A program made the position numbers and the translations under genes. A DNA stretch of 64,000 nucleotides from Gammaproteobacteria bacterium (GTDB lineage Bacteria; Pseudomonadota; Gammaproteobacteria; S012-40), in assembly GCA_029881255.1 (NCBI GenBank), contig JAOUMY010000010.1, positions 92,653 through 156,652 of the forward strand, read 5' to 3'. Every line of letters begins with the position of its first letter. The first letter of the stretch is position 1. The notes beneath the pieces are model-generated. The model saw only the letters and a program-made list of their open reading frames with translations. It did not search any database and had not been told where the DNA came from. Shown piece by piece: positions 1 through 64,000 of the stretch.

Positions 1-169
1 CGTTTTTTGCGTAACTTTTCATGTTTGTGACGTAGGTTGGGGATTGAAAATGCGCATATCGGTCCCCACCTGTATGCAGCACCGAACATAATTTTTTACT
101 TGGTCTCAGAAGGTTTTTTTGGTATTTAACGCCTTGATTTTATAGGCTTCTAGCGGTAACGGAGTAGAA

Positions 170-1057
170 ATGAAACGTATCTTCCTGTTTTTGGTGACCA
201 ATCTGGCCATCATTCTCGTTTTGTCCATCACTTTGCGCCTATTGGGCTTCGAAGGAATGCTTGATGCGCAAGGTGTCGATCTGAATCTCAATCAAACCCT
301 ATTGTTTGCTGCCGTATTTGGGTTTGGCGGCTCTTTTCTGTCACTGGCGATGTCCAAGTGGAGTGCCAAGCGCATGACGGGTGCGGTTGTCATTGAGCAG
401 CCACGCAACGCCACCGAACAATGGTTAGTCGAGACGGTGCGTCGCCAGGCGCAGGCCGCTGGAATTGGCATGCCGGAAGTGGCGATTTATGACGCACCGG
501 AAATGAACGCCTTTGCAACTGGGGCGAGTAAAAACAAGGCTCTGGTTGCGGTGAGTACGGGCTTGCTACGCAATATGGGGCAGGACGAAGTGGAGGCCGT
601 GCTGGCCCACGAAGTCAGCCATGTGGCCAACGGCGACATGATTACCCTGGCCTTGATCCAGGGCGTGGTCAATACCTTTGTCATATTCCTGTCACGAGTA
701 ATTGGGCATCTGGTGGACCGAGTTATCCTGAAGAACGAGCGTGGGCATGGAATAGGCTTTTTCGTCACAGCCTTCATCGCTGAGCTGGTGCTTGGTGTCC
801 TGGCCAGTATTATCGTGATGTGGTTTAGCCGTAAGCGTGAATTTCGTGCCGATGCCGGTGGCGCAAGTCTAGCCTCACGGAAAAAAATGATTTCCGCTTT
901 GGAGGCGCTGCAAAGACAGATGCAACCAAATAATGCTCTGCCAGATCAATTAGTCGCGTTTGGTATTTCGTCTACCGTAGGTCAGGGTCTAAAGGCATTG
1001 TTTATGTCTCATCCTCCTCTGGAAGAGAGAATACGCGCGCTGAAAGCCGCGAGCTAA
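170..1057 (+). CDS. htpX: Membrane zinc metalloprotease HtpX (peptidase M48)
   Basis: 295-aa ORF with N-terminal TM helices, an HEVSH (HExxH) zinc motif and the C-terminal SHPPLEERI typical of HtpX. Confidence 0.9.
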
Positions 1058-1074
1058 GACGTGCTCAAGCACAG

Positions 1075-1106
1075 AAAGGCGCCCTCGTTGTGGCGCCTTT
1101 TTTTTC
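1075..1106. terminator. Bidirectional rho-independent terminator between convergent htpX and the FimX-like gene
   Basis: AAAGGCGCC-ctcgttgt-GGCGCCTTTTTTTT. The GC stem is flanked by an A-run and a T-run and lies between the stops at 1057 (+) and 1114 (-). Confidence 0.6.
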
Positions 1107-1113
1107 GACAGTT

Positions 1114-3177
1114 TTATATGGCGCTTTTGAAATCGTAGGAAAGAGTGGCTTGAGGTTGTTGTATATAAAAGCCCTGAATATGTCCAATGCCTGCCTGCCA
1201 CAGAAAAGACACGCTACTGGCGTCTTGAACCGAAACAGCTATGACCGTGGCTTTGGCGCTGTCGCATTGGATGATGATCTTTTTGATGGTCTGTTGATTG
1301 CGACGATCGTGCAAAATATTGGTGATGAGCGAACCATCAATCTTGACGTAATCAAAGCTTAAACTATCCAGCAATGTTAAGTGATCGACGGATTTTCCAT
1401 AGTGCTCGATACACGTTTCAAACCCCAGCTTTTTCATCTCGGGTAATAAATTTCTCAATCGTGGCAGATACTGTTTACAGGTGTCCGCGTCAAATTCGAG
1501 TGCAACCTGGTGCTTACCAATGTCGAATGTCTCTTGTATAGACTGTAGCCACACGGGAAACGTGCTGTCGAGTATCGAAGCAAGCGAAATCTTTACAAAC
1601 AACTGTATAGGGTGTTCGCTGTCTTTGTGTGACTGTAAGGTCTGAAAAGCATTAATGATGACCCACTTGTCGATTTGGTGCTCAATACCACATTGACGCG
1701 CGGCATGCAGAAACTGTGTTGTTTGTACCTCTTCATCATTTTCGATGAGTCGAATAAACACGTCATAGCGATCAAAATGAAAACGGTTCTTCAAGGCCTT
1801 AATCGGCTGGAAAAAAAGACGAAATTCGTTTTGATTGATAGCGGTTTCTATACGATGTTTCCATTCGATATCGCTATTTTGGCTGGTGTCATAATCATGA
1901 TAGTGGTCGAAAACATGTACACCGTTGCCTCCGTTGCGATAGGCTACCTGGCATGCAGTTTGAGCATATGAAATGAGCTGGTCGATATTGTCTATGTGCT
2001 CGGTTATTGCAACAACCCCCATGCTACACGTTAGCGAGATCTTCCCGCGTTCCGTATTAAAGGGTTTCTTGGCAATCGCAGCGCAGAGCTTTTCCGCAAG
2101 TTGTTCTGCGAACTCACTGTCGGTCTGGCGTAAAAGAATTAGAAAAACGCTAGACCCCAGATACGTTATTCGGTGAGGCGCTGGCAAATTTTTCGATAGA
2201 ATATGCGCGCATTGAAGTTGCAGGTGATTACTTGACTTTATCCCAAGCGATTCTTTGGATGCCTGAAAATCATCGATTTCGATAAAGCAAAGGCAGTTTT
2301 CCTCAGTTTTCTGTTTTGCGAGGGAAATAGCGCGCTGTGTTTCTTCCAGGAAAAACTCAATATTGTCTGTTTCAGCCGCTGATTCAGCTGATGATGACTT
2401 TGGCCGATGATCGGCGCGTGAAGTGTCTGATTCTACTAGCAGGAGTACTGAGGCCTCTTCCTCGAAGCGTATAGGTCTTAGGGAAAGTCGTACCGTTATG
2501 ATGTTACCGTCACTGTGCTGTAGACAGGTATCGATATGTTGCGTTGTTTGATTACTATCCTTCTCGATTTTTGTGATTGCCGACTTCATGGTCTTCAATG
2601 ATTCTGCAGGAACCAGGTCGAGTATGGGCAGGCTAGTCAGTTCCGGATGGTCCAGTAATCGATGAAATTGCTGGTTTGCGTATACAATATTTCCCTGGTG
2701 GAGTACCGCTACAGCTTGATCAATGGCGTCAGCAAGAATGCGCAGATTGATCTCTGTTTGTCTGGCCATCTCGCGATTAAATAGCGCCTCTTTTACCAGA
2801 TGTGAACGGCTCGCCAGAATATTCAGGTGTTCGGCCAAAGAACCCAGTTCATCTGAGGAGAAAACTTCATCTGCGCCGTCCTGGACATAATTCAGTGCCT
2901 GGTCTCGGTGATAGGTTTTTTGTATAACAATAAGTGGCGTATAGGGTAACTCTTGTTCGCGAAAGGCCAGAACCTGCTGGAAAGTCTTTTTGGAATGTTC
3001 GGGAGTATAGAGTAGGAGATCAAAGCTTGAGTTACGAGTAGGCAGTTGTAGCGGGGCATCCGAGTAAACCCCTTTTACGCTGACATCGTAACCATGTTTT
3101 CTCAGCAGGTCTGCATAAGTTTCAGCATCGGTCGCGGAATCATCGATAACAAGAATATCTATGTGTTGTGGGTTCAT
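1114..3177 (-). CDS. fimX: FimX-like c-di-GMP signalling protein: degenerate REC - PAS - degenerate GGDEF - degenerate EAL
   Basis: 687 aa. The receiver-like N-terminus (ILVIDDS) lacks the usual phospho-acceptor Asp context (FDLLLYTPE). The GGDEF position reads GSSVF, the EAL position reads DVF and the DDFG position reads EHYGKS. The QPI, KIDGS and QGFY landmarks are kept. Size and domain order match FimX. Confidence 0.6.
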   Translation of the reverse strand: MNPQHIDILVIDDSATDAETYADLLRKHGYDVSVKGVYSDAPLQLPTRNSSFDLLLYTPEHSKKTFQQVLAFREQELPYTPLIVIQKTYHRDQALNYVQDGADEVFSSDELGSLAEHLNILASRSHLVKEALFNREMARQTEINLRILADAIDQAVAVLHQGNIVYANQQFHRLLDHPELTSLPILDLVPAESLKTMKSAITKIEKDSNQTTQHIDTCLQHSDGNIITVRLSLRPIRFEEEASVLLLVESDTSRADHRPKSSSAESAAETDNIEFFLEETQRAISLAKQKTEENCLCFIEIDDFQASKESLGIKSSNHLQLQCAHILSKNLPAPHRITYLGSSVFLILLRQTDSEFAEQLAEKLCAAIAKKPFNTERGKISLTCSMGVVAITEHIDNIDQLISYAQTACQVAYRNGGNGVHVFDHYHDYDTSQNSDIEWKHRIETAINQNEFRLFFQPIKALKNRFHFDRYDVFIRLIENDEEVQTTQFLHAARQCGIEHQIDKWVIINAFQTLQSHKDSEHPIQLFVKISLASILDSTFPVWLQSIQETFDIGKHQVALEFDADTCKQYLPRLRNLLPEMKKLGFETCIEHYGKSVDHLTLLDSLSFDYVKIDGSLITNILHDRRNQQTIKKIIIQCDSAKATVIAVSVQDASSVSFLWQAGIGHIQGFYIQQPQATLSYDFKSAI

Positions 3178-3201
3178 TCCGCACGTATCACAGTAGCATC
3201 A

Positions 3202-4998
3202 TCAAATCGACGACCATATCTGGTCAAAGTTCTTGATGCGATCGTTCTTGTCAGTCACCGAAGACTTTTCTGCGGTTTCCAGAATATTGAATTGAAATTG
3301 GGAAAACGTGCTGGTCGATTCCAGGAGCTTTGTCAGTAAAACCTTGACTTTCTGGCCATGGATGTCGAGTTTGAGTTTGTCTCCCACATGGTAAAGCGAT
3401 GGTGTAATCAGTGTGCGTGGCTGATTAACCACGCGAGCCTCGGGCAACATCAGGCTTCGGGTATAGTTCGTCACTTTCGCCTTGGCTGAAATATTTCTCG
3501 CAGCGATGGCCTCGGCCTTTGGCGCTAGTATCTCGACGCCCAGAAAAATATCGTCGTTACGATTTCTAATCCAGCGTATGACGCCGATATTCCAGATTTT
3601 ATCCTCGTTATCCAGTTGTCGCATCCCAATCAAGGAACCAACCATCGTCTTTAAAGGCATATTTTGTCGCCAGCGTATGCAATAGCCGCCCGCGCTCTCG
3701 TTTACCAGCATGCAGCGATGAGACTCATATAGGTCTTGTTCCGGATCTTCAAATTCCTGAACCTCGGTCTTATATGCGGTATCGAAAAAAGTTGGCACAT
3801 CGAATTGATCAGGGACTTGCAAACTGGGATTGTCGGCGATGTCCCATACATCGGGCATGCTGGTGTTGTCGACGGTGTTCTGGCCTACCAGCTTGCTTTC
3901 TTCAAATTGCGCACGCGTGTTATACGAAACGGTTTCTCTTTCCACCTGGGTTTTGTCGATGAAGTAGTGAGTCGCGCTCAAGCCCAGCGTCACATTTACC
4001 GGTAGATTCTTGCCGGTGCGGGTGAAATTGCGTTTGGGTACTGCACCCCAGGCGAGCACGAGTCGCTTTGTCGTTTCCGGGAGCAAATCCGCTACGGTAG
4101 CGGAATCACCTTCCAGATCGCTTGTAAGATCACGAATTCTGCGCGCTAAGGCACTGGTGTCGATGATACGAAGCTGGCCGTTATTCGCTTCGTCCTTGTT
4201 GTGGTGCAAATAGACTGGTGGTTTATCAACGTCCAGGTCAACAACGAACAAGCCACTCGGATTGCTAATGGCGTTGACGGGCAACAGGCTGACATCGTCA
4301 ACCCACTCTGTAAGCGCGTCGTACACGCGTTGAATTTCTTTTTGTGGCAATCGATATGGATTGGCAACCGTCAATAAAAGAATTCTTTTGTACAACTGTT
4401 CAATGCTGAAAGACGATTTGCCGTCTCCTCCCTGTCTGATTTTCGTATTTTCTATTTTATTGTGCTCAGCGAATAAATAAAGATGATGCAATTCAAGCCA
4501 GATATTTTTGTTGGGTTCATTATAAACTTCGTAGCATTTGAAAAGTATGTGACTAAGAAATTCGACTGCACGCGTAATAGAGGCGATAAAAATCTTGTTG
4601 TCCAGACTTTGCGCAAAACCCGAAAGATTGGCGTTAAGAATAATTTTGTAGCCGATGGCCATTTCCCAATACAGCTCTCGGAGCAACTCTGATATACGGT
4701 AGTGTTTTTGCGAGAGTGGGAAAGGTTGCCCCAGATAATGTTTTGTTAGTGAGCGGTTGAGGTATTCCACCGGTTTGTGGAACATCTCCAGAATTTTGAA
4801 GCGCTGGTTGACCGGCATGTTATAGCGATTCAGTTCGGTTAGCGCGCGATATACCTGACGTGAAGTCTCGCCAATATGGGCCAGTGGTAAGTCTGCAATC
4901 CATTTTTCTGCGGTTTTGGAGTTTGCGTAAGGTGCCTCAAGGCTTTCCAGCTGTTGGTTGGGGATATAGAGTTTTAGGGCATTGCTCGTCGGGTTCAC
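3202..4998 (-). CDS. Conserved 598-aa protein with a C-terminal PilZ-like region (function unknown)
   Basis: Long ORF 24 nt upstream of the FimX-like gene on the same strand. The C-terminal part has NESAGG (N-x-S-x-x-G), but I see no RxxxR at the expected distance, so it is at best a non-canonical PilZ. Confidence 0.5.
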   Translation of the reverse strand: MNPTSNALKLYIPNQQLESLEAPYANSKTAEKWIADLPLAHIGETSRQVYRALTELNRYNMPVNQRFKILEMFHKPVEYLNRSLTKHYLGQPFPLSQKHYRISELLRELYWEMAIGYKIILNANLSGFAQSLDNKIFIASITRAVEFLSHILFKCYEVYNEPNKNIWLELHHLYLFAEHNKIENTKIRQGGDGKSSFSIEQLYKRILLLTVANPYRLPQKEIQRVYDALTEWVDDVSLLPVNAISNPSGLFVVDLDVDKPPVYLHHNKDEANNGQLRIIDTSALARRIRDLTSDLEGDSATVADLLPETTKRLVLAWGAVPKRNFTRTGKNLPVNVTLGLSATHYFIDKTQVERETVSYNTRAQFEESKLVGQNTVDNTSMPDVWDIADNPSLQVPDQFDVPTFFDTAYKTEVQEFEDPEQDLYESHRCMLVNESAGGYCIRWRQNMPLKTMVGSLIGMRQLDNEDKIWNIGVIRWIRNRNDDIFLGVEILAPKAEAIAARNISAKAKVTNYTRSLMLPEARVVNQPRTLITPSLYHVGDKLKLDIHGQKVKVLLTKLLESTSTFSQFQFNILETAEKSSVTDKNDRIKNFDQIWSSI

Positions 4999-5135
4999 AG
5001 TAAATCCTTCCTGTCTGCCGGGGCGCGCGCTCCGGTTTATTGGGTATATTTTCGGCTAGGTTGATGAAATTCTTTATGCTTTTGGACCGGATACGGGGAA
5101 AAAATTCAAATTTGCAGAAAAGAAGGAGTACACAC

Positions 5136-6152
5136 TTAACTTATTGAATAGATAAAACTCTTCCCCACTTCTCCAGGAATTTCGCGAACCAGCCTCGGTA
5201 ACAGGTAGCCAGGAAGCTGCGCATGCATGGATTGATATATCGTTTGAACCGCCTTGTCAGGCACCATGAAATGGGTTGCGCCCTGTACTTTGTCTAAAGC
5301 ATGTAAATAGTAGGGTGCGATGTCAGCCGCTGCCAGGGCGTGACTCAACTGTACGAGCGATTCCGCATCGTCATTTACTCCTTTGAGCAGGACGCTTTGG
5401 TTTAAGAGACGAATGCCCGCCGATGTTAGTGCCGCCGCAGCCTCTTTTAACTTGGTGTCGATTTCTCGGTGATGGTTAATATGTAGAACCACTACTGGTT
5501 TCAGGCGAGTCCCCGTCAAAAGTCGAATCAATGTCTCGGTAATTCTGCAAGGAATAACGACTGGTAAGCGGGTATGCACGCGTAGATAGCGTAGATGGGG
5601 AATACTTGCCAGGTCTTCCAGTAGCGGAGCGAGTTTGCCGTCAGTGAGGCTGAGCGGATCGCCACCGCTGAGGATTACCTCGAAGATGCTCTCATCCTGG
5701 CGCAGGTAAGAAAGCGTGTTTTGCCATTGACTTCCTAGCGGGTTGTTATCGCGATAATCGAAAGACCGGCGGAAGCAATAACGGCAATGGACAGCACAAG
5801 CTGGCGTAAGAAGTAGTAATACTCTGCCCTTGTACTTGTGAAGCAGACCGTGTTGTCGATTTGCAGCAACATCACCAACGGGGTCGGCGCTAAAGTCCTT
5901 GGCTTCGATGAGTTCATCGCCAAGCGGCAGTATCTGTCTCAATAATGGGTCGTTGGCATCTCGTGGGTGTATGCGCTGCAGATAGGGTTCAGGAACCCGA
6001 AGTGGAAATAGTGCATGGGCTTTGTGTGCTGCCGGTAGCAAATACGCCGGAAGTTCAAGGCGCTGGAAGAGCGCTTCTGGCGTATTAACAGCATTTGCGA
6101 GAATATTCTGCCAATCAGAGGCGTGCCACGATGGCACAATTCGAGGTATCAT
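5136..6152 (-). CDS. epmB: EF-P beta-lysylation protein EpmB (lysine 2,3-aminomutase-like radical SAM enzyme)
   Basis: Radical-SAM motif [13 protein letters not shown], and end-to-end resemblance to E. coli YjeK. I moved the start to the ATG at 6152 (MIPRIV...) because the longer tracked ORF runs into efp. Confidence 0.85.
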
Positions 6153-6201
6153 AACGCGATTTTTTACCCGAGTGAGTGTAAACGCCCCAGAAGAGGTTGA
6201 T

Positions 6202-6774
6202 ATGGCGACATATAGTACAAGTGAATTCAAGTCCGGTCTAAAGTTATTAATCGATGGTGATCCTTGCGTCATCGTCGAAAATGAGTTTGTGAAGCCAGGC
6301 AAAGGTCAAGCCTTTAGTCGCGTGAGGATTCGTAACCTCAAGACAGGTCGTGTCGTCGATAAGACGTATAAGAGTGGCGAATCAGTTGAAGCGGCCGACG
6401 TCATGGATACCGATATGCAGTATCTCTACAACGATGGTGAGTTCTGGCATTTCATGCATAAAGAAACCTTCGAGCAGGTGGCGGCCGACGCGAATTCCGT
6501 TGGTGACGCAGCGAAGTGGCTCAAAGAGCAGGATACCTGTGTGGTCACGTTGTGGAACGGCACGCCGATTGTGGTGACGCCGCCGAATTTTGTGACCTTA
6601 CAAATTACAGAAACAGATCCCGGTGTACGTGGTGATACGGCTAGCGGTGGTGGTAAGCCCGCAACCCTGGAAACCGGTGCTGTGGTACGCGTGCCACTCT
6701 TCATTGAAACCGGAGAGATCATCAAGGTGGATACTCGTAGCGGCGAATATCAGGGTCGCGCCAAAGAAGAGTAG
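6202..6774 (+). CDS. efp: Elongation factor P
   Basis: [14 protein letters not shown]...[20 protein letters not shown] contains the conserved modified-Lys loop (PGKGQA). The start is the ATG at 6202 inside the longer tracked ORF. Confidence 0.95.
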
Positions 6775-6782
6775 TTCTGATT

Positions 6783-7739
6783 GTGGAAGAATTGTGGCGC
6801 CCGTCGGCGAATATCGAAATGTTGCGCCAACGGGCGCTTCTGCTTAGACAACTGCGTGAATTTTTTTACAGCAGAAATTATCTCGAAGTTGAAACACCGC
6901 TGCTTTCCCATGCCGTGAATCCCGACCCCAATATAGACAGTTTTGTCGTAAACGGGACGGACACCGGTCTTTTTTTACACACCTCGCCAGAGTTTCCCAT
7001 GAAGCGATTGTTGGCCGCAGGTAGTGGATCGATTTTTCAAATCTGTAAAGTGTTTCGAAAAGGTGAATACGGGCAGCGTCACAATCCTGAATTTACTATG
7101 GTCGAATGGTATAGGCAGGGCTATACCTACCGACAGTTAATGGATGAAATTGATGAATTGTTGCAGCAAATATGCAACTTTAAAACGTCGAAAAAGTTAA
7201 CATATGTACAGCTTTTTAAGACCTATACAGGACTTGATATCTTTCATTCTAGCGTCGTTGAAATGCGACTTTTGCTCGAAAATAAAGGGTGTTTTTTTAG
7301 TGACAATATCGATAACGATATCGATACATGGCGAGACCTGGTCATGACGCATCTAATTGAGCCACAGATTGGTTTTGAGCAACCCATGTTTGTTTACGAC
7401 TATCCCGCGACACAATCGGCATTGGCAATTATTTCACCGAACGATGCAAACCTTGCGCAGCGATTTGAGCTGTACATAAAAGGCAAGGAAATAGCGAATG
7501 GTTATCAGGAGTTACTCGATGCTGATGAGCAACAACGACGCTTTCAGGCACAGCTAGACATACGCCAAAAACGGGGGGAAAGTGGCTTGCCCCTGGATCA
7601 GAATCTGGTCGAAGCATTGGCAGCAAGTGAGATTGCAGCTACATCCGGTGTCGCGCTGGGACTGGATCGCTTAATGATGGTATTGCACGACATTGAGACT
7701 ATGCCGGAAGTTGTCTCCTTTGATTTTGTGCGTGCCTGA
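6783..7739 (+). CDS. epmA: EF-P-lysine lysyltransferase EpmA (PoxA/GenX, LysRS class II paralogue)
   Basis: 318 aa with class II aaRS motifs (FRKGEYGQRHNPEFTMVEWY, GVALGLDRL). GTG start 9 nt after the efp stop. Confidence 0.9.
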   Translation: MEELWRPSANIEMLRQRALLLRQLREFFYSRNYLEVETPLLSHAVNPDPNIDSFVVNGTDTGLFLHTSPEFPMKRLLAAGSGSIFQICKVFRKGEYGQRHNPEFTMVEWYRQGYTYRQLMDEIDELLQQICNFKTSKKLTYVQLFKTYTGLDIFHSSVVEMRLLLENKGCFFSDNIDNDIDTWRDLVMTHLIEPQIGFEQPMFVYDYPATQSALAIISPNDANLAQRFELYIKGKEIANGYQELLDADEQQRRFQAQLDIRQKRGESGLPLDQNLVEALAASEIAATSGVALGLDRLMMVLHDIETMPEVVSFDFVRA

Positions 7740-8080
7740 TGTAAATCTGTGCTATATCGCAATAAGTCGAATCTATAACTCACCTGAAACTTAAAGACAT
7801 TTCTTATGATTTGTCGCGAATTTTTACAATTTTCTTCTAGTTGACTCGTGTTGTTAGGTATTTAGCCTGGGTATTAACGTAACCGATTGTTATTAATGGC
7901 TTAAATGAATTTGGCCTAGTATTTGCCATTGCGTTATAGCCAATTGGTCATAGGTTAGGTAGTACTTATGCACTAAAAACACCTAATACTAAAGTGCTAT
8001 ATTTCTGACAGGATTTGCTATGCTGGCGGTATTAACAATCAACAACAACGCTGTAAGCGTCTCTCCGGTTAGACGGATGG

Positions 8081-8461
8081 ATGAGAGAGCTACACGCAAG
8101 CATGAGGTGTTACATGGGGGCTGCAAACTATATTGAAAATCGTTGGAGCCAACGTCGGCCGTTGTCGATGCAAGTGGAAGTGTTGAGTGGTGGCGTAAAG
8201 CTGGCTCAGGGCCAGGCTCGTGACGTAGGGCTTGGAGGTGTCTTTCTTTTTCTTGATCTGGAGCAACAGCCGTCGGGTGAAATCGATGTGGAACTGTTGT
8301 TTGACACCGGTAGCAATGGTGAGAGCCGACACAAACACAAGCTCCGGGCGCGCATAGTCAGACATTCTGCCGAGGGAATAGGTCTGATGTTCAGAGACTT
8401 CGACACGAGCTCGTTTAGGGCCTTGCAGGAAGTCATGCGATACACTGACGTTAGCAACTAG
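8081..8461 (+). CDS. Stand-alone PilZ domain protein
   Basis: RWSQRR (RxxxR) followed about 25 aa later by DVGLGG (D-x-S/G-x-x-G). The exact start is uncertain. Confidence 0.65.
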   Translation: MRELHASMRCYMGAANYIENRWSQRRPLSMQVEVLSGGVKLAQGQARDVGLGGVFLFLDLEQQPSGEIDVELLFDTGSNGESRHKHKLRARIVRHSAEGIGLMFRDFDTSSFRALQEVMRYTDVSN

Positions 8462-8590
8462 GTAAGTTACTTCGAGTTGTTACCCTGAGCGAGTCAGATT
8501 AAACATGCTCAAATGGGTACAAATCTCTTCAAAACGCAACACTCCGAACCTGTCTGTTGTCAGGCAGGTTCGAGTTCGTTCAAATAGATC

Positions 8591-9472
8591 TTAAATTCCT
8601 TTCGCCAGATGTTGTCCCATTTGAACGCTGCCGCCAGGAAGAATGTTCTTTACCCATTCAACTTTATTTTGTCCGAACAACACAATCACTGTTGAGCCCA
8701 TATTGAATCGCCCAAGTTCGTCGCCTCTCGCCAGCGTCTGCGAGCCGGGTGCGTAGTTCGTTGTTACGACTCGGCTGCCATAGGGAGGAGTGATTGTGCC
8801 GGCCCAAACAGTTTCCATCGACGAAACAAAGATGGCACCAACCAGAATCACTGCCATAGGTCCGTAACAGGTTTCGAATATTGAAACCACTCTTTCATTG
8901 CGAGCAAAAAGGCTTGGTACCGCTCGCGTTGTCGCCGGACTGACGCTAAACAATCGTCCGGGTACATGGACCATGTGTTTTAACTCGCCGGCTAAGGGCG
9001 TATGTATTCTGTGATAATCGCGTGGAGAGAGATAAATAGTGGCGAAGCTGCCGTCCTTGAAAGGCTCACACAATGACTTATCCCCGCCTAGTAATTCAAG
9101 TAGCGTATAACTTCTGCCTTTGGCCTGAAAAATTTTTCCATGTTCAATTTTTCCTGCCTGACTGACAGTGCCATCGACAGGGCAGGCCACATTGGTTTCA
9201 CCTTCACACAACGGTCTGGCAGAGGGTTTGAGCGCACGGGTGAAAAAATGGTTGAATGTTTCATAGCTGAGAGGATTTTCTTCCTGCGCATCGCGCATGT
9301 CGACATGATAATTTTTTACGACAAAACCGATAAGCCAGTTTTTAAACCATTTGCTGCGGGAGCGCGTAAGACGATGCATGACGCCCGACAATAGTTGATG
9401 AGGTAACACGTATTGGGGAATAGCTTTGAAGTAGTCCGCTAGTGAAGCTTGCTGTAAAGGTTCTGTGCTCAT
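8591..9472 (-). CDS. psd: Phosphatidylserine decarboxylase proenzyme
   Basis: 293 aa with the self-cleavage motif in FNMGSTVIV (G-S-T) and a conserved PSD core. Confidence 0.9.
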   Translation of the reverse strand: MSTEPLQQASLADYFKAIPQYVLPHQLLSGVMHRLTRSRSKWFKNWLIGFVVKNYHVDMRDAQEENPLSYETFNHFFTRALKPSARPLCEGETNVACPVDGTVSQAGKIEHGKIFQAKGRSYTLLELLGGDKSLCEPFKDGSFATIYLSPRDYHRIHTPLAGELKHMVHVPGRLFSVSPATTRAVPSLFARNERVVSIFETCYGPMAVILVGAIFVSSMETVWAGTITPPYGSRVVTTNYAPGSQTLARGDELGRFNMGSTVIVLFGQNKVEWVKNILPGGSVQMGQHLAKGI

Positions 9473-9542
9473 CGAATCCGCCGTAATAATTGCAAAGCGT
9501 GGTATTATCCCATGAAAATCTTTTCATACCATCACTTTTAAT

Positions 9543-10043
9543 ATGATAAATCTTGAAGCCCTAAATCAATTGTCTGTACTTTCAGAAAAATGTGGCGAGT
9601 TGCTGCGGCAAAACGGGTTGATATTGGCGACCGCAGAAAGTTGTACCGGCGGCTGGGTTGCAAAAGCCATTACCGATATCGCTGGAAGCTCGCAGTGGTT
9701 TGATCGTGGGTTTGTCACCTATACCAATATCTCGAAGACTGAGCTGCTCGATGTGAATCCTGTTACCCTGACACAATACGGCGCGGTCAGTAAAGAAGTC
9801 GTGAGCGAAATGGCCTTAGGCGCGTTACGATTCAGCCAGGCGAACATCAGCGTAGCTATTAGTGGTATTGCGGGCCCAGGCGGAGGAAGTCAGGATAAAC
9901 CGGTGGGAACTGTGTGGTTTGCATGGGCAAAGCATGGTGAATTGCAGAATGCGGAGTCACTTTTGTTTGCTGGAGATCGGGAGTCTGTTCGGTTTTCCGC
10001 AGTGCTGCATGCAATACAAAAAACGTACGAATATTCTCATTGA
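9543..10043 (+). CDS. pncC: CinA C-terminal domain protein / NMN amidohydrolase PncC
   Basis: 166 aa with LATAESCTGG...ISGIAGPGGG typical of the CinA/PncC family. In E. coli this gene is the immediate upstream neighbour of recA. Confidence 0.8.
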   Translation: MINLEALNQLSVLSEKCGELLRQNGLILATAESCTGGWVAKAITDIAGSSQWFDRGFVTYTNISKTELLDVNPVTLTQYGAVSKEVVSEMALGALRFSQANISVAISGIAGPGGGSQDKPVGTVWFAWAKHGELQNAESLLFAGDRESVRFSAVLHAIQKTYEYSH

Positions 10044-10155
10044 GTATTGAGAGCAAAACCGATGTGAGTAGTAGTTTATTGCGTAGGTACGAGGGCTAAG
10101 CTATATTTTTTAAATTGGTTTTAAAAAATCGAATTTTAGCCGATAACATTCCATC

Positions 10156-13008
10156 ATGAATAAATTGCCTGTTTGGAAGTTTGCGCTCATTACCTCGCTG
10201 CTTGCGTTGTTATCTGTCGGGGGTAATTTCTTTGGCATCCCTGTTTTTTTTGGGGTGGACTTCATTTTTGGTTCTGTTGCGGCAATTCTAGCACTGGTAT
10301 TTCTTGGTCTTGTTCCTGCGCTTTTTGTGTCCCTATGCGGAGGTCTGTATACCTTGGTATTATGGGGCCATCCCTATGCGATGATCATATTTGCGCTGGA
10401 GATTATTATTATCAGCGCGCTGTATAAACGAGGAACGAGAAATCTGGTCCTGGCAGATTTGCTGTTTTGGCTGACAGCGGGAGCTTGGTTGGTGTTGATA
10501 TTTTATCGGGGAGCCATAGGCGTGAGTTGGGATGCTGCGATTCTAATCGCAGTCAAACAGCCACTAAACGGTATCTTCAATACACTGATTGCCGGATTGA
10601 TTGTCCATTCATTACAGGTTAGTCCCAGGTTTTTCAAGTTAATAAAGCTTGGCAAGCCAACACTTTCTTCTTTGCTGTTTCATGCCTTGCTTACGACGAT
10701 ACTTATCGCCGGAATGTTGCCTATTCTAAACGAGGGCTACAATCAGCGACGTATTCAAGAATTATTTTTGCTTGAGCGCATGCAGGATCAGGCGAAACAA
10801 ATACGTTCTACTTTGAAGCAATCCACAACGCTGTCGAATTTAAAATTTCAACTTGACGAGAGTGATAGCGACGGCATTGCGATACTCGATGCTGCAGGAA
10901 ATACAATTTTTCGCATCGGCGTTATTGCGAGTCTGGAAGATCAAAGTGGCGATATTGAAACGTTGGGCGACGGTTTTGAAATATGGTTGCCCATAGGTGA
11001 AGTCGCGGTGATGAAGCGCTGGAAACAAAGCCGGTATCGTCTGCGACAACGCGTTGACTCCATCGAAGGTATAAGTGCAATTGTCATTGAGCGGGAAGCG
11101 AAGCCTCTGGTGCAGGCTTTAGAAAATGGTCGGCTAAGATTATTTATTATGCTTGCAGCGCTGTTATTGGTAGGCATCATTGTCGCGAGAGGTCTCAGTA
11201 ACTGGCTGACACGCCCCCTTAGTGCATTGGACAAGGCCAGTGGGGATTTGTCTGGGCAGATTTCACAAGGAGCGCGACCAGACTTGCCAGAAAGCGTGGT
11301 AAAGGAATATGACAATCTCAGCATCACGCTTCGTGATATGGCTGATCAACTCGGAAGCAGTTTTACGGAACTGAATCAAGTTAAGGATGATCTGGAAAAA
11401 ACAGTTGAGACACGAACACACGAATTACGAGAAAGTCAGGAGCGTTGGCAGTTTGCGCTCGAAGGAGCTGGCGATGGCGTGTGGGATTGGAATGTCGCGA
11501 CGGGTAGTGTTTTCTTTTCACGGCGCTGGAAATCGATGCTTGGCTATGCTGATGACGAAGTTTCTGAGAATATCAAAGAATGGAATATACGCGTACACCC
11601 GGAGGATAAAGATAAAACGATAGCAGATTTAAATCGTCATATGAACGACGAAATTGATTATTACGAAAATGAACATCGAATGCGGTGCAAAGACGGTACT
11701 TATAAATGGATACTTGATCGCGGTAAAGTAGTGGAAAGAGATAAGGAAGGACGACCTTCTCGCGTGATTGGTACTCATACAGATATTTCTGAGCGTAAGA
11801 AAAATGAAGAACGTTTGATGGCGGCAATGAATGCGGCTGAGAAGGCCAGTCACGCCAAATCGGAATTTCTTTCCTCCATGAGTCATGAGTTGCGCACGCC
11901 TTTGAACGCTATCATTGGTTTCAGTCAGCTTATCGGGCTGGACGCCGAAGATGCGGTGGTTAAATCAAATTCCGCAGAAATCTACAATGCGGGAAAACAT
12001 CTGCTGGAATTGATAAATGACATTCTTGATTTGTCGAAGATAGATTCTGGCGCCATAGGGTTGTCTTGCGAGAGTGTTGAGCTCGGCAAGCTCGTATCTG
12101 AGTGTGTGATGTTAATGGGGGCGCAAGCTGGGAAGCAACATATTGAGATAAGGAATATGATTGATGAGCACGGTTCTTATCGCATACATGCTGATTACAC
12201 TCGATTCAAACAAGTCTTGTTAAATTTGTTGTCGAATGCGATCAAGTATAATTGTGATGGTGGTAGCGTGGTGATCGATTGTGAGCGGAGCAGTGACGAC
12301 AGGATTGCGCTTTCTATAACAGATACAGGCGTTGGAATGTCGGACGAGCAATTGCAAAATCTCTTTATGCCATTCGAGCGTCTAGGGGCAGAAAAAACAG
12401 GAGTCGAAGGGACTGGTATTGGTTTGCTGATTAGCAAGCGTCTAATGGAGCTCATGGATGGAAGTATAAGCGTTAGTAGTGAAGTTAAGGCGGGAACGAT
12501 ATTCACAATAAGTATAGGTTTGTCCAAGAATGAAGTTGTGGAGAAAATAAGTGACATAGGCGTCGATGATGATAGGCGGAATGTAATACCTGGTTCTGAG
12601 GCTAGTGACAGGCTGGTGTTATACATTGAAGATAACCCTGCCAATTTACAACTGGTAGCGCAGATTTTTTCATCTCTCACCTCATATCAGCTGATATACG
12701 CCACGAATGCCGTCGACGGAATTGCGCTTGCGAAATCGCGGCTACCCGATCTTATTCTGATGGATATCAATATGCCGGGCATGGACGGCTATGAGGCGCT
12801 TGCCATGCTCAAGGCCGATAAATTGACCAAGCATATCCCTGTCGCGGCAGTGAGCGGAAACGCTATGCAGTCCGATATTCGTAAAGGTTTGAAAGCAGGT
12901 TTTGAGCTGTATTTAACCAAGCCATTCCAAATTGGTGATCTGGTTGATAAGTTACATTTTCTACTATCGAATGCCCCGCCAATAGAGCGTTCTGGGACAA
13001 GTAGCTAG
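10156..13008 (+). CDS. Hybrid sensor histidine kinase (polytopic membrane sensor - HAMP - PAS - HisKA - HATPase - REC)
   Basis: 950 aa. It has about 6 N-terminal TM helices, a PAS region (WQFALEGAGDGVWDW), the H-box SHELRTPLNAI, the G-boxes DTGVGM/GTGIGL, and a C-terminal receiver (DLILMDINMPGMDG). Confidence 0.85.
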   Translation: MNKLPVWKFALITSLLALLSVGGNFFGIPVFFGVDFIFGSVAAILALVFLGLVPALFVSLCGGLYTLVLWGHPYAMIIFALEIIIISALYKRGTRNLVLADLLFWLTAGAWLVLIFYRGAIGVSWDAAILIAVKQPLNGIFNTLIAGLIVHSLQVSPRFFKLIKLGKPTLSSLLFHALLTTILIAGMLPILNEGYNQRRIQELFLLERMQDQAKQIRSTLKQSTTLSNLKFQLDESDSDGIAILDAAGNTIFRIGVIASLEDQSGDIETLGDGFEIWLPIGEVAVMKRWKQSRYRLRQRVDSIEGISAIVIEREAKPLVQALENGRLRLFIMLAALLLVGIIVARGLSNWLTRPLSALDKASGDLSGQISQGARPDLPESVVKEYDNLSITLRDMADQLGSSFTELNQVKDDLEKTVETRTHELRESQERWQFALEGAGDGVWDWNVATGSVFFSRRWKSMLGYADDEVSENIKEWNIRVHPEDKDKTIADLNRHMNDEIDYYENEHRMRCKDGTYKWILDRGKVVERDKEGRPSRVIGTHTDISERKKNEERLMAAMNAAEKASHAKSEFLSSMSHELRTPLNAIIGFSQLIGLDAEDAVVKSNSAEIYNAGKHLLELINDILDLSKIDSGAIGLSCESVELGKLVSECVMLMGAQAGKQHIEIRNMIDEHGSYRIHADYTRFKQVLLNLLSNAIKYNCDGGSVVIDCERSSDDRIALSITDTGVGMSDEQLQNLFMPFERLGAEKTGVEGTGIGLLISKRLMELMDGSISVSSEVKAGTIFTISIGLSKNEVVEKISDIGVDDDRRNVIPGSEASDRLVLYIEDNPANLQLVAQIFSSLTSYQLIYATNAVDGIALAKSRLPDLILMDINMPGMDGYEALAMLKADKLTKHIPVAAVSGNAMQSDIRKGLKAGFELYLTKPFQIGDLVDKLHFLLSNAPPIERSGTSS

Positions 13009-13101
13009 TTTTCTACTCATCACTGAATAATAGCAGCTATGTTTATTCTGAACTGAAACGTCTCATTTTTTGTGCTGGGTTATAGCAGTTTCAATCGTTA
13101 T

Positions 13102-13971
13102 TCAACTCCCGCTATAAACATTCAAAGCGTTTCGGTTTCGAAAATATAATGAGTGTGTGTCGGGGTTAAGTGAAGCATCGGTAGAAGTATCGACGGCTAA
13201 TTGTTTTAACAGGATATCCATTAAAGCGCGGCGACACTGTACTCGAATACAATCTCCTTCGTTGTCGTACTGCCCTAGAATTAATTTCTGTCGTCTTTGA
13301 TCCAGGTGAGGGTGCGGAGCCAATTCCAGTGTGACAATGTCATTCCATTCTTCGTCGTAATTTGCATCGGACTCTGCCGGTTCGTCGATTTGTTTGGTCT
13401 TGCTTAGATGAGACAGATCGATATTCCTGAATTCGTAATGATTTTCGCAAAAGGCCCGTGCATACCAGTGTGAGTTTTGGCTGATGAGCGTGTGAGGCTC
13501 GATGATAGCTGCTTCGCCTGGGTTGTCGCCAATGCTAAAAATCGCTAATTTCTTTTTCCACTTAATCGCCTGGGTGATTTGCGCTACATACAATTTTTCC
13601 GGTAGTCGATAAGGAAGGGCTGCGCTTACGCAGGGAACACCGTAAATATTAGGGCTGTTTTGCGTGGCGTTGGTGGTCAAGTTACTTGCCAGCATCGGTA
13701 ACACCCATCGCGGATTTAAATCAGAAAACATCGCTGCAAAATCCAGTGTCGGCACATAACCGAATAAGTTTTGCCGGTATACCAAGTTGCTTGGTGCAAG
13801 ATCATTATAAAGCTTGAGGTCTTTTGTTGCTGCAGCGTCAGACAAGCGAAACGCATTAGCAATATCGCTGCGTGTGACAAGCCCACAATAGTACGCCATG
13901 ACTTCGATATATAGCAGACGCTGTCGGGTATGCCATTTGATATCGCTGAACATCATTGTTTGAGTTGTCAT
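13102..13971 (-). CDS. Putative HTH + WYL-domain transcriptional regulator
   Basis: 289 aa. The N-terminus looks like a winged HTH (VTRSDIANAFRLSDAAATKDLKLY). The central segment IIEPHTLISQNSHWYARAFCENHYEFRNIDLSHL fits the WYL-domain pattern (P..l....WY..a.c......FR...l). Transcribed divergently from recA. Confidence 0.55.
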   Translation of the reverse strand: MTTQTMMFSDIKWHTRQRLLYIEVMAYYCGLVTRSDIANAFRLSDAAATKDLKLYNDLAPSNLVYRQNLFGYVPTLDFAAMFSDLNPRWVLPMLASNLTTNATQNSPNIYGVPCVSAALPYRLPEKLYVAQITQAIKWKKKLAIFSIGDNPGEAAIIEPHTLISQNSHWYARAFCENHYEFRNIDLSHLSKTKQIDEPAESDANYDEEWNDIVTLELAPHPHLDQRRQKLILGQYDNEGDCIRVQCRRALMDILLKQLAVDTSTDASLNPDTHSLYFRNRNALNVYSGS

Positions 13972-14067
13972 CGTTAGTGCTCGTTGATCAAAACTTCGCC
14001 AGTGGTTCTCAAGTTACACGCGTATGAATCTATATGTGTGTATAAATAACCAAGGTGGTAAAAAATA

Positions 14068-14096
14068 TTGACACTGAAAAAAGTATAAACTATTGT
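14068..14096 (+). promoter_or_regulatory. Candidate sigma70 promoter of recA
   Basis: TTGACA (14068-14073), a 17-nt spacer, then TATTGT (14091-14096). The -10 element overlaps the SOS-box-like palindrome, as in E. coli recA. Confidence 0.45.
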
Positions 14097-14110
14097 ACGT
14101 TTATACAGTG
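14091..14110. promoter_or_regulatory. LexA (SOS) box-like operator upstream of recA
   Basis: TATTGTACGTTTATACAGTG equals TTGT-N8-ACAG. It has one mismatch to the gammaproteobacterial CTGT-N8-ACAG core and lies 71 nt upstream of the recA ATG. Confidence 0.5.
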
Positions 14111-14180
14111 GTTTTGGGCAAGTATCGGTGCGGGATGTTTTATCGCAACAGGGCTAATCAACGTTAAAGGGTTTGTGAAT

Positions 14181-15215
14181 ATGGAAGACAACAAAAAGCG
14201 TGCGCTGAATGCGGCGTTGAGTCAGATCGAAAAGCAATTTGGTAAAGGGTCAGTGATGCGCATGGGTGATGAAAATGCCGTGCGTGATATCGAGGCTATT
14301 TCCACTGGTTCTCTGGGTCTGGACGTGGCGCTTGGCATCGGTGGGTTGCCTAAGGGGCGCGTCGTGGAAATTTATGGACCGGAATCCTCGGGTAAAACCA
14401 CGCTGACACTGTCGACGATTGCACAGTGTCAGAAGACTGGTGGGACGGCGGCCTTTATCGACGCGGAACACGCGCTTGATCCCATTTATGCGCAGAAGCT
14501 GGGTGTTAATATCGACGATTTGCTGGTGTCGCAGCCGGATACGGGCGAACAGGCGCTGGAAATTGCCGACATGCTAGTGCGATCTGCCGCCGTAGATTTG
14601 ATCGTTATCGACTCGGTCGCCGCGCTTACGCCCAAGGCGGAAATCGAAGGTGAGATGGGTGATAGCCACGTCGGATTGCAGGCGCGTTTGATGTCGCAGG
14701 CATTGCGTAAACTCACCGGTAATATCAAACGCACCAATTGTATGGTGATCTTTATTAACCAGATTCGTATGAAGATCGGCGTTATGTTTGGTAATCCCGA
14801 GACCACCACCGGTGGTAATGCACTCAAGTTCTATGCCTCAGTACGCCTCGATATCCGCCGCACCGGTGCCATCAAGAAAGGTGAGGAAGTTGTAGGTAGT
14901 GCGACCAAGGTCAAGGTTGTCAAAAATAAAGTGGCACCGCCATTCAAGCAGACTGAATTCGACATTCTCTATGGTGAAGGCATCTCTCGAGAAGGCGAGA
15001 TCATCGACATGGGCGTTAATATGAATATCGTGGATAAAGCCGGTGCCTGGTATAGCTATAACGGTGACCGCATCGGTCAGGGCAAAGACAATGTAAGGAA
15101 TTTCCTGAAGGAGAATCCTGCTATTGCCCAGGATATCGAGGCACGAGTACGTGCCGAAATGTTGCCTGGCGCTGTGCCCGCAGGTGAGCCGGTGGTCGAG
15201 CCGGAAGAGGCTTGA
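14181..15215 (+). CDS. recA: Recombinase RecA
   Basis: [29 protein letters not shown]..., Walker [10 protein letters not shown]. The start is the ATG at 14181 inside the longer tracked ORF. Confidence 0.97.
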
Positions 15216-15673
15216 TGGGTCAGGACATATATAAAAGTATAAATCTCGCCGCCTTGCGTTGCCTGGGGCGGCGAGAATATGGAATCGCAGAACTCACTCA
15301 GCATCTGTGTCACAAAGGATTTCCCTCCAAGACCGTAGCCGAGGTCGTCAAACAACTGCAAAACGAGGGCGCTATCAGCGATCAACGGTTTGCGGAATCA
15401 TATATTCGTGCGAGAATAGCGCGGGGTTTTGGACCCCAGCGCGTGGTAAATGAATTGCGCCAGAAGGGTATCGCAGACGAGGTCATTGATTTTTCTCTCT
15501 CCGATATCGAAGATCAGGAGATGACCGACTGGTCTGGTCTGGCTGCCCGTGTACGTGAAAAGCGCTTCGGTGTGAACGCTCCGGCGACAGTGCAGGACAA
15601 GGCCAAGCAATGGCGCTATCTACAGTACAAGGGCTTCACCAGCGAACAGATACACTCCCTATTTAACGATTAA
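15212..15673 (+). CDS. recX: RecA regulator RecX
   Basis: 153 aa overlapping the recA stop by 4 nt. It shows the RecX three-repeat helical pattern ([10 protein letters not shown]..., [14 protein letters not shown]). Confidence 0.85.
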
Positions 15674-15742
15674 CAGACTCCGACGGAAGGCTGATAACGC
15701 TGTCCCGTAACGGGGTTGTGTGAGCAGGAAAGATTTTTGGTT

Positions 15743-18343
15743 ATGAAGGCAGCACAGATCAGGCAGGCGTTTCTCGATTATTTTGCGAGCAAAGGGCACG
15801 AAATTGTACCCAGTAGTTCCTTGGTGCCCGGCAATGATCCTACCTTGCTGTTCACCAACGCGGGCATGGTTCAGTTCAAGGATTTGTTTCTTGGTCGCGA
15901 AAAGCGCGCCTATCAAAGAGCAACATCGTCACAGCGCTGTGTTCGCGCTGGCGGCAAACACAATGACCTGGAGAATGTCGGTTACACTGCGCGTCACCAC
16001 ACCTTTTTCGAAATGCTCGGCAACTTCAGTTTCGGCGACTACTTCAAGCACGACGCGATTGCCTATGCCTGGGAGTTTCTTACGGAAGTGCTCAAGCTCC
16101 CGCCAGAACGTTTGTGGATAACCGTATTTGATGAAGATAAGGAAGCCGAGACGATCTGGCTAAACGATATCGGTGTTGATCCGAACCGTTTTTCGCGCAT
16201 AGGCGCAAAAGACAATTTCTGGTCCATGGGTGATACTGGACCGTGCGGACCTTGTACCGAAATATTTTATGACCACGGACCCGAAGTGGCGGGTGGTCCA
16301 CCGGGGACGCCAGAAGAAGACGGCGATCGCTATGTCGAGATCTGGAACCTGGTATTCATGCAATATGACCGTTCTGCGGACGGCACCCTGACACCATTAC
16401 CCAAGCCATCGGTGGATACCGGCGCGGGGCTTGAGCGTGTTGCCGCTGTCATGCAGAAAGTGCGCAGCAATTACGAAATCGATTTGTTTCAGGCTTTAAT
16501 TAAGGCAGCGGCGGCGGCGACCAAGTGCGGCGATTTGACACATAACTCGCTCAAGGTCATTGCTGATCATATCCGCTCCTGCGTGTTTCTGATTATTGAT
16601 GGTGTCGTGCCTTCCAACGAAGGACGCGGTTATGTGCTTAGGCGCATTATTCGTCGCGCACTGCGTCATGGTTATGAGCTTGGCCAGAAGGATTTGTTCT
16701 TTCACAAACTGGTTAAAACGCTAGCCGAGCAAATGGGCGATGCCTATCCCGAATTGATCCAATCACAGGCCCAGGTAGAAAAAATTCTGCGCCGCGAAGA
16801 AGAGCGTTTTGCCGAAACGCTGGAACAGGGTATGGGCATACTCGAAGGTGCGATTGCCAGTCTCAGTGGTAAACAAATCCCAGGTGAAACCGTATTCCGT
16901 TTATATGATACCTATGGTTTTCCTGTCGACCTGACCGAAGATATCGCGCGTAATCGTGGTCTGACCATTGATCATGCCGGATTCGAAAAGGCGATGGAAG
17001 GTCAGCGTGATCGCGCCCGTGCGGCCAGTCAGTTCAAAGCGGACTACAGTGCAGACCTGGATATTGAAGGCAAGACAGAATTTACCGGCTATGAAAATCT
17101 GGTAGACAAAGTCACCATCGAAGCCATTTTCGTTGAAGGTAAACCGGTCACTCATTTAAGTACGGGTGAACAAGGTATCGTCGTTTTAAATAAAACACCT
17201 TTTTATGCAGAGTCCGGTGGCCAGGTTGGGGATACGGGCATGCTTCGTGGCAAAGGTGTCGAAGTAGAAATCAGTGACACCCAAAAACAGGCCGGTGGGG
17301 TATTTGTGCATTTCGCCGTGGTTGAACAGGGTGAACTGAAAGAAGGCGCACAGCTTAGTGCCGAAGTCGATGAGGAAGATAGAAAGCGTATCGCCTGTAA
17401 TCACTCCGCTACGCATTTGCTACATGCTGCCTTACGCCAGGTGTTGGGTGAGCATGTACAGCAAAAAGGCTCGCTGGTGGAAGCCAATCGTCTGCGTTTC
17501 GATTTTTCTCACCCAGAGCCTGTTAGCAATGAGCAACTGATCGATATTGAGAATCTGGTAAACAAACACATCCGCGGTAATCACACCGTCGAAACCAAAC
17601 TCATGCAAATTGAAGCGGCCAAGGCCAGCGGTGCGATGGCGTTATTTGGCGAGAAGTACGACGACGAAGTCCGCGTATTGCGCATGAGTGATTTTTCAGT
17701 TGAGTTGTGTGGCGGTACGCATGTTACTCGTACTGGCGATATCGGATTGCTCAAAATCCTGAATGAGGGCGGTGTAGCCGCTGGCGTTCGTCGAATCGAA
17801 GCGATAGCTGGTGAAGGCGCTTTGCAGTCGGTACAACAAGGCGACGCAGTATTGTCGCAATTAGCGAGCTTACTCAAGACCAGCAAAGATCAGGTGCAGG
17901 ATAAATTGCATCAGCTATTTGAACGCAACCGTCTTTTGGAAAAAGAGCTGGATCAGTTGAAGTCCAAGATGGCCAGCGCAGCCGGTAGTGATCTGAGTGG
18001 TTCGGCCAAAGAGATAAAAGGAATTAAAGTCGTCGCTGCGCGTCTGGACGGTGCCGATGCCAAATCGCTGCGCGATACAGTAGATCAATTAAAGAACAAG
18101 CTGGGTAAGGCGGCAGTTGTGCTGGCGACAGTCGAAGATGGCAAGGTGCGTCTGATTGCGGGCGTGACCAAGGAAAGTACGGATAAAATCAAGGCGGGCG
18201 AACTGGTGAATATGGTAGCCCAACAGGTGGGTGGAAAAGGCGGCGGAAGACCAGATATGGCCCAGGCCGGCGGTACCGACCCGACAAATTTGGATGCAGC
18301 ATTACAGTCAGTGGAGGGCTGGGTTTCAGATAAGCTGGGTTAA
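15743..18343 (+). CDS. alaS: Alanine-tRNA ligase
   Basis: [29 protein letters not shown]..., an editing-domain HxxxH/CGGTH motif and a C-terminal DHHA1-like tail. The start is the ATG at 15743. Confidence 0.97.
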
Positions 18344-18423
18344 TGGGGATATAAAACGAAGTTCCTTTATATTTTATTTTGGATAAGGTTTAATCGCCTC
18401 CCTCTTATTTACCGGTTTAAATA

Positions 18424-19656
18424 ATGGCATTAATTGTACAAAAATACGGAGGAACATCCGTAGGTAACATCGAGCGTATTAATAACGTCGCAGCCAGGGT
18501 TAAACGCTGGCATGACGAAGGGCACGATGTGGTCGTAGCCGTGTCGGCAATGAGCGGGGAAACCAATCGCCTTACAGCGCTCGCACACCAAATTAACTCG
18601 GCGCCTGATGCGCGCGAACTCGATGTATTGCTGTCCACCGGCGAGCAGGTCACTATTGCTTTGCTGGCAATGGCATTACAAAACATAGGCTGTTCCGCGC
18701 GTTCTTATACGGGTGCCCAGGTCCATATTCTGACAGATGAAGCCTATGGCAAGGCGCGTATTCTCGAAATCGAGGACAAGAAAATTCGCGACGACCTCGC
18801 TCAAGGGCGGATAGTCATTGTTGCGGGTTTTCAGGGCGTCGATGCTGCGGGCAATATTACGACATTGGGTCGCGGCGGCTCTGATACCACAGCGGTCGCT
18901 TTGGCGGCAGCGTTAAAGGCGGAAGAATGTCAGATCTATACTGACGTCGATGGCGTTTATACTACCGATCCCCGGGTTGTGCCCGAAGCAAGACGCATGG
19001 ACCGCGTGACTTTTGAAGAGATGCTTGAGCTGGCCAGTCTCGGCGCCAAGGTATTACAGATACGTTCAGTAGAATTCGGCAGTAAGTACAATGTACCAAT
19101 TCGCGTTCTATCTTCCATGCAGGAAGGCGGTGGTACGTTAATTTGTCATGAGGATCAAAACATGGAACAGGCACTGATTTCCGGTATTGCCTTTAACCAG
19201 GACGAAGCTGAGCTGACCGTGCTCGGCGTTCCCGACACGCCAGGCATGGCGTTCCAGATTCTGGGCCCTATCGGCAAGGCCAATATCGAAGTGGATATGA
19301 TTATCCAGAATGTGGGGGCTGATGGCTCCACTGATTTTACCTTTACCGTACATCGCCGCGATTATGAGAAGGCAAAATCGATACTTGAGCAGACCGCCAA
19401 GACCCTGGGCGCGCGTGAGGTCAAGGGTGACACTAAAATCGTCAAGATTTCTATTGTTGGCGTGGGTATGCGCTCACATGCCGGTATTGCCAGCACAATG
19501 TTTGAGGCTTTAGCTAAGGAAAACATTAACATACGTATGATTTCCACCTCAGAGATCAAGATTTCGGTGGTGGTTGATGAAAAATATCTCGAGCTGGGGG
19601 TGAGAGCTTTGCACTCAGCATTCGAGTTAGAAAAAGAACCTGTGGCCGCAAAATAG
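18424..19656 (+). CDS. lysC: Aspartate kinase
   Basis: MALIVQKYGGTSVG..., an amino-acid kinase core and two C-terminal ACT domains. It sits in the conserved alaS-lysC-csrA position. Confidence 0.9.
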   Translation: MALIVQKYGGTSVGNIERINNVAARVKRWHDEGHDVVVAVSAMSGETNRLTALAHQINSAPDARELDVLLSTGEQVTIALLAMALQNIGCSARSYTGAQVHILTDEAYGKARILEIEDKKIRDDLAQGRIVIVAGFQGVDAAGNITTLGRGGSDTTAVALAAALKAEECQIYTDVDGVYTTDPRVVPEARRMDRVTFEEMLELASLGAKVLQIRSVEFGSKYNVPIRVLSSMQEGGGTLICHEDQNMEQALISGIAFNQDEAELTVLGVPDTPGMAFQILGPIGKANIEVDMIIQNVGADGSTDFTFTVHRRDYEKAKSILEQTAKTLGAREVKGDTKIVKISIVGVGMRSHAGIASTMFEALAKENINIRMISTSEIKISVVVDEKYLELGVRALHSAFELEKEPVAAK

Positions 19657-19868
19657 GTCATATGTTTCTGAAAACAAAGATATAAAATAAAGCGTCCTCG
19701 TCCAACGACAGTATATGTGGGATCATAAAAAAACCTATTAAAGGCTTGAAATTAAAGGTTTTAGTTGAATAAAGTTTAGTCTGATCTGGTCGATACAAGC
19801 TATTAACGGAGTTTGAGAGAACTCTCGTCTGCTTGTACGGACAGTCGGCTAAAAAGGAGATAGCGGTA

Positions 19869-20066
19869 ATGCTGATTTTGACAAGACGCGTAGGTGAAAC
19901 ACTCATCATTGGAGACGACGTAACCGTCACAGTGCTTGGTGTTAAAGGCAATCAAGTACGAATAGGCGTCAATGCGCCTAAGGACGTATCGGTCCATCGT
20001 GAAGAGATTTACGAACGTATCCAACGTGAAAAAGGCGATGGCGATGCCGATGCGGCTGCCAGCTGA
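19869..20066 (+). CDS. csrA: Carbon storage regulator CsrA
   Basis: [48 protein letters not shown]. The start is the ATG at 19869, preceded by AAGGAG. Confidence 0.95.
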
Positions 20067-20333
20067 TTTACAAAGGTATTAGATTTACGAACTACATCGC
20101 TGGCCGGGCAGAGGGGCTAGAATAACAAGAAAACCAGGGCGGTCCAGCGATGCCAATCAAGCCCCCATTTCAAAACTTCATCCCATGACATCAAGTTTCC
20201 TGTAACATGCTCCCCGCTGACTGCAAAAAAGGGTTTCATAATCTACTGTAATTTGGGAAAATACCGCGCATTCGTGCGTCGGGTATTGGAAGACGCCGAG
20301 CAGCAGAAATTGCACGGCTAATGGCGAAGTTAG

Positions 20334-20362
20334 TTGACCCCGGGAATTAGTAGCGAAAGAAT
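20334..20362 (+). promoter_or_regulatory. Weak candidate promoter for tRNA-Ser
   Basis: TTGACC, a 17-nt spacer, then AAGAAT, about 42 nt upstream of the tRNA 5' end. The -10 element is poor. Confidence 0.3.
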
Positions 20363-20403
20363 TTCAAACACAGCGCATCTGCGTTGTTTGATAACAGAGT
20401 TTT

Positions 20404-20494
20404 GGAGAGGTGGCCGAGAGGCCGAAGGCGCTCCCCTGCTAAGGGAGTATACGCCAAAAGCGTATCGAGGGTTCGAATCCCTCCCTCTCCGCCA
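20404..20494 (+). tRNA. tRNA-Ser (anticodon GCU), encoded CCA
   Basis: Manual cloverleaf: acceptor GGAGAGG/CCTCTCC, anticodon stem CTCCC/GGGAG with loop CTGCTAA, a long variable arm, T-arm GAGGG-TTCGAAT-CCCTC, then discriminator G + CCA. Confidence 0.9.
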
Positions 20495-20554
20495 TACCAA
20501 AAAAAAGGGCTCCCCATCGGGGAGCCCTTTTTTTTGGTATGGCGGAGAGGGAGG
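20480..20554. repeat. Perfect 36-bp-arm inverted repeat (3-nt loop) containing the last 15 nt of tRNA-Ser and a bidirectional terminator core
   Basis: The 20480-20515 arm is the exact reverse complement of 20519-20554. The inner part, GGGCTCCCC-atc-GGGGAGCCC, is flanked by A8/T8. Confidence 0.85.
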
Positions 20555-20728
20555 ACCTGATAAGAACTCTTCGGTTCGAGAAGCGAGTGTAGCGAGCGGA
20601 GACGCCGGCGATAGCCGGCGCCCCGCAGGGGTGAGCGACGAAGGCGCGAATCAATCCCTATTCATTTTCTCGCCAATCTCGATAAAGCCCCGAAAGAGCA
20701 AATCAATCTCCAACCTCCCGTCTCAATC

Positions 20729-20757
20729 TTGACAACTCCACATGATATCCGGATAAT
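20729..20757 (+). promoter_or_regulatory. Near-consensus sigma70 promoter for tRNA-Arg with GC-rich discriminator
   Basis: TTGACA (20729-20734), a 17-nt spacer, then GATAAT (20752-20757), followed by GCGCCC. The tRNA starts at 20770. Confidence 0.55.
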
Positions 20758-20769
20758 GCGCCCTCCTTA

Positions 20770-20846
20770 GCGCCTGTAGCTCAGCTGGATAGAGTACCTG
20801 GCTACGAACCAGGCGGTCGGGCGTTCGAATCGCTCCAGGCGCGCCA
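20770..20846 (+). tRNA. tRNA-Arg (anticodon ACG), encoded CCA
   Basis: Manual cloverleaf: acceptor GCGCCTG/CAGGCGC, D-arm GCTC-AGCTGGATA-GAGT, anticodon stem CCTGG/CCAGG with loop CTACGAA, T-arm GGGCG-TTCGAAT-CGCTC, then G + CCA. Confidence 0.9.
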
Positions 20847-20967
20847 TATTCCGAAAAGGCTTCATCTTTTTAGATCGAAGCCTTTTTTATTGTCCCGAGT
20901 TTTTCAAACGACGAGCGCCTTCCGCGACCTGAGGTCACCCCAGCTGCGCAGCCTACGCTGCTCCGCG
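20835..20967 (+). repeat. Direct repeat copy 1 (tRNA-Arg 3' end + terminator + GC-rich segment)
   Basis: It begins with CCAGGCGCGCCATATTCC (the tRNA 3' end) and aligns with 21014-21137, with scattered substitutions and a 9-nt indel. Confidence 0.8.
20854..20889 (+). terminator. Rho-independent terminator after tRNA-Arg
   Basis: AAAAGGCTTCATCT-tttt-AGATCGAAGCC followed by TTTTTTATT. A second copy lies at about 21034-21070 within the tandem repeat. Confidence 0.6.
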
Positions 20968-21013
20968 TTCGCTGCGGCTGCGAAAGTCCACTGGACTTTC
21001 GGTCCTTGCTCAC

Positions 21014-21137
21014 CCAGGCGCGCCATATTCCAAAGAGGCTTCATCTATATAGATCGAAGCCTTTTTTATTGTCCCGAATTTTTCGAACAATGAGCGCCTT
21101 CCGCGACCTGAGGTCGCCCCAGCTACACAGCTCCGCG
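21014..21137 (+). repeat. Direct repeat copy 2 with an orphan 12-nt tRNA-Arg 3' remnant (CCAGGCGCGCCA)
   Basis: Same order of elements as copy 1 (remnant, hairpin + T-run, GAGCGCCTTCCGCGACCTGAGGTC.CCCCAGCT). No tRNA body lies upstream of the remnant. Confidence 0.8.
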
Positions 21138-21238
21138 ATAGTCAAATCCTCGTTCTCACAAAAATATAGATATGACACGGGTTTGAACGAGTCCTGCGCA
21201 CTGTGTTATTAATTGGTCTCCCCAATCGGAGCGTCCGG

Positions 21239-22792
21239 ATGAGTAGCAACGAAACAGACCAAACCTTTTCTCCTGATCACCGCCTGCGTCTGCGTAATTT
21301 ACGTGAAAGTGACTATCAGGCAATCAGTGAAATCATGGATCGGGTATACGCCAAATTGGGCGGTAGTTGGCCAAAGAATAAATTCCTCACTATGCTCAAG
21401 ACCTTTCCCGAAGGGCAGATTTGCATAGACGACAACGGTAAGCCAGTCGCGGCGGCGTTTGCCGTCATCGTTGATTACGACAAGTTTGGCGATGAGCACA
21501 CGTATAACGAAATTACGGGTAATGCCTATCTCACGACTCATGATCCCAATGGTGATGTGTTGTATGGTGTGGATGTTTTTGTCGATCCTGCTTATCGCGA
21601 TATGCGTCTCGGACGTCGTCTGTATGAGGCGCGCAAGGAGTTGTGTCAGAGTTTAAATTTGCGTGCGATTTTTGCGGGGGGACGCATTCCCAATTATGAG
21701 CAGCACGCGGACAAACTTTCGCCACAACAATACATCGAGGCGGTTAAACGAAAAGAGATCTACGATCCTATTCTGAGTTTCCAATTGTCTAATGACTTTG
21801 ATGTTAAGCGTGTTTTACGCGCCTACTTGCCGGAGGACAAGGAGTCTTTGGGATATGCCACTTTGCTCGAGTGGTTCAATATCTATTACGAGGCGCGTGA
21901 TCCGAAACTCTTTGGCGCGCGCAAAACCACGGCGCGTATCGGTTGCGTGCAATGGCAGATGCGTGAGATGAAAAGTGTCGAGGAATTGATGCAGCAGGTC
22001 GAATATTTCATCGACGCGCTGTCGGATTATCGCTGCGATGTAGCTTTGTTCCCGGAGTTTTTCAATGCACCACTCATGGGTTTGGAGCACCACGAAACAT
22101 CAGTCGATGCAATTCGTCGATTGGCTGAATACACCGAGCAATTGCGTGACGACATCAGCAAGCTCGCGGTGAGTTACAATATTAACGTCATTGCCGGTTC
22201 CATGCCGATCGTGGAAGACGGTGCGTTATATAATGTCTCCTATCTGTGCCGTCGTGACGGAACTGTCGATGCGCAATACAAATTGCATCCGACGCCACAC
22301 GAAAAGCGCGACTGGATTATGCAGGGCGGTAATCATCTCAAATTATTTGATACGGATTTTGGTCGTATCGGCATACTTATTTGTTATGACGTGGAATTCC
22401 CGGAACTCGCACGTTTGCTTTCAGATAAGGAAATGCAAATCCTGTTCGTGCCTTTCTGGACGGATACCAAGAATGGATATCTGCGTGTTCGTCGTTGCGC
22501 ACAGGCGCGTGCAATTGAAAACGAATGTTATGTCGCGATCGCGGGTAGTATCGGTAATTTGCCCAAGGTCGATAATGTGGATATCCAATACGGCCAAACT
22601 GCTGTGTTTTCCCCATCAGATTTTGCCTTTCCTCACGATGCCATTATGGCGGAAACCACACCAAATACAGAAATGACGCTAATAGTCGACGTCGATCTTG
22701 ATAAATTACAAGTATTACAAAATGAAGGCTCGGTGCGTAATTATCTCGATCGTCGACGAGACTTATACAAAATAGAATGGACGGGTGACTAG
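21239..22792 (+). CDS. Bifunctional GNAT N-acetyltransferase / carbon-nitrogen hydrolase (nitrilase superfamily) protein
   Basis: N-terminal GNAT-like region (VDPAYRDMRLGRRLYEARKE). The C-terminal CN-hydrolase triad context is FPEFF (Glu), KLHP (Lys) and ILICYDVEFPE (Cys). The start is the ATG at 21239. Confidence 0.8.
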   Translation: MSSNETDQTFSPDHRLRLRNLRESDYQAISEIMDRVYAKLGGSWPKNKFLTMLKTFPEGQICIDDNGKPVAAAFAVIVDYDKFGDEHTYNEITGNAYLTTHDPNGDVLYGVDVFVDPAYRDMRLGRRLYEARKELCQSLNLRAIFAGGRIPNYEQHADKLSPQQYIEAVKRKEIYDPILSFQLSNDFDVKRVLRAYLPEDKESLGYATLLEWFNIYYEARDPKLFGARKTTARIGCVQWQMREMKSVEELMQQVEYFIDALSDYRCDVALFPEFFNAPLMGLEHHETSVDAIRRLAEYTEQLRDDISKLAVSYNINVIAGSMPIVEDGALYNVSYLCRRDGTVDAQYKLHPTPHEKRDWIMQGGNHLKLFDTDFGRIGILICYDVEFPELARLLSDKEMQILFVPFWTDTKNGYLRVRRCAQARAIENECYVAIAGSIGNLPKVDNVDIQYGQTAVFSPSDFAFPHDAIMAETTPNTEMTLIVDVDLDKLQVLQNEGSVRNYLDRRRDLYKIEWTGD

Positions 22793-22819
22793 GCGCTATC
22801 GTACGAGCGCACAAGAAAA

Positions 22820-23527
22820 ATGAAGTATACCCAGCCTATACTCACCGGCACGCTCATCAAACGCTACAAGCGCTTTCTTGCAGATGTACGTCTCGATAAC
22901 GGCGAAGTCATCACCGTCCATACGCCAAATACAGGCGCGATGCTGGGATGCGCCGAGCCGGGTTTTCGGGTTTGGTTGTATGATAGCGAAAACCTCGAAC
23001 GTAAATATCGCTATAGCTGGCTGCTGGTGGAAAACAATGAAGGCATCAAGATCGGTATTAATACGGCTGCGGCCAATACCCTGGTGGAAGAGGGTATACG
23101 CGAGGGCGTAATAAAAGAGTTGCAGGGATACTCTCAAGTCCAAAGAGAAGTGAAGTCACCGACAGGTGTTAGTCGCTTTGATTTGTTTCTGCAACACCAC
23201 TCACATCTCCCGGATTGCTACATCGAAGTCAAAAGCGTGACCGCCAAAGGTGAAGATGGTGTGGGGATATTTCCCGATGCGGTAAGCGCACGCGGCAAAA
23301 AACACCTGGAAGATTTGCGCGCTATGGTCGCGCTCGGATTTCGCGCGGTATTGGTTTTTTGCGTGCAAAGAGAAGACGTCGAGCAAGTTCGTGCCGCCAT
23401 CGAGATAGACCCATTGTATGCGAATACGCTTGAGACGGTGAGGAAACACGGTGTAGAAGTTATCGCCTATTGCGCGAAACTGTCACCTAATCAATTGTCG
23501 CTAGTCCGCCGAATTCCCGTGTTGTAA
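22820..23527 (+). CDS. sfsA: Sugar fermentation stimulation protein SfsA
   Basis: MKYTQPILTGTLIKRYKRFLADVRLDNGEVITVHTPNTGAM... and IEVKSVT match the SfsA family over the full length. Confidence 0.9.
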   Translation: MKYTQPILTGTLIKRYKRFLADVRLDNGEVITVHTPNTGAMLGCAEPGFRVWLYDSENLERKYRYSWLLVENNEGIKIGINTAAANTLVEEGIREGVIKELQGYSQVQREVKSPTGVSRFDLFLQHHSHLPDCYIEVKSVTAKGEDGVGIFPDAVSARGKKHLEDLRAMVALGFRAVLVFCVQREDVEQVRAAIEIDPLYANTLETVRKHGVEVIAYCAKLSPNQLSLVRRIPVL

Positions 23528-23536
23528 AAAAGAAAA

Positions 23537-23561
23537 AGCCCGTATTGCTACGGGCTTTTTT
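23537..23561. terminator. Bidirectional rho-independent terminator between sfsA and the convergent lipoprotein gene
   Basis: AGCCCGTA-ttgc-TACGGGCT flanked by an A-rich run upstream and TTTTTT downstream. Confidence 0.65.
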
Positions 23562-23579
23562 AGACTACGAAGACCCAGA

Positions 23580-25292
23580 TTAGAATGCTGAAGAATACAT
23601 GGTTCTTCCATCGGCGTTGGGCTGGGTTGAATAGAAACGAGTTTGTTCTTTGAACAGATTGGTATTGGTGTCGTTCTGATGCCAGACCGTTACCTTTTTT
23701 AAGGCACCAACCGTAGTTTCATATGCACCTGTTGTTTGATTTATTTGTGCTACGTCGTTGTACTCGTAAATGCGATAGGAATGCACGATAACTTGTGCGC
23801 CATTTCCCGCCATCAAACTATTTTGGGTGGGTTTGTACGCAGGAGTATCTCCAGTTACCGAGGTAACAAAATAGTTAGACAAGTTATGTCCCAGATACCC
23901 GTTGCTTGAAATCAATGCGGTCCATTCTGAACGTGTTAAACCGTATGGCGCCTGGTCACGATTATCGCGTGGAATTTCATATGTCACGCGCTGAGCGACA
24001 CGACCCTTATCATCATATATATAGAGGCGCAGTCGGTAGGCAACATCGTCGTTGGTAAACGGAGTTCCATCCGATCCATATTTAAGTATCGTCCCAGAAC
24101 GGTTCGAACCTGCCCAAGACCACTCATGGGTACGCTTATAGTCGACCAAATCACGGGTGTGATAGAACGCGACCCTGTCGTTTCCAGGTTGGGGGGCGGG
24201 ATTCATTTGGGGGTTGAAATCAATCTTTTTATCAGTTCCCAAATCGCCATAGAAAATATGCCTATGCTGGAATTGCGCATCGATACTAGTAGTGCTGGCA
24301 ATTGGCGCGCTGTGATTCATCTCCATGATTGACGCATTGTCCAATCTGAAAGAGGGGTCTGTTGACGGGTTACCGCTGGCAGGCCAAGGCGTCGGTGTCG
24401 TGTCGCGATCAGCGACCGGCTCATACTGATAGCTAATCATATGATTTGTGCTGTGCGATTCGTCAGGTGTCCACACATTCCTAATCGGGTCAGTTGCACC
24501 ATTTGCCTGCTGTGCATGCTGGCCATCAGGAAATTCGACGCGAACCGTATACTTTTTACCGTCGGTACCGGTACGTAATACTTCGTAGCGCTCGATCAAT
24601 CCACTTGAGTCTTGCTGCCAGTAAACTGTCTGGTCTCCAGGCATGAGTTGCCCTTGTAGTGGATGAGACATGGTGTAGTGACGTGTCCTCTTCGGCGATT
24701 CGACGCCGCCAACTACCGTCATTTCTTCGCGCTTCACCCGCTCGTTATTCGATGTCTGCGTGTAACGAACTTCATTCACCTGGCCGAATTCATCAAATTC
24801 TTTGCGATAGAATTCATGGGCGTGGGCAGTGGTGAAAGAGAATTTTATCGTGTCTAATCCCGCTGCTGCACGTTTGCCGCCTTTTAACATAAGGTCAGAT
24901 GCATGCACGTGATACATGTGTCCCTGTTCCATCGCTTTTGTCGGGGTAAATGAAATTGTTCGAGTTGCAGGGTCATAAGAAACGTTTCCCGGAATCGGGT
25001 CGGTACTCATCATCATGGTGTCTTCTTCCGCGCCGTCGTCGCCCATGTCCATACCATGGCTTGCGCCAGGCATTAGGTGAACAGTTGTCGGGCCGACACT
25101 ACTAAGCTCGAGTTCTTCTTTGAGTACTATCTTTAAGGGCTGGGTGATGCTGACGCCTACGCTCCCAGGCGAGGGTTGCGTATTAAATTGATCAAGTGTT
25201 AAACCTTGCGGGCCATTTGGCGCAACCACACCACAAGCACTTATTACGGAAATAGCTAAAGACGCGGTGATACCGCGGTATATAACCTTCAT
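23580..25292 (-). CDS. Lipoprotein of unknown function (Ig-like N-domain with Met/His/Asp-rich insert; YD-like repeats)
   Basis: The start is the ATG at 25292, preceded by GGAGGG. Lipobox LAISVISAC. The N-domain resembles SbsA-type Ig folds (GNVSYDPATRTISFTP). The later part has beta-hairpin repeats such as IYDDKGRVAQRVTY. Confidence 0.55.
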   Translation of the reverse strand: MKVIYRGITASLAISVISACGVVAPNGPQGLTLDQFNTQPSPGSVGVSITQPLKIVLKEELELSSVGPTTVHLMPGASHGMDMGDDGAEEDTMMMSTDPIPGNVSYDPATRTISFTPTKAMEQGHMYHVHASDLMLKGGKRAAAGLDTIKFSFTTAHAHEFYRKEFDEFGQVNEVRYTQTSNNERVKREEMTVVGGVESPKRTRHYTMSHPLQGQLMPGDQTVYWQQDSSGLIERYEVLRTGTDGKKYTVRVEFPDGQHAQQANGATDPIRNVWTPDESHSTNHMISYQYEPVADRDTTPTPWPASGNPSTDPSFRLDNASIMEMNHSAPIASTTSIDAQFQHRHIFYGDLGTDKKIDFNPQMNPAPQPGNDRVAFYHTRDLVDYKRTHEWSWAGSNRSGTILKYGSDGTPFTNDDVAYRLRLYIYDDKGRVAQRVTYEIPRDNRDQAPYGLTRSEWTALISSNGYLGHNLSNYFVTSVTGDTPAYKPTQNSLMAGNGAQVIVHSYRIYEYNDVAQINQTTGAYETTVGALKKVTVWHQNDTNTNLFKEQTRFYSTQPNADGRTMYSSAF

Positions 25293-25508
25293 GGGACTTC
25301 CCTCCGACACATTGACTGTATTTGATAATTATTCAGCCATATACTTATTGTTTTTCATGTTTTATCGTCTAGAAAGACAATGAAAACAGGCTGTTTTATT
25401 CGAATTATTATGCGTGCCTTTTTGTGCCAAAGGCAAGCTTTACGGCGGACACAGTTGCCCACCATGTTTAATCATCCCGACATCCTAGGTGCGTAGGCTT
25501 ACGCTAAT

Positions 25509-25892
25509 ATGAATAAAATACTCGGAAATAAGGTCGATATCAGCTTTCGCCATATGCGCATGGGGAGGCTGATGTGGTCTATTGAAGTCGTAGATCTGTT
25601 TGACAGTGAAGGTAAGGCGGCAGTGGATATCGTGCATGGGCAGGCCATTTCCTGGCAAGGTCGGCGGTTACCGGTTAGTGCTCAGCGCGTATTGATTGAG
25701 GCCCTGGGGCAGATACAGGTTCAAACCATGCCGCGCAAGGCCGAGCATTTGGGCGAAGGGCAGTTTATTCTTATTATTGATATCGCCGGGATGCACGCCA
25801 GCTATGAGTGGTCTGGGCGTTTGCCCACCGCATGGTTTTCTCTGCAGCCAATCGTGAAGGCCCTACAGGAACAGGTGGTACATCGTGAATAA
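25509..25892 (+). CDS. Hypothetical protein (127 aa)
   Basis: ORF only. I recognise no motif. It lies upstream of relA on the same strand. Confidence 0.3.
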   Translation: MNKILGNKVDISFRHMRMGRLMWSIEVVDLFDSEGKAAVDIVHGQAISWQGRRLPVSAQRVLIEALGQIQVQTMPRKAEHLGEGQFILIIDIAGMHASYEWSGRLPTAWFSLQPIVKALQEQVVHRE

Positions 25893-25990
25893 TTTTGTTT
25901 TGAATCTGTTCAAGTGCGTTCCCCTCATCGAAGGTTTAGCCCTTGTGCAGCTAGCATGTACAATGGCGGCATTCCACAGGATTTTCGGAT

Positions 25991-28087
25991 ATGAAATCGG
26001 ATAGCGTATTTGAATTTGATCAGACCTGGGATCAGCAGCAGCGGCAGTTGATCGAACAAGCTATGCTGGTTGCGGAACAACAGGGCAAGAAATCAGAGGC
26101 CGCAGAACACGCAGCGATCATGCAGGAATTGCGCGTCGATCATGAAATTATCGCTGCCGGAATTTTATTTGCCAGCGGTATCAGCAAGCCGGTTGGTTTT
26201 GATGATCGACTAAGTGCCTTGTGCCAGGAAGCGATGCGCTTGAACGCCGAAGAAGATGGCTGGATAGCGCAGCTTGAACAACAAAACGATCTCAACACCG
26301 AAGATACCCAGTCTCACCACATGATGTTGCTGTCGATGATGAAAGATGTGCGCGTGGTGTTTATTTTACTCGCGCATCAATTGTGGATAATGCGCCACAT
26401 CAAAGGTGCAGATCCCAAGCATCGTCGCGCGGAAGCCTGGGAAACGCGCGTCATCTTTGCGCCTTTGGCCAATCGTCTTGGAATTGGACAACTCAAGTGG
26501 GAGTTGGAAGATCTCGCCTTTCGATTTCTGGAAGAAGATGGCTATAAAGAAATTGCTAAAAAACTGGAGGAAAAACGCCAGGACCGCGAGGACTATATTC
26601 GTAATGTGGTGTCGGCTTTGTCCACTTTGCTGGAAGAGTCAGGTGTGCGTGCACAGGTATATGGGCGACCCAAGCATATCTATAGCATCTGGAAAAAGAT
26701 GCAGGCCAAGAATCTCGAATTCGAAGACCTCTATGATGTACGCGCGATTCGTGTTTTAGTCGACGACATCAGTCAGTGCTATACCGCATTGAGTGCGGTG
26801 CATAGTAAATGGCCGTTTATTCCCGGCGAGTATGATGATTATATTTCCGCGCCTAAATCGAATAATTATCAGTCCTTGCATACGGCGGTCATCGGACCGG
26901 AAGGGCGAACTGTGGAAATCCAGATTCGTACCCATGACATGCATGAATTTGCCGAGCTCGGTGTGGCCGCGCATTGGCGATACAAGGAAGGCGGTCGACG
27001 CGATGAAGGTTTGGAAAAACGTATTGAGTCGGTGCGTCAGATGTTGGAGGAAGGACGGATCGATGAAAGCGATTCGGAAATGGTATCGAGTGATGAGGAG
27101 TCGGTATTTGTACTGACACCTAAAGGGCAAGTCTTAGAGTTGCCTTCAGGCTCGACGCCACTGGATTTTGCCTACCATATACACACAGAACTGGGACACC
27201 GTTGTCGTGGCGCCAAGATTAACGGAGACATGGTGCAACTGACCACCAAACTGAATAGCGGTGACCATGTTGAAATTATTACGACCAAAATCGGCCAACC
27301 GAGTCGCGACTGGTTATCGCCTTCGAGTGGTTATTTAAAATCCTCGCGTGCCCGCGCCAAGGTTCGTCAGTGGTTCAAGCAACAGTTTCGCGATGAAAAT
27401 ATTTCGGCGGGTAAGGCGGCTGTACACAAAGAAGCGGTTAAGCGTTCGATAGGTGAGCCGGATTTGAGTTCGGTGGTACCGCGTTTTAATTTCAGCAGTA
27501 CCGACGATGTGTACGCCGCTATAGGGCGTGGTGAACTGGGCGCGGCGCAGGTGGTGAATGTCGTCCAGGAAACCGTGCAGGCGCCGGTGGTAGAACCGGA
27601 TGAGATACACACCAGTAGCGCACGAAAATCTGTCGGTTCTGGCAAGATCGATGTCTATGGCGTGGGCGATTTGCTGACGCATATGGCCCGTTGTTGCAAG
27701 CCTATGCCTGGCGATGAGATTGTAGGTTTTATCACGCGCGGGCGTGGCGTGAGCATACACCGACAGGATTGCGCCAATGCTAGAGCGTTAGGTGAACAAA
27801 ATTCCGATCGATTAATCAATGTTTCCTGGGGTAAACAAGACCATGGTAATTACGAAGTGGATATTCTGATCGAGGCCCTGGACCGGTCTGGCCTGTTGCG
27901 TGATGTCACTTCCGTCTTGTCAGCCGAAGACGTCAATGTTGTCGCTGCCAACACCTTTTCCAATCGCAAGTTGCAGCAGGCGACATTGAAACTGACACTG
28001 GAAATTAATAACTCTCAAAAACTCGATCGCGCCCTCAATCGTCTGCAACAAGTTCGTGGTGTGTTCGAGGCAGTAAGAACCAAATAA
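25991..28087 (+). CDS. relA: GTP pyrophosphokinase RelA ((p)ppGpp synthetase I)
   Basis: APLANRLGIGQLKWELEDLAFRFL, YGRPKHIYSIWKKM, and synthetase core EIQIRTHDMHEFAELGVAAHWRYKEG. TGS and ACT-like C-terminal domains follow. mazG follows, as in E. coli. Confidence 0.9.
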   Translation: MKSDSVFEFDQTWDQQQRQLIEQAMLVAEQQGKKSEAAEHAAIMQELRVDHEIIAAGILFASGISKPVGFDDRLSALCQEAMRLNAEEDGWIAQLEQQNDLNTEDTQSHHMMLLSMMKDVRVVFILLAHQLWIMRHIKGADPKHRRAEAWETRVIFAPLANRLGIGQLKWELEDLAFRFLEEDGYKEIAKKLEEKRQDREDYIRNVVSALSTLLEESGVRAQVYGRPKHIYSIWKKMQAKNLEFEDLYDVRAIRVLVDDISQCYTALSAVHSKWPFIPGEYDDYISAPKSNNYQSLHTAVIGPEGRTVEIQIRTHDMHEFAELGVAAHWRYKEGGRRDEGLEKRIESVRQMLEEGRIDESDSEMVSSDEESVFVLTPKGQVLELPSGSTPLDFAYHIHTELGHRCRGAKINGDMVQLTTKLNSGDHVEIITTKIGQPSRDWLSPSSGYLKSSRARAKVRQWFKQQFRDENISAGKAAVHKEAVKRSIGEPDLSSVVPRFNFSSTDDVYAAIGRGELGAAQVVNVVQETVQAPVVEPDEIHTSSARKSVGSGKIDVYGVGDLLTHMARCCKPMPGDEIVGFITRGRGVSIHRQDCANARALGEQNSDRLINVSWGKQDHGNYEVDILIEALDRSGLLRDVTSVLSAEDVNVVAANTFSNRKLQQATLKLTLEINNSQKLDRALNRLQQVRGVFEAVRTK

Positions 28088-28133
28088 TAAGCGAACACTA
28101 AGAAACCAGGCACTCTTCACAAGAGAATATTCG

Positions 28134-28925
28134 ATGAGTAGTAAGATAAATGAATTGCTGGATATCATGGCGCGCTTGCGTGATCCACAGAGCGGTTGCC
28201 CGTGGGATTTGAAGCAGACCTATGCCACGATAGTTCCTTACACGCTGGAAGAGGCCTACGAAGTCGCCGAAGCGATAGAGAAAGGCGATCTTGAACACTT
28301 AAAAGATGAACTCGGGGATTTGTTGTTTCAAGTCGTGTTCTATGCGCAGATTGCCAGGGAAGAAAAACGATTTACATTCGACGAGGTCGTCGAGAGTATC
28401 TGTGAAAAAATGATACGTCGTCATCCACATGTGTTTTCTGATCTCGATGTTGTCGATGAAGGTGAAGTAAAGTCTAACTGGGAAAAAATCAAGCAAGCGG
28501 AGCGGGAACAAAAAAATGCAAAAAAAACAGCGAGTCTGATCGATGGTGTCAATGAGGCCTTGCCCGCATTGTCTCGGGCGAAAAAATTACAGAAACGCGC
28601 GGCGAACATCGGCTTTGACTGGCCAGACCATACAGGTGTCGTCGAAAAGCTGCGTGAAGAACTGGCGGAGGTCGAAGAGGCTATTGAATCAGGTGATGCC
28701 GCGCATATCGAAGAGGAAGTAGGGGATTTATTGTTTGTCGCAGTCAACCTCGCCAACCATGTCAAAATCGATGCCGAGGCCGCCCTGCGCAAGGCGAATC
28801 GGAAATTCGAACGACGATTTCGTTGTATGGAAGAGATAGCCAGTGAGGCTAATACCAGTTTGACTGATATGGATTTGGCCGGACTCGATGGGCTTTGGAA
28901 TCAGGCTAAAAAACGACTGGATTGA
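28134..28925 (+). CDS. mazG: Nucleoside triphosphate pyrophosphohydrolase MazG
   Basis: Tandem MazG domains with EExxE/ELGDLLF motifs (LEEAYEVAEAIE...ELGDLLFQV and LAEVEEAIE...EVGDLLFVAV). Confidence 0.9.
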   Translation: MSSKINELLDIMARLRDPQSGCPWDLKQTYATIVPYTLEEAYEVAEAIEKGDLEHLKDELGDLLFQVVFYAQIAREEKRFTFDEVVESICEKMIRRHPHVFSDLDVVDEGEVKSNWEKIKQAEREQKNAKKTASLIDGVNEALPALSRAKKLQKRAANIGFDWPDHTGVVEKLREELAEVEEAIESGDAAHIEEEVGDLLFVAVNLANHVKIDAEAALRKANRKFERRFRCMEEIASEANTSLTDMDLAGLDGLWNQAKKRLD

Positions 28926-29045
28926 TCCACTATCTGCTTTTTTAATACGTTAAATCGTGCATATTCATTACCCGTTGTGGTGCTTTAGACCGAGTGTTTG
29001 AATTTTTTAAAGAATTGGATTTTACCTACCGCTAATCCATTGCAG

Positions 29046-29070
29046 AGAGCCCGATGGGCTTTCTTTTTTT
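29046..29070 (+). terminator. Intrinsic terminator-like hairpin + T-run 16 nt upstream of the chemoreceptor start codon
   Basis: AGAGCCC-gat-GGGCTTT followed by CTTTTTTT. The GGAG Shine-Dalgarno is at 29077-29080 and the ATG at 29086. Confidence 0.5.
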
Positions 29071-29085
29071 GCAATCGGAGCACCC

Positions 29086-30966
29086 ATGAAATTTATTTCC
29101 AACCTCAAAATCGCCCAAAAGCTATTGCTGTTGACCGCGATCCCCGCCTTGTCACTCATGATATTTGCGACAATTGCGGTTTTGGAACGAATTGAGGTTA
29201 GCTCCAGTATGGCAGCCGTTGAAACTATGACGCGTATCTCATCACGCATTGGCGCTTTGGTTCATGAGCTGCAAAAGGAACGCGGCATGACCGCCGGTTT
29301 TCTTGGTAGCGACGGCAAATCCTTCGCCGACAAAATTGAAGGCCAACAACGCGCTGCAGATGAAAAACACAGTGCACTGTTGACCTACATGGGCACGATT
29401 GATCTGGCCGCGCTGGATCCTCATTTTGTCTCTGAGATCAAAGAAGGTTTGGACCTTTTTGAGCAACGGGAACTTGTGCGTGCACGCGTCAGTGAGCTGC
29501 GGATTCCAACTGCCGAGGCGATTGCTTTCTACACCAAATTAAACAGTGTATTTCTGCTGGCAGTCTCGGAGATGTACGAAGAGGCGGTAACCGCCGAATT
29601 GACTGCCCAGGTCACCGCATATGCCGATTTTCTAAAAGCTAAAGAACGCGCAGGCGTAGAGCGTGCAATTCTGGCTGCGGTCTTTGCGCAGGATCGTTTC
29701 GAGAAAGGACAGTTCCGAAGGTTAGTCGAGGTCATTCAGGACCAAAAAGTCTATCTGGATATGTTTCGCCATCTTGCAACACAGCAACAGGTCGCGGTTT
29801 ACGATCGTACCTTATCCGGTGATGTGATCAATCAAACGCGAAAAATGGTAGAGACAGCATTTGATAAGGCCGACAGTGGTGGCTTTGGCGTCAGCTCGCA
29901 GGATTGGTTCAGGCTGCAAACCGAAAAAATCGCTCTGTTGAAAAAAGTGGAAGACTATCTTACGCAAGATGTTGAGAGTTTTGCGGAACATGAGTCTCAA
30001 AACGCGGCCGCTGCTGTAAGCGCTTATATTATCGCGTCGGTACTGGTTTTAGCTTTGGTCGTGACAGGTTTTGTAGTGATAGGCAACAGCATACGTCAAC
30101 CCTTGCGCGATATGGTGAATATTGCCGAGCAACTTGCTGACGGTGAATTGCAAATTGAGCGTAAGGCCTTTGGCCGCGATGAGACCGGCGCTGCCATGGG
30201 CGCGATGTATCGCATGGTGGACAAGTTGACCGATATTATCAATAGCATTGTGAGCGCTGCGGAGAATATGGCGAATGCCTCTTCTCAAGTCAGCGATTCA
30301 GCACAATCGCTTAGCCAGGCATCCAGTGAGCAGGGGGCCAGCGTTGAGGAGACTAGCGCATCACTGGAAGAGATGAATGCCAGTATTATGCAGAATACGG
30401 ATAATGCACAGGCTACGTCTTCTATCGCGCTTGAGGTCGCGCAACAGGCCCAGCAAGGTGGAGAATCGGTGCAGGAAACCGTCACTGCCATGCGCGCAAT
30501 CTCGGAAAAGATCACGCTCATCGAAGACATTGCCTATAAGACTAATCTACTCGCATTGAATGCCGCGATCGAAGCGGCGCGCGCCGGCGAACACGGAAAG
30601 GGTTTTGCGGTGGTTGCCGACGAGGTGCGTAAACTGGCGGAGCGTAGCCAGGAGGCAGCGGGGCAGATTACAGCGATGGCCAGTCGGAACGTGACTATTT
30701 CTGAGCGTGCCGGGAAACTCATTGCCGAAGTGGTGCCCAAGGTCCAGCAAACCGCCAATCTTATCGAAGAGATCAATGCGGCCTCGTCGGAACAGGCGAG
30801 TAATGTTAGCCAGGTGAAACTGGCGATGGACCAGGTCGACAAAACTGCGCAGCAGAGCGCGGCCTCTTCGGAAGAACTGGCCAGTACCTCCGAGGAAATG
30901 CTCAGCCAGACCGAGGAATTACGCCACATCGTGTCTTTCTTTAAACTCGCAGACGACTACCGCTAA
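29086..30966 (+). CDS. Methyl-accepting chemotaxis protein with NIT (nitrate/nitrite-sensing type) ligand domain
   Basis: 626 aa. N-terminal TM helix, NIT signature [18 protein letters not shown], a second TM helix + HAMP, and the MCP signalling hairpin ([40 protein letters not shown]). Confidence 0.85.
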
Positions 30967-31055
30967 GTCTTTGCATAGATTTACTGACGAAGCTGTGATC
31001 TCAGCGTGCTTTTGATTAAAATTGGCAGCTCACAGATTTACAGTATCGAAGGGCC

Positions 31056-34000
31056 GTGGACAGATTAGCACTATGCATGCAGCGGGATCGTTTTCGTCTG
31101 CGTCGACAATTACAGCGGCTGAAGGCTGAGGACGACAAATCGCGCGTCGAGCAAGACATCTCCACGTCTGAGGCGGAATATGCACACCGACTGCAACATC
31201 TACCAAAGCCCACCTTTCCCGAAGCCTTACCCGTTAGTGAAAAGCACGAGGAGATTGCCCAGGCGATAGCTGCGCATCAGGTTGTCATTGTGTGTGGTGA
31301 AACCGGCTCAGGTAAAACCACCCAAATCCCGAAAATCTGTCTGTCTCTAGGTCGCGGAGTCGCGGGAATGATCGGTCACACCCAGCCGCGGCGTATCGCT
31401 GCGCGTAGTGTCGCGGCAAGAATTGCCGAAGAGCTGAACTCAGGTATTGGGCAACACGTGGGTTATAAGGTGCGTTTCTCCGATCAACAGGGGGAAAATA
31501 CCTATATTAAGTTGATGACCGACGGGATATTGTTGGCCGAAACGCAGAACGATCGATTTCTCGATGCCTATGACACAATTATTATTGATGAGGCCCACGA
31601 GCGCAGTCTGAATATCGATTTCCTGTTGGGCTATCTCAAACAACTATTACCACGTCGCCCGGACCTGAAAGTTATCGTCACCTCCGCCACGATTGATCCG
31701 CAGAGATTTTCAAAACACTTTAATAATGCGCCAGTGATAGAAGTGTCCGGGCGTACCTTTCCGGTGGAAATGCGTTACCGGCCATTCAATGAAGACCGCG
31801 ATGATGAGCGTGATCTGCAACAGGCGATTATTGACGCTATCGACGAGCTTTCACGGCAAGGGCCAGGTGACGTGCTGGTTTTTCTTTCAGGTGAGCGGGA
31901 TATCCGTGAAACCGCTGAGGCCTTGCGTAAACATCATCCACCCCATACCGAAATCCTGCCCTTGTTTGCGCGGCTGACGGTTGCGGAGCAACAGAAGATT
32001 TTTCAATCCCATGCCGGGCGTCGCATCGTGTTGTCGACTAACGTTGCGGAAACTTCGTTAACCGTGCCGGGCATACGCTATGTGGTAGATACCGGTTTTG
32101 CGCGTATCTCCCGTTACAGTTATCGCTCAAAGATACAGCGACTGCCAGTAGAAGCCATCTCACAGGCTTCGGCCAACCAGCGTGCTGGCCGTTGTGGGCG
32201 CGTGAGTGCGGGTATCTGTATTCGTTTGTATTCAGAAGAAGATTATCTCAATCGCGATGAGTTTACCGATGCGGAAATTCTGCGCACCAATCTCGCCAGC
32301 GTTATATTGCAAATGACAGCTCTGGGTTTGGGCGACGTCAAGCGCTTTCCCTTCGTAGACAAGCCCGATGATCGTTTTATCAATGACGGCTATAAGCTGC
32401 TACAGGAGCTCAATGCCATCGACGATCAACGTCGACTGACGAAAACCGGAAAACTGCTTTCGAAGCTACCCATAGAGCCCAGGCTTGCGCGCGTGCTAGT
32501 CGAAGGGGATAAGGAAAACAGTTTGCACGAAGTCTTGATTATTGTTGCTGGACTGAGTGTTCAAGATCCCCGTGAAAGGCCTTTCGATGCGCAACAGGCG
32601 GCTGATGAAAAACACCGCCGTTTTCAGGATGAGGATTCGGATTTTATCGCCTTGTTAAAACTGTGGGACTACTTATCAGACAAGCGACGTCATCTTTCGA
32701 ACAGCCAGTATCGAAAACTTTGTCGCGCAGAGTTTTTGTCCTATATGCGGGTAAAGGAATGGCGCGAAGTCTATACACAACTAAAGAAGCAGGCAATTGA
32801 CTTAGGATTAAAAGTAAACCAGGAAGCCGCGCATTACGACGCGATACATCGCGCGTTACTGAGTGGGTTGTTGTCGCGGGTGGGCATGAAAGACGAAGAC
32901 AAAGGATTTTTTGGTGCACGCAATAGCCGCTTTTTTATCTTCCCCGGTTCCAGTCAATTCAAGAAACCACCGAAATGGGTGATTGCTGCGGAGATCGTGG
33001 AAACCGCCAAGGTGTATGCGCGTATGGTGGCGAAAATCAATCCGGACTGGATAGAGCCGCTGGCTTTGCATGTGGTCAAACGCAGTCATGTTGAACCTCA
33101 TTGGGAAAAACGGCACGCCCAGGTCGCTGCATTTGAAAATGTCAGTTTGTTTGGCCTGCCGGTGGTAAACCGGCGGCGAGTCAATTACGGCCCTATCGAC
33201 CCTGAAACGTCACGCGAAATATTTATTCGACATGCGCTGGTCTATGGCGAATACCAGACGGACGCCGCTTTCTTTAAACACAATCGCGAGTTGATCGAAA
33301 AAATCGAAAGCCTGGAGGCCAAATCGCGACGTCAGGATATTCTTGTGGACGAACAACTGATCTACGATTTTTTCGATCAACGCATTCCGGCGGGTATTTT
33401 TTCCGGCGCGACGTTTGAAAAGTGGCGTAAGCAATTAGAGCGCGCTGAGCCGCAGTTGTTGCTTCTCAGTGAAGAATCGCTGATGCAACATCAGGCAGGC
33501 CATGTCACCGAGAATCGATTTCCTTCGAGCGTGAATATCAATGGTTTGCAGCTGGCGCTTGAATATCATTTTGCCCCGGGCGAACCCGAGGACGGCGTAT
33601 CGGTCAAAGTCCCTGTTGCGGCTTTGAGTCAATTACGTCCGCAACGCTTCGAGTGGCTGGTGCCCGGCCTGTTGGAAGATAAAATCGTGGCCATGATCAA
33701 AAGCCTTCCCAAGAGTTTACGTAAAAACTTCGTGCCTGCTCCTCAGTATGCACAAGCATGTGTGGAGGTGCTTACTCCGGATGAGATTTCCTTGCGCGAT
33801 GCTTTGAGTAAGCAATTACTCCGAATGACCGGCGTTAAACTTGAAGACGAAAACTGGAAGCTGGACAGCTTGCCGATGCATTTTCTGATGAACTTCCGCG
33901 TGGTTGATAGTAAGGGAAAGCTCTTAATGCAAGGGCGAGACCTCGCGCAATTACAACAGCAATTAGGTAGTAAAACAGAGGCGGTTTTCAGTGGTCTGAA

Positions 34001-34883
34001 TAGTAGCGAATACGAACGTAGCGATATTCGTGAGTGGGATTTTGGTGACTTACCGCCGTTTATTGAAGTTAAGCATCAAGGCGTATCACTCAAGGCATTT
34101 CCTACTCTCGTAGAAGAACAGGGTATGGTCGCATTGCGTTTGGTGGATTCGCCGGATAAAGCGGAAAAATTGGCGCAAAAAGGCCTGCGTGCGCTGTTTA
34201 TGGCCTGTTTATCGCAACAGCAAAAATACCTTCGGAAAAACCTGCCAGGTGTCGACAATCTGTGTTTGCAATATCGAAAAATCGGAGATTGCGAGCGGTT
34301 GAAACAGGATATTCTGGCGGCGGTATTTGATCAGGTGTTTTTGTTTGATCGCAAGTTCATCCGTACGCGGGCCGAATTTCAAAGCCGACTTGAGCAAGGG
34401 CGCGGAGAGCTGATCGAGCGCGCGAATACATTATGTGCTCTGCTCAGACAGATACTGGAACTCTATACCGCAATAGAGAAGTCTTTGAAGGGTTCGATAC
34501 CAGCAAACTGGATTAATGCTGTAAGTGATATAAGACAGCATCTTAATTCCCTGGTATTTAAGGATTTCATTAGTACGACGCCGTTATCATGGCTGGAGCA
34601 GTATCCGCGTTATCTACGCGCGGTTGAAAAACGAATTGAAAAGCTTGCGTTGGATATAAACAGGGACAGAACGATGATGATGGATATCAATCCCCTGTGG
34701 GAGCAGTATCTTACACGCAAGGAAAGGCATGAAAAATTGTCTATCGATGACCCGGAATTGACACGATATCGTTGGTTGATCGAAGAGTTTCGCGTATCTC
34801 TATTTGCGCAGGAGTTGAAAACTCTGGAGCCGGTTTCACTTAAAAGATTGGAAAAGCAATGGCAAAGCGTGAGAAAAGAATAA
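31056..34883 (+). CDS. hrpA: ATP-dependent RNA helicase HrpA (DEAH-box)
   Basis: 1275 aa with GETGSGKTTQIPK, DEAHERS, SATID, TNVAETSLTVPG and QRAGRCGR, plus the long HrpA C-terminal extension. The exact start (GTG 31056 or ATG 31077) is uncertain. Confidence 0.92.
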   Translation: MDRLALCMQRDRFRLRRQLQRLKAEDDKSRVEQDISTSEAEYAHRLQHLPKPTFPEALPVSEKHEEIAQAIAAHQVVIVCGETGSGKTTQIPKICLSLGRGVAGMIGHTQPRRIAARSVAARIAEELNSGIGQHVGYKVRFSDQQGENTYIKLMTDGILLAETQNDRFLDAYDTIIIDEAHERSLNIDFLLGYLKQLLPRRPDLKVIVTSATIDPQRFSKHFNNAPVIEVSGRTFPVEMRYRPFNEDRDDERDLQQAIIDAIDELSRQGPGDVLVFLSGERDIRETAEALRKHHPPHTEILPLFARLTVAEQQKIFQSHAGRRIVLSTNVAETSLTVPGIRYVVDTGFARISRYSYRSKIQRLPVEAISQASANQRAGRCGRVSAGICIRLYSEEDYLNRDEFTDAEILRTNLASVILQMTALGLGDVKRFPFVDKPDDRFINDGYKLLQELNAIDDQRRLTKTGKLLSKLPIEPRLARVLVEGDKENSLHEVLIIVAGLSVQDPRERPFDAQQAADEKHRRFQDEDSDFIALLKLWDYLSDKRRHLSNSQYRKLCRAEFLSYMRVKEWREVYTQLKKQAIDLGLKVNQEAAHYDAIHRALLSGLLSRVGMKDEDKGFFGARNSRFFIFPGSSQFKKPPKWVIAAEIVETAKVYARMVAKINPDWIEPLALHVVKRSHVEPHWEKRHAQVAAFENVSLFGLPVVNRRRVNYGPIDPETSREIFIRHALVYGEYQTDAAFFKHNRELIEKIESLEAKSRRQDILVDEQLIYDFFDQRIPAGIFSGATFEKWRKQLERAEPQLLLLSEESLMQHQAGHVTENRFPSSVNINGLQLALEYHFAPGEPEDGVSVKVPVAALSQLRPQRFEWLVPGLLEDKIVAMIKSLPKSLRKNFVPAPQYAQACVEVLTPDEISLRDALSKQLLRMTGVKLEDENWKLDSLPMHFLMNFRVVDSKGKLLMQGRDLAQLQQQLGSKTEAVFSGLNSSEYERSDIREWDFGDLPPFIEVKHQGVSLKAFPTLVEEQGMVALRLVDSPDKAEKLAQKGLRALFMACLSQQQKYLRKNLPGVDNLCLQYRKIGDCERLKQDILAAVFDQVFLFDRKFIRTRAEFQSRLEQGRGELIERANTLCALLRQILELYTAIEKSLKGSIPANWINAVSDIRQHLNSLVFKDFISTTPLSWLEQYPRYLRAVEKRIEKLALDINRDRTMMMDINPLWEQYLTRKERHEKLSIDDPELTRYRWLIEEFRVSLFAQELKTLEPVSLKRLEKQWQSVRKE

Positions 34884-36658
34884 ACCTTTTCCCCTGGCAC
34901 TGGGTGGCTGTAGCTTTGTTCTATATGTTGGCGCTTACTCCGGTTATGGCTTTGCCTGATAGACCTGAGTCGTTTAAGCAGGGCGATTTCAAGGCGGCTG
35001 AGGTTTATCTCGATGAATACATCGAAGAATGGATGGATGATGAATCGGTCCCTGGTGTCAGCATTACGGTTTTTGATCGCAATTCTTTTCTGTTGTCCAA
35101 AGCTTATGGTTACGCTGATCTTGAGGAAGACATAAAGACTAAGCCGGACACCGTTTTTCGCGTGGGTGGCCTCACTACCTTGTTTACCTCGCTGGCCATT
35201 ATGCAGCTACAAGAACAAGGTAAGATCAATCTGCTTGATCCTGTCAGTAAGTATTTACCTGGGTTCGTCATAAACACGCGCTGGGCTACGCAGACGCCAA
35301 TTAATATTCATCAATTGCTCATCCACTATAGTGGTTTGCCCGTTAGCATCTTCAAGGGCATGTGGGCGTTTAGCCCCACGACGCCGGAAGCAATGTTAGA
35401 TCAATTGGCGCTGAGTTATGCCGCATTTCAACCCGGCGAAATTTACGCATTCTCCAATCTTGGTTATGTGTTGCTGGGAATGATAATCGAACGTGCTAGC
35501 GGTATGCCTTACGCCCAATATGTGGAACAGAACATCATTAAACCACTGGGCCTGAAACACACGGGTTTTTCTCTCACGCCTGAAATGCGTAAACAGTTTG
35601 CAAAGGGCTACAAGAAAGAAGAGCTCAAACCGGTTTTACAAACGCGAGATGTAGCCGCGCTTGGTTTGTATAGCACCAGCGAGGATATGGCGCGTTTTGT
35701 ACAGGCGTTCATCACTGAGCAGAAAGTTATTTCCGCAGGCGCAAGCTCTCGCATGTTAACCCCACAAAACCGGCAGGTGCGTATTGATACCGGGCACCAT
35801 ATTGGTTATGGCTGGCAATTGGACGATGCAAGAATGAGTGGTGTAAACCATGTGGCCAATCGCTGGGGCAGCACCTTGCTGTTTCGAAGTCGGGTGATGT
35901 TGCTTCCTGAATTCGGACTGGGTGTCGTTATTAATGCGAACTCCAGTAAAGGCTTTCGTGTCGTTGATGAAGTTGCCGCCGAGGCAATGAAGGTGATGTT
36001 AGAGGTCGTCCAGGGCGTGCCGCAAAAAGTGGTTAAAGACGAGGAATTGGTGTTGGAGCCGGTGAACAATATTGCGCCTTTCCAGACGGAGTATTCGACC
36101 ATGGCAGGCTATTCACGCATACGGCAAAAGGGTAGCGAGTATTACGCCAACATCATGGGCTGGAATCTCCATCTGCGTCCGCAAGGAAATGGCTGGTATG
36201 GCGTACAGTATGATTTTCTCGGTTTTCTACCGATTAAGCTCGACTGGTTCGCAAAGATTCGTATTGCGCCAGTTATGGTAGACAGCGAACCCGCTTTGCT
36301 TTCGCATTTCAATGGGCGCACGACCTTGTTTGGTTCGACTCTTCCCAACAATGCATTGAATGAAAAGTGGAAGAATCGTGTCGGCGAATACATGCTGGCG
36401 AATCCCGATGAGTTGACTGAGTTTTACGAAGTGAAAGAAGGACACATTCGTGAAGAAAATGGTCGACTGCTATTTGACTATAACCTGCCCTTCTTTATGG
36501 AAACGACGGTTACTCTGCCCCTGGTGCCGCTTGATGATAATCTGGCTATCATTCCCGGAAAGGGAAGTGCCTTTAATGAAGTCATACGCGTTGTTCGACG
36601 TGATGGCGGTGAGAGGCTGGTCTATTCTGGTTATGAATTAGAAAAGCAGGCAGACTAG
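34859..36658 (+). CDS. Secreted beta-lactamase-fold (serine hydrolase family) protein lacking the SxxK motif, with an extra C-terminal domain
   Basis: 599 aa with a signal peptide (VALFYMLALTPVMALP). The family landmark F-R-[IV]-[GA]-S-x-T-K-x-F-T reads FRVGGLTTLFT here. The YxN motif is present (YAFSNLGY). Overlaps the hrpA end by 25 nt. Confidence 0.7.
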   Translation: MAKREKRINLFPWHWVAVALFYMLALTPVMALPDRPESFKQGDFKAAEVYLDEYIEEWMDDESVPGVSITVFDRNSFLLSKAYGYADLEEDIKTKPDTVFRVGGLTTLFTSLAIMQLQEQGKINLLDPVSKYLPGFVINTRWATQTPINIHQLLIHYSGLPVSIFKGMWAFSPTTPEAMLDQLALSYAAFQPGEIYAFSNLGYVLLGMIIERASGMPYAQYVEQNIIKPLGLKHTGFSLTPEMRKQFAKGYKKEELKPVLQTRDVAALGLYSTSEDMARFVQAFITEQKVISAGASSRMLTPQNRQVRIDTGHHIGYGWQLDDARMSGVNHVANRWGSTLLFRSRVMLLPEFGLGVVINANSSKGFRVVDEVAAEAMKVMLEVVQGVPQKVVKDEELVLEPVNNIAPFQTEYSTMAGYSRIRQKGSEYYANIMGWNLHLRPQGNGWYGVQYDFLGFLPIKLDWFAKIRIAPVMVDSEPALLSHFNGRTTLFGSTLPNNALNEKWKNRVGEYMLANPDELTEFYEVKEGHIREENGRLLFDYNLPFFMETTVTLPLVPLDDNLAIIPGKGSAFNEVIRVVRRDGGERLVYSGYELEKQAD

Positions 36659-36741
36659 TTTCTCTTACATCCTCTCCAATCCAACATTTCTCACTGTGTT
36701 ATAGTCCCTGTAAAAGATCAACTTGAGAGGGAGTGTGCGTC

Positions 36742-37044
36742 ATGTATGTGGTGACCAATCGTGTACCAGTGGCATCAGGTTATGAGGAAATGTTTGAAGA
36801 CCGCTTCCGCAAGCGTGCGGGTCAGGTGGAGCAGCAGACCGGTTTTGTGCGCATGCACGTATTGAAACCTGTCAGCGAAGATACACCCTATGTGGTAATG
36901 ACGTATTGGGAAAACAGGCAGGCATTTCTCGATTGGACGCAGAGCGAGGACTTTCGTGTCGCGCACCAAAATCCCATGCCAAAAGAAGCCTTTCGTGAGG
37001 GTGGTGGCCTTGAACAGTTCGAAGTGATTATTTCAGCAGGCTAA
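36742..37044 (+). CDS. Antibiotic-biosynthesis-monooxygenase (ABM / IsdG-HmoA-like) domain protein
   Basis: About 100 aa with the ferredoxin-like dimeric alpha+beta pattern: MYVVTNRVPVA...FEDRFRKRAGQVEQQTGFVRMHVLKP...YVVMTYWENRQAFLDWTQSEDFRVAH. Confidence 0.7.
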   Translation: MYVVTNRVPVASGYEEMFEDRFRKRAGQVEQQTGFVRMHVLKPVSEDTPYVVMTYWENRQAFLDWTQSEDFRVAHQNPMPKEAFREGGGLEQFEVIISAG

Positions 37045-37188
37045 GCCGAGTTTTCCGGCACGCTGTTCACTGGCATCGGATTTGAATAATTGTGCTTCCC
37101 TCTGCTAACTTTTTAGAACAAACCGGAGCGTACCGGAGTCGAAAGTTAGGAGTATTTCCCCGCACGGGGATCAAGGAGGAAACATATT

Positions 37189-37617
37189 ATGCGCAGGTAT
37201 ATCCGTCACCCGTCGGACATCCCGATTGAGTATAAGATTCAAAAAGCGGCTAGCGCCAAAGTCCAATGTCTTACCAATGTCAGTCTTGGTGGACTTGCCT
37301 TTACAACACCTGAACACATCGAACCCGATGGTGTGATCCTCGTCAAAATTCCCTTTGTCTCTCCGCCTTTTGAAGCCTATGCCAAAGTCGTTTGGTGCGT
37401 CGCGCATGAGGAAGGCGGTTTCGAAGTGGGAACAGAGCTCATGGATCAGGAAGATGCATTTCGCGCGCGTATGATCGAGCAGATTTGTCACATAGAACAT
37501 TACAAGCGTGAAGTGGCAAGTTCTGAAGGACGAATTCTCAATGGCGAAGAAGCGGCAAGAGAATGGATAGCGCTGTTTGCAGCGGAATTCCCGCGCATTG
37601 AAGAGTCTGATGCGTAA
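37189..37617 (+). CDS. Stand-alone PilZ domain protein (c-di-GMP receptor)
   Basis: RRYIRH (RxxxR) at the N-terminus and NVSLGG (D/N-x-S-x-x-G) about 30 aa later. AGGAGG lies upstream of the ATG. Confidence 0.75.
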   Translation: MRRYIRHPSDIPIEYKIQKAASAKVQCLTNVSLGGLAFTTPEHIEPDGVILVKIPFVSPPFEAYAKVVWCVAHEEGGFEVGTELMDQEDAFRARMIEQICHIEHYKREVASSEGRILNGEEAAREWIALFAAEFPRIEESDA

Positions 37618-38247
37618 ATAGGGACAGACAAATTTCCTTTTGTTTATAGATGTATATAATATTCTCGGTTGCCTAAGTGGTGCTTGTCCCCTTATCATTT
37701 GTCGCTGAAAAAAATAATATAGGGCTGTTGTTAGGAGAAGTAAGGGATAGGTTTTAAGCTGCCACCAGGAAAATAGAGCAGTAAGGTCTGTTATTGATCG
37801 GTTTGAACATCTGCGTTTAGTTAATGTACATGTTCGTTCTTGGTCGTCTTGCGAATTTTGCTTCTAACACGTTGGCAATTGCAAATTAGTTCCATAGGAA
37901 GTACCAGGGATATGTTGTGATGTTCCCTAGTTGGACAAAATTTGGGTTTGTAGCGTGGCTGCTGATTTCGGTTCGCGTATGCGCAGCAACGGGGCGATTT
38001 TTTTGCTCCCGACAATTTGCGTGTCTGTCGAATTGCTCATTTCAATTCGTTTGCTTCGTTTCAAAACTTTTTCAATTGATGATGGCTTTACCGATGCGTC
38101 GGTTACGCCTTTGGCGTATCGTTGATGCGTTGGCTTGGCCTGCGCCCGTAAGAAAATGGTGGTGGGGGAAGAGTTGTAGATTGATTCAGGCTTTATCTCA
38201 AAGAATGACAATCAAAAATAATCATATACAAAAGGAATACGCTTTCC

Positions 38248-40287
38248 ATGAGCAAAACTCTGATCCAAGGTATGAAACGCTGGCCGCTGTGGCTGCAAGT
38301 AAATTTGGCAATGCTTTTCGTTACTGTTCTGGTGACTCTGGTAGTAGGTGGATATATACGGGAGGAAGAATCCGAATACTACACTCAGGAAAATGATGTA
38401 GAAGGAAAGCGAGTATTGTCCCTAGTCGGTTTGGCTGCTGCAAAACCACTAGCGGAAAAGGATGATTCGGCGCTTCATCGCTTGGTACAAGACATCACAT
38501 CACTCACTACCGATATTGTTGGACTAACAGTGTTTGACGATACGGGCAAGATTCGCACGCGATGGTCCAAAGAAGAAGATCTATCAACATCCACAACGGA
38601 TTTGAGCAAAGAGCTGTTTGTCGATAATCAATTTGTGGGCAGTGTTCGCATCAGTTGGAAAGATGCCAGTGCCATTTCCAATGTTAGTCGCCATATTGAT
38701 GAAATGCAGATGGTTATTTTGGTTTCATTTCTGTTTTTTTGCGTAGCAGCAACACTGGTTTTTCACAAATTGGCGGTGTCCCCGGTGAATGTCATTAATC
38801 GCCGATTACTCTCGTTGGCTGATGGCGACTATGATTCAAGACTAAGTTTATCCACGTCTGAAGAGATTGCTCGCCTGAGCAGCTCATTTAACAAGCTAAG
38901 TGACGTGCTGCAATGCCAGGAAGATGAAAGCCAGCGTATGCAAGAGTTGCTGGAAAACAAGGTGCATTCCAGGACGCGCGAGCTTGAGAAGCTGTATGAG
39001 CAAATGAAATATCAGGCCTTTCACGATGCTTTGACGGGCTTGCCAAATCGCATGTTGCTTAATGATCGGTTGCAGCATGTCATTGTTAGAGCGCATCGCT
39101 ATGGCGTTAACGCAGCAGTGCTGTTTGTTGACCTTGATCGCTTTAAACAAATAAACGATTCATACGGGCATATGGTCGGTGACGAGTTAATCAAACGAAT
39201 TTCCGGTCGTCTACGCGGAGCCCTGCGCGAGGAAGATACGGTTGCCAGACTTGCCGGTGATGAGTTTGTGGTCGTGCTTTACGATATTAAGACACGCGAT
39301 AATGTTGAATCCGTAGTGCGGAAGTTGTTGAGGGCAATTTCTCGACCAATGTATATCGATAAGCTGACGATCGAAAGTGGAGCCAGTATAGGTGTGAGCT
39401 TTTTTCCTGAGGCCGGACATACGCCGGCTGAGCTGATAAAAAATGCGGATATTGCCATGTATCAGGCCAAAAAGAGTCTGCATAAGCAGTATGCATTTTA
39501 CGATGTCGCGATAGGCAAAGAGAATTCACGGCGTTTGAATATCATGCAAGACGTGGCCTTTGCAGTGCGCAATAATGAGTTACAGGTGCAATATCAAATC
39601 ATTAAGAACATCGAAACCAACCAGTGTTCTGGCGTAGAGGCACTGGCCAGATGGCTACACCCTGAATTAGGTATGATTTCGCCGGGCGATTTTATTCCTA
39701 TCGCCGAAGAGATAGGCGTCGTGACGCAAATAGACTTGTGGGTGCTCGAAACGGCCTGTCGCGAATTGAGCGAGTATAATCTGACGCACAATAAAAATTA
39801 TTTCATATCGGTGAATCTTTCGTCGAATACGTTTCAGTCTACGGATTTGATTGAAAAAATATCATGCATAGTTGAGCGTATGTCTACGCCGATGCCGGAT
39901 GTTCAAATCGAGATAACGGAGAACACCTATTTGCAGGAAGTGGAGCTGGTGTTTGAAAATATTCAACGTTTGAAGACTCTGGGGTTTCGTATTGCGGTCG
40001 ATGATTTCGGTTCCGGATATGCGTCTTTTTCTTATTTGACGCGACTTCCGATAGATACCGTGAAAATAGACAAGCAATTTATGCATCGCGTCACCAGCAA
40101 TGATAACTCTCACACCATAGCTAAGGCGATAATCAATCTAGGGAATAAGCTGGGTCTGATGGTAATTGCCGAGGGTGTTGAAAACCAGGACCAGGAAAAA
40201 TTTCTTTTGGAACAGCAGTGTTCGAGTGCGCAGGGTTTTTGGTATGGTTCTCCTGTTGGTATTCAGGATCTGGCGGTTGATTCGTAA
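38248..40287 (+). CDS. Membrane-bound diguanylate cyclase/phosphodiesterase (periplasmic sensor - HAMP - GGDEF - EAL)
   Basis: 679 aa with two TM segments and HAMP. The GGDEF motif reads AGDEF and has an I-site-like REED 5 residues upstream. The EAL domain is intact (GVEALARW, DDFGSGYAS, EGVENQ, QGFWY). Confidence 0.85.
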   Translation: MSKTLIQGMKRWPLWLQVNLAMLFVTVLVTLVVGGYIREEESEYYTQENDVEGKRVLSLVGLAAAKPLAEKDDSALHRLVQDITSLTTDIVGLTVFDDTGKIRTRWSKEEDLSTSTTDLSKELFVDNQFVGSVRISWKDASAISNVSRHIDEMQMVILVSFLFFCVAATLVFHKLAVSPVNVINRRLLSLADGDYDSRLSLSTSEEIARLSSSFNKLSDVLQCQEDESQRMQELLENKVHSRTRELEKLYEQMKYQAFHDALTGLPNRMLLNDRLQHVIVRAHRYGVNAAVLFVDLDRFKQINDSYGHMVGDELIKRISGRLRGALREEDTVARLAGDEFVVVLYDIKTRDNVESVVRKLLRAISRPMYIDKLTIESGASIGVSFFPEAGHTPAELIKNADIAMYQAKKSLHKQYAFYDVAIGKENSRRLNIMQDVAFAVRNNELQVQYQIIKNIETNQCSGVEALARWLHPELGMISPGDFIPIAEEIGVVTQIDLWVLETACRELSEYNLTHNKNYFISVNLSSNTFQSTDLIEKISCIVERMSTPMPDVQIEITENTYLQEVELVFENIQRLKTLGFRIAVDDFGSGYASFSYLTRLPIDTVKIDKQFMHRVTSNDNSHTIAKAIINLGNKLGLMVIAEGVENQDQEKFLLEQQCSSAQGFWYGSPVGIQDLAVDS

Positions 40288-40316
40288 CGGCATAGCGGAA
40301 AAGTTGCATTTATATA

Positions 40317-40353
40317 CGCAAACACTGCCCGACGTCGTGCGGTAGTGTTTGCG
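40317..40353. terminator. Hairpin between convergent GGDEF-EAL gene and porin gene
   Basis: CGCAAACACT...AGTGTTTGCG, a 10-bp outer stem. The U-tract is weak on both strands. Confidence 0.4.
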
Positions 40354-40369
40354 AAGTTTAATGACAATA

Positions 40370-41716
40370 CTAAAAAATCGCTAACATCTGCAGGCCGAGA
40401 ATTGGATCTACGGCCTCGGCGAGTTGAACCGCAAGGTCACGCTTAGCTGGATCCGAAATGCTGTCAGGGTTTGGGACACTCATCATGCGATGAGTATAGT
40501 TGGCAACGATGCGAGTCTTTTTGTTTATAAAGTATTGCAGGCCTAATGTGGCGTTGCTAAACACGCGTTCTTTGCTAGGGGTGTGTGTGGAGCGATTGTA
40601 CTGATCCCAGCGGAAGTCGAATTCTATGTGCTTCGTAACGTTGTAGCCTATATGTGTGTAAAATCCCCAGGCTGTGCCATTGGCTTCTACGTTTATCCCG
40701 GCGAATTCAGCGCCGGCGTTTTTCGTGGCGCCGACGACGGCGCCGTCGTCGGTACCATTCAGGATAACGCCTGTGCCAGTAATAAATTCCGCCGCAGCGC
40801 TGAGTTTTCCTTTGCGAAAGGTGCTGCCCAGACCGGAACGTGTACGATCATATAATTGATTATCCAGCGTTCGCTTACCCATTTGCGTCCAGGCAAACAT
40901 CTTCCAGCTTTGCATGCGTGGCCCCTCACCGGCAAAGACTTGCTCAGCAGAAAAGTAGGCATAGTATTCTTTTTGATTGTTATTGTCCTGGCGATTAATA
41001 CCGTTGCCATTGCCTATCATCAGAGCATATGACGCTTGCCACTTTCCGAAAACAAACATGTCAAAAAGCTGGGCGCCTATGTCACGGAATGCTCCGCGTC
41101 CTGCGACCGGCTTGTTTACACTTTCTTTAGTCGTATGCGCTGTGGTGCCTGTACCATTAACAAACGTTTCGAAGAGCAGGCCGTCGGTTACACTGCTGAA
41201 GTTGATGTAATCAAACACATGTATGGCCTGCAAGCCTTCCTCCGCTCCAGGTGTTTTAAATTGACCAACTCTGAAACGTGCGCCCGGTATTTGGTTGAGT
41301 GTGATGCTGGCGTCAGTTAAATACGCCGAGCCGCCACCATCACCGGGCACTGTAAGCGCATTGTGGCCAAATTCCGCAAGAATGAAGTAATTGGTTTTGC
41401 CGTCGAGTGGAAAGCCTTGTCCCCGCACGCCAATACGTGCGCGACGAATATTCATATCCCAAGTGGATTTTCCGTCAGGGCCAAGTATGTTGGCTTGATA
41501 GCGCTGTCCGACATAATCGCCGGCTGGAATGGTAGTACCTTTTATATACTGAGCAGTGGGTTGTATAAACCCCCACACGTGAGCACGACCAGCGGCGGAT
41601 GTGGGCTCTGTTCCCTGTAGTAACAGCCAGTTTGCTGCATGCGCAGGCAAGCCAGGATTCATGACAACGGAGATACAAATCACTGCGAGCGACAATTTCT
41701 TCAAATCCATCGGCAA
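40370..41716 (-). CDS. Outer-membrane porin, phosphate-selective porin O/P-like
   Basis: 448 aa with a signal peptide ending PAHA, the RRARIGVRG motif typical of the OprO/OprP family, alternating beta-strand pattern and a C-terminal aromatic residue (...LAIF). Confidence 0.7.
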   Translation of the reverse strand: MPMDLKKLSLAVICISVVMNPGLPAHAANWLLLQGTEPTSAAGRAHVWGFIQPTAQYIKGTTIPAGDYVGQRYQANILGPDGKSTWDMNIRRARIGVRGQGFPLDGKTNYFILAEFGHNALTVPGDGGGSAYLTDASITLNQIPGARFRVGQFKTPGAEEGLQAIHVFDYINFSSVTDGLLFETFVNGTGTTAHTTKESVNKPVAGRGAFRDIGAQLFDMFVFGKWQASYALMIGNGNGINRQDNNNQKEYYAYFSAEQVFAGEGPRMQSWKMFAWTQMGKRTLDNQLYDRTRSGLGSTFRKGKLSAAAEFITGTGVILNGTDDGAVVGATKNAGAEFAGINVEANGTAWGFYTHIGYNVTKHIEFDFRWDQYNRSTHTPSKERVFSNATLGLQYFINKKTRIVANYTHRMMSVPNPDSISDPAKRDLAVQLAEAVDPILGLQMLAIF

Positions 41717-41745
41717 TTCCTCTTCAATCCGCTACAGCTCAAAGT

Positions 41746-42198
41746 CTATGGTTTAACAAGCGTAAACCCTTTGGCCGTAAGATCCAGTATGTGTATTACA
41801 CCGGCCGAAACAATTTTGGCCTGGTTGTGAAGCGCAGGTTCTTTTCCCATTTGTTTGGCGAAACTTTTCAAGGTGTTGTTGCAGGCCGCGAAACGTACGC
41901 CACCATTGTTTACCAAGCCGTCAATGCGGTCCTTGTTCTCGTTATCTGCAAACAACAAGCGTAAGCCAGGCCCGAAGGCGACGATCTCGACATCGATTTT
42001 GTCCGGACCAAACACTTGAATAAGATTGTTAGCGACATTCAAAACAAAAGTTTGTTTGAAGGGATCGGCGTCGCTGATTTGCAGAACCACTTTTTTCTCG
42101 GCGAATGGTTTGTCGTCCGTCGCCATAACAGCGCTGCTGCTTAATGCCAGAAAACTCAAAACACTCCAAAGGGCTAGTTTGTGTAATAAACCTTGCAT
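41746..42198 (-). CDS. Periplasmic DsrE/DsrF-like family protein
   Basis: About 150 aa. The start is the ATG at 42198 after GGAGGA. Signal peptide (LSFLALSSSAVMA). KKVVLQISDADP...VEIVAFGPGL...VRFAACNNT resembles the COG1416 DsrE-like fold with its Cys. Confidence 0.6.
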   Translation of the reverse strand: MQGLLHKLALWSVLSFLALSSSAVMATDDKPFAEKKVVLQISDADPFKQTFVLNVANNLIQVFGPDKIDVEIVAFGPGLRLLFADNENKDRIDGLVNNGGVRFAACNNTLKSFAKQMGKEPALHNQAKIVSAGVIHILDLTAKGFTLVKP

Positions 42199-42468
42199 GC
42201 AATCCTCCAAAAATGCTTATCAAATATGCTGTCATGCGATGTGTATGCTCCGGAAAAGTCATTGCGTGGCTGTTGACGGCGCCGCGAGTAAGTAACTCAT
42301 TATCGACTAAGCGTGGCCTTTGACCTCACAAACTAAACCTAAGATATGCATGGTCTTGGTCTTGGTCTTTGGTGACCAAGACCTTCACTATACACATTGC
42401 GTCAAGTTGTAAAACCCTGAAATATGCATGAATAGAACCAGGCGTGAATAGCAGAGAAAAAATTATCA

Positions 42469-43377
42469 TTATTGTGACAATAAATAGAATGCAATCGCAT
42501 CGATCTGATCGGGCGACATGACAGTTTTCCAGGCGGGCATAGCGCTCCCTTTGACGCCTTCGGAAATCTTTTGCGATAAGCTAGCGATAGTTTGTTCGCC
42601 CAGAAAGGCGGCTTGAGTAAGATCTCGTGGATGGGGAAGTATAAACTGGCCTATCCAGTTTTTGCCGCTGCCGTCATTTGCGTGACAGAAGGTGCAGTTT
42701 TGCTGGAATAATTGTTGGCCTTGCAGATAGCGAGGGTCTTTGTGGTTTGTTCTGGTGTCCATTTTTTTATCGTGCAGGGCGTATGGAGAGGCGCTACTCG
42801 TCGTGTCGATGTCTGCCGTTTTATGAGAATACTGATTGCGTGGATAGGATAGCGGCCTGGATTCCCACACAAGGCCTTGTTGCTTAACCGTAGCGCGGTC
42901 ATGGCAGGAAACACAGGACGACATGAAGAGCTGCTTTCCTTTTCGTTGAATTTCGCTGAGACTCTCCCAAGGCGTGTCGAGCGCAATCTCTCCGGACACA
43001 AAGGGGAAAGCATCGCGATAGCGCTGGTGATTTTCCCAGCCGTTTTCGCGGCTGTGATAGACCGTATTTTTTTCTTTATTTTGAATAAACACTTGTCGTA
43101 CAAATGAAACCACTTGTGTGATTTCGGCTTCGCTAAGGAGTTGCTTGAAACCCTTCATCGCCGTACCCGGTTTGCCATCTCTAACGGCATCGATCATTTG
43201 TTGATAGCTAAGATCACCTGGGCGGGTATCCAAAAACGAACGTGGCGGGGGGGTAAGAAAAGAGGCCGCCAATGTCTGTGCATCACCCGAGTATCCGTGG
43301 CAGAAGTAGCAACGATAATTGTAAATTGCGCGACCTGCTTCCAGACTTGCTCTGTCGCTATGCGCCGACGTCAGAGC
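42469..43377 (-). CDS. C-terminal three-heme half of a six-domain c-type cytochrome (reachable only by a -1 frame change from the upstream ORF)
   Basis: The frame is open from 43431. CxxCH motifs are CYFCH (43297-43311, upstream of the tracked TTG start), CVSCH and CTFCH. There is no ATG/GTG/TTG before 43272 and no signal peptide. Confidence 0.6.
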   Translation of the reverse strand, partial: ALTSAHSDRASLEAGRAIYNYRCYFCHGYSGDAQTLAASFLTPPPRSFLDTRPGDLSYQQMIDAVRDGKPGTAMKGFKQLLSEAEITQVVSFVRQVFIQNKEKNTVYHSRENGWENHQRYRDAFPFVSGEIALDTPWESLSEIQRKGKQLFMSSCVSCHDRATVKQQGLVWESRPLSYPRNQYSHKTADIDTTSSASPYALHDKKMDTRTNHKDPRYLQGQQLFQQNCTFCHANDGSGKNWIGQFILPHPRDLTQAAFLGEQTIASLSQKISEGVKGSAMPAWKTVMSPDQIDAIAFYLLSQ

Positions 43378-44339
43378 TTTTTTTTTATGAAAGTGAGATA
43401 GACAAATTCGGCTATGTTGGCAACCTGCTGATCATTGAGGACAGTCTCCCATGCGGGCATGACGGTGCCTTTTTTGCCTTTCTTGATGGCATGAAATAAG
43501 GCGGGTCTGTCGAAACGTTGTTGCGTGTCGGCAGAAGTGAAGTCTCTTGGGCGAGGATAATTGAAATGTGCCCGTGGGCCTTTGCCGTCGCCCTGTTTAC
43601 CATGACAGGTAAAACAATTGTTCATATAAAATTTTTCACCTGCTGCGCTATCACCGACTAATCCTTTAGGAAAATTGGCAGAAGCATCGCTAGCGGATGA
43701 CCGTTCACTTTTGCTGCTTTCTTCAGACATGAACGAAGCGCGTATAAAGTCGACCACGCTCTCAATTTGTTGTGCATCCAATCGTCGTTGAAACGACATC
43801 ATAGCGGTACCCGGACGGCCGTACGTAACCGAGGTAATCATTCGCTCACGGCTGAGTTCTTCTCGTGCTGCTTCGCTGGTGAAGTTGCGTGGCGGTGGCG
43901 TCAAACCGTTTTTTGCCCAGACGGCGGTATTGCCATTGTCGCCATGACAGGCAGCGCAATGCTCGATATAGAGTTGTTTGCCAGCGGGAGTTTTATCACC
44001 GGTTTTATGACCGACGAAATGCGCCATTATATAATCGGCCAGCGCCGCAATTTGGCTTTCGCTCAGGCGTCGCCCGTAGGCCACCATTGCCGTGCCTTTT
44101 TTGCCATCCCTTATGGCCTGTGCAATATTTTTCTTGTTTAACTTGTCTCGCAAGGCAGTAAAGCTACTCGCTGGAGGTTGAAGATTGGCTCCTGCCCGTC
44201 CGCGGCCATCACCTTCGTCGCCATGACAGACGCCGCATTGCTTGCGATACAAACGTTCCACATCGTCTGCCGCTTGCACTGGGGATAGCAGCAAAGGGAG
44301 TAGTAGCGAACAAATTGTAATAACAGTTTTCAAGGACAC
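43371..44339 (-). CDS. N-terminal three-heme half of a six-domain c-type cytochrome (class I-type domains)
   Basis: Signal peptide MSLKTVITICSLLLPLLLSPVQA. CxxCH motifs CGVCH, CAACH and CFTCH, each followed by PPxR..F and a G-T-[AV]-M axial-Met segment. Confidence 0.8.
   Translation of the reverse strand: MSLKTVITICSLLLPLLLSPVQAADDVERLYRKQCGVCHGDEGDGRGRAGANLQPPASSFTALRDKLNKKNIAQAIRDGKKGTAMVAYGRRLSESQIAALADYIMAHFVGHKTGDKTPAGKQLYIEHCAACHGDNGNTAVWAKNGLTPPPRNFTSEAAREELSRERMITSVTYGRPGTAMMSFQRRLDAQQIESVVDFIRASFMSEESSKSERSSASDASANFPKGLVGDSAAGEKFYMNNCFTCHGKQGDGKGPRAHFNYPRPRDFTSADTQQRFDRPALFHAIKKGKKGTVMPAWETVLNDQQVANIAEFVYLTFIKKKL
43377..43386 (-). other. A9 homopolymer / A_AAA_AAG slippery heptamer at the junction of the two cytochrome ORFs
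   Basis: The minus strand reads TTC ATA AAA AAA AAG CTC TGA. A -1 shift or one extra A continues as GCT CTG ACG... into the downstream heme domains. Confidence 0.5.
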
Positions 44340-44477
44340 GGGATTGATACGTATAAAACAGTGGTTCGTTGCGGCAGGTCGGGTTTAATTGTGGCGTAAT
44401 TCAGGATTTTGCGCTACCCTAATGTGCTTTGAAAATTCGAACTACCGAAAAAGCGTCCATAACTGTCGGATTCATCA

Positions 44478-45287
44478 ATGTTTTTTAGTCAGGAAAAGGG
44501 TTCACCACGTAGCAGGGCTCGCTGGGGTATTGTGTCAGCTGTGGCGCTCGCATGTACCGCGTGGCTGAACATGACTCACGGTGAAGCGATTATTGGTGAC
44601 CCGGTTCAAGGGGCTAATGATCCGATACTCGGTACCAAACACGATTTTACCGGCCTCAATAAACGCGCTGGCGTTGTCGCCATGCCGGGCGTGGCGTTTA
44701 GTGATTTTGGTAATCCCTGCGTGCACTGTCACATTCCGCCGGATCAGGCAGATTCTGATTCGATAGCGCTTGGGGCAATTGAAGGCTGGAACCGCTATCA
44801 ACCGGCAACGAATGAATATCGCCTTTATGACAGCGTGCACCTTGATTCAAAAACGCGCACGCCAAGTCCGATCAGTTTACTTTGTCTTTCCTGTCATGAC
44901 GGCACCATGGGTGTAGACATGGTGGTATTCAAGCCTGGCAATTTTGACAGCGCCGAAGACAAGGCCATGCACATGCGTATCAATTCGGCGGACAATACCG
45001 TGAGTTGCGGAAAGTGTCATAATGGACGCGTCGCCCACGACATCTCGATCAAGCATCTTGCGCAAGATCTGAAGAACGATCATCCCATCTCGATGCGTTA
45101 TGCCGGTTTGTTACGCTCAGACGTTGATTTTCGACTGCCCCACACGCCTGGTGGTTTTGACAATGGCGTCAAGCTGTATGAAGGTCGGGTAGAGTGCGCG
45201 AGCTGTCACAACGTCCATAATCCTGAAAAAGACCTGTTATTGCGTGCTGACTCCGATCTTTTATGTCAGACCTGTCACACCAAATAA
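44478..45287 (+). CDS. Pentaheme c-type cytochrome (cytochrome c3 / doubled-CxxCH type)
   Basis: 269 aa with a signal sequence and five CxxCH motifs (CVHCH, CLSCH, CGKCH, CASCH, CQTCH). The last pair fits the doubled-CxxCH pattern C..CH.VH......LL......LC..CH. Confidence 0.8.
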   Translation: MFFSQEKGSPRSRARWGIVSAVALACTAWLNMTHGEAIIGDPVQGANDPILGTKHDFTGLNKRAGVVAMPGVAFSDFGNPCVHCHIPPDQADSDSIALGAIEGWNRYQPATNEYRLYDSVHLDSKTRTPSPISLLCLSCHDGTMGVDMVVFKPGNFDSAEDKAMHMRINSADNTVSCGKCHNGRVAHDISIKHLAQDLKNDHPISMRYAGLLRSDVDFRLPHTPGGFDNGVKLYEGRVECASCHNVHNPEKDLLLRADSDLLCQTCHTK

Positions 45288-46363
45288 ACGCCCGATTTTC
45301 GGCTATCGGTGTATGGGCATTTGTCATTGCTCTGTTGTCGGGCTGCGCAACACCACAAATTCGGCTAATTGATCCTCCTGTATATCCACCCCTACCCGCA
45401 GAAACGCGTTATGTCTACGAAGGATCGATTCGTAGTGGCAATAATATTACGGTGTCGACGTTTTCCGATCGCCTCAGAGAATTTGTGACGGGTATACAAG
45501 TTTCACCGCTGGGACTGGCCAAGCCCTATAGTTTGGTGGTGAAGAATGAACGGATTTATGTGTCGGACACACAGCAGCGCGCGATACTGGTGTTTGATCT
45601 GCAGCAGCGCACAGTCTCCAGTTTTGGCATGGAAGGTAAGGGCAGTCTGCTCAAACCGCTGGACCTGGCTATCTCCAAAGAAGACGAAATCTATGTAGTC
45701 GACATCTCCGCTAAACGGGTTGCCGTTTACGACTTGCAGGGGGATTATCTTCGCGCAATAGGTTCAGCCGATGATTTTCAACGGCCGGTTGGCATCGCCT
45801 GTCATCCGTCCAAGCCCTGGGTTTACGTGGTGGATGCCGGTGGTCTTGAAAGTGATAAACATCAAATTCTGATATTTGACAGACAAAGTGGCGCCTTAAT
45901 ACGTAAATTTGGTACACGCGGACGCGAACCTGGTCAGTTTAATTTGCCCCTTCAGGCAAGTATGAGTGAAGACGCGCGTTTGTACGTGGTCGATAGTGCG
46001 AATTTTCGCGTGCAGGTATTCGACGAAAACGGTGAATTTGTTTCCACCTTTGGGCAGCTCGGGCGTCGTAGTGGGCAGTTTTCTCGGCCCAAAGGGATAG
46101 CAACCGATAAGAATGGCAACGCCTATATTGTCGATACTGCGTTTGGCAATTTTCAGATTTTCACCCCGCAGGGCGAGTTGCTTTTATATATTGGTGCGCG
46201 CGCGACGTCTGGCGGGCCGGGAATGTTTAGTCTACCTTCCGGCATAGATGTAGATGAGCAGGGACGTATCTATGTCGTCGACCAGTTTTTCCGTAAGATC
46301 GATATCTTTCGTCCCGTTGAGATACCGCCGCGCAAGGTGTTTAGCTCACAAGTTCGACAATAG
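45263..46363 (+). CDS. NHL-repeat six-bladed beta-propeller lipoprotein
   Basis: Lipobox LLSGC. Six repeats of the form [IVL]YV[VS]D...R[VI].[VI][FY]D..G......G. Overlaps the cytochrome gene by 25 nt. Confidence 0.75.
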   Translation: MSDLSHQINARFSAIGVWAFVIALLSGCATPQIRLIDPPVYPPLPAETRYVYEGSIRSGNNITVSTFSDRLREFVTGIQVSPLGLAKPYSLVVKNERIYVSDTQQRAILVFDLQQRTVSSFGMEGKGSLLKPLDLAISKEDEIYVVDISAKRVAVYDLQGDYLRAIGSADDFQRPVGIACHPSKPWVYVVDAGGLESDKHQILIFDRQSGALIRKFGTRGREPGQFNLPLQASMSEDARLYVVDSANFRVQVFDENGEFVSTFGQLGRRSGQFSRPKGIATDKNGNAYIVDTAFGNFQIFTPQGELLLYIGARATSGGPGMFSLPSGIDVDEQGRIYVVDQFFRKIDIFRPVEIPPRKVFSSQVRQ

Positions 46364-47414
46364 CGCGACAGGCTTCCCGTTCGCCTCCGGCTTTGGGCGC
46401 GGGTCGTCGCCAGGTTTTTTTCTCCAGTGCGCTAATGTCCGCCGCATACTGTCCTGCAAAAAACTGCTCACGCGTGATTTCGTGCACCTTTCCGAATGAC
46501 TCGGCCCAATCCACCAGGGGGGGTTCTTCCGGCCAATCGTGACGGCGTACATAGAGCATAGGCACGCGGTTACACATGCTCTCGGCAAACATGCCGTATC
46601 CCACTTTCGTCACTACGACATCACAACTGGCAAGCACATCGACAAAAGCAAAACCGCTGTCCGCAATATCGATGATGTCGTCGCGATGTTTCTCTGCGCG
46701 CCAGGTGGTGATGTAAAAAAAATCTTCGGATACTGGCCAGTGACGAGTATCCATCGCGGTAGGAATCCCGCCAGGAACGATGAGTACAATTTTTCTGTTT
46801 GCCGCGAGGGGATGTTGCCTGATCAATTCAGGCTTGATCGATGTGCCTAAGGCAGAAAGTGCCGCTATAGGTTTTGTGTTGAACTCAGGCATGGCCATGG
46901 AAGGCTCCGGACATAAAAATCTGTCCGCCTGCTGGTAGCATTCGACGATTTGCGCGTAAATTCTGTTGGCTTCCTCACCATGGCAATAACCGGCGAAGAT
47001 ATCGGCCCAGTTGAGTGAGCACATCGCTATTGCGGGTATGCCTGTGATTTTCGCGGCGGCAATGCTGACATAAGAGATATTTGAAAACAGTAAATCCGGT
47101 TTCAATTGAGACAATTTTTTCGCTTCGTTTTGCATGGTCTTTGTCAGACTCGCATGAGCGTGCACGTAGTGTTGCAAACTTTTGTCACGATCCACATCGA
47201 GCGCGGAGTTCATCGCCATGCCGAAATCACTGGCGTGATTGAGTAATTCATATTGCCCCACAATTCGATGTGAGACCAGGTTCGCAGGTAGCCTGGTACG
47301 TAAGGTGATTTTCCAGTCAGGTTTGAGTTTTTGCAGGGCATTGATCACTGGCGCTGTCTGGGCAAAGTGCCCATAACCGTGTCCGGAAATATCAAAAACC
47401 ACATGGCGTGACAT
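46341..47414 (-). CDS. GT-B fold glycosyltransferase-like protein (MJ1255/TIGR00661-like)
   Basis: 357 aa. The N-terminal VVFDISGHGYGHFAQTAPV motif and C-terminal VVTKVGYGMFAE resemble the MurG-like/GT28 C-terminal nucleotide-sugar-binding region. The assignment is tentative. Confidence 0.45.
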   Translation of the reverse strand: MSRHVVFDISGHGYGHFAQTAPVINALQKLKPDWKITLRTRLPANLVSHRIVGQYELLNHASDFGMAMNSALDVDRDKSLQHYVHAHASLTKTMQNEAKKLSQLKPDLLFSNISYVSIAAAKITGIPAIAMCSLNWADIFAGYCHGEEANRIYAQIVECYQQADRFLCPEPSMAMPEFNTKPIAALSALGTSIKPELIRQHPLAANRKIVLIVPGGIPTAMDTRHWPVSEDFFYITTWRAEKHRDDIIDIADSGFAFVDVLASCDVVVTKVGYGMFAESMCNRVPMLYVRRHDWPEEPPLVDWAESFGKVHEITREQFFAGQYAADISALEKKTWRRPAPKAGGEREACRAIVELVS

Positions 47415-47854
47415 CAGTCTTCTTCGTCTCTGCCATGCAGACTATCGAGTTGTTCCGCCCAAGTGTTCTCATGCTGTGAGATAAATTCGATTAACTGAGC
47501 GTTCCATTCGTCCAGTTGGCTGCGCATGGATTGCATATCTTGACCTGCGCTCATGTGTTCGGCGCTGGCGTATAGCGCAGTGAGGCTATCACGCAATTTC
47601 ACGCTACTGCCCAGGGCATTTTTGAGTTGTTCCCGTGGCTGTGGAATCCAGCTTTTGTCCGCAAGCAGGGAGCGCAAATTTTCACCTGCTTCCAATAGGC
47701 GTTTGCGAAAACGTGGTTGAGCGCCAATTTTAGAAAAAGAAATGTCTCCCCAAACGGAAAGCGCGATCAGTTCGTTCCACGCGGATTGCAGTTGGCTGAC
47801 GTGGTCAGCGTCGAAGTTAAAACTGTTTTCGACTACGGTGTGCGATAGGGTCAT
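47414..47854 (-). CDS. Hypothetical helical protein (about 146 aa)
   Basis: ORF whose stop overlaps the downstream ATG by 1 nt (TGATG). I chose the start at the ATG at 47854 (MTLSHTVV) over the longer tracked form. No motif recognised. Confidence 0.35.
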   Translation of the reverse strand: MTLSHTVVENSFNFDADHVSQLQSAWNELIALSVWGDISFSKIGAQPRFRKRLLEAGENLRSLLADKSWIPQPREQLKNALGSSVKLRDSLTALYASAEHMSAGQDMQSMRSQLDEWNAQLIEFISQHENTWAEQLDSLHGRDEED

Positions 47855-47969
47855 GATGCGCAAAAGTGATGAGACAGAGGCGAGTATAGCAAAACTACGC
47901 GGCGTGACACGAATACGAAAAGGGGGCGTTATTGCCCCCGTTCTCATGTTGCGCAAAAACTATCGGGTT

Positions 47970-48611
47970 TCAGAAATCAAATTCCTTTGAGTAGCCGACT
48001 ACCAGGGTAGGTGCCGCATCAATAGTGCCGTCATCGGCAGTGGTGTCGGAAATCGTTGCGCTGAAATCGCCAGCCGCCAACGTCTTGGTCAGGGTTAATC
48101 CGTAGTGGAGATCCTTGGTGGATTTGGTCGCACCGCCACTGAGAGTGATTTTCAGCTTGTCAGAAATTTCATATTCGTATTCACCGCTGACATAGATGTC
48201 TTCTGACTCGATATTGTAATAGCCGGTCACGCCTAGACCCATGGCACTAAGACCACCATAGACTTCATAGAAGTTTGCCCAGCTAGTACCGGCGTGGGGG
48301 TAGGCGTAGTAAATGCCACCCAGGTCGATTTCCACTGGACCAAAAGCCTTGGAGAAGCCGCCATAAAAATCGACTTCTGTGTTTGCGGCGACGTTTGAGG
48401 TCCAGGTACCGATATACAGACCTGAATCGTGTTCGTAATCAAGACCGCCCGATACCGCTGCTGAGTGACCCGTTTGGGTCATGCCGCGCCACAGGTAATC
48501 TGAATTCACCGCCACGTTTCCAGATGCACCGGCATACACTACGTTACCCACAGACATTGAACCTGCTAACAGTGCACCAACAGCCAGATTTCGTTTAACG
48601 CTTTTCATCAC
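47970..48611 (-). CDS. Outer-membrane beta-barrel protein, TIGR02001 (Gcw_chp)-like
   Basis: Signal peptide, then GNVAVNSDYLWRGMTQTG...GGLDY..DSGLYIGTW.SNV, typical of this small OM barrel family. C-terminal ...KEFDF. AAGGAG upstream. The start may be the ATG at 48608. Confidence 0.65.
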   Translation of the reverse strand: MMKSVKRNLAVGALLAGSMSVGNVVYAGASGNVAVNSDYLWRGMTQTGHSAAVSGGLDYEHDSGLYIGTWTSNVAANTEVDFYGGFSKAFGPVEIDLGGIYYAYPHAGTSWANFYEVYGGLSAMGLGVTGYYNIESEDIYVSGEYEYEISDKLKITLSGGATKSTKDLHYGLTLTKTLAAGDFSATISDTTADDGTIDAAPTLVVGYSKEFDF

Positions 48612-48656
48612 TTCTCCTTATCCAGTTTCAATTTTTAAAAGTTGCATTAGGGTAAT

Positions 48657-48672
48657 AGCAGTTCCCATGCCT
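48657..48672 (-). promoter_or_regulatory. Candidate sigma54 (-24/-12) promoter upstream of the OM-barrel operon
   Basis: The minus strand reads AGGCATGGGAACTGCT, against the consensus TGGCACG-N4-TTGCW. The GG and GC dinucleotides have correct spacing, about 46 nt upstream of the start codon. Confidence 0.35.
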
Positions 48673-48834
48673 ATTTTTAAAACAAAGAAAAAATGCTGTA
48701 ACAATAGTGAATTAGAGATAACTTTTACGGTGAAGTGAAGATTATGGGCAGGTTTAGGCACCACAGTGGAACGTGCGCACTAGCGAGGTGCTTCAGTTTA
48801 GTGCAGAAAAAATTGGGAGAAAGCGTCGAAGGTA

Positions 48835-49500
48835 TTACTTGTGCGCGCAGAGTAATTCGTCGAGTGCGTAAAGGCGTTCGGGCGTGCCGATATCACTCCA
48901 GATTCCGGCATAGTGTTCGCCGCTAACAGCGTTGCGCGCCATGGCGGCGCGTAGCAATGGCGCTAAGGGAAAGCGTCCAGGCGAACAATTTTTAAACAAT
49001 TGTGGGTGATAAATGCCGATGCCACTATAAGTCAGGCGTGGTTGACCTTCGGCGTAAACCCTATCGTTTTCGAAAAAGAAATCGCCGCGTGGATGGTGTT
49101 CTGGATTACTCACCATGACCAGGTGGGCCTCTTCTATTTTGCGGTTGGTAAAAGTGGCAAAGGGAAAGTCTGTCCATACGTCGCCGTTGACCAGAATAAA
49201 CGGCTCCTCACCGAGCAATGGCAGGGCTTTAAAAATACCGCCACCGGTTTCCAGTGCCTCTCCTTCACGGGAGTATTCAATGCTGACACCGTAGTCGCTG
49301 CCGTCACCGAGTTTCTCTACGATTTTTTCACCGAGATAGGCCAGATTGATAACAAACTCACTGACACCGGCTTCTTTCAAGGAATCCAGATGATATTCAA
49401 TCAACGTTTTCCCGCCCAGTTCCAGCATGGGTTTGGGAATATTATCGGTTAATGGCCGCATGCGTTCACCACGACCGGCGGCGAGTATCATGGCCTTCAT
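48835..49500 (-). CDS. murU: N-acetylmuramate alpha-1-phosphate uridylyltransferase MurU
   Basis: MKAMILAAGRGERMRPLTDNIPKPML... is a nucleotidyltransferase fold. The ATG at 49500 overlaps the amgK stop (ATGA). Gene pair and position next to lptD match Pseudomonas. Confidence 0.8.
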   Translation of the reverse strand: MKAMILAAGRGERMRPLTDNIPKPMLELGGKTLIEYHLDSLKEAGVSEFVINLAYLGEKIVEKLGDGSDYGVSIEYSREGEALETGGGIFKALPLLGEEPFILVNGDVWTDFPFATFTNRKIEEAHLVMVSNPEHHPRGDFFFENDRVYAEGQPRLTYSGIGIYHPQLFKNCSPGRFPLAPLLRAAMARNAVSGEHYAGIWSDIGTPERLYALDELLCAHK

Positions 49501-50531
49501 TTCTTTAGTCCTGTTTGCATATCGAACACAGGTAATACCTTGTCTTTGATGATTTGGCCTAACGGGGCGAGTTCTGAATATCTTTCGACCACGTGCATCA
49601 CATAGCCTAGCGTGCGTGGAATGTCTTTCAGGTAGCCCGATTTGCCATCGCGGTAATTCAGACGAGCAAAGATTCCGATAGCCTTGAGGTGGCGTTGCGT
49701 GCCCATCCAGTCGAACCAGCGTTGAAATTGTTCGGGATCGGTTTGTTCGATAACGTCGGCCTTTTGCAGGCGTTCCCGGAAATCGTTTACCCATTGCATC
49801 GTTCTGTCGACGGGCCAGTCTATATAACAATCACGCAGCAAGGAAACGAGGTCATAGGTTACCGCACCGTAAACCGCATCCTGAAAATCGAGGATGCCGG
49901 GATTGTTTTCATCCAATAACATCAGGTTGCGCGAATGGTAATCGCGGTGGACCCATACCTGTGGCTGGCTCAATGCCGACTGTGCCAAGGCTTCAAAGAC
50001 TGAATGGAGCGCATCTTTTTCACTCGCGCTGATATCGATACCGATGTGTTTGGCGAGAAACCAGTCCGGGAACAGGTTCATTTCGCGCAACAATAATTCG
50101 TGGTTGTAGTCGGGAAGGCGATGGTCTTCCTGTTTTCCCTTTTGTTGCAATACGACTAAGGCGTCCATGGCGTCGTTATACATATCGTCGACGCTGTCGC
50201 TATTGAGGTGATCCAGGTACTGTTGGTTGCCAAGATCACTGAGCAGGAGAAATCCCTGGTCGAGATCCTCTGCGAGTATCTCGGGCACATGCAAACCGAT
50301 TTGGCAAAACGCGCGGGCGACGTCGACAAAGGGACGACAATTCTCTTTGTCAGGTGGAGCGTCCATCGCGATATACGACAAATCACGAAACAACACCCGG
50401 AAGTAACGACGAAAACTGGCGTCGCCCGACGCCGGTACAATGGACGCATCGCGCAGCTCAACGGTATCGCTTAACCAATCGCGCAGCTGTAGAAAACGTT
50501 CATCATGGTCTTTTACGTTCATTCGCCTCAC
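49497..50531 (-). CDS. amgK: N-acetylmuramate/N-acetylglucosamine kinase AmgK (APH-family kinase fold)
   Basis: 344 aa with a phosphotransferase-family catalytic loop (VHRDYHSRNLM) and DFQDA. Translationally coupled to murU. Confidence 0.8.
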   Translation of the reverse strand: MRRMNVKDHDERFLQLRDWLSDTVELRDASIVPASGDASFRRYFRVLFRDLSYIAMDAPPDKENCRPFVDVARAFCQIGLHVPEILAEDLDQGFLLLSDLGNQQYLDHLNSDSVDDMYNDAMDALVVLQQKGKQEDHRLPDYNHELLLREMNLFPDWFLAKHIGIDISASEKDALHSVFEALAQSALSQPQVWVHRDYHSRNLMLLDENNPGILDFQDAVYGAVTYDLVSLLRDCYIDWPVDRTMQWVNDFRERLQKADVIEQTDPEQFQRWFDWMGTQRHLKAIGIFARLNYRDGKSGYLKDIPRTLGYVMHVVERYSELAPLGQIIKDKVLPVFDMQTGLKK

Positions 50532-50858
50532 CCTGGTCCGAGCTAGGGACCGCTAATGTGGAGTGGCACTTTACGCCATCTCGTCAGACAAAAAAACCTT
50601 GGGGCGCACAAAATGGCGCTTTGGGTATGTACTTTCCATAAAAATGTAGAGGGATACACAGTGATTCAATAATAGTGCCGAATCTTGTGAGTAGCGGAAT
50701 TGCGTGGGTGATGAGGTGATTTGTTATCCGAGGACGGCTTGTAACCTATTGTTCATAGTAACGTATTCGTCGGTTCCAGCTTCGTTGCGACATTGGGGGG
50801 GGAGGTCGATGAGGGAGATACACCTAGATCTATGTTGCTGTAGTCTGGCGACCACGGC

Positions 50859-52130
50859 TCAAGCAGAAGAAACTCGGGGCAGTGCCGTGTCTTGGACTTC
50901 TTCCTGTGGAATCCACAAAGTGACAGTAGATCCCTGGCCAAGGGTGCTCGCGATTTCGATGTTTCCGCCATGCTGTACCAGGATATTTTTGATCGTGGGC
51001 ATGCCGAGACCAACGCCGAAACTGCGGGTGCTGAACAAGGGTTCGAATATACGCGGCAGAACTTCCGGGGCAATACCACAGCCGCTGTCTTCGATAATTA
51101 TTTCTACGCGCTGACCCGACAAACGAGTATTGATAGTGAGCTGTCTGAGCGAATGTTCATCTTTGTTTTCGCGTATCGCATGAGAGCCGTTATCAAGTAC
51201 GTTGATGATGGCGCGGCGCAGTCTTTCTTCGTCGATATTCACGAGATACTCGGGCGGTAATTGCGTGTCTCGTTTGACGTTAATGGTTTCATCGACATGG
51301 TATTGTTCGATGACGTCGTCGAGCCAGGTGTCGAGCGCAACCGTATTCAGGTTGAGCTCGGGCTGGCGCGTGTAGTCGAGCATTTCATCAATAATTTGGT
51401 TGCAGCGAAAGGCGTTGCGATCGAGTATGTCCAGCAACTTCTTCAGATGATGGCCTGTTTTCGCGTCTTTGCGTCGCAAAGCGTAGATGGCTGTTGTCAT
51501 CGCCCCCAATGGGTTGCGTAACTCATGATTGACAGTTGCGGTGAGTTGACCGACGACAGCAAATTTCTCTTTCTTGATCAACTCTTCTTCCAGCCGATGA
51601 CGGGTTTCCAATTCGGCTTTGAGGGCATCAGTAAAGCGCTCATTTTCCAGGCACAGGTGTAGCGTCTTGCGAAAATTCTGCATCACCGGTGATAACACCC
51701 GATCAAGGCGTACCTCCAGTTTGGGAGATTCTCGGGAAAACAACAGTATTGTGTGATGTTCGTCCACAGGAAGCCGCAGTCCGGCGCTATAATGTGTTTC
51801 TTTGCCAAATACAGATTGGATTGTTGTACTGTCCTCAAACACGCCGGCTTCACCGCACAATAATTCAATGGGCAGCTCAAGGTGTTGTCCGATTTTATTG
51901 CGCACGGCACCGCCACCAATCGCAAATTGCAGGCGGGCGAGAATGTATGGCGGTGGATTTTTCGTGTCTGTTTCAGGGCGTGCTATATCGGAAAAAAAAA
52001 CGCCGCTCGAAAACGGCGTATGGTAGAGCAATCGTTGTAGTGTCTTGGTGACCAGCGGTTCTACGCGGGTTTCACCACCAGTGACCAGGGCGAGATCATA
52101 TAAAACTTGTAAAACCTGCTCTCGCTTCAT
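50859..52130 (-). CDS. Cytoplasmic sensor histidine kinase (GAF-like N-domain - HisKA - HATPase)
   Basis: 423 aa with no TM segment. H-box NHELRNPLGAM, N-box VLDNGSHAI, and G-boxes DSGCGI/GVGLGM. Confidence 0.8.
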   Translation of the reverse strand: MKREQVLQVLYDLALVTGGETRVEPLVTKTLQRLLYHTPFSSGVFFSDIARPETDTKNPPPYILARLQFAIGGGAVRNKIGQHLELPIELLCGEAGVFEDSTTIQSVFGKETHYSAGLRLPVDEHHTILLFSRESPKLEVRLDRVLSPVMQNFRKTLHLCLENERFTDALKAELETRHRLEEELIKKEKFAVVGQLTATVNHELRNPLGAMTTAIYALRRKDAKTGHHLKKLLDILDRNAFRCNQIIDEMLDYTRQPELNLNTVALDTWLDDVIEQYHVDETINVKRDTQLPPEYLVNIDEERLRRAIINVLDNGSHAIRENKDEHSLRQLTINTRLSGQRVEIIIEDSGCGIAPEVLPRIFEPLFSTRSFGVGLGMPTIKNILVQHGGNIEIASTLGQGSTVTLWIPQEEVQDTALPRVSSA

Positions 52131-52132
52131 TC

Positions 52133-53254
52133 TTATCTACAGGGCACCGCGGCGATCGTGGCATTGTGAAACAAGGGATAGCTGTCCTGTTTTGATCCGC
52201 CGATTTCTCCCAGGGATAAGGCGCCGATGACGTGTACCGGTGCTATCTTATCTCTTAGTTCGGTGAGTTCCTGGGAGGATGATGCCCCCAAATGCATACG
52301 TCTACCCGCGCAGTAAAACACCATGAGGGCATCGGCATTACGTGAACTCAGCTGGTTTTGAATGCTGTCGGTAGTATCGGGGCTGTCCGCTGGTATTGCT
52401 TTCATGAGTGTCAGCATCGAGTTCTCCGGAACTTCACCCACGCAAAACAATGCGCCATCGTCATCCATTCCGACGGGTATCCGTATCAATGCCTCACCAT
52501 CGGCTTTGACGATGCCAAACGGATAGTGAACGCCAAAGTCGTAAAAGTTATCTTTGTTGATTTCCAGATTGTATTGTTTTGCCGCCAGTTCCTGATAAAC
52601 CTCAAATGCGGGGCGCCAGTCGATAGTGGATATACGGTTACCCATGGTGGAGGTGGCCGGCATCTCTTTTTCCATATACCGGTAGTTGTGTTCCACAATC
52701 GCGCCGTCGCTATTCGGTATGAGCATCATCAATGCGGCATTGGCAATAAAGCGATCATTATTGAACAGGCAGGGAATGGACTGGAATGTTTCGCTGCCGA
52801 CATTGCTGCCCATGTATTTCACGTCATCTCCCCATTCCAGATACAGGGCGTCTATGACCGAAGCCACATTGGGAATCATGCCATCAAATAACATTAGCAC
52901 CGAATTGGTGTCCGAATTTTCATCGATTGGAAATTTTTCAGTAATTAACGCGGCGATTTCTGTGGCGTCAGCTTGCTCAGGTATACTGATCAGGCTGTTG
53001 GTAGGCATCTTGGGCAGCAGCATGTACAGGGCGCCGGTATTATTCATCACGCCGTCGACAATGACTTCGGGAAATACGCCGCCCACCACAGGAAAGTTGT
53101 TCGCTTTTGCTGCCTGTTGTACGCGTGAGATAGAATCTTTATCTCGCTCTGCTACGTAAACTAGCGCACCGCCTTGCGGATGTTTACTCGACCATTCTTG
53201 CAATAACGCGTTTATGGCGTTTTCATCGTTTTGATCCAGATATCGATATTCCAT
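52133..53254 (-). CDS. FIST-domain sensory protein (FIST_N + FIST_C)
   Basis: 373 aa. FPVVGGVFPE (N-domain) and MVFYCAGRRMHLG...GEIG (C-domain) fit FIST signalling proteins. The stop lies 2 nt before the kinase start. Confidence 0.7.
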   Translation of the reverse strand: MEYRYLDQNDENAINALLQEWSSKHPQGGALVYVAERDKDSISRVQQAAKANNFPVVGGVFPEVIVDGVMNNTGALYMLLPKMPTNSLISIPEQADATEIAALITEKFPIDENSDTNSVLMLFDGMIPNVASVIDALYLEWGDDVKYMGSNVGSETFQSIPCLFNNDRFIANAALMMLIPNSDGAIVEHNYRYMEKEMPATSTMGNRISTIDWRPAFEVYQELAAKQYNLEINKDNFYDFGVHYPFGIVKADGEALIRIPVGMDDDGALFCVGEVPENSMLTLMKAIPADSPDTTDSIQNQLSSRNADALMVFYCAGRRMHLGASSSQELTELRDKIAPVHVIGALSLGEIGGSKQDSYPLFHNATIAAVPCR

Positions 53255-53452
53255 TGCATTCTCCCGGGGAGTTTAATGGGTTCGGTGTCGTTAACAACGC
53301 TGTTTAGATTATCTTATTACACAGATTATCGACGCGAATTGTGAGCATTTACAGCGAATAAACAATTGTTTACTAAATAAGCGCGGGTTGCGGGCCTGTT
53401 TGTTGAGGCTACTTTCTATGGTCTATCTGAGCTAGAATAAGCGCCTTCTTAC

Positions 53453-55492
53453 ATGATATTGATTTCCTTCAATTTGACGCCTAAAGCCTATACCCGTTTG
53501 CTTGTTTTATTGTCTTTAGGCAATGCCTTGCCTGTGCTCGGCGCCATTGAGGCAACAACGATATGTCATCAGTTGCAGACTCCTGAGAGTCAACGACTGA
53601 TACTCCAGGCACAGCAAATCGATTCCCAATCTGCCACCGACAACATGTTGCGAGGAGATGTGTTTGTCGGCTATCAAGGACAAGAGCTGTTTGCGCAGGA
53701 TTTGAGCATCGATACGAAGACGCATATTGCTAAAACCGATGGCGAGTTTCGTCTACAAACCAGAAATCAAAAAATTTCCGGTGAACATGCGGTCATTGAT
53801 CTGGATCAACAAAAAGTCACGGTTGAAAAAGTTGCCTATACCACGTGTATGTCAGACAAAAGTGAGTGGTCGTTGACTGGTGAGGACTTTACACTGGAGC
53901 AGCAGCAGAGTTTTGCCAGTGCCTACCATGTAAAACTGCGAGTGTTTGATGTGCCGATTGCCTATTTGCCCTATATCAGTTTTTCACTGGGGGAGCGGAA
54001 AAGCGGACTGCTGGCCCCCGAGTTTGGTAATTCCAGTCAGACAGGCGCGGACCTCGCTGTTCCGTATTACTGGAATATTGCGCCCAACTTCGATAGTACG
54101 ATTACGCCACGCTATATGCAGAAACGCGGATTGATGTTGATCGATGAGTTCCGCTATTTAGGTATGGATAACAGAGGTAAGTTGTTGCTGGAGTTCATGA
54201 CTCACGACTACGAAATGAAGACTTCTCGCGCCTATGCGCAATACGAGCATGAACAAAACATTGGCAACTACAGCCATTGGCGCACGCAAGTTTCGCATGT
54301 CACCGATACGCTATATTTTCATGATTATGGCACCAGTCTCGCGGGCGTCAGTCGGATCGCATTACGTCGATATAGTGAGTTCATGGGCGCGGGTAGTCGT
54401 TGGCAGCTACGGGCTTACGTGGATGATTACCAAAGTCTAAACAGTCAAGCAGAACCCTATCGCAGTCTGCCATTTGTGAACGGTATCGCCTATTACGCGC
54501 TGGGTCTGTTACAGGGTAGTATCGAGGGAAATTATCGCCTGCTCCAGCACAATGTTTTGGCGTCGAAGCAGATGGGGAATATTCGACCGCGTCTTTCATT
54601 CCTGGTTGATCGTGATCCGGGATTTTTACACCTGCAGGGTGGGCCGGACTGGTTATGGGCGCATTCCGCAGAAAACGGCATGGCGCAAACGCAAACGCCC
54701 TTTTTGAGGCTGGATGGCGGACTAAATTTCGACAGAATCAGCTCGGAAAGACTGGAAACCTTGCGACCACGAATCTTCTATTTCTGGCGACCATATGTGG
54801 ATCAGAGTGAATTGCCGCAGGAGTTTAGCGCTGAAGCTGAATTCAGACCTGAAGCCTTGTTCGCTGAAAATCGTCTGTCTGGCAGTGAGTCATTGGCCGA
54901 TGACCATCGCATCAGTATCGCGCTGGACTACCAGGCGGGATCGCTGCTGAGTGGTCGGCAGTGGCTAAACTCACGTCTGGCGCATTCCTATCTGTTAGCG
55001 GATCAACGCATCGGTGTAACGGAAGCTTTACTGGGAAAACAAGGAGATAATGTCTCCAGCCTGGAATTTGACTGGATACCGTCCGAAACCCTTGGAATAC
55101 ATGTCCTGGCCTTGCAAGATTGGCAAAAAGCGCAAGCCGGTCAGCTCCATTTTCGGGTAAAATACCGGGCCGAAGAGGAAGAGGCGAGTGTGACCTTCCT
55201 GGATTATGCGGATGGGAAGCAGATATTGACAGGTGCTCTGATCAAGAACGTCGGCCAGCAGTGGCGCCTGTTAGGTAAATCCACTTGGGACCCACAGCGT
55301 CAGGAAATGCAGGAACTACTCACCGGAATAGAGTTCCAAAATTGCTGCTGGCGCGTTCAGTTAACTGGCAAAGCCTTTCGTCGCGCACCTGATGTTGCGA
55401 TGGACTATCAGGCAGGGCTATTGCTGGAACTCAAAGGTCTAACCGATATTGGAAAAGATAAATTTGATGAAATTAGAAAAAGTAGTTTCTAG
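53453..55492 (+). CDS. lptD: LPS-assembly protein LptD
   Basis: 679 aa with a signal peptide and an OstA-like N-domain (GDVFVGYQGQELFAQDL...), followed by a large beta-barrel (PYYWNIAPNFD, RYMQKRG). surA-pdxA-rsmA follow. Confidence 0.85.
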   Translation: MILISFNLTPKAYTRLLVLLSLGNALPVLGAIEATTICHQLQTPESQRLILQAQQIDSQSATDNMLRGDVFVGYQGQELFAQDLSIDTKTHIAKTDGEFRLQTRNQKISGEHAVIDLDQQKVTVEKVAYTTCMSDKSEWSLTGEDFTLEQQQSFASAYHVKLRVFDVPIAYLPYISFSLGERKSGLLAPEFGNSSQTGADLAVPYYWNIAPNFDSTITPRYMQKRGLMLIDEFRYLGMDNRGKLLLEFMTHDYEMKTSRAYAQYEHEQNIGNYSHWRTQVSHVTDTLYFHDYGTSLAGVSRIALRRYSEFMGAGSRWQLRAYVDDYQSLNSQAEPYRSLPFVNGIAYYALGLLQGSIEGNYRLLQHNVLASKQMGNIRPRLSFLVDRDPGFLHLQGGPDWLWAHSAENGMAQTQTPFLRLDGGLNFDRISSERLETLRPRIFYFWRPYVDQSELPQEFSAEAEFRPEALFAENRLSGSESLADDHRISIALDYQAGSLLSGRQWLNSRLAHSYLLADQRIGVTEALLGKQGDNVSSLEFDWIPSETLGIHVLALQDWQKAQAGQLHFRVKYRAEEEEASVTFLDYADGKQILTGALIKNVGQQWRLLGKSTWDPQRQEMQELLTGIEFQNCCWRVQLTGKAFRRAPDVAMDYQAGLLLELKGLTDIGKDKFDEIRKSSF

Positions 55493-56783
55493 GTGTTTGC
55501 TGGTGACGATGGTTAGTCTCGGCACCGTGCAGAGTTTGCATGCAAAAAGCGGCGATCTGGAGTTGTTGGACCGAATTGCGGCTATTGTTAACGACGACGT
55601 CATTACAGTGAATGGTCTTGAGCGCCAAGTTGAGCGCGTTCGTCAACAGATACGTCAACAGCAAACCATCGCGCCTCCCGTCAATGTGTTGCGTCGCCAG
55701 GTGCTGGAGCGCGAAATCAGCAAACATTTGCAGTTGCAGTTTGCACGCAATACCGGGATTTTTGTCGATGACAATGCATTGAACAGCACGATAGAAAATA
55801 TCGCCGCGCAAAATAAAATGGACATACGCGAGTTTCGCCAGGTGCTCGAGAGCGATGGCGTTGCCTTTGATCAGTTCCGTGAAGATGTTCGCGATGAAAT
55901 GATAATTGCCCGTTTACAGCAGCGGGAAGTTGTCAGTCGTATCTTGGTGACTGAACAGGAAGTAGAGAGTTTCATCGCAACGCAACAAGTTCAGGGCGCG
56001 TCTGATTCGGAGTTTCATATTTCCCATATTCTCATTGCGCTGCCCGAGGCCGCCAGTCCGGAAGTGATCGAGAAAAAGCGTAAACAGGCAGGAGAGATAC
56101 TGAAAAACCTGCGCAAGGGTGCAGACTTTGCGCAAACGGCAATCAGTAGTTCAGATGGACAGCAAGCCTTGAAAGGTGGCGACCTCGGTTGGCGTCGTTC
56201 CGGGCAATTACCGACCTTGTTTTCACGTTTGTTACCACAAATGAAAAGCGGAGATATCAGCGACCTGATTCGCAGTCCGAGTGGATTTCACATTATCAAA
56301 TTGAATGAGATGCGGCGTGGAGAACAGCACATTGTTACCCAAACACTGTCGCGACATATTCTGATCAAGCCAAGCGCATTGATTACCGAAACCGAAGCGA
56401 TTAGTCGTTTGCGAAATCTACGTAATCGTATCCTCGATGGTGACAGTTTCGAAGAACTGGCTCGATCTCATAGCGAGGATAGAGTTTCGGCATCGGATGG
56501 CGGAAGCCTGGGCTGGAGTAATCCAGGTACCATGGTGCCTCAGTTTGAGGCAGTAGTGGATCAATTAAAGAAAAACCAGATCAGCGAGCCATTTCAATCG
56601 GCGTTTGGCTGGCATATCGTGCAATTGCTCGATCGACGCGAGCTCGACAATAGTGAAGAATATCAGCGTAACCAGGCAAGAGATTTTATTCGAGAAAGAA
56701 AGACAGAAGAGAATCGAGATACCTGGTTGCGTCAATTGCGTAGCGAGGCCTTTGTTGAAATTAAAATAGAAGACAGGCTGTAG
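55449..56783 (+). CDS. surA: Periplasmic chaperone / peptidyl-prolyl isomerase SurA
   Basis: Signal peptide, a SurA N-domain (LDRIAAIVNDDVIT) and two parvulin domains (GGDLGW...GFHIIKL and GGSLGW...GWHIVQL). An alternative start is the ATG at 55467. Confidence 0.9.
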   Translation: MEKINLMKLEKVVSRCLLVTMVSLGTVQSLHAKSGDLELLDRIAAIVNDDVITVNGLERQVERVRQQIRQQQTIAPPVNVLRRQVLEREISKHLQLQFARNTGIFVDDNALNSTIENIAAQNKMDIREFRQVLESDGVAFDQFREDVRDEMIIARLQQREVVSRILVTEQEVESFIATQQVQGASDSEFHISHILIALPEAASPEVIEKKRKQAGEILKNLRKGADFAQTAISSSDGQQALKGGDLGWRRSGQLPTLFSRLLPQMKSGDISDLIRSPSGFHIIKLNEMRRGEQHIVTQTLSRHILIKPSALITETEAISRLRNLRNRILDGDSFEELARSHSEDRVSASDGGSLGWSNPGTMVPQFEAVVDQLKKNQISEPFQSAFGWHIVQLLDRRELDNSEEYQRNQARDFIRERKTEENRDTWLRQLRSEAFVEIKIEDRL

Positions 56784-56784
56784 C

Positions 56785-57768
56785 GTGAGCACATTGCCTC
56801 GTATCGCGGTGACGCCCGGCGAACCCGCGGGAATCGGTCCGGATATTTGTCTTAACCTGGCGAAACATGCGTTTGATGCGCAGTTGGTCTTCGTTACCGA
56901 TATTCAACTCTTGCGTGAGCGTGCGCAGATGCTGAATGAGCAGGTGACGGTTATTCCCTGGGACGGTACTACACGAGCACATACGCCGGGTGTATTGTCG
57001 GTGCTGCAGGAAAACATGTTTACCAGCGTCCGCCCTGGTGAATTAGATGTGGCAAACGCGCAGTTTGTGTTGAATACGCTTGCCGTTGCGGTTGATGCCT
57101 GTCTGGATCACACCTTTGATGCCCTGGTAACCGGGCCAGTACAGAAAAGCGTTATCAACGACGCCGGCATAGTCTTTTCCGGGCACACGGAGTTTTTGGC
57201 GCAGCGATGTGAAGCGCCCTTGCCGGTGATGATGTTGACCACCGAAAATCTGCGTGTAGCGCTTGTCACTACCCATTTGCCGCTACGAGAAATTCCTCCA
57301 CACATCACTCGTGCACGCGTCCAACAGGTTTTGGAAATTCTATATGCGGATTTGCAGAACAAATATGGCATAGACGATCCTGCGATTTTGGTCTGTGGAC
57401 TCAATCCTCATGCCGGTGAAGATGGGCATCTTGGAACGGAAGAAATCACTGAGATTACGCCGGCGATAACGGAGTTGCGCGCGCGCGGCTGGAATATCAC
57501 TGGCCCTCTTCCAGCAGACACCTTGTTCACCCCTCGTTATCTGGATGATGCGGATGCTGTGCTCGCCATGTATCACGATCAGGGTTTGCCGGTTTTGAAG
57601 TACGCGGGATTTGGCAACGCAATAAACGTAACCCTAGGGCTGCCTATCATTCGAACATCTGTCGATCATGGAACGGCGATGACTCTGGCGGGAAGCGGAA
57701 AAGCCAATGCCAATAGTTTGATATTGGCGGTTAATACGGCAATAGACATGATCAGGCGGCGTCGATGA
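56785..57768 (+). CDS. pdxA: 4-hydroxythreonine-4-phosphate dehydrogenase PdxA
   Basis: 327 aa with TPGEPAGIGPD, GHTEFLA, LNPHAGE and TSVDHGTA. Confidence 0.92.
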   Translation: MSTLPRIAVTPGEPAGIGPDICLNLAKHAFDAQLVFVTDIQLLRERAQMLNEQVTVIPWDGTTRAHTPGVLSVLQENMFTSVRPGELDVANAQFVLNTLAVAVDACLDHTFDALVTGPVQKSVINDAGIVFSGHTEFLAQRCEAPLPVMMLTTENLRVALVTTHLPLREIPPHITRARVQQVLEILYADLQNKYGIDDPAILVCGLNPHAGEDGHLGTEEITEITPAITELRARGWNITGPLPADTLFTPRYLDDADAVLAMYHDQGLPVLKYAGFGNAINVTLGLPIIRTSVDHGTAMTLAGSGKANANSLILAVNTAIDMIRRRR

Positions 57769-58559
57769 AACATCAAGCACGTAAGCGATTTGGACAAAAT
57801 TTTTTGCATGACCCAGCGGTTATCCAGCGCATAGTCTCATCGATTACGCCACGGCCGGATGATTGTATGGTCGAGATTGGGCCGGGCATGGGAGCGATTA
57901 CGAGATCCTTGCTAGAGGCCTGTGGCGAATTGGATGTGGTCGAAATCGATAGAGATTTGATCCCGATTTTGGAGACTGAGCTCGCTGGTTTGGGTAAGTT
58001 GACCGTGCACAATGTCGATGCGCTGAAATTTGATTTCCGTACATTGCAACGTGACGAGTGTAAGCTACGTGTGGTTGGAAACTTGCCCTACAATATTTCT
58101 ACACCGCTGGTGTTTCGTTTGATATCGCAGATTGAAGCGATTAAAGACATGCATTTTATGCTGCAAAAGGAAGTGGTGGATCGCATGATCGCACGGCCTG
58201 ACAGTTCTGATTACGGAAGACTGAGCGTGATGTGTCAGTACCATTGCACCACGGAAAAGTTATTCGTCGTTTCGCCAGGTGCGTTTAATCCGCGACCGAA
58301 AGTCGACTCTGCCATTGTGCGTCTTATTCCACATCCTCGAATCGAACTTGTTGCAGATGACTATATTGAGTTCAGTCGCATGGTCAATCATTGTTTTACG
58401 CAACGTCGCAAGACGCTGCGCAACAATCTAAAAAACCTCTTGCCTGCTGAACACATCGAAGAATTGGGAATTGATCCAGGTACACGAGCGGAGACGCTAA
58501 CAGTTAATCTGTTTGTGCAACTGGCCAACAGTATTACGGCTTTAAAGCGTTCTGTCTGA
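57765..58559 (+). CDS. rsmA: 16S rRNA (adenine1518/1519-N6)-dimethyltransferase RsmA/KsgA
   Basis: RKRFGQNFLHD, EIGPGMGAIT and GNLPYNISTP. Overlaps the pdxA stop by 4 nt. Confidence 0.92.
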   Translation: MKHQARKRFGQNFLHDPAVIQRIVSSITPRPDDCMVEIGPGMGAITRSLLEACGELDVVEIDRDLIPILETELAGLGKLTVHNVDALKFDFRTLQRDECKLRVVGNLPYNISTPLVFRLISQIEAIKDMHFMLQKEVVDRMIARPDSSDYGRLSVMCQYHCTTEKLFVVSPGAFNPRPKVDSAIVRLIPHPRIELVADDYIEFSRMVNHCFTQRRKTLRNNLKNLLPAEHIEELGIDPGTRAETLTVNLFVQLANSITALKRSV

Positions 58560-59582
58560 TTTTAATTGCGGTGAGGAGGGGCAACGATGCTGATGTCTCG
58601 CCAGACGGATATCTTTGTTTTTGCCACAAATCGCTGAACATTTTTCATAATATTCTCTTGGCGTTTTACGATGCCCGGTCATTTGTTCGCAACGATTCTG
58701 ACAGCTTGAGGCGCGTTGTTCGATGGACGTGATAGGGTTTTTCTTGCACCAGGATAAATCTAATTGTTGTTGTCTTTGTTGACGTGCTTTATCAGCAGCG
58801 GCAATGCGTTTCAATTTTTCTTCACTGTTGCATATAACGCGTTCACCATCAATTACGATGGAGCGTTTGTAAAAGCCGGTTTCAGTTTTTGGTATGTCCT
58901 TGGCGTAGCCAAACTCATGGCATTTTTCCAATGTGCTATTAAATCGCTGGACGACAGCTTTCGCACACTCACCCTTGACCAAAGTGTCACATTTTTCCCA
59001 CGCCAGGCATTGTTGCTGCAAACCGGCTACGCATTCATCGCGACTAAAAGCAGGTAGCGTAGTCTCTGCTTTCTTTTCCTCTGTCGCGATAGTAGCGGTT
59101 GATGGCGTAATGTTGATGCCATGTATGCCAGACTCAATGTGGTCTTCCCCTCGAATGTGCAGTTTGCCACCGACGATGGCATCGCCACCAATGACAGCGT
59201 TGCCAGAGATGTTTGCGTCATCTTTTATATGCGCATTGTCTTGAACGCGCGCATTTCCATAGACGCGGGCATTGTCTGAAATAATGGCTTCGCCGCTAAT
59301 CACCGCATTGCCGTATATACGAGCGTCGTCGAGTACGCTGGCGCTTCCACATACCGCGGCAGTTGCTGCGATACGCGCGCTAACGTCGACATCGGCAGAG
59401 TTTGATACAAAACCACCTTCTCGCGGGTTTTCATCTTGATAGTTAGTGAATATATATCCCTTTTCATCCGGGCATAGGGGCGAGCTTGCGGCCAGCGCAT
59501 GATCCGTAAATACAAAGCTAAGTAGATACAAGATAGGGAGATTGATCAGATTTGGCTTTATGTAAAGTCGAATGTTTTGCAT
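58542..59582 (-). CDS. Secreted protein with hexapeptide/beta-helix-like repeats and a Cys-rich C-terminal half (unknown function)
   Basis: 346 aa with a signal peptide (...FTDHALA). The stretch ARIYGNAVISGEAIISDNARVYGNARVQDNAHIKDDANISGNAVIGGDAIVGG is repetitive. The C-terminal half has about 12 Cys. The 3' end overlaps rsmA by 18 nt (convergent). Confidence 0.45.
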   Translation of the reverse strand: MQNIRLYIKPNLINLPILYLLSFVFTDHALAASSPLCPDEKGYIFTNYQDENPREGGFVSNSADVDVSARIAATAAVCGSASVLDDARIYGNAVISGEAIISDNARVYGNARVQDNAHIKDDANISGNAVIGGDAIVGGKLHIRGEDHIESGIHGINITPSTATIATEEKKAETTLPAFSRDECVAGLQQQCLAWEKCDTLVKGECAKAVVQRFNSTLEKCHEFGYAKDIPKTETGFYKRSIVIDGERVICNSEEKLKRIAAADKARQQRQQQLDLSWCKKNPITSIEQRASSCQNRCEQMTGHRKTPREYYEKCSAICGKNKDIRLARHQHRCPSSPQLKSDRTL

Positions 59583-59651
59583 TCTGGTTCTGCCGTGAAC
59601 AGGAAAGCGTATAAAGGGGATACAATGAGCGTGCCGTAGGCCTCATTTTAC

Positions 59652-61532
59652 CTAATTCTGGCGTAAGGTGAAGAAGGAAATTGACTGCTGAAGTGAGTTG
59701 GCATGTTCATGCATCTCCTCCGAGGCGGCGGCGAGTTCTTCGGATGAGGCTGCATTTTTCTGCGCGATCTTACCAAGGTCTGACATAACGGTGTTGAGTT
59801 GTTTGACGCTGCCCGCTTGTTCATAACTGAAAGTCGCGATCTCTTGAACCAGTGTTGCGGTGTGGTCGATTTTTGGAAAAATCGCCTTGAGTAGTGAATT
59901 GGCATTTTCCGCAATGCCGACAGTGTTTTGAGTCAAGCTGACGATCTCCTGCGCAGACTTCTGACTAATTTCTGCCAGTTTCCGGACCTCGTCTGCCACC
60001 ACGGAAAAGCCTCGGCCGTATTCACCGGCGCGGGCGGCTTCGATAGAGGCATTTAGTGCCAGCAAATTAGTCTTGTAAGCGATCTCTTCAATCATGGTAA
60101 TCCGGTCGGCGATGAGATGCATGGCGGTCATCGTGTCTTCCATGGCCTCGCTACTCTGCGCAGCCATCTCGGAAGTTGTCTTCGCCGTGTCATTGGTCGT
60201 TTGCGCGTTCTCAGTGCTTTGGACTATGGTAGTCGTCATCTCCTCCAGTGAAGCATTTGTTTGCTCAACACTTGCGGCTTGCGCGCTTGATGCGGAGCTC
60301 AAGTGCGACGCTGTCTGACTGATATGCCTGGATGATGAGGCAACTGAGCTTGTGGTCTCCGCTACTTCCGTTATCACTTTCGACAGATGTACGAGCATGT
60401 TTTGCATTGATGCCAACAGGCGCCCAGTTTCGTCCTTGCTATCCACGACAATTTCCACGTCAAGTCTACCCTGGGACATTTCCGACGCGGCGTGTACCGC
60501 CTTTCCTATACGGTCAACAACTTCGCGTGTGATTAATAGTGCAAGCCCTGTCGCAACGATCAGAACGACTAACATGAGCACTACATGGCTGCTCGCGGAT
60601 GTGCGGGCCGCTAAAGTTAGATCGCCAGTGAGCTGTATTAATTTCTCAGAGAGATGATCTTCGACCTTTTTTAGCAAATCTATCTTGCCAGATTGAAGAT
60701 TGAACCAGTTTGTCGCGTCCACGCCGAATTCGCCAGTGTTGGCTTTGTCTGTCGCGATCTGACGCATGCGCTCCGTTTCAGTCATGTAGTGACCTTGCAT
60801 CGTATCGACATAAAAGTCTTTTTGTTCCTCATTCGCCGACATCTGAAAAGTTTTGATGAAGGCGTCCTGCTCAGCCACGTTTGAAATGAAACGTTGAAAT
60901 TCTCCTTTTTCGAATTCTTCACGGGCAAAGGCATTTGTTAGTATGGCGTGTTCAATACCTGCCAATTCCTTACCTAAAAGAAAATTAGTGTAACTGGTCG
61001 ACATTCGGGTGATATCGGCGTTATTGCTTAGTTTGGGCAAAACGCCGATCATGTTGATTATCGCATTGCTGGCCTCAGTAAAACTGTGTACAGCATCTGT
61101 CGTGGATATTTCCAGGCGCAGCATTGCGTCACGTTTGTCGTCAATTCGAGCCAGGCTTTCATTTCCTGTTCTCAATTGCTGTTTGAATTCGGTTCCGAAA
61201 TTGTCGAAATTAAACGCAGCAAGCGCGCTTAGATATTGCCCCGCTACTTCACGGGTGAGTTCTTGTTGAGCAGGAAGATGGTCGGCAAACTCAAATCCAC
61301 GACTGCCAAGAAATCCGGCAGCCAATCCCCGTTCTTTCTGTAGTTCGTGAACCAAGGCTCCTGCCTTGACGGCAAGACTGGCAAGCGCGTCCATTTTTTC
61401 TAGTCTGTCGAGGCTTTGGAACTTATCTAAAATCGTGCTTGTGGACAAAAAGAACAATGCTGTTAACGGTAAGCAGGTAATCAACAATAGTTTATTCCTG
61501 ATCGATAGATGTCGGAAAAAACGCATTTGCAA
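59652..61532 (-). CDS. Methyl-accepting chemotaxis protein with NIT ligand domain (paralogue of 29086-30966)
   Basis: 626 aa with [22 protein letters not shown] and the MCP hairpin [40 protein letters not shown]. Confidence 0.85.
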
Positions 61533-61705
61533 AACCTATGATTATTGAAGTGTTATTCTTTCGTGTTGCTCGTTTTTTAGCATCGCCAGGTGAAACACTA
61601 TAATTTCCGGCGACCAGATATATTCTCGGTATGGTTATAGGAAACTTGAGAAGAACCGGGGTATTTGCCACTGAAAAGCGCAAAAGAAAACGTGATTTAG
61701 TAAGC

Positions 61706-62224
61706 CTATTGTTTTTGTGAGTGAGTAGACGGCCTAAAACTCAAGTAGATAAGTATGAATGCTCCCGCCATGATGACCATGTCGGCGACATTAAATATGC
61801 CTGTACGTAGTGAGCCAATACCGACATTTAGGAAGTCAACAACATGCCCATTACGAAACCCGCGATCGATGAGGTTACCCAGGCCACCGCCTAATAGCAG
61901 ACACCAGGATAGCAATTCCAGCCCATTGACCTTCTTATTGATGAGTATATAGGCGAGCAAACCGATGAGAAATATAGCCGTAAGCACAATAAATATAGCG
62001 GTCCGTATTCCCTCGTCGAGGTTGCTGCCCATGCCCAGAAAAGCGCCTGTGTTTTCAGTTACGCCGAGGCGCAAGGTATCGCCAAGAAAACTGTAACGAT
62101 CGCTGCCTATCCATTGTTGAGCAGCGACTTTGCTCAGTTGATCGGCGATTATGCTAACGAATATGACAGTGAAGATGTAGATGAGTCGTTTGATGTTTGT
62201 CTCCTTATTCACGAATCGCTTCAA
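61706..62224 (-). CDS. lspA: Lipoprotein signal peptidase (signal peptidase II) family protein
   Basis: 172 aa with 4 TM helices. LspA motifs DQLSK, ENTGAFLG, GGGLGNLIDR, VVDF and FNVADM are present. It is not in the usual ileS-lspA context, so it may be a paralogue. Confidence 0.7.
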   Translation of the reverse strand: MKRFVNKETNIKRLIYIFTVIFVSIIADQLSKVAAQQWIGSDRYSFLGDTLRLGVTENTGAFLGMGSNLDEGIRTAIFIVLTAIFLIGLLAYILINKKVNGLELLSWCLLLGGGLGNLIDRGFRNGHVVDFLNVGIGSLRTGIFNVADMVIMAGAFILIYLSFRPSTHSQKQ

Positions 62225-62786
62225 CCTGGAACCACAGTTTCATGGTATCGCCAATATTGGGTAATCCATATTTGCTACCAAACTCTGAACGTTTGATTTG
62301 AGTCTGCGCTTCCATGCCACACGTGTCTTTCTTGGACATAGGGTTCTTGCCGCAACGGATACGCGTAACTTCCAGTTGCACCGGACGTGTGACGCCGAGC
62401 ATGGTTAAATCGCCCTCGACGATTGCCTGAGATTCGCCGGTAAACTTAAGATTGCGCGAATTGTATTTGATCTTTGGAAATTCCATAACATTGAGAAAGT
62501 CGGGAGAGCGGAGATGATCATCGCGCTTCTGATAGCCGGTAGATATCGATACGGCTGCAATCTCGATCGATACAAAGCCGTTATTGTTGTCCTTGTCTAT
62601 CATTAGTCGGCCAGTTGTTTGATCAAACCGTCCATACAATGTCGAAAAATCCAGGTGATCGATGGCAAAGTGCGGGTAAGTATGAGTTGGATCGATTTCA
62701 AAATATTCCGGTTGCGCCTGGGCAATAGGCGTCGCCAGCATCAATAGACATAGCCAGTGTGTTTTGCGCATGGTTCCTCTCCTCAT
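62205..62786 (-). CDS. yceI: YceI-like periplasmic (polyisoprenoid-binding) protein
   Basis: 193 aa with a signal peptide, then YFEIDPTHTYPHFAIDHLDFSTLYGRFD..TG typical of the YceI family. Overlaps the downstream lspA-like gene by 20 nt. Confidence 0.8.
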   Translation of the reverse strand: MRRGTMRKTHWLCLLMLATPIAQAQPEYFEIDPTHTYPHFAIDHLDFSTLYGRFDQTTGRLMIDKDNNNGFVSIEIAAVSISTGYQKRDDHLRSPDFLNVMEFPKIKYNSRNLKFTGESQAIVEGDLTMLGVTRPVQLEVTRIRCGKNPMSKKDTCGMEAQTQIKRSEFGSKYGLPNIGDTMKLWFQVEAIRE

Positions 62787-62934
62787 GAGTGTGTCTCTTA
62801 TCGACCTGATTTTATTGTCGTTATGGCGAACGGCTTAAGTTACCAGCGCCGTCTGCGCGGTGCAAGCTTGCGTGTATATTTTCCTGCGTTACAATAGCGA
62901 TCAACAAGAAAATCAATAAATGAAAAGAATAACG

Positions 62935-64000
62935 ATGAAAAAAATATCTGCGCTCGTCCTCCTATTATGGTTTTCCAGCTGTAGCAACGACCCGGAACAA
63001 GGCATCTTCGTCGATGCGCCTGTCGAAGGGCTTGCCTACCACAGTGCGTCTCACGCTGGCCGCACCGGCGCGAATGGGGAGTTCGCCTATGAACCTCAGG
63101 AAAATATCCGATTTTCTCTTGCTAATCTGACGCTTGGCGAATCTCAAGCCAAGGCCGAGCTTAGTCCCTATGATCTCGTCAGTCGCCCTGATGGTTCGAT
63201 AGACCTGGATAAACTTGCCAATATTGCCCGTTTGCTCCAAACCCTGGACAAAGATGAGAACGCGGAAAACGGTATCCAGTTACCGTCCATCGAGCCATCG
63301 AAACGTACGATCGACCTTGCCCAAGGCCGCCGTCAGTTTGAACAAGATCCAGAAGTACTGACTCTATTGGCGAGCGCTGGCAGAAATCAGGGTTTGATAT
63401 CTGCTGGACAAGCACTCGTTCACCTCCAGCAACATACCAAGCGAGAATTGGCCGGCGAGACTTTCACTATTGGTGGTGTGATCACCGGACTTAGCGGCGA
63501 CGTGGTCCTGGCAAATCATGGCGTCGAGCATCTGAATCTCTCTCAAAATGGAAACTTCGAATTCACGCTGCCTTTGTTAGATGGTGAAGACTATAAAGTT
63601 ACTGTTGCTACTCAGCCGCAAAACGGTGAATGTAGCGTTCAAAATGGCGAAGGGCTAGTAGTTGGAGCCAATGTTAATTACATCATTGTCTTTTGTGACG
63701 GTGGTGACAATACAGCTTTAGCACGCATCAATCAGTTGCAAGGTGTGCTGGAGATTACCACTGTTAGTGGGTATCGCATTGTCGTTAATCGTAGCGGCGA
63801 CATTCCGATTGCATTACCTGTGAACGAACGCAATAGCACTCGCTTTACAATCGATCGTCAACCGGAAGGGCAGTGGTGTACGCTGGCGTCGAATTCAAAC
63901 TCGGATTTTCTTTTTGAGGTGCAATGCGTTGCCTACCTCTATCACGTAGGTGGGACTGCGAGTGGAATTAGTGGTGCCGTCAGTCTGAGGTTGAACAAAC
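62935..64000 (+). CDS. Lipoprotein, partial (runs off the window end), with repeated ~80-aa beta-rich modules
   Basis: My own translation gives MKKISALVLLLWFSSCSNDPEQ... (lipobox WFSSC), and the frame stays open to position 64000. The module F.IGG.I.GL.G.V.L.N.G...L....NG.F.F...L..G..Y.V.V..QP....C.V.NG.G appears once in full and starts again at the end. It is absent from the ORF track because it has no stop. Confidence 0.6.
   Translation, partial: MKKISALVLLLWFSSCSNDPEQGIFVDAPVEGLAYHSASHAGRTGANGEFAYEPQENIRFSLANLTLGESQAKAELSPYDLVSRPDGSIDLDKLANIARLLQTLDKDENAENGIQLPSIEPSKRTIDLAQGRRQFEQDPEVLTLLASAGRNQGLISAGQALVHLQQHTKRELAGETFTIGGVITGLSGDVVLANHGVEHLNLSQNGNFEFTLPLLDGEDYKVTVATQPQNGECSVQNGEGLVVGANVNYIIVFCDGGDNTALARINQLQGVLEITTVSGYRIVVNRSGDIPIALPVNERNSTRFTIDRQPEGQWCTLASNSNSDFLFEVQCVAYLYHVGGTASGISGAVSLRLNK

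Follow-up and report, generated by a model that had tools for sequence, protein, structure and literature searches.

Multiheme cytochromes of the bacterial envelope are encoded near an outer-membrane barrel, together with NHL- or PPIase-type helpers, in MtrCAB, PioAB/MtoAB, PCC3 and UetABC. Ca. Tenderia electrophaga also has a secondary c-type cytochrome cluster (bioRxiv 10.1101/2022.05.06.490989), which comprises a pentaheme, two adjacent class-I cytochromes termed "tri-heme" and an NHL protein; it is shared by Tenderiales and neighbouring orders, is accompanied by uetABCDEFGHIJ, and its function, like that of the core presented below, has been inferred. In that paper the trihemes figure as two distinct proteins, and a frameshift is not mentioned. 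Precedents for frameshifting come from dnaX, which in Thermus thermophilus is a cellular, non-mobile gene with nine A/T in a row, a length that makes bacterial RNA polymerase slip efficiently with no need of a stimulatory structure (PMC5009743), and which in E. coli contains an A_AAA_AAG heptamer with an upstream SD and a downstream hairpin as stimulators, the frameshift there truncating the product.

The locus considered here occupies positions 40370-46363 of the window (the whole stretch of 64,000 nt that was analysed), and the reading that we favour, and hold to be fairly probable, is that of a divergent cytochrome/NHL core, yielding a triheme and, through a slip at a run of nine A (A9), a hexaheme, juxtaposed with a DsrE-like/porin cassette. 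Every gene lies where an earlier note on this DNA had placed it, but two corrections are needed, one being that the cluster is composite and the other concerning its "six-heme" gene; the porin, DsrE-like, pentaheme and NHL open reading frames are all present, the CxxCH motifs across the cluster total 11 as counted there, and both the 29-nt gap from the DsrE-like gene to the porin and the 25-nt overlap of the pentaheme and NHL genes agree on measurement. The "six-CxxCH cytochrome" at 44339-42469 is not a single reading frame, since its 1871 nt are not divisible by 3 and a frameshift had been overlooked.

The divergent cytochrome/NHL core

The plus-strand arm opens with a pentaheme c-type cytochrome (44478-45287; signal peptide, 5 CxxCH) of Paired_CXXCH or MtrC domain II/IV-like type, its C-terminus matching Paired_CXXCH_1 at 38.5 bits (Pfam). 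No protein of the cluster is better conserved: it is 74-81% identical in 15 of the 16 family genomes, has 321 homologues at E<=1e-30, and is 30% identical to an Aromatoleum tetraheme encoded beside a PPIase and an outer-membrane barrel; judged by its sequence, it is a paralogue of the UetA-like tetrahemes. The overlapping gene (45263-46363, plus strand) encodes a six-bladed beta-propeller (Pfam NHL, 71 bits; DUF5128, a 6-bladed propeller family, 75 bits) with a lipobox, LLSG/C, and Ala at +2, and this lipoprotein would be anchored in the outer membrane. The NHL and pentaheme genes diverge from cytA-cytB in 15 of the 16 family genomes, and the NHL protein (39-58% identical) is cytochrome-adjacent in most of the 80+ loci with a long enough contig. 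A total of 464 relatives was found, from which 80 further loci were retained; most of these carry an NHL gene (39-49% identical) that lies upstream of cytA/cytB and is encoded on the other strand, and about 10, mostly incomplete, show none.

The two arms diverge from a 138-nt intergenic region, at the centre of which (44388-44423, plus strand) lies a conserved motif of about 37 nt, ATTGTGGCGyAAAA-N5-TTTrCGCTACyCTAA, with the dyad GCGyAA/TTrCGC. At least 18 genomes share it: it stands in the same place in the window, in seven relatives (G001, G003, G004, G007, G008, G009, G010) and at nine further loci (L032, L033, L040, L046, L065, L074, L083, L095, L116), and in partial form in G006 and G014; within the genome it is found in full only once. 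We regard it as a candidate shared operator or promoter, and its conservation in a shared intergenic region argues for joint control of the divergent units. Both this motif and the co-occurrence of the genes elsewhere support the earlier proposal of an envelope redox gene cluster. The description as an accessory insertion does not fit, as the core is found throughout the family and its G+C of 0.46-0.52 is no different from that of its flanks.

Nor is the combination without a named counterpart, as had been supposed, for the core is the secondary c-type cytochrome cluster of Ca. Tenderia electrophaga, and a complete uetA-J-like porin-cytochrome cluster stands on another contig of the same genome (C37:256017-269501). 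The A9 junction is shared by L116, a probable Tenderiales-like locus in which ccm genes, thioredoxin, sensors and NHL also follow the same order. The window differs from the Tenderia cluster in the appended DsrE-like/porin cassette and in the position of the heme-sensor c-di-GMP enzyme: in relatives this GGDEF-EAL gene adjoins NHL, and its orthologue here is on another contig (C9), the GGDEF-EAL gene that does adjoin the locus being unrelated, as previously stated, and not the conserved partner.

The A9 junction of cytA and cytB

On the minus strand, cytA (43371-44339) encodes a 322-aa protein with a signal peptide and 3 CxxCH, in which a Pfam profile search finds PF13442 over 3 stretches (142 bits), that is, three class-I cytochrome c domains, and which scores 93 bits against the ccoP equivalog profile, where the cut-off is 180; its product is a periplasmic triheme. 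The protein ends in ...TFIKKKL at a stop codon 4 nt past the run (43378-43386, minus strand; cat AAAAAAAAA gctcTGA). The remaining three CxxCH motifs are held by the -1 frame, open from 43431 to 42469, in which cytB (42469-43386) specifies three further cytochrome c domains (CYFCH, CVSCH, CTFCH). The first ATG, GTG or TTG of this frame comes after its first heme motif, and cytB was found to lack both a usable start codon and a signal peptide, which leaves fusion to cytA as its only means of expression. In all the frameshifted loci that were examined its frame is open across the run and the three heme motifs, and stays open up to the stop codon where the contig extends that far.

The junction recurs at 29 distinct loci where a -1 shift is needed, 27 with A9 and two with A10 and none with 7 or 8 A, the zero-frame stop falling 1-42 nt past the run. 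Across these loci the run sits in three different codon phases, and the linker (43-194 nt) and the flanking sequence vary, leaving the run alone conserved. One relative (G010) keeps the A9 although its cytA and cytB are in frame, and two (G006, G014) have an in-frame fusion without the run; in the cytB tree these two nest among the frameshifted forms, which argues that the fusion is a functional product. At about 55 other loci cytB stands as a gene apart, with a signal peptide or lipobox of its own, and in Aromatoleum the cytB start and the cytA stop share the sequence ATGA.

On this comparative pattern the A9 junction is, we would argue, a site of programmed recoding, with transcriptional slippage as the most likely mechanism. 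As in Thermus dnaX, the other frames soon hit stops, no stimulatory structure would be needed, and one locus would give two products with a common N-terminus. In Thermus dnaX, known to slip where the window run is known at the DNA level, the long product of the tau/gamma pair is zero-frame, as in G010, whereas at the 29 loci the long product needs the slip, and the product is an exported respiratory cytochrome and not a replication factor. The window organism was sought in RNA runs and not found; one contig of a relative, possibly from RNA, has the A-run unslipped and without indel, contigs being such as to hide minority variants.

A ribosomal origin, by programmed -1 frameshifting of the dnaX type (A_AAA_AAG or A_AAA_AAA) or by sliding on a lysine A-run, with the mRNA left at A9, is a possible but distinctly less likely explanation. 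A valid X_XXY_YYZ heptamer is seen in each codon phase, the A_AAA_AAG of the window and G013 is identical to that of E. coli dnaX, and the only tRNA-Lys found in the genome is UUU, the same state that makes AAG shifty in E. coli (PMC5009743); sliding of ribosomes on poly-A is also documented (PMC4363877). No counterpart of the E. coli dnaX stimulators was found at the run, however: no SD-like element is apparent by eye in the 30 nt upstream, and a downstream hairpin is not conserved (mean z -0.47). The heptamer alone would be enough for the ribosome, yet 27 of 29 runs are of exactly nine, and the A9 is retained in G010 despite being in frame there. The frameshift of E. coli dnaX, moreover, shortens its product where this one extends it.

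The DsrE-like/porin cassette

Behind cytB, across a 258-nt spacer (42211-42468, minus strand) that contains a GGTCTTGGTC/GACCAAGACC hairpin, lies the gene of a DsrE-like protein of MTH1491/COG1416 type (41746-42198, minus strand) with GGAGG 6 nt ahead of its ATG at 42198. The protein has a signal peptide and a single Cys, in RFAACNNT, whose conservation is at least 95% across an alignment of 123 sequences (120 homologues and three from this genome); it has no Pfam match, and aligns with PDB 1L1S (MTH1491) at E 4e-9, Cys motif included. From its sequence it is a secreted protein of DsrE fold, sharing with MTH1491 and DsrEFH/TusBCD the conserved Cys of a VRFxACxNTL motif, but it would be exported by its Sec signal peptide, whereas DsrEFH and TusBCD are cytoplasmic hetero-oligomers. 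The second gene of the cassette encodes the porin (40370-41716, minus strand; 448 aa, signal peptide, C-terminal ...LAIF). It has no Pfam match of its own even at E<=1, and is placed in its lineage through an orthologue, the L113 porin (51% identical, E 4e-150), which matches Porin_O_P at 41 bits (cut-off 20.9). About 16 strands are seen in an AF2 model (pTM 0.66), for which the best Foldseek matches are 16-strand porins, OprP (2o4v) included; by this model the protein is a 16-strand outer-membrane diffusion porin of the Porin_O_P lineage and not a cytochrome-sheathing barrel.

The conduit layout that the earlier note had seen here consequently falls away, as a barrel of this size (448 aa, 16 strands), standing in an independent cassette, is too small for the cytochrome sheath of MtrCAB, PioAB/MtoAB, PCC3 or UetABC, and the barrel of conduit type that this genome does encode, 605 aa long, lies within the uet cluster on C37. 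In Aromatoleum, cytA/cytB directly adjoin a barrel-PPIase-tetraheme set and an NHL gene.

The same DsrE-like/porin pair (51-70% identity) follows ECF sigma/anti-sigma genes on three unrelated contigs (L111, L113, L114), and this genome itself encodes, at C37:306408-308298, a sigma/anti-sigma pair whose C-terminal domain is DsrE-like, together with a secreted DsrE-like paralogue. Unlike these modules, the window pair follows cytB, has no adjacent sigma factor, and shows no ECF-type GGAATAA..CGTCT motif in the spacer 42211-42468. The spacer is probably a transcription-unit boundary, judging from the TTGACA-N17-GATAGT promoter-like site of the cytB/DsrE-like spacer in L032, L074 and L095. The cassette is a widespread stand-alone unit, with its own ECF sigma/anti-sigma pair in other bacteria and placed behind cytB in part of the family, and its association with the cytochromes could be accidental; most likely it would admit and bind a small, perhaps sulfur-containing, anion.

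It is also conceivable, though we think it rather doubtful, that all six genes form one sulfur-oxidising module in which the porin admits thiosulfate or polysulfide, the DsrE-like protein carries it in persulfide form, and CytA/CytAB and the pentaheme take the electrons. An exported DsrE fold with an invariant Cys, a porin of an anion-porin lineage, and the colinearity of cytB, DsrE-like gene and porin in 6 of the 16 family genomes and a few others (L032, L033, L074, L095) are in keeping with this, as is the central heme domain of cytB, where the usual Met ligand is absent and invariant His residues are present, so that this heme could be reactive. Yet the cassette is found elsewhere without cytochromes, most loci have the cytochrome core without the cassette, the two are separated by spacers of 130-260 nt, which in relatives contain separate promoter-like sites, and a catalytic sulfur enzyme is absent from the cluster.

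Products and proposed role

Least probable by far is an unprogrammed frameshift, whether an error of assembly or sequencing, a pseudogene in decay or phase variation of the homopolymer in DNA: homopolymers are prone to error and can be phase-variable, and the 45 A/T runs of at least 9 in this genome are about the number expected by chance, but A9 without indel recurs in independent Logan contigs (2 runs for the window locus; 4 runs from 3 studies for L081), the 29 loci from many studies, even the two with A10, hold one out-of-frame state where error or phase variation would mix frames, and cytB is intact and constrained at 48-59% identity to its orthologues.

With programmed slippage, unslipped decoding would reach the stop and give the 322-aa triheme CytA, while one A added by RNA polymerase (or a ribosomal -1 slip) would fuse CytA to CytB as a 623-aa hexaheme, and CytB would be exported to the periplasm and loaded with heme only as part of this fusion. 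If so, a triheme of about 35 kDa should be accompanied by a species of about 70 kDa containing the junction peptide ...FIKKKALTSAHSDR, and exchanging the run for AAGAAGAAG would alter product or phenotype. The gene neighbourhood and the preprint's own inference suggest that the core, a divergent operon pair around an operator-like motif, with a pentaheme and an outer-membrane-anchored NHL lipoprotein on one arm and a periplasmic chain of class-I cytochrome c domains on the other, may be a high-potential periplasmic electron relay partnering the Uet-type outer-membrane conduit encoded elsewhere in the genome; its presence in Aromatoleum and Dechloromonas, neither of them a classical iron oxidiser, counts against this role. 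Such a relay would act during the oxidation of extracellular or insoluble electron donors, and the rate of slippage would set its ratio of triheme to hexaheme.

Two cytochrome frames meeting at a run of adenines

The earlier note had taken the minus strand from 44339 to 42469 for a single six-heme gene; however, this interval is 1871 nt long, which is no multiple of three, and it holds two frames, listed in a six-frame ORF survey as a cytA ORF (43371-44339, minus strand, 322 aa) and a cytB ORF (42469-43272, minus strand, 267 aa). Each ORF carries three class-I cytochrome c domains (PF13442 at 142 and 98 bits in Pfam) and neither reaches the ccoP equivalog TIGR00782, whose cut-off of 180 bits is far above their 93 and 76; their family is a distinct one, linked to multiheme and NHL genes, and they are not the ordinary CcoP-type carriers that the same note had named as a refuting outcome. 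The cytA frame ends as ...TFIKKKL-TGA, and the frame bearing CYFCH is open from 43431, with its first ATG, GTG or TTG only downstream of CYFCH. The two frames meet at cat-AAAAAAAAA-gctcTGA, where a run of nine adenines (A9) occupies 43378-43386, and the predicted joined product (CytA-B), ...TFIKKK-ALTSAHSD...CYFCH, is a 623-aa hexaheme whose synthesis requires that the mRNA gain one A or that the ribosome slip by -1; its predicted junction peptide is ...TFIKKKALTSAHSDR, and AAGAAGAAG is a synonymous, run-free version of the native A9. Heme attachment is Ccm-dependent, for which reason CytB must be exported to become a holocytochrome, and because unfused cytB has neither a start codon nor a signal peptide, it could not become one.

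Orthologous loci were fetched from the 16 genomes (12 genera) of the window's family. A9 with a -1 shift required is found in the window's own genome (G000) and in G001, G003, G004, G007, G008 and G013, A10 with the same requirement in G009, A9 in frame in G010, and an in-frame fusion without any run in G006 and G014. Beyond the family, a scan of a species-representative genome collection returned 464 relatives, 80 of which were kept, and 20 of these 80, together with one further locus (L116), again have A9 (A10 in L061) and require -1, bringing the distinct sequences that require the shift to 29 in total (27 with A9, two with A10). In these 29 loci a zero-frame stop follows 1-42 nt 3' of the run, the run is found in three different codon phases with varying flanks, and the linkers between run and heme (43-194 nt) are not alignable; in each frameshifted locus cytB stays open across the run and its three heme motifs, and to its stop where the contig reaches, at 48-59% identity to the window's cytB. 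Furthermore, a tree of cytB puts G006 and G014, both hard-fused, as a pair beside frameshifted G001 (SH-aLRT 96), and the in-frame A9 form of G010 with the window (SH-aLRT 85), and it is because hard-fused and in-frame forms nest among frameshifted ones that the hexaheme fusion can be regarded as the selected product.

Proposed slippage at the run, and the forms of CytB

Bacterial RNA polymerase slips efficiently at a run of nine, Thermus dnaX uses nine, and the RNA-DNA hybrid measures 9-10 bp (PMC5009743). The slippage of the Thermus dnaX type, with a homopolymeric A/T run of at least about nine at a frame junction, conserved among species, has its likeness in cytA/cytB, and I lean, with modest conviction, towards seeing in the A9 run a programmed transcriptional slippage within a respiratory c-type cytochrome locus, long kept in at least 29 gammaproteobacterial lineages and setting the stoichiometry of triheme to hexaheme. 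If a constant share of the transcripts gained an A, a free triheme carrier and a tethered hexaheme "wire" would be made in a defined ratio, and the slip-fusion would also export a cytochrome half that lacks its own start codon and signal peptide.

The same hexaheme could possibly be made by -1 slipping or sliding of the ribosome at the run, for all loci contain a zero-frame X_XXY_YYZ heptamer (A_AAA_AAG or A_AAA_AAA, the window's run including A_AAA_AAG) and tRNA-Lys(UUU) is the only tRNA-Lys found in the window's genome. The slippery heptamer is indeed what these loci share with the -1 frameshift of E. coli dnaX, but conserved stimulators of the dnaX type were not found here: the 60 nt downstream show no excess of folding over their shuffled counterparts (mean z -0.47), no SD-like element is apparent upstream by inspection, and runs of length 7 or 8 are absent from the loci, though a heptamer suffices for -1 ribosomal frameshifting. 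It is because of these absences, because nine is the length of efficient slipping, because G010 has kept its A9 although it is in frame (where slippage would yield a triheme), and because of a drop in the number of runs at length nine across the genome that I favour transcriptional slippage. For this last point, the A/T homopolymers of G000 number 1271 at length 7, 323 at 8, 40 at 9, four at 10 and one at 11, so that runs of nine are at about half the number predicted from the 7-to-8 ratio, in line with a general avoidance of slippery runs.

Assembly error, a pseudogene or simple DNA phase variation, the last of which would be expected to give mixed frames, fare worst and are ruled out, since the run is conserved, cytB is intact and independent assemblies reproduce the junction: the window's A9 recurs exactly in Logan contigs from two sediment metagenomes, and that of the relative L081 in contigs of four runs from three studies (activated carbon in 2015, biofilter and drinking water in 2024) at depths of 11-105. 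On comparative grounds, then, the A9 run is conserved and no error. Metagenomes of biofilters, activated carbon and drinking water abound in carriers of the L081 type. Among RNA runs none was found to contain the window's organism, and the three labelled "RNA?" that L081 led to have only a diverged relative, assembled as contigs; in one run so labelled (X24) a 7.8-kb contig of a diverged relative spans the junction (L081 9900-10700). This contig lacks 21 nt, in frame, before the A-run, where no indel was reported, with contigs of this kind dropping minority variants.

Returning to cytB, it is a separate gene in about 55 loci, the carriers including Aromatoleum, Azoarcus, Dechloromonas, Sulfuritalea, Gallionellaceae, Thiobacillus, Oxalobacteraceae, Magnetococcales, Sedimenticola and Thioalkalispiraceae, and in Aromatoleum an ATGA is shared by the end of cytA and the start of cytB. 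Separate cytB carries a Sec signal peptide, replaced in several Burkholderiales by a lipobox, and because it starts with a lipobox (e.g. LLVSLAACSD) in nine Burkholderiales-type loci (L043, L060, L072, L079, L087, L089, L094, L099 and L108), CytB would there be lipid-anchored and unfused to CytA. Free, lipid-anchored, slip-fused (as predicted here) and hard-fused CytB are alternative solutions within one protein family. Within CytB, the central heme domain (CVSCH, residues ~95-200; window 42469-43386, minus strand) is without an invariant Met, and across 89 sequences just two Met are invariant, sufficient for hemes 4 and 6, alongside H98, H107, H192, NGW, PF and W161; heme 5 may be bis-His or open-coordinated, and so could be reactive.

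The DsrE-like and porin cassette

The exported DsrE-like protein (41746-42198 or 42210, minus strand, 150-154 aa) and the porin-like protein (40370-41716, minus strand, 448 aa) are encoded 3' of cytB in only six of the 16 family genomes and a few others, with spacers of 130-260 nt after cytB in which relatives carry promoter-like sites of their own. A strong hairpin, GGTCTTGGTC-ACCA-AAGACCAAGACC, lies in this spacer in the window (42211-42468), and it lacks a U-run. On three unrelated contigs the cassette is preceded by a divergent ECF sigma/anti-sigma pair and has no cytochrome genes in its vicinity, and another contig of the window's genome, C37, has at 306408-308298 an ECF sigma gene and a 241-aa anti-sigma gene with a divergent, secreted DsrE-like paralogue alongside. 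In its C-terminal domain this anti-sigma protein can be aligned to the secreted DsrE-like family, the Cys (VTFRACSS) included, and the 143-nt spacer contains two facing GGAATAAA-N-CGTCT promoter-like sites. Membership of the window's cassette in this regulon was considered and rejected, the GGAATAA..CGTCT pattern occurring twice in the C37 intergenic region and being absent from the window's spacer.

Neither product has a direct match in Pfam or NCBIfam. The DsrE-like protein aligns over residues 39-154 with MTH1491 (1L1S, E 4.2e-9), RFAACNNTL against RFCACSNTL, its Cys is at least 95% conserved, and PF02635, which does not match the window's protein, is recorded for some homologues; through this similarity to MTH1491/COG1416 with the Cys motif aligned, the DsrE-like assignment and the conserved Cys, both proposed from the sequence at first sight, are borne out. 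However, DsrEFH/TusBCD is a cytoplasmic hetero-oligomer with dsr or tus partners, whereas the window's protein has a Sec signal peptide, is encoded by a single gene and has a porin for a neighbour. That porin gives no match to Porin_O_P (PF07396) at E<=1 and none in a direct PDB sequence search, and its orthologues, at 48-51% identity, reach 38-49 bits with Porin_O_P, the cut-off being 20.9. Its AF2 model (pTM 0.66, ~16 strands; pLDDT 60, too low for residue-level mapping of the arginine ladder and lysine cluster on which phosphate selectivity depends) finds as structural matches only 16-strand diffusion porins, OprP (2o4v) being number 8. A paralogous porin, 37% identical, lies at C28:324215-325534 on a further contig of the same genome (L018 8150-9535), flanked on one side by an OmpR-type two-component system with small cytochromes and a cytochrome b561-like gene, and on the other by a FIST protein and a hybrid kinase.

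A conduit of the Mtr, Pio, Mto, PCC or Uet type calls for a large outer-membrane barrel, of about 20-26 strands and at least 600 aa, that is able to enclose a multiheme cytochrome. The earlier note's porin-cytochrome conduit layout therefore fails for the window's barrel, because a porin of 448 aa and ~16 strands cannot sheath a cytochrome; moreover, it is to the DsrE-like gene that this porin is linked across genomes, and most cytA/cytB loci have no porin. The cassette's probable function is to take up and bind a small anion, and a sulfur species is a plausible candidate as far as the DsrE fold suggests. Separating it from the cytochromes averts a false "porin-cytochrome conduit" call and brings out a widespread, undescribed periplasmic DsrE-fold system.

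The core cluster and its place beside Uet-type conduits

Divergent from cytA are the genes of a pentaheme with five CxxCH motifs (44478-45287, plus strand, 269 aa) and an NHL protein (45263-46363, plus strand, 366 aa), which overlap by 25 nt. The C-terminus of the pentaheme matches Paired_CXXCH_1, with a borderline match to MtrC domain II/IV (Pfam/NCBIfam), and its AF2 model without hemes is unusable (pLDDT 42), and the NHL protein passes both the NHL (PF01436, 71 bits) and the 6-blade propeller profile (PF17170, 75 bits) and has a lipobox, LLSGC, upholding its description as an NHL-type propeller lipoprotein. Sigma-70 promoter and terminator scans of the cluster gave matches no commoner than in shuffled sequence, and the divergent intergenic region showed no FNR or sigma-54 pattern. 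Midway between cytA and the pentaheme gene there is a ~37-nt motif (44388-44423, plus strand), ATTGTGGCGyAAAA-N5-TTTrCGCTACyCTAA with a GCGyAA/TTrCGC dyad, which at least 18 genomes keep, which the window's genome has in full just once, and which supports a putative common control of both divergent arms.

The earlier note had asked whether these genes keep company elsewhere, and the core does: the arrangement of NHL and multiheme genes divergent from cytA and cytB occurs in most loci (about ten, chiefly truncated contigs, show no NHL) and in 34 of 400 sampled genomes of the class, and the pentaheme, at 74-81% identity, in 15 of 16 family genomes. Nor is the core an accessory insertion, as had been supposed, being a rearranged, family-wide trait with uniform G+C over cluster and flanks and thus no G+C anomaly to mark a horizontal insertion. 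In relatives a GGDEF-EAL gene with a CxxCH sensor adjoins NHL, and its HAMP-PAS-GGDEF-EAL orthologue in the window's genome (56% identity) is detached from the cluster, on contig C9 (34835-37285). The GGDEF-EAL gene flanking the window's cluster (38248-40287) is a paralogue with a different N-terminus and without a CxxCH periplasmic sensor, and was accordingly set aside as a member, in agreement with its first description as unrelated.

The Tenderiales secondary c-type cytochrome cluster (bioRxiv 10.1101/2022.05.06.490989) likewise has a pentaheme, an NHL gene and two adjacent class-I trihemes in one locus, with L116 syntenic, and differs in an adjacent heme c-di-GMP phosphodiesterase and periplasmic sensors that do not adjoin the window's cluster. 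In Aromatoleum, cytA and cytB adjoin an 819-aa outer-membrane barrel, a PPIase, a tetraheme and an NHL gene, the UetC/UetB/UetA pattern, and at C37:256017-269501 the window's genome itself encodes the whole of a uetA-J-like cluster, in the order NHL, tetraheme, PPIase, 605-aa barrel, triheme, triheme, 491-aa protein, triheme, NHL, NHL and undecaheme (11-heme, 831 aa), after which ccmA/B-like genes follow.

From this gene neighbourhood and the lifestyles of the carriers, among them electroautotrophs, iron oxidisers and biofilter populations, I infer a role in electron relay: as class-I carriers of the periplasm, triheme CytA and hexaheme CytA-B, together with the pentaheme and the outer-membrane-anchored NHL propeller, would pass electrons between a Uet-type conduit in the outer membrane and oxidases or reverse-electron-flow complexes in the inner membrane, with the A9 run fixing the ratio of CytA to CytA-B. 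Very few cases of programmed transcriptional slippage are known in cellular, non-mobile bacterial genes, and a conserved one in an exported electron-transfer protein would, if true, be new, with recoding used to tune the ratio of two redox carriers. The "two triheme cytochromes" of Tenderiales-type electroautotrophs would then be one recoded hexaheme gene in many genomes, correcting their annotation, and such a hexaheme would alter models of periplasmic electron transfer from Uet-type conduits.

Follow-up and report, generated by a model that had tools for sequence, protein, structure and literature searches.

A run of nine adenines lies at the junction of two halves of a c-type cytochrome gene and probably serves as a conserved programmed frame-change site, at which slippage of RNA polymerase, adding one A, would be the main process. 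The gene (42469..44339, minus strand) belongs to a 64-kb stretch of DNA, called the window here, which was analysed at its full length. When one A is added to the run, the two halves become a single gene for a 623-aa protein with six haem-binding motifs.

In the proposed model most transcripts and ribosomes would, by default, read through the run and stop 4 nt further on, and the unslipped product, of about 35 kDa, would be an exported cytochrome c with three haems. RNA polymerase would slip back on the T9 template in a set fraction of the transcripts and gain one A, and ordinary translation of the resulting A10 mRNA would join the N-half to the C-half encoded in the -1 frame. The long product, a six-haem cytochrome of about 68 kDa, would reach the periplasm by means of the N-half signal peptide and have its haem attached there. 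We infer that the frame shift occurs in vivo, that it takes place mainly in transcription and not in translation, and that the run also sets the ratio of the short to the long form. The earlier expectation of three-haem and six-haem isoforms from the one locus is retained in this model.

Layout of the split gene

The N-half is a zero-frame ORF of 322 aa (43371..44339, minus strand) that encodes a three-haem class I cytochrome c with the motifs CGVCH (44237-44223), CAACH (43958-43944) and CFTCH (43616-43602). It starts with GTG at 44339, and TTG 44333 may be the true start instead. A Sec-type signal peptide (44271..44339, minus strand), MSLKTVITICSLLLPLLLSPVQA followed by AD, is predicted from the translation and aligns with the signal peptides of homologues; on this evidence it is the sole export signal for the whole unit. 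The 3′ end of the ORF reads TTC ATA AAA AAA AAG CTC TGA, and the protein ends in FIKKKL. The putative slippage site is a run of exactly nine A (43378..43386, minus strand) within the zero-frame codons ATA AAA AAA AAG, which also provide the heptamer A_AAA_AAG at 43383..43377. The zero-frame stop, TGA (43371..43373), follows 4 nt past the run. The last stop of the -1 frame ahead of the run is a TGA at 43432..43434, and this frame is open from 43431 onwards. Taken together, the stops in both frames confine the shift in the window locus to 43431..43374.

The C-half (42469..43377, minus strand) is encoded in the -1 frame, runs from ALTSAHSDR to LLSQ and terminates at TAA 42471-42469. Its three CxxCH motifs are CYFCH (43311-43297), CVSCH (42915-42901) and CTFCH (42696-42682). 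The first of these, the fourth haem-binding motif of the recoded gene, is part of the family-specific YNYRCYFCHGY, which is invariant in alignment A2. The window holds no signal peptide for the C-half and no usable start codon ahead of its first haem site; the first ATG, GTG or TTG of the -1 frame past the run is TTG 43272, downstream of CYFCH. No terminator is found on the coding strand between the two halves. Only two A or T runs of at least nine bases occur in the whole window, one of them exactly at the cytochrome junction. The ORF coordinates, the six CxxCH motifs, the A9 run, the heptamer, the -1 frame and the missing start ahead of TTG 43272 had all been described in a sequence-only reading of this DNA and proved correct on rechecking. 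Frame analysis likewise agrees with its statement that fusion calls for an added A in the A9 run or else a -1 shift there.

The 623-aa fusion contains five significant Pfam stretches of the Cytochrome_CBB3 / Cytochrom_C type (PF13442, E = 8e-70 over five stretches; PF00034, E = 2e-57). Repeated CxxCH motifs in domains, combined with an N-terminal export signal present on the N-half only, place it among the class I multi-domain c-type cytochromes. The nearest solved structures are those of a Kuenenia dihaem protein (6h5l_B) and CcoP. In an AlphaFold model of the fusion (pTM 0.33), residues 322-327 have a pLDDT below 50 and are flanked by confident domains, so that the frame junction is modelled as a low-confidence inter-domain linker.

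Conservation of the A run and of the C-half

The comparative set consists of 160 loci, taken from about 500 genome matches plus metagenome matches. A run at the junction of a split gene is found in 53 distinct loci, the window and 52 others, nearly all of them from Gammaproteobacteria; its length is A9 in 46, A10 in six and A11 in one. These loci come from independent MAGs and metagenomes with a GC content of 40-66%. In 53/53 of them it is the -1 frame that encodes the C-half, and one added nucleotide is needed; this count stands for fewer than 53 independent events since the loci are phylogenetically related. This uniformity upholds the earlier view of the two ORFs as one expression unit. Pairwise identity of the C-halves among the run-bearing loci is 42-95%, with a median of 57%, and each of the 37 complete C-halves has three CxxCH motifs and about 295-320 open codons. 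Because all 37 are intact, the C-half is judged to be under purifying selection.

Across the family the zero-frame stop is located 1-42 nt past the run, and in other loci the upstream stop of the -1 frame comes, at its closest, within -1 to +2 nt of the start of the run. As the stops of both frames sit so closely around it, the shift is pinned to the run itself. Elsewhere in the same genes 60% of the Lys codons are AAA, a share that falls to 15% in some loci. The junction is nevertheless all A, which points to selection on the run at the nucleotide level. The run is also conserved independently of its codon phase, being in phase 0 at 43 loci, in phase 1 at six and in phase 2 at four. One zero-frame product (P0016) occurs with exactly the same sequence on 15 contigs from several samples, which indicates that the split state is stable. 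Over evolutionary time the run does mutate, as seen from close relatives that differ in run length or frame, with A9 in frame (L088), A10 in frame (L087) and A11 out of frame (L160). The length of the run in some single assemblies could be miscounted.

Homologues with one contiguous ORF (P0001-P0010) span 94-99% of the recoded gene product. Such fused homologues exist without a run (P0001, P0006-P0009) as well as with an A9 or A10 run in frame (L086-L090), which argues that the fused protein is a real entity. Comparison of orthologues, proposed earlier as a check, has thus brought out both contiguous ORFs and a conserved A run. The C-half shares 45-59% identity with the C-halves of fused and two-gene homologues. 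Many stand-alone three-haem homologues of about 345 aa terminate in KKK and a few further residues.

A different arrangement is seen in the 73 relatives without the run, mostly Betaproteobacteria and Magnetococcales, of which at least 70 have a start codon and then a hydrophobic signal peptide ahead of the C-half. A candidate start with a hydrophobic N-terminus, and a marginal one, is present in only one of 39 run-bearing loci. Given this single marginal case, and the lack in the window of any ATG, GTG or TTG from the run to the fourth haem motif, translation of the C-half from a start of its own is rejected. In these sequences the run and a signal peptide of the C-half's own are mutually exclusive, and the A run appears to take the role of the second start codon and signal peptide of the two-gene relatives. 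The claim that the C-half could be made and exported only as a fusion to the N-half is strengthened accordingly by the relatives. Orthologues with a separate start and signal peptide for the C-half, which the sequence-only reading had named as evidence against itself, do exist in Betaproteobacteria, but at loci without the run. Run-less two-gene orthologues of this kind support a programmed reading of the run-bearing loci instead of refuting it.

Probable slippage in transcription and rival explanations

Bacterial RNA polymerase has an RNA:DNA hybrid of 9-10 bp and slips efficiently at nine A/T (PMC5009743). On Thermus thermophilus dnaX it inserts one or more A (PMC5009743). [quoted passage not shown] The cytochrome junctions have a run of at least nine bases, about the length of the hybrid, placed exactly at the frame change; there is no A8 among the 53 junctions and no A7 junction in an A{7,} screen. 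Both segments joined by the slip look functional, with intact C-halves and the fused homologues P0001-P0010. The length of the run, its variable phase and the lack of conserved stimulators favour transcription as the level at which the frame is changed.

Programmed -1 ribosomal frameshifting, or sliding of the ribosome on poly-A, is a possible but doubtful alternative as the main process. The mRNA would keep its A9, and in a fraction of ribosomes tRNA-Lys in the P and A sites would slip back by one base, on A_AAA_AAG in the window or on A_AAA_AAA in most relatives, before translation went on in the -1 frame. Transcriptional slippage and a ribosomal -1 shift yield the identical protein, and the two cannot be separated by sequence alone. 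The heptamer pattern X_XXY_YYZ is present in the zero frame, as A_AAA_AAG in eight loci including that of the window and as A_AAA_AAA in the rest, and tandem slippage usually goes in the -1 direction that is required here. In E. coli, A_AAA_AAG shifts more readily than any other heptamer (PMC4066793). Since an A9 run holds an in-phase A_AAA_AAA whatever its phase, variable phase is compatible with ribosomal shifting too, and according to a review both processes may share one site (PMC5009743). However, just 8/53 loci have the preferred A_AAA_AAG in phase with the zero frame, and most of the 53 read AAA AAA AAA G. The emphasis first placed on a dnaX-type site is not supported: the conserved feature is a run length of at least nine and not the heptamer. 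Seven bases would suffice for the ribosome, but all junctions have at least nine A.

The stimulators expected for a ribosomal shift are not conserved either. A downstream hairpin, GCUCUG...CAGAGC, had been noted in the window as a possible stimulator, though at a closer spacing than in classical ones. It is present, yet at -14.2 kcal/mol it is no more stable than shuffled sequences (mean -15.1, z = +0.39; 132 of 200 shuffles fold at least as well), and its position is not conserved. No stable dnaX-type stem-loop was found 5-9 nt past the heptamer, the window giving z values of +0.07 to +0.39. Across the family the 50 nt downstream have a mean z of -0.67 and no position-conserved hairpin; strong hairpins occur in only some loci, 11-25 nt away and at variable positions. 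The 45 nt upstream show no convincing structure (mean z +0.29). Shine-Dalgarno-like 4-mers 6-14 nt upstream are not enriched (8/53 loci against 14/53 in a control window), and the window locus has none. In dnaX and in IS elements, slippery heptamers without stimulators are usually of low efficiency, which also counts against the ribosomal alternative. RNA polymerase slippage is thus the preferred reading; some of the shifting, above all in the window locus, may be ribosomal.

Switching of the tract length in the DNA by slipped-strand mispairing, with the six-haem form turned on and off and the assembly recording the majority state, is very unlikely. Poly-A tracts are slippery for DNA polymerase as well (PMC3711429), and the close relatives with an in-frame A9, an in-frame A10 or an out-of-frame A11, like the four fused ORFs that keep the run in frame, are what such switching could leave. 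Free switching should, however, leave both out-of-frame states, and 53/53 loci share the one that needs an added nucleotide; a contingency locus would display the on state and both off states within a lineage. The out-of-frame state moreover dominates by 53 to 4, and P0016 has an identical state on all of its 15 contigs. The gene encodes a redox protein of the periplasm, not a surface antigen, in free-living bacteria of the chemolithotroph type. Scarcely credible is an artefact or decay, in which a true A10 lost one A in assembly or a recent pseudogene makes the three-haem protein only. Homopolymers are a classic source of assembly errors, and the exact N-half protein is absent from the protein and gene collections, as would fit a pseudogene label in the source record. 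The frame break is nevertheless shared by 52 further distinct loci. The window itself appears well assembled, with long intact ORFs and a homopolymer break in no gene but this one. At the level of the family, homopolymer sequencing error is rejected because of this recurrence in independent assemblies and because the A10 and A11 loci need the frame change in the same sense. A pseudogene is rejected on account of the 37/37 complete C-halves that retain all haem motifs over a 42-95% range of identity. Conservation at 53 loci has in this way removed both alternatives that the sequence-only reading had kept beside programmed recoding.

Known recoding systems and the possible role of the cytochrome

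Among stable chromosomal genes of bacteria, programmed recoding is known from only a few: prfB, dnaX, copA, a Mg-chelatase group and some Shigella genes. No recoding of a cytochrome c was found in the published literature covered, which lay outside the survey of disrupted bacterial ORFs by Sharma et al. 2011 (Mol Biol Evol). The nearest parallels are dnaX of Thermus thermophilus, with transcriptional slippage at A9, and the two-ORF dnaX of Chlorobi-type genomes with A7-A10 (PMC5009743; PMC3711429). Like the cytochrome gene, dnaX is chromosomal and non-mobile, and its A9-A10 run separates the coding sequences of two protein segments. RNA polymerase adds the A's there, and a short and a long protein come from the one gene, as is proposed for the cytochrome. 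In the two-ORF dnaX the long product depends on the slip, as it would at the cytochrome locus, and dnaX homologues too come in both in-frame and out-of-frame configurations. In contrast to the cytoplasmic clamp-loader subunit made from dnaX, the product here is an exported multi-haem cytochrome c known from its sequence, and only through the slip would its C-half be exported and receive haem. The -1 ribosomal shift of E. coli dnaX, with A_AAA_AAG, an upstream Shine-Dalgarno sequence and a downstream stem-loop, shares heptamer, phase and direction with the window. However, it truncates the DnaX protein whereas the cytochrome would be extended, neither stimulator is present or conserved at the cytochrome, and most family members have no in-phase AAG.

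The Mg-chelatase (chlD-like) cluster of Antonov et al. 2013 (PMC3711429) also has adjacent ORFs annotated separately, a -1 shift at poly-A of 7-11 and fused single-ORF homologues in other taxa. The efficiency of such poly-A sites increases with run length (PMC3711429). It differs in protein family and compartment; the cytochrome run is never shorter than nine, and the cytochrome family has a third architecture of two genes, each with a signal peptide. In the Shigella flexneri mxiE and spa genes (T9; A8-A10), as cited in PMC3711429, slippage at about nine A/T joins two overlapping frames of a chromosomal or plasmid gene by an added base. These cases are confined to one genus and its virulence plasmid, in contrast to dozens of species-level lineages for the cytochrome.

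The cytochrome may well be the first example of programmed transcriptional slippage in an exported respiratory electron carrier, in which A9 replaces a second start and signal peptide in many Gammaproteobacteria and yields a fixed ratio of tri- to hexahaem forms that partner a pentahaem cytochrome and an NHL protein. If so, it adds a large and widely distributed recoding family, in which about 500 species-level genomes have relatives of the C-half and dozens have the run-bearing form. No earlier case would then concern an exported haem protein, half of which depends on the change of frame for access to the periplasm. The ratio of the two forms could then be tuned by run length or by the conditions of transcription, and the family would record moves of lineages among four architectures: two genes, split with run, fused with run and fused without run. 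With a codon phase that varies and a length that does not, the family constitutes a natural experiment for transcriptional versus ribosomal shifting. Such loci are annotated as two genes for c-type cytochromes, the second without a signal peptide, or as pseudogenes. As a consequence, metabolic reconstructions of sulfur-, iron- and electrode-oxidising Gammaproteobacteria miss the hexahaem protein.

Divergent from the cytochrome gene, on the plus strand, lie a gene for a five-CxxCH cytochrome with a paired-CXXCH domain (44478-45287) and one for an NHL-repeat beta-propeller protein (45263-46363). The cytochrome probably works in periplasmic electron transfer together with these two neighbours, and the set of tri- and hexahaem forms would possibly take part in extracellular electron uptake. 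The gene pair (44478..46363) also adjoins the cytochrome in eight other loci (L001-L003 and L086-L090). Gene content and order in these loci and in the window match the 'secondary c-type cytochrome cluster' of Candidatus Tenderia electrophaga and the Tenderiales (bioRxiv 10.1101/2022.05.06.490989), which consists of a c-di-GMP phosphodiesterase, an NHL-domain protein, a pentahaem cytochrome and two adjacent tri-haem cytochromes (ALP54654.1, ALP54655.1). In the preprint, by contrast, each of the two tri-haem proteins is assigned a gene of its own, and no frameshift is mentioned (bioRxiv 10.1101/2022.05.06.490989). The shared gene content suggests that the two halves of the window cytochrome may be orthologous to ALP54654/5.

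The split cytochrome gene and its predicted product

On the minus strand of the window, a 322-aa ORF with a GTG start (44339..43371; hereafter the N-half) carries a typical signal peptide, MSLKTVITICSLLLPLLLSPVQA|AD, and three CxxCH motifs, and closes with TTC ATA AAA AAA AAG CTC TGA, its run comprising exactly nine A (43386..43378). Re-reading bore out the sequence-only reading on each of these points. The -1 frame is open from a TGA at 43434-43432 to the terminal TAA at 42471-42469; its translation begins ALTSAHSDRASLEAGRAIYNYRCYFCHGY... and holds three further CxxCH motifs (the C-half), at 43311-43297 (the fourth haem site), 42915-42901 and 42696-42682. As had been claimed, no ATG, GTG or TTG of this frame past the run precedes the fourth haem site, the first being the TTG at 43272. 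One additional A at the run does give the anticipated 623-aa protein with six haem sites upon translation, and five stretches of it match Pfam class I cytochrome c domains significantly. An AlphaFold model built from 18 aligned sequences has confident domains and low-confidence linkers (mean pLDDT 75.9, pTM 0.33). Residues 322-327, immediately past KKK, form one such linker, so the frame change is predicted to fall between domains.

A search with the fused sequence returned contiguous homologues of 622-682 aa (P0001-P0010; 94-99% coverage, 45-52% identity) as well as very many three-haem proteins of about 345 aa that match the N-half only. In the alignment the C-termini of these short proteins coincide exactly with the junction. 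The best 120 matches include 98 proteins with three haems; KKK with at most 13 further residues forms the C-terminus of 66 of these, and about ten more end in EKKS or EKKN. Judged by these matches, both the fused protein and its halves are genuine protein families. No KK stands at the junction of the fused homologues P0001 and P0006-P0009, and a run is therefore impossible there.

Conservation of the junction in relatives

A species-representative genome collection and a metagenome collection were scanned with an alignment of the C-half; a relative was encoded in 505 of 532 and 478 of 600 matched stretches, respectively, and 160 of the approximately 1000 matching loci were fetched and examined. 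After removal of duplicates, 53 split junctions carried a run (A9 in 46, A10 in six, A11 in one), counts that are not independent events, the loci being phylogenetically related. The C-half lies in the -1 frame, requiring one extra nucleotide, at all 53. A zero-frame stop follows 1-42 nt past the run, and the nearest upstream stop of the -1 frame lies between 181 nt before the run start and 2 nt inside it; taken together, the stops permit a shift only within the run. G is the next base in 47 of the 53. Three independent assemblies (L001-L003) share an A9 in ACG GAA AAA AAA AGC CCG TCC TAG with the C-half in the -1 frame, where the gene caller places its start at a TTG shortly 5′ of the haem motif, without a signal peptide. 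Loci from a JGI metagenome (L005) and an ENA metagenome (L004) have A10, the C-half again being in the -1 frame. On the L004 contig, of low (3x) coverage, the third haem motif has a stop, TGA, precisely where its first Cys is expected (L004:1521-1535; AAT TGA TTC ACC TGT CAT, N * F T C H), probably a read error.

Four fused ORFs contain the run in frame (L086, L087 and L090 with A10, L088/L089 with A9), and a neighbour-joining tree built from C-halves places them inside clades of run-type loci. The same junction differs among three close relatives: the run is in frame as A10 in L087 and as A9 in L088, and out of frame as A11 in L160; at L160 a -1 frame TAA overlaps the run start and a zero-frame TAG follows 1 nt past the run. 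Run length evidently changes over short evolutionary time while both frames stay intact.

A homopolymer error or a decaying pseudogene, the alternatives allowed for by the sequence-only reading, is contradicted across the family. At run-bearing loci every one of the 37 complete C-halves retains some 295-320 open codons and three CxxCH motifs, at pairwise identities of 42-95% (median 57%), in host DNA of 40 to 66% GC. Lysine codons elsewhere in these genes are AAA 970 times and AAG 642 times, and the AAA share falls as low as 15% in some loci, yet nothing but A occurs at the junction. Fifteen contigs encode the L002-type zero-frame product with exactly the same sequence. Error and recent decay are thereby ruled out as general explanations. 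The window has long intact ORFs and only one other A/T run of at least nine bases. This is a T9 on the minus strand (51992-52000) within a histidine-kinase ORF (50859-52130), where GGC GTT TTT TTT TCC (GVFFS) is in frame and the ORF uninterrupted, a slippage-prone tract within a regulatory gene.

Probable transcriptional and possible ribosomal frame change

A ribosomal -1 shift and the insertion of one A by RNA polymerase yield the identical protein. Transcriptional slippage, in which RNA polymerase would add an A at the run and so join the C-half to the N-half, is favoured on sequence grounds because the run is never shorter than nine, its codon phase varies and dnaX-type stimulators are not conserved. 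A ribosomal site needs only seven bases, and the run occupies phase 0 in 43 loci, phase 1 in six and phase 2 in four. The efficient heptamer A_AAA_AAG is in phase in the window, as had been noted, but in only eight of the 53 loci including it. Run-type loci show no conserved dnaX-type stimulators and no enrichment of Shine-Dalgarno-like motifs; their folding has a mean z of +0.29 upstream of the run and -0.67 downstream, at variable positions. The window hairpin noted earlier has z = +0.39, no better than chance. Strong hairpins (z -2.5 to -4.3) do occur 11-25 nt past the run at L053, L083, L103, L149, L165, L014, L139 and L010; their distances vary, and most loci, the window among them, lack one. 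A ribosomal shift may nonetheless act, alone or beside slippage, as an in-phase A_AAA_AAA lies within any A9 and a single site may be subject to both processes; in the window in particular it may add to the yield. Two out-of-frame states are possible, but all out-of-frame loci share one of them, which makes phase variation at the DNA level unlikely.

Slippage by RNA polymerase at such a run has precedent. The bacterial enzyme has a hybrid of 9-10 bp and slips efficiently at nine A/T, and in Thermus thermophilus dnaX one or more A's are added in diminishing proportion (PMC5009743), behaviour that fits the transcriptional reading of the cytochrome run. Insertions made during transcription at A/T homopolymers are mostly of one base and become exponentially more frequent as the run lengthens (PMC5574713), and in E. 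coli reporters a cassette with nine A's led to 40% frameshifting (PMC3711429). No recoded cytochrome c gene appears in the 2016 recoding review, in the main text and two supplementary files of the GeneTack survey (1106 genomes) or in full-text literature searches, whose scope did not extend to the survey of Sharma et al. 2011. Novelty lies not in the favoured mechanism, whose kind is known, but in the gene family, its tie to protein export and how widely it is conserved.

Two-gene relatives and genomic neighbourhood

The 73 distinct loci without a run belong mostly to Betaproteobacteria (Aromatoleum, Azoarcus, Rhodocyclaceae, Gallionellaceae, Burkholderiales) and Magnetococcales, with some Gammaproteobacteria. 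At 70 of these loci the stretch before the first haem motif of the C-half has a start codon followed by a strongly hydrophobic segment, and the other three are borderline, though also signal-peptide-like; the same test found one marginal candidate among 39 run-bearing loci. Orthologues in which the C-half has its own start and signal peptide, named by the sequence-only reading as evidence against a single gene, thus exist, at loci that lack the run. Run and separate export signal are on these counts mutually exclusive, a pattern to be expected were expression and export of the C-half to depend on the run. Attachment of c-type haem takes place in the periplasm, and without a signal peptide the C-half would therefore serve no purpose unless fused. 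In several Betaproteobacteria (L022, L052, L062, L064, L077 and other no-run loci) the separate C-half has a signal peptide of lipobox type just upstream of CYFCHG (for example LLVSLAACSD, LLSLGACSE, VLAGCSE), which points to a lipoprotein anchored in the membrane; the C-half of run-type Gammaproteobacteria is tethered to the N-half instead. Although they have no run, most two-gene loci (L019-L080) still have their C-half gene offset from the N-half gene to the -1 frame, a relation that may go back to a run-type ancestor or just to common descent within Betaproteobacteria.

The window cytochrome has as divergent neighbours a cytochrome with five CxxCH motifs and an NHL-repeat protein, with a GGDEF-EAL protein nearby, and these neighbours recur in relatives; a role in periplasmic electron transfer is likely. 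The AlaS of the source gammaproteobacterium is 81% identical to its closest match and 73% to the next ones, from Gammaproteobacteria. The gene content of the neighbourhood matches the 'secondary c-type cytochrome cluster' of Candidatus Tenderia electrophaga and Tenderiales, whose genes are by that content putative orthologues; that cluster is described with two adjacent tri-haem cytochromes as separate proteins and no mention of a frameshift. Downstream of the cytochrome (40370-42210) the window encodes a 154-aa protein and a 448-aa one that looks porin-like, both without a Pfam or NCBIfam match; L088/L089 (L088:5175-7434) have, in the equivalent place, a protein of 116 aa and one resembling Porin_O_P, and in other relatives asd (aspartate-semialdehyde dehydrogenase) follows directly.

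Elsewhere in the window, at 20499-20535, a perfect palindrome rich in GC (ccataccAAAAAAAAgggctccccatcggggagcccTTTTTTTTggtatgg) lies between an A8 and a T8, an arrangement that looks like a bidirectional intrinsic terminator. Two minus-strand ORFs at 48835-50531 overlap by 334 nt; the overlap is an artefact of ORF extension and no frameshift, the NTP_transferase domain of the downstream ORF not starting until residue 112. With an APH-type kinase first and a nucleotidyl transferase after it, the two recall an AmgK/MurU-like pair of cell-wall recycling.
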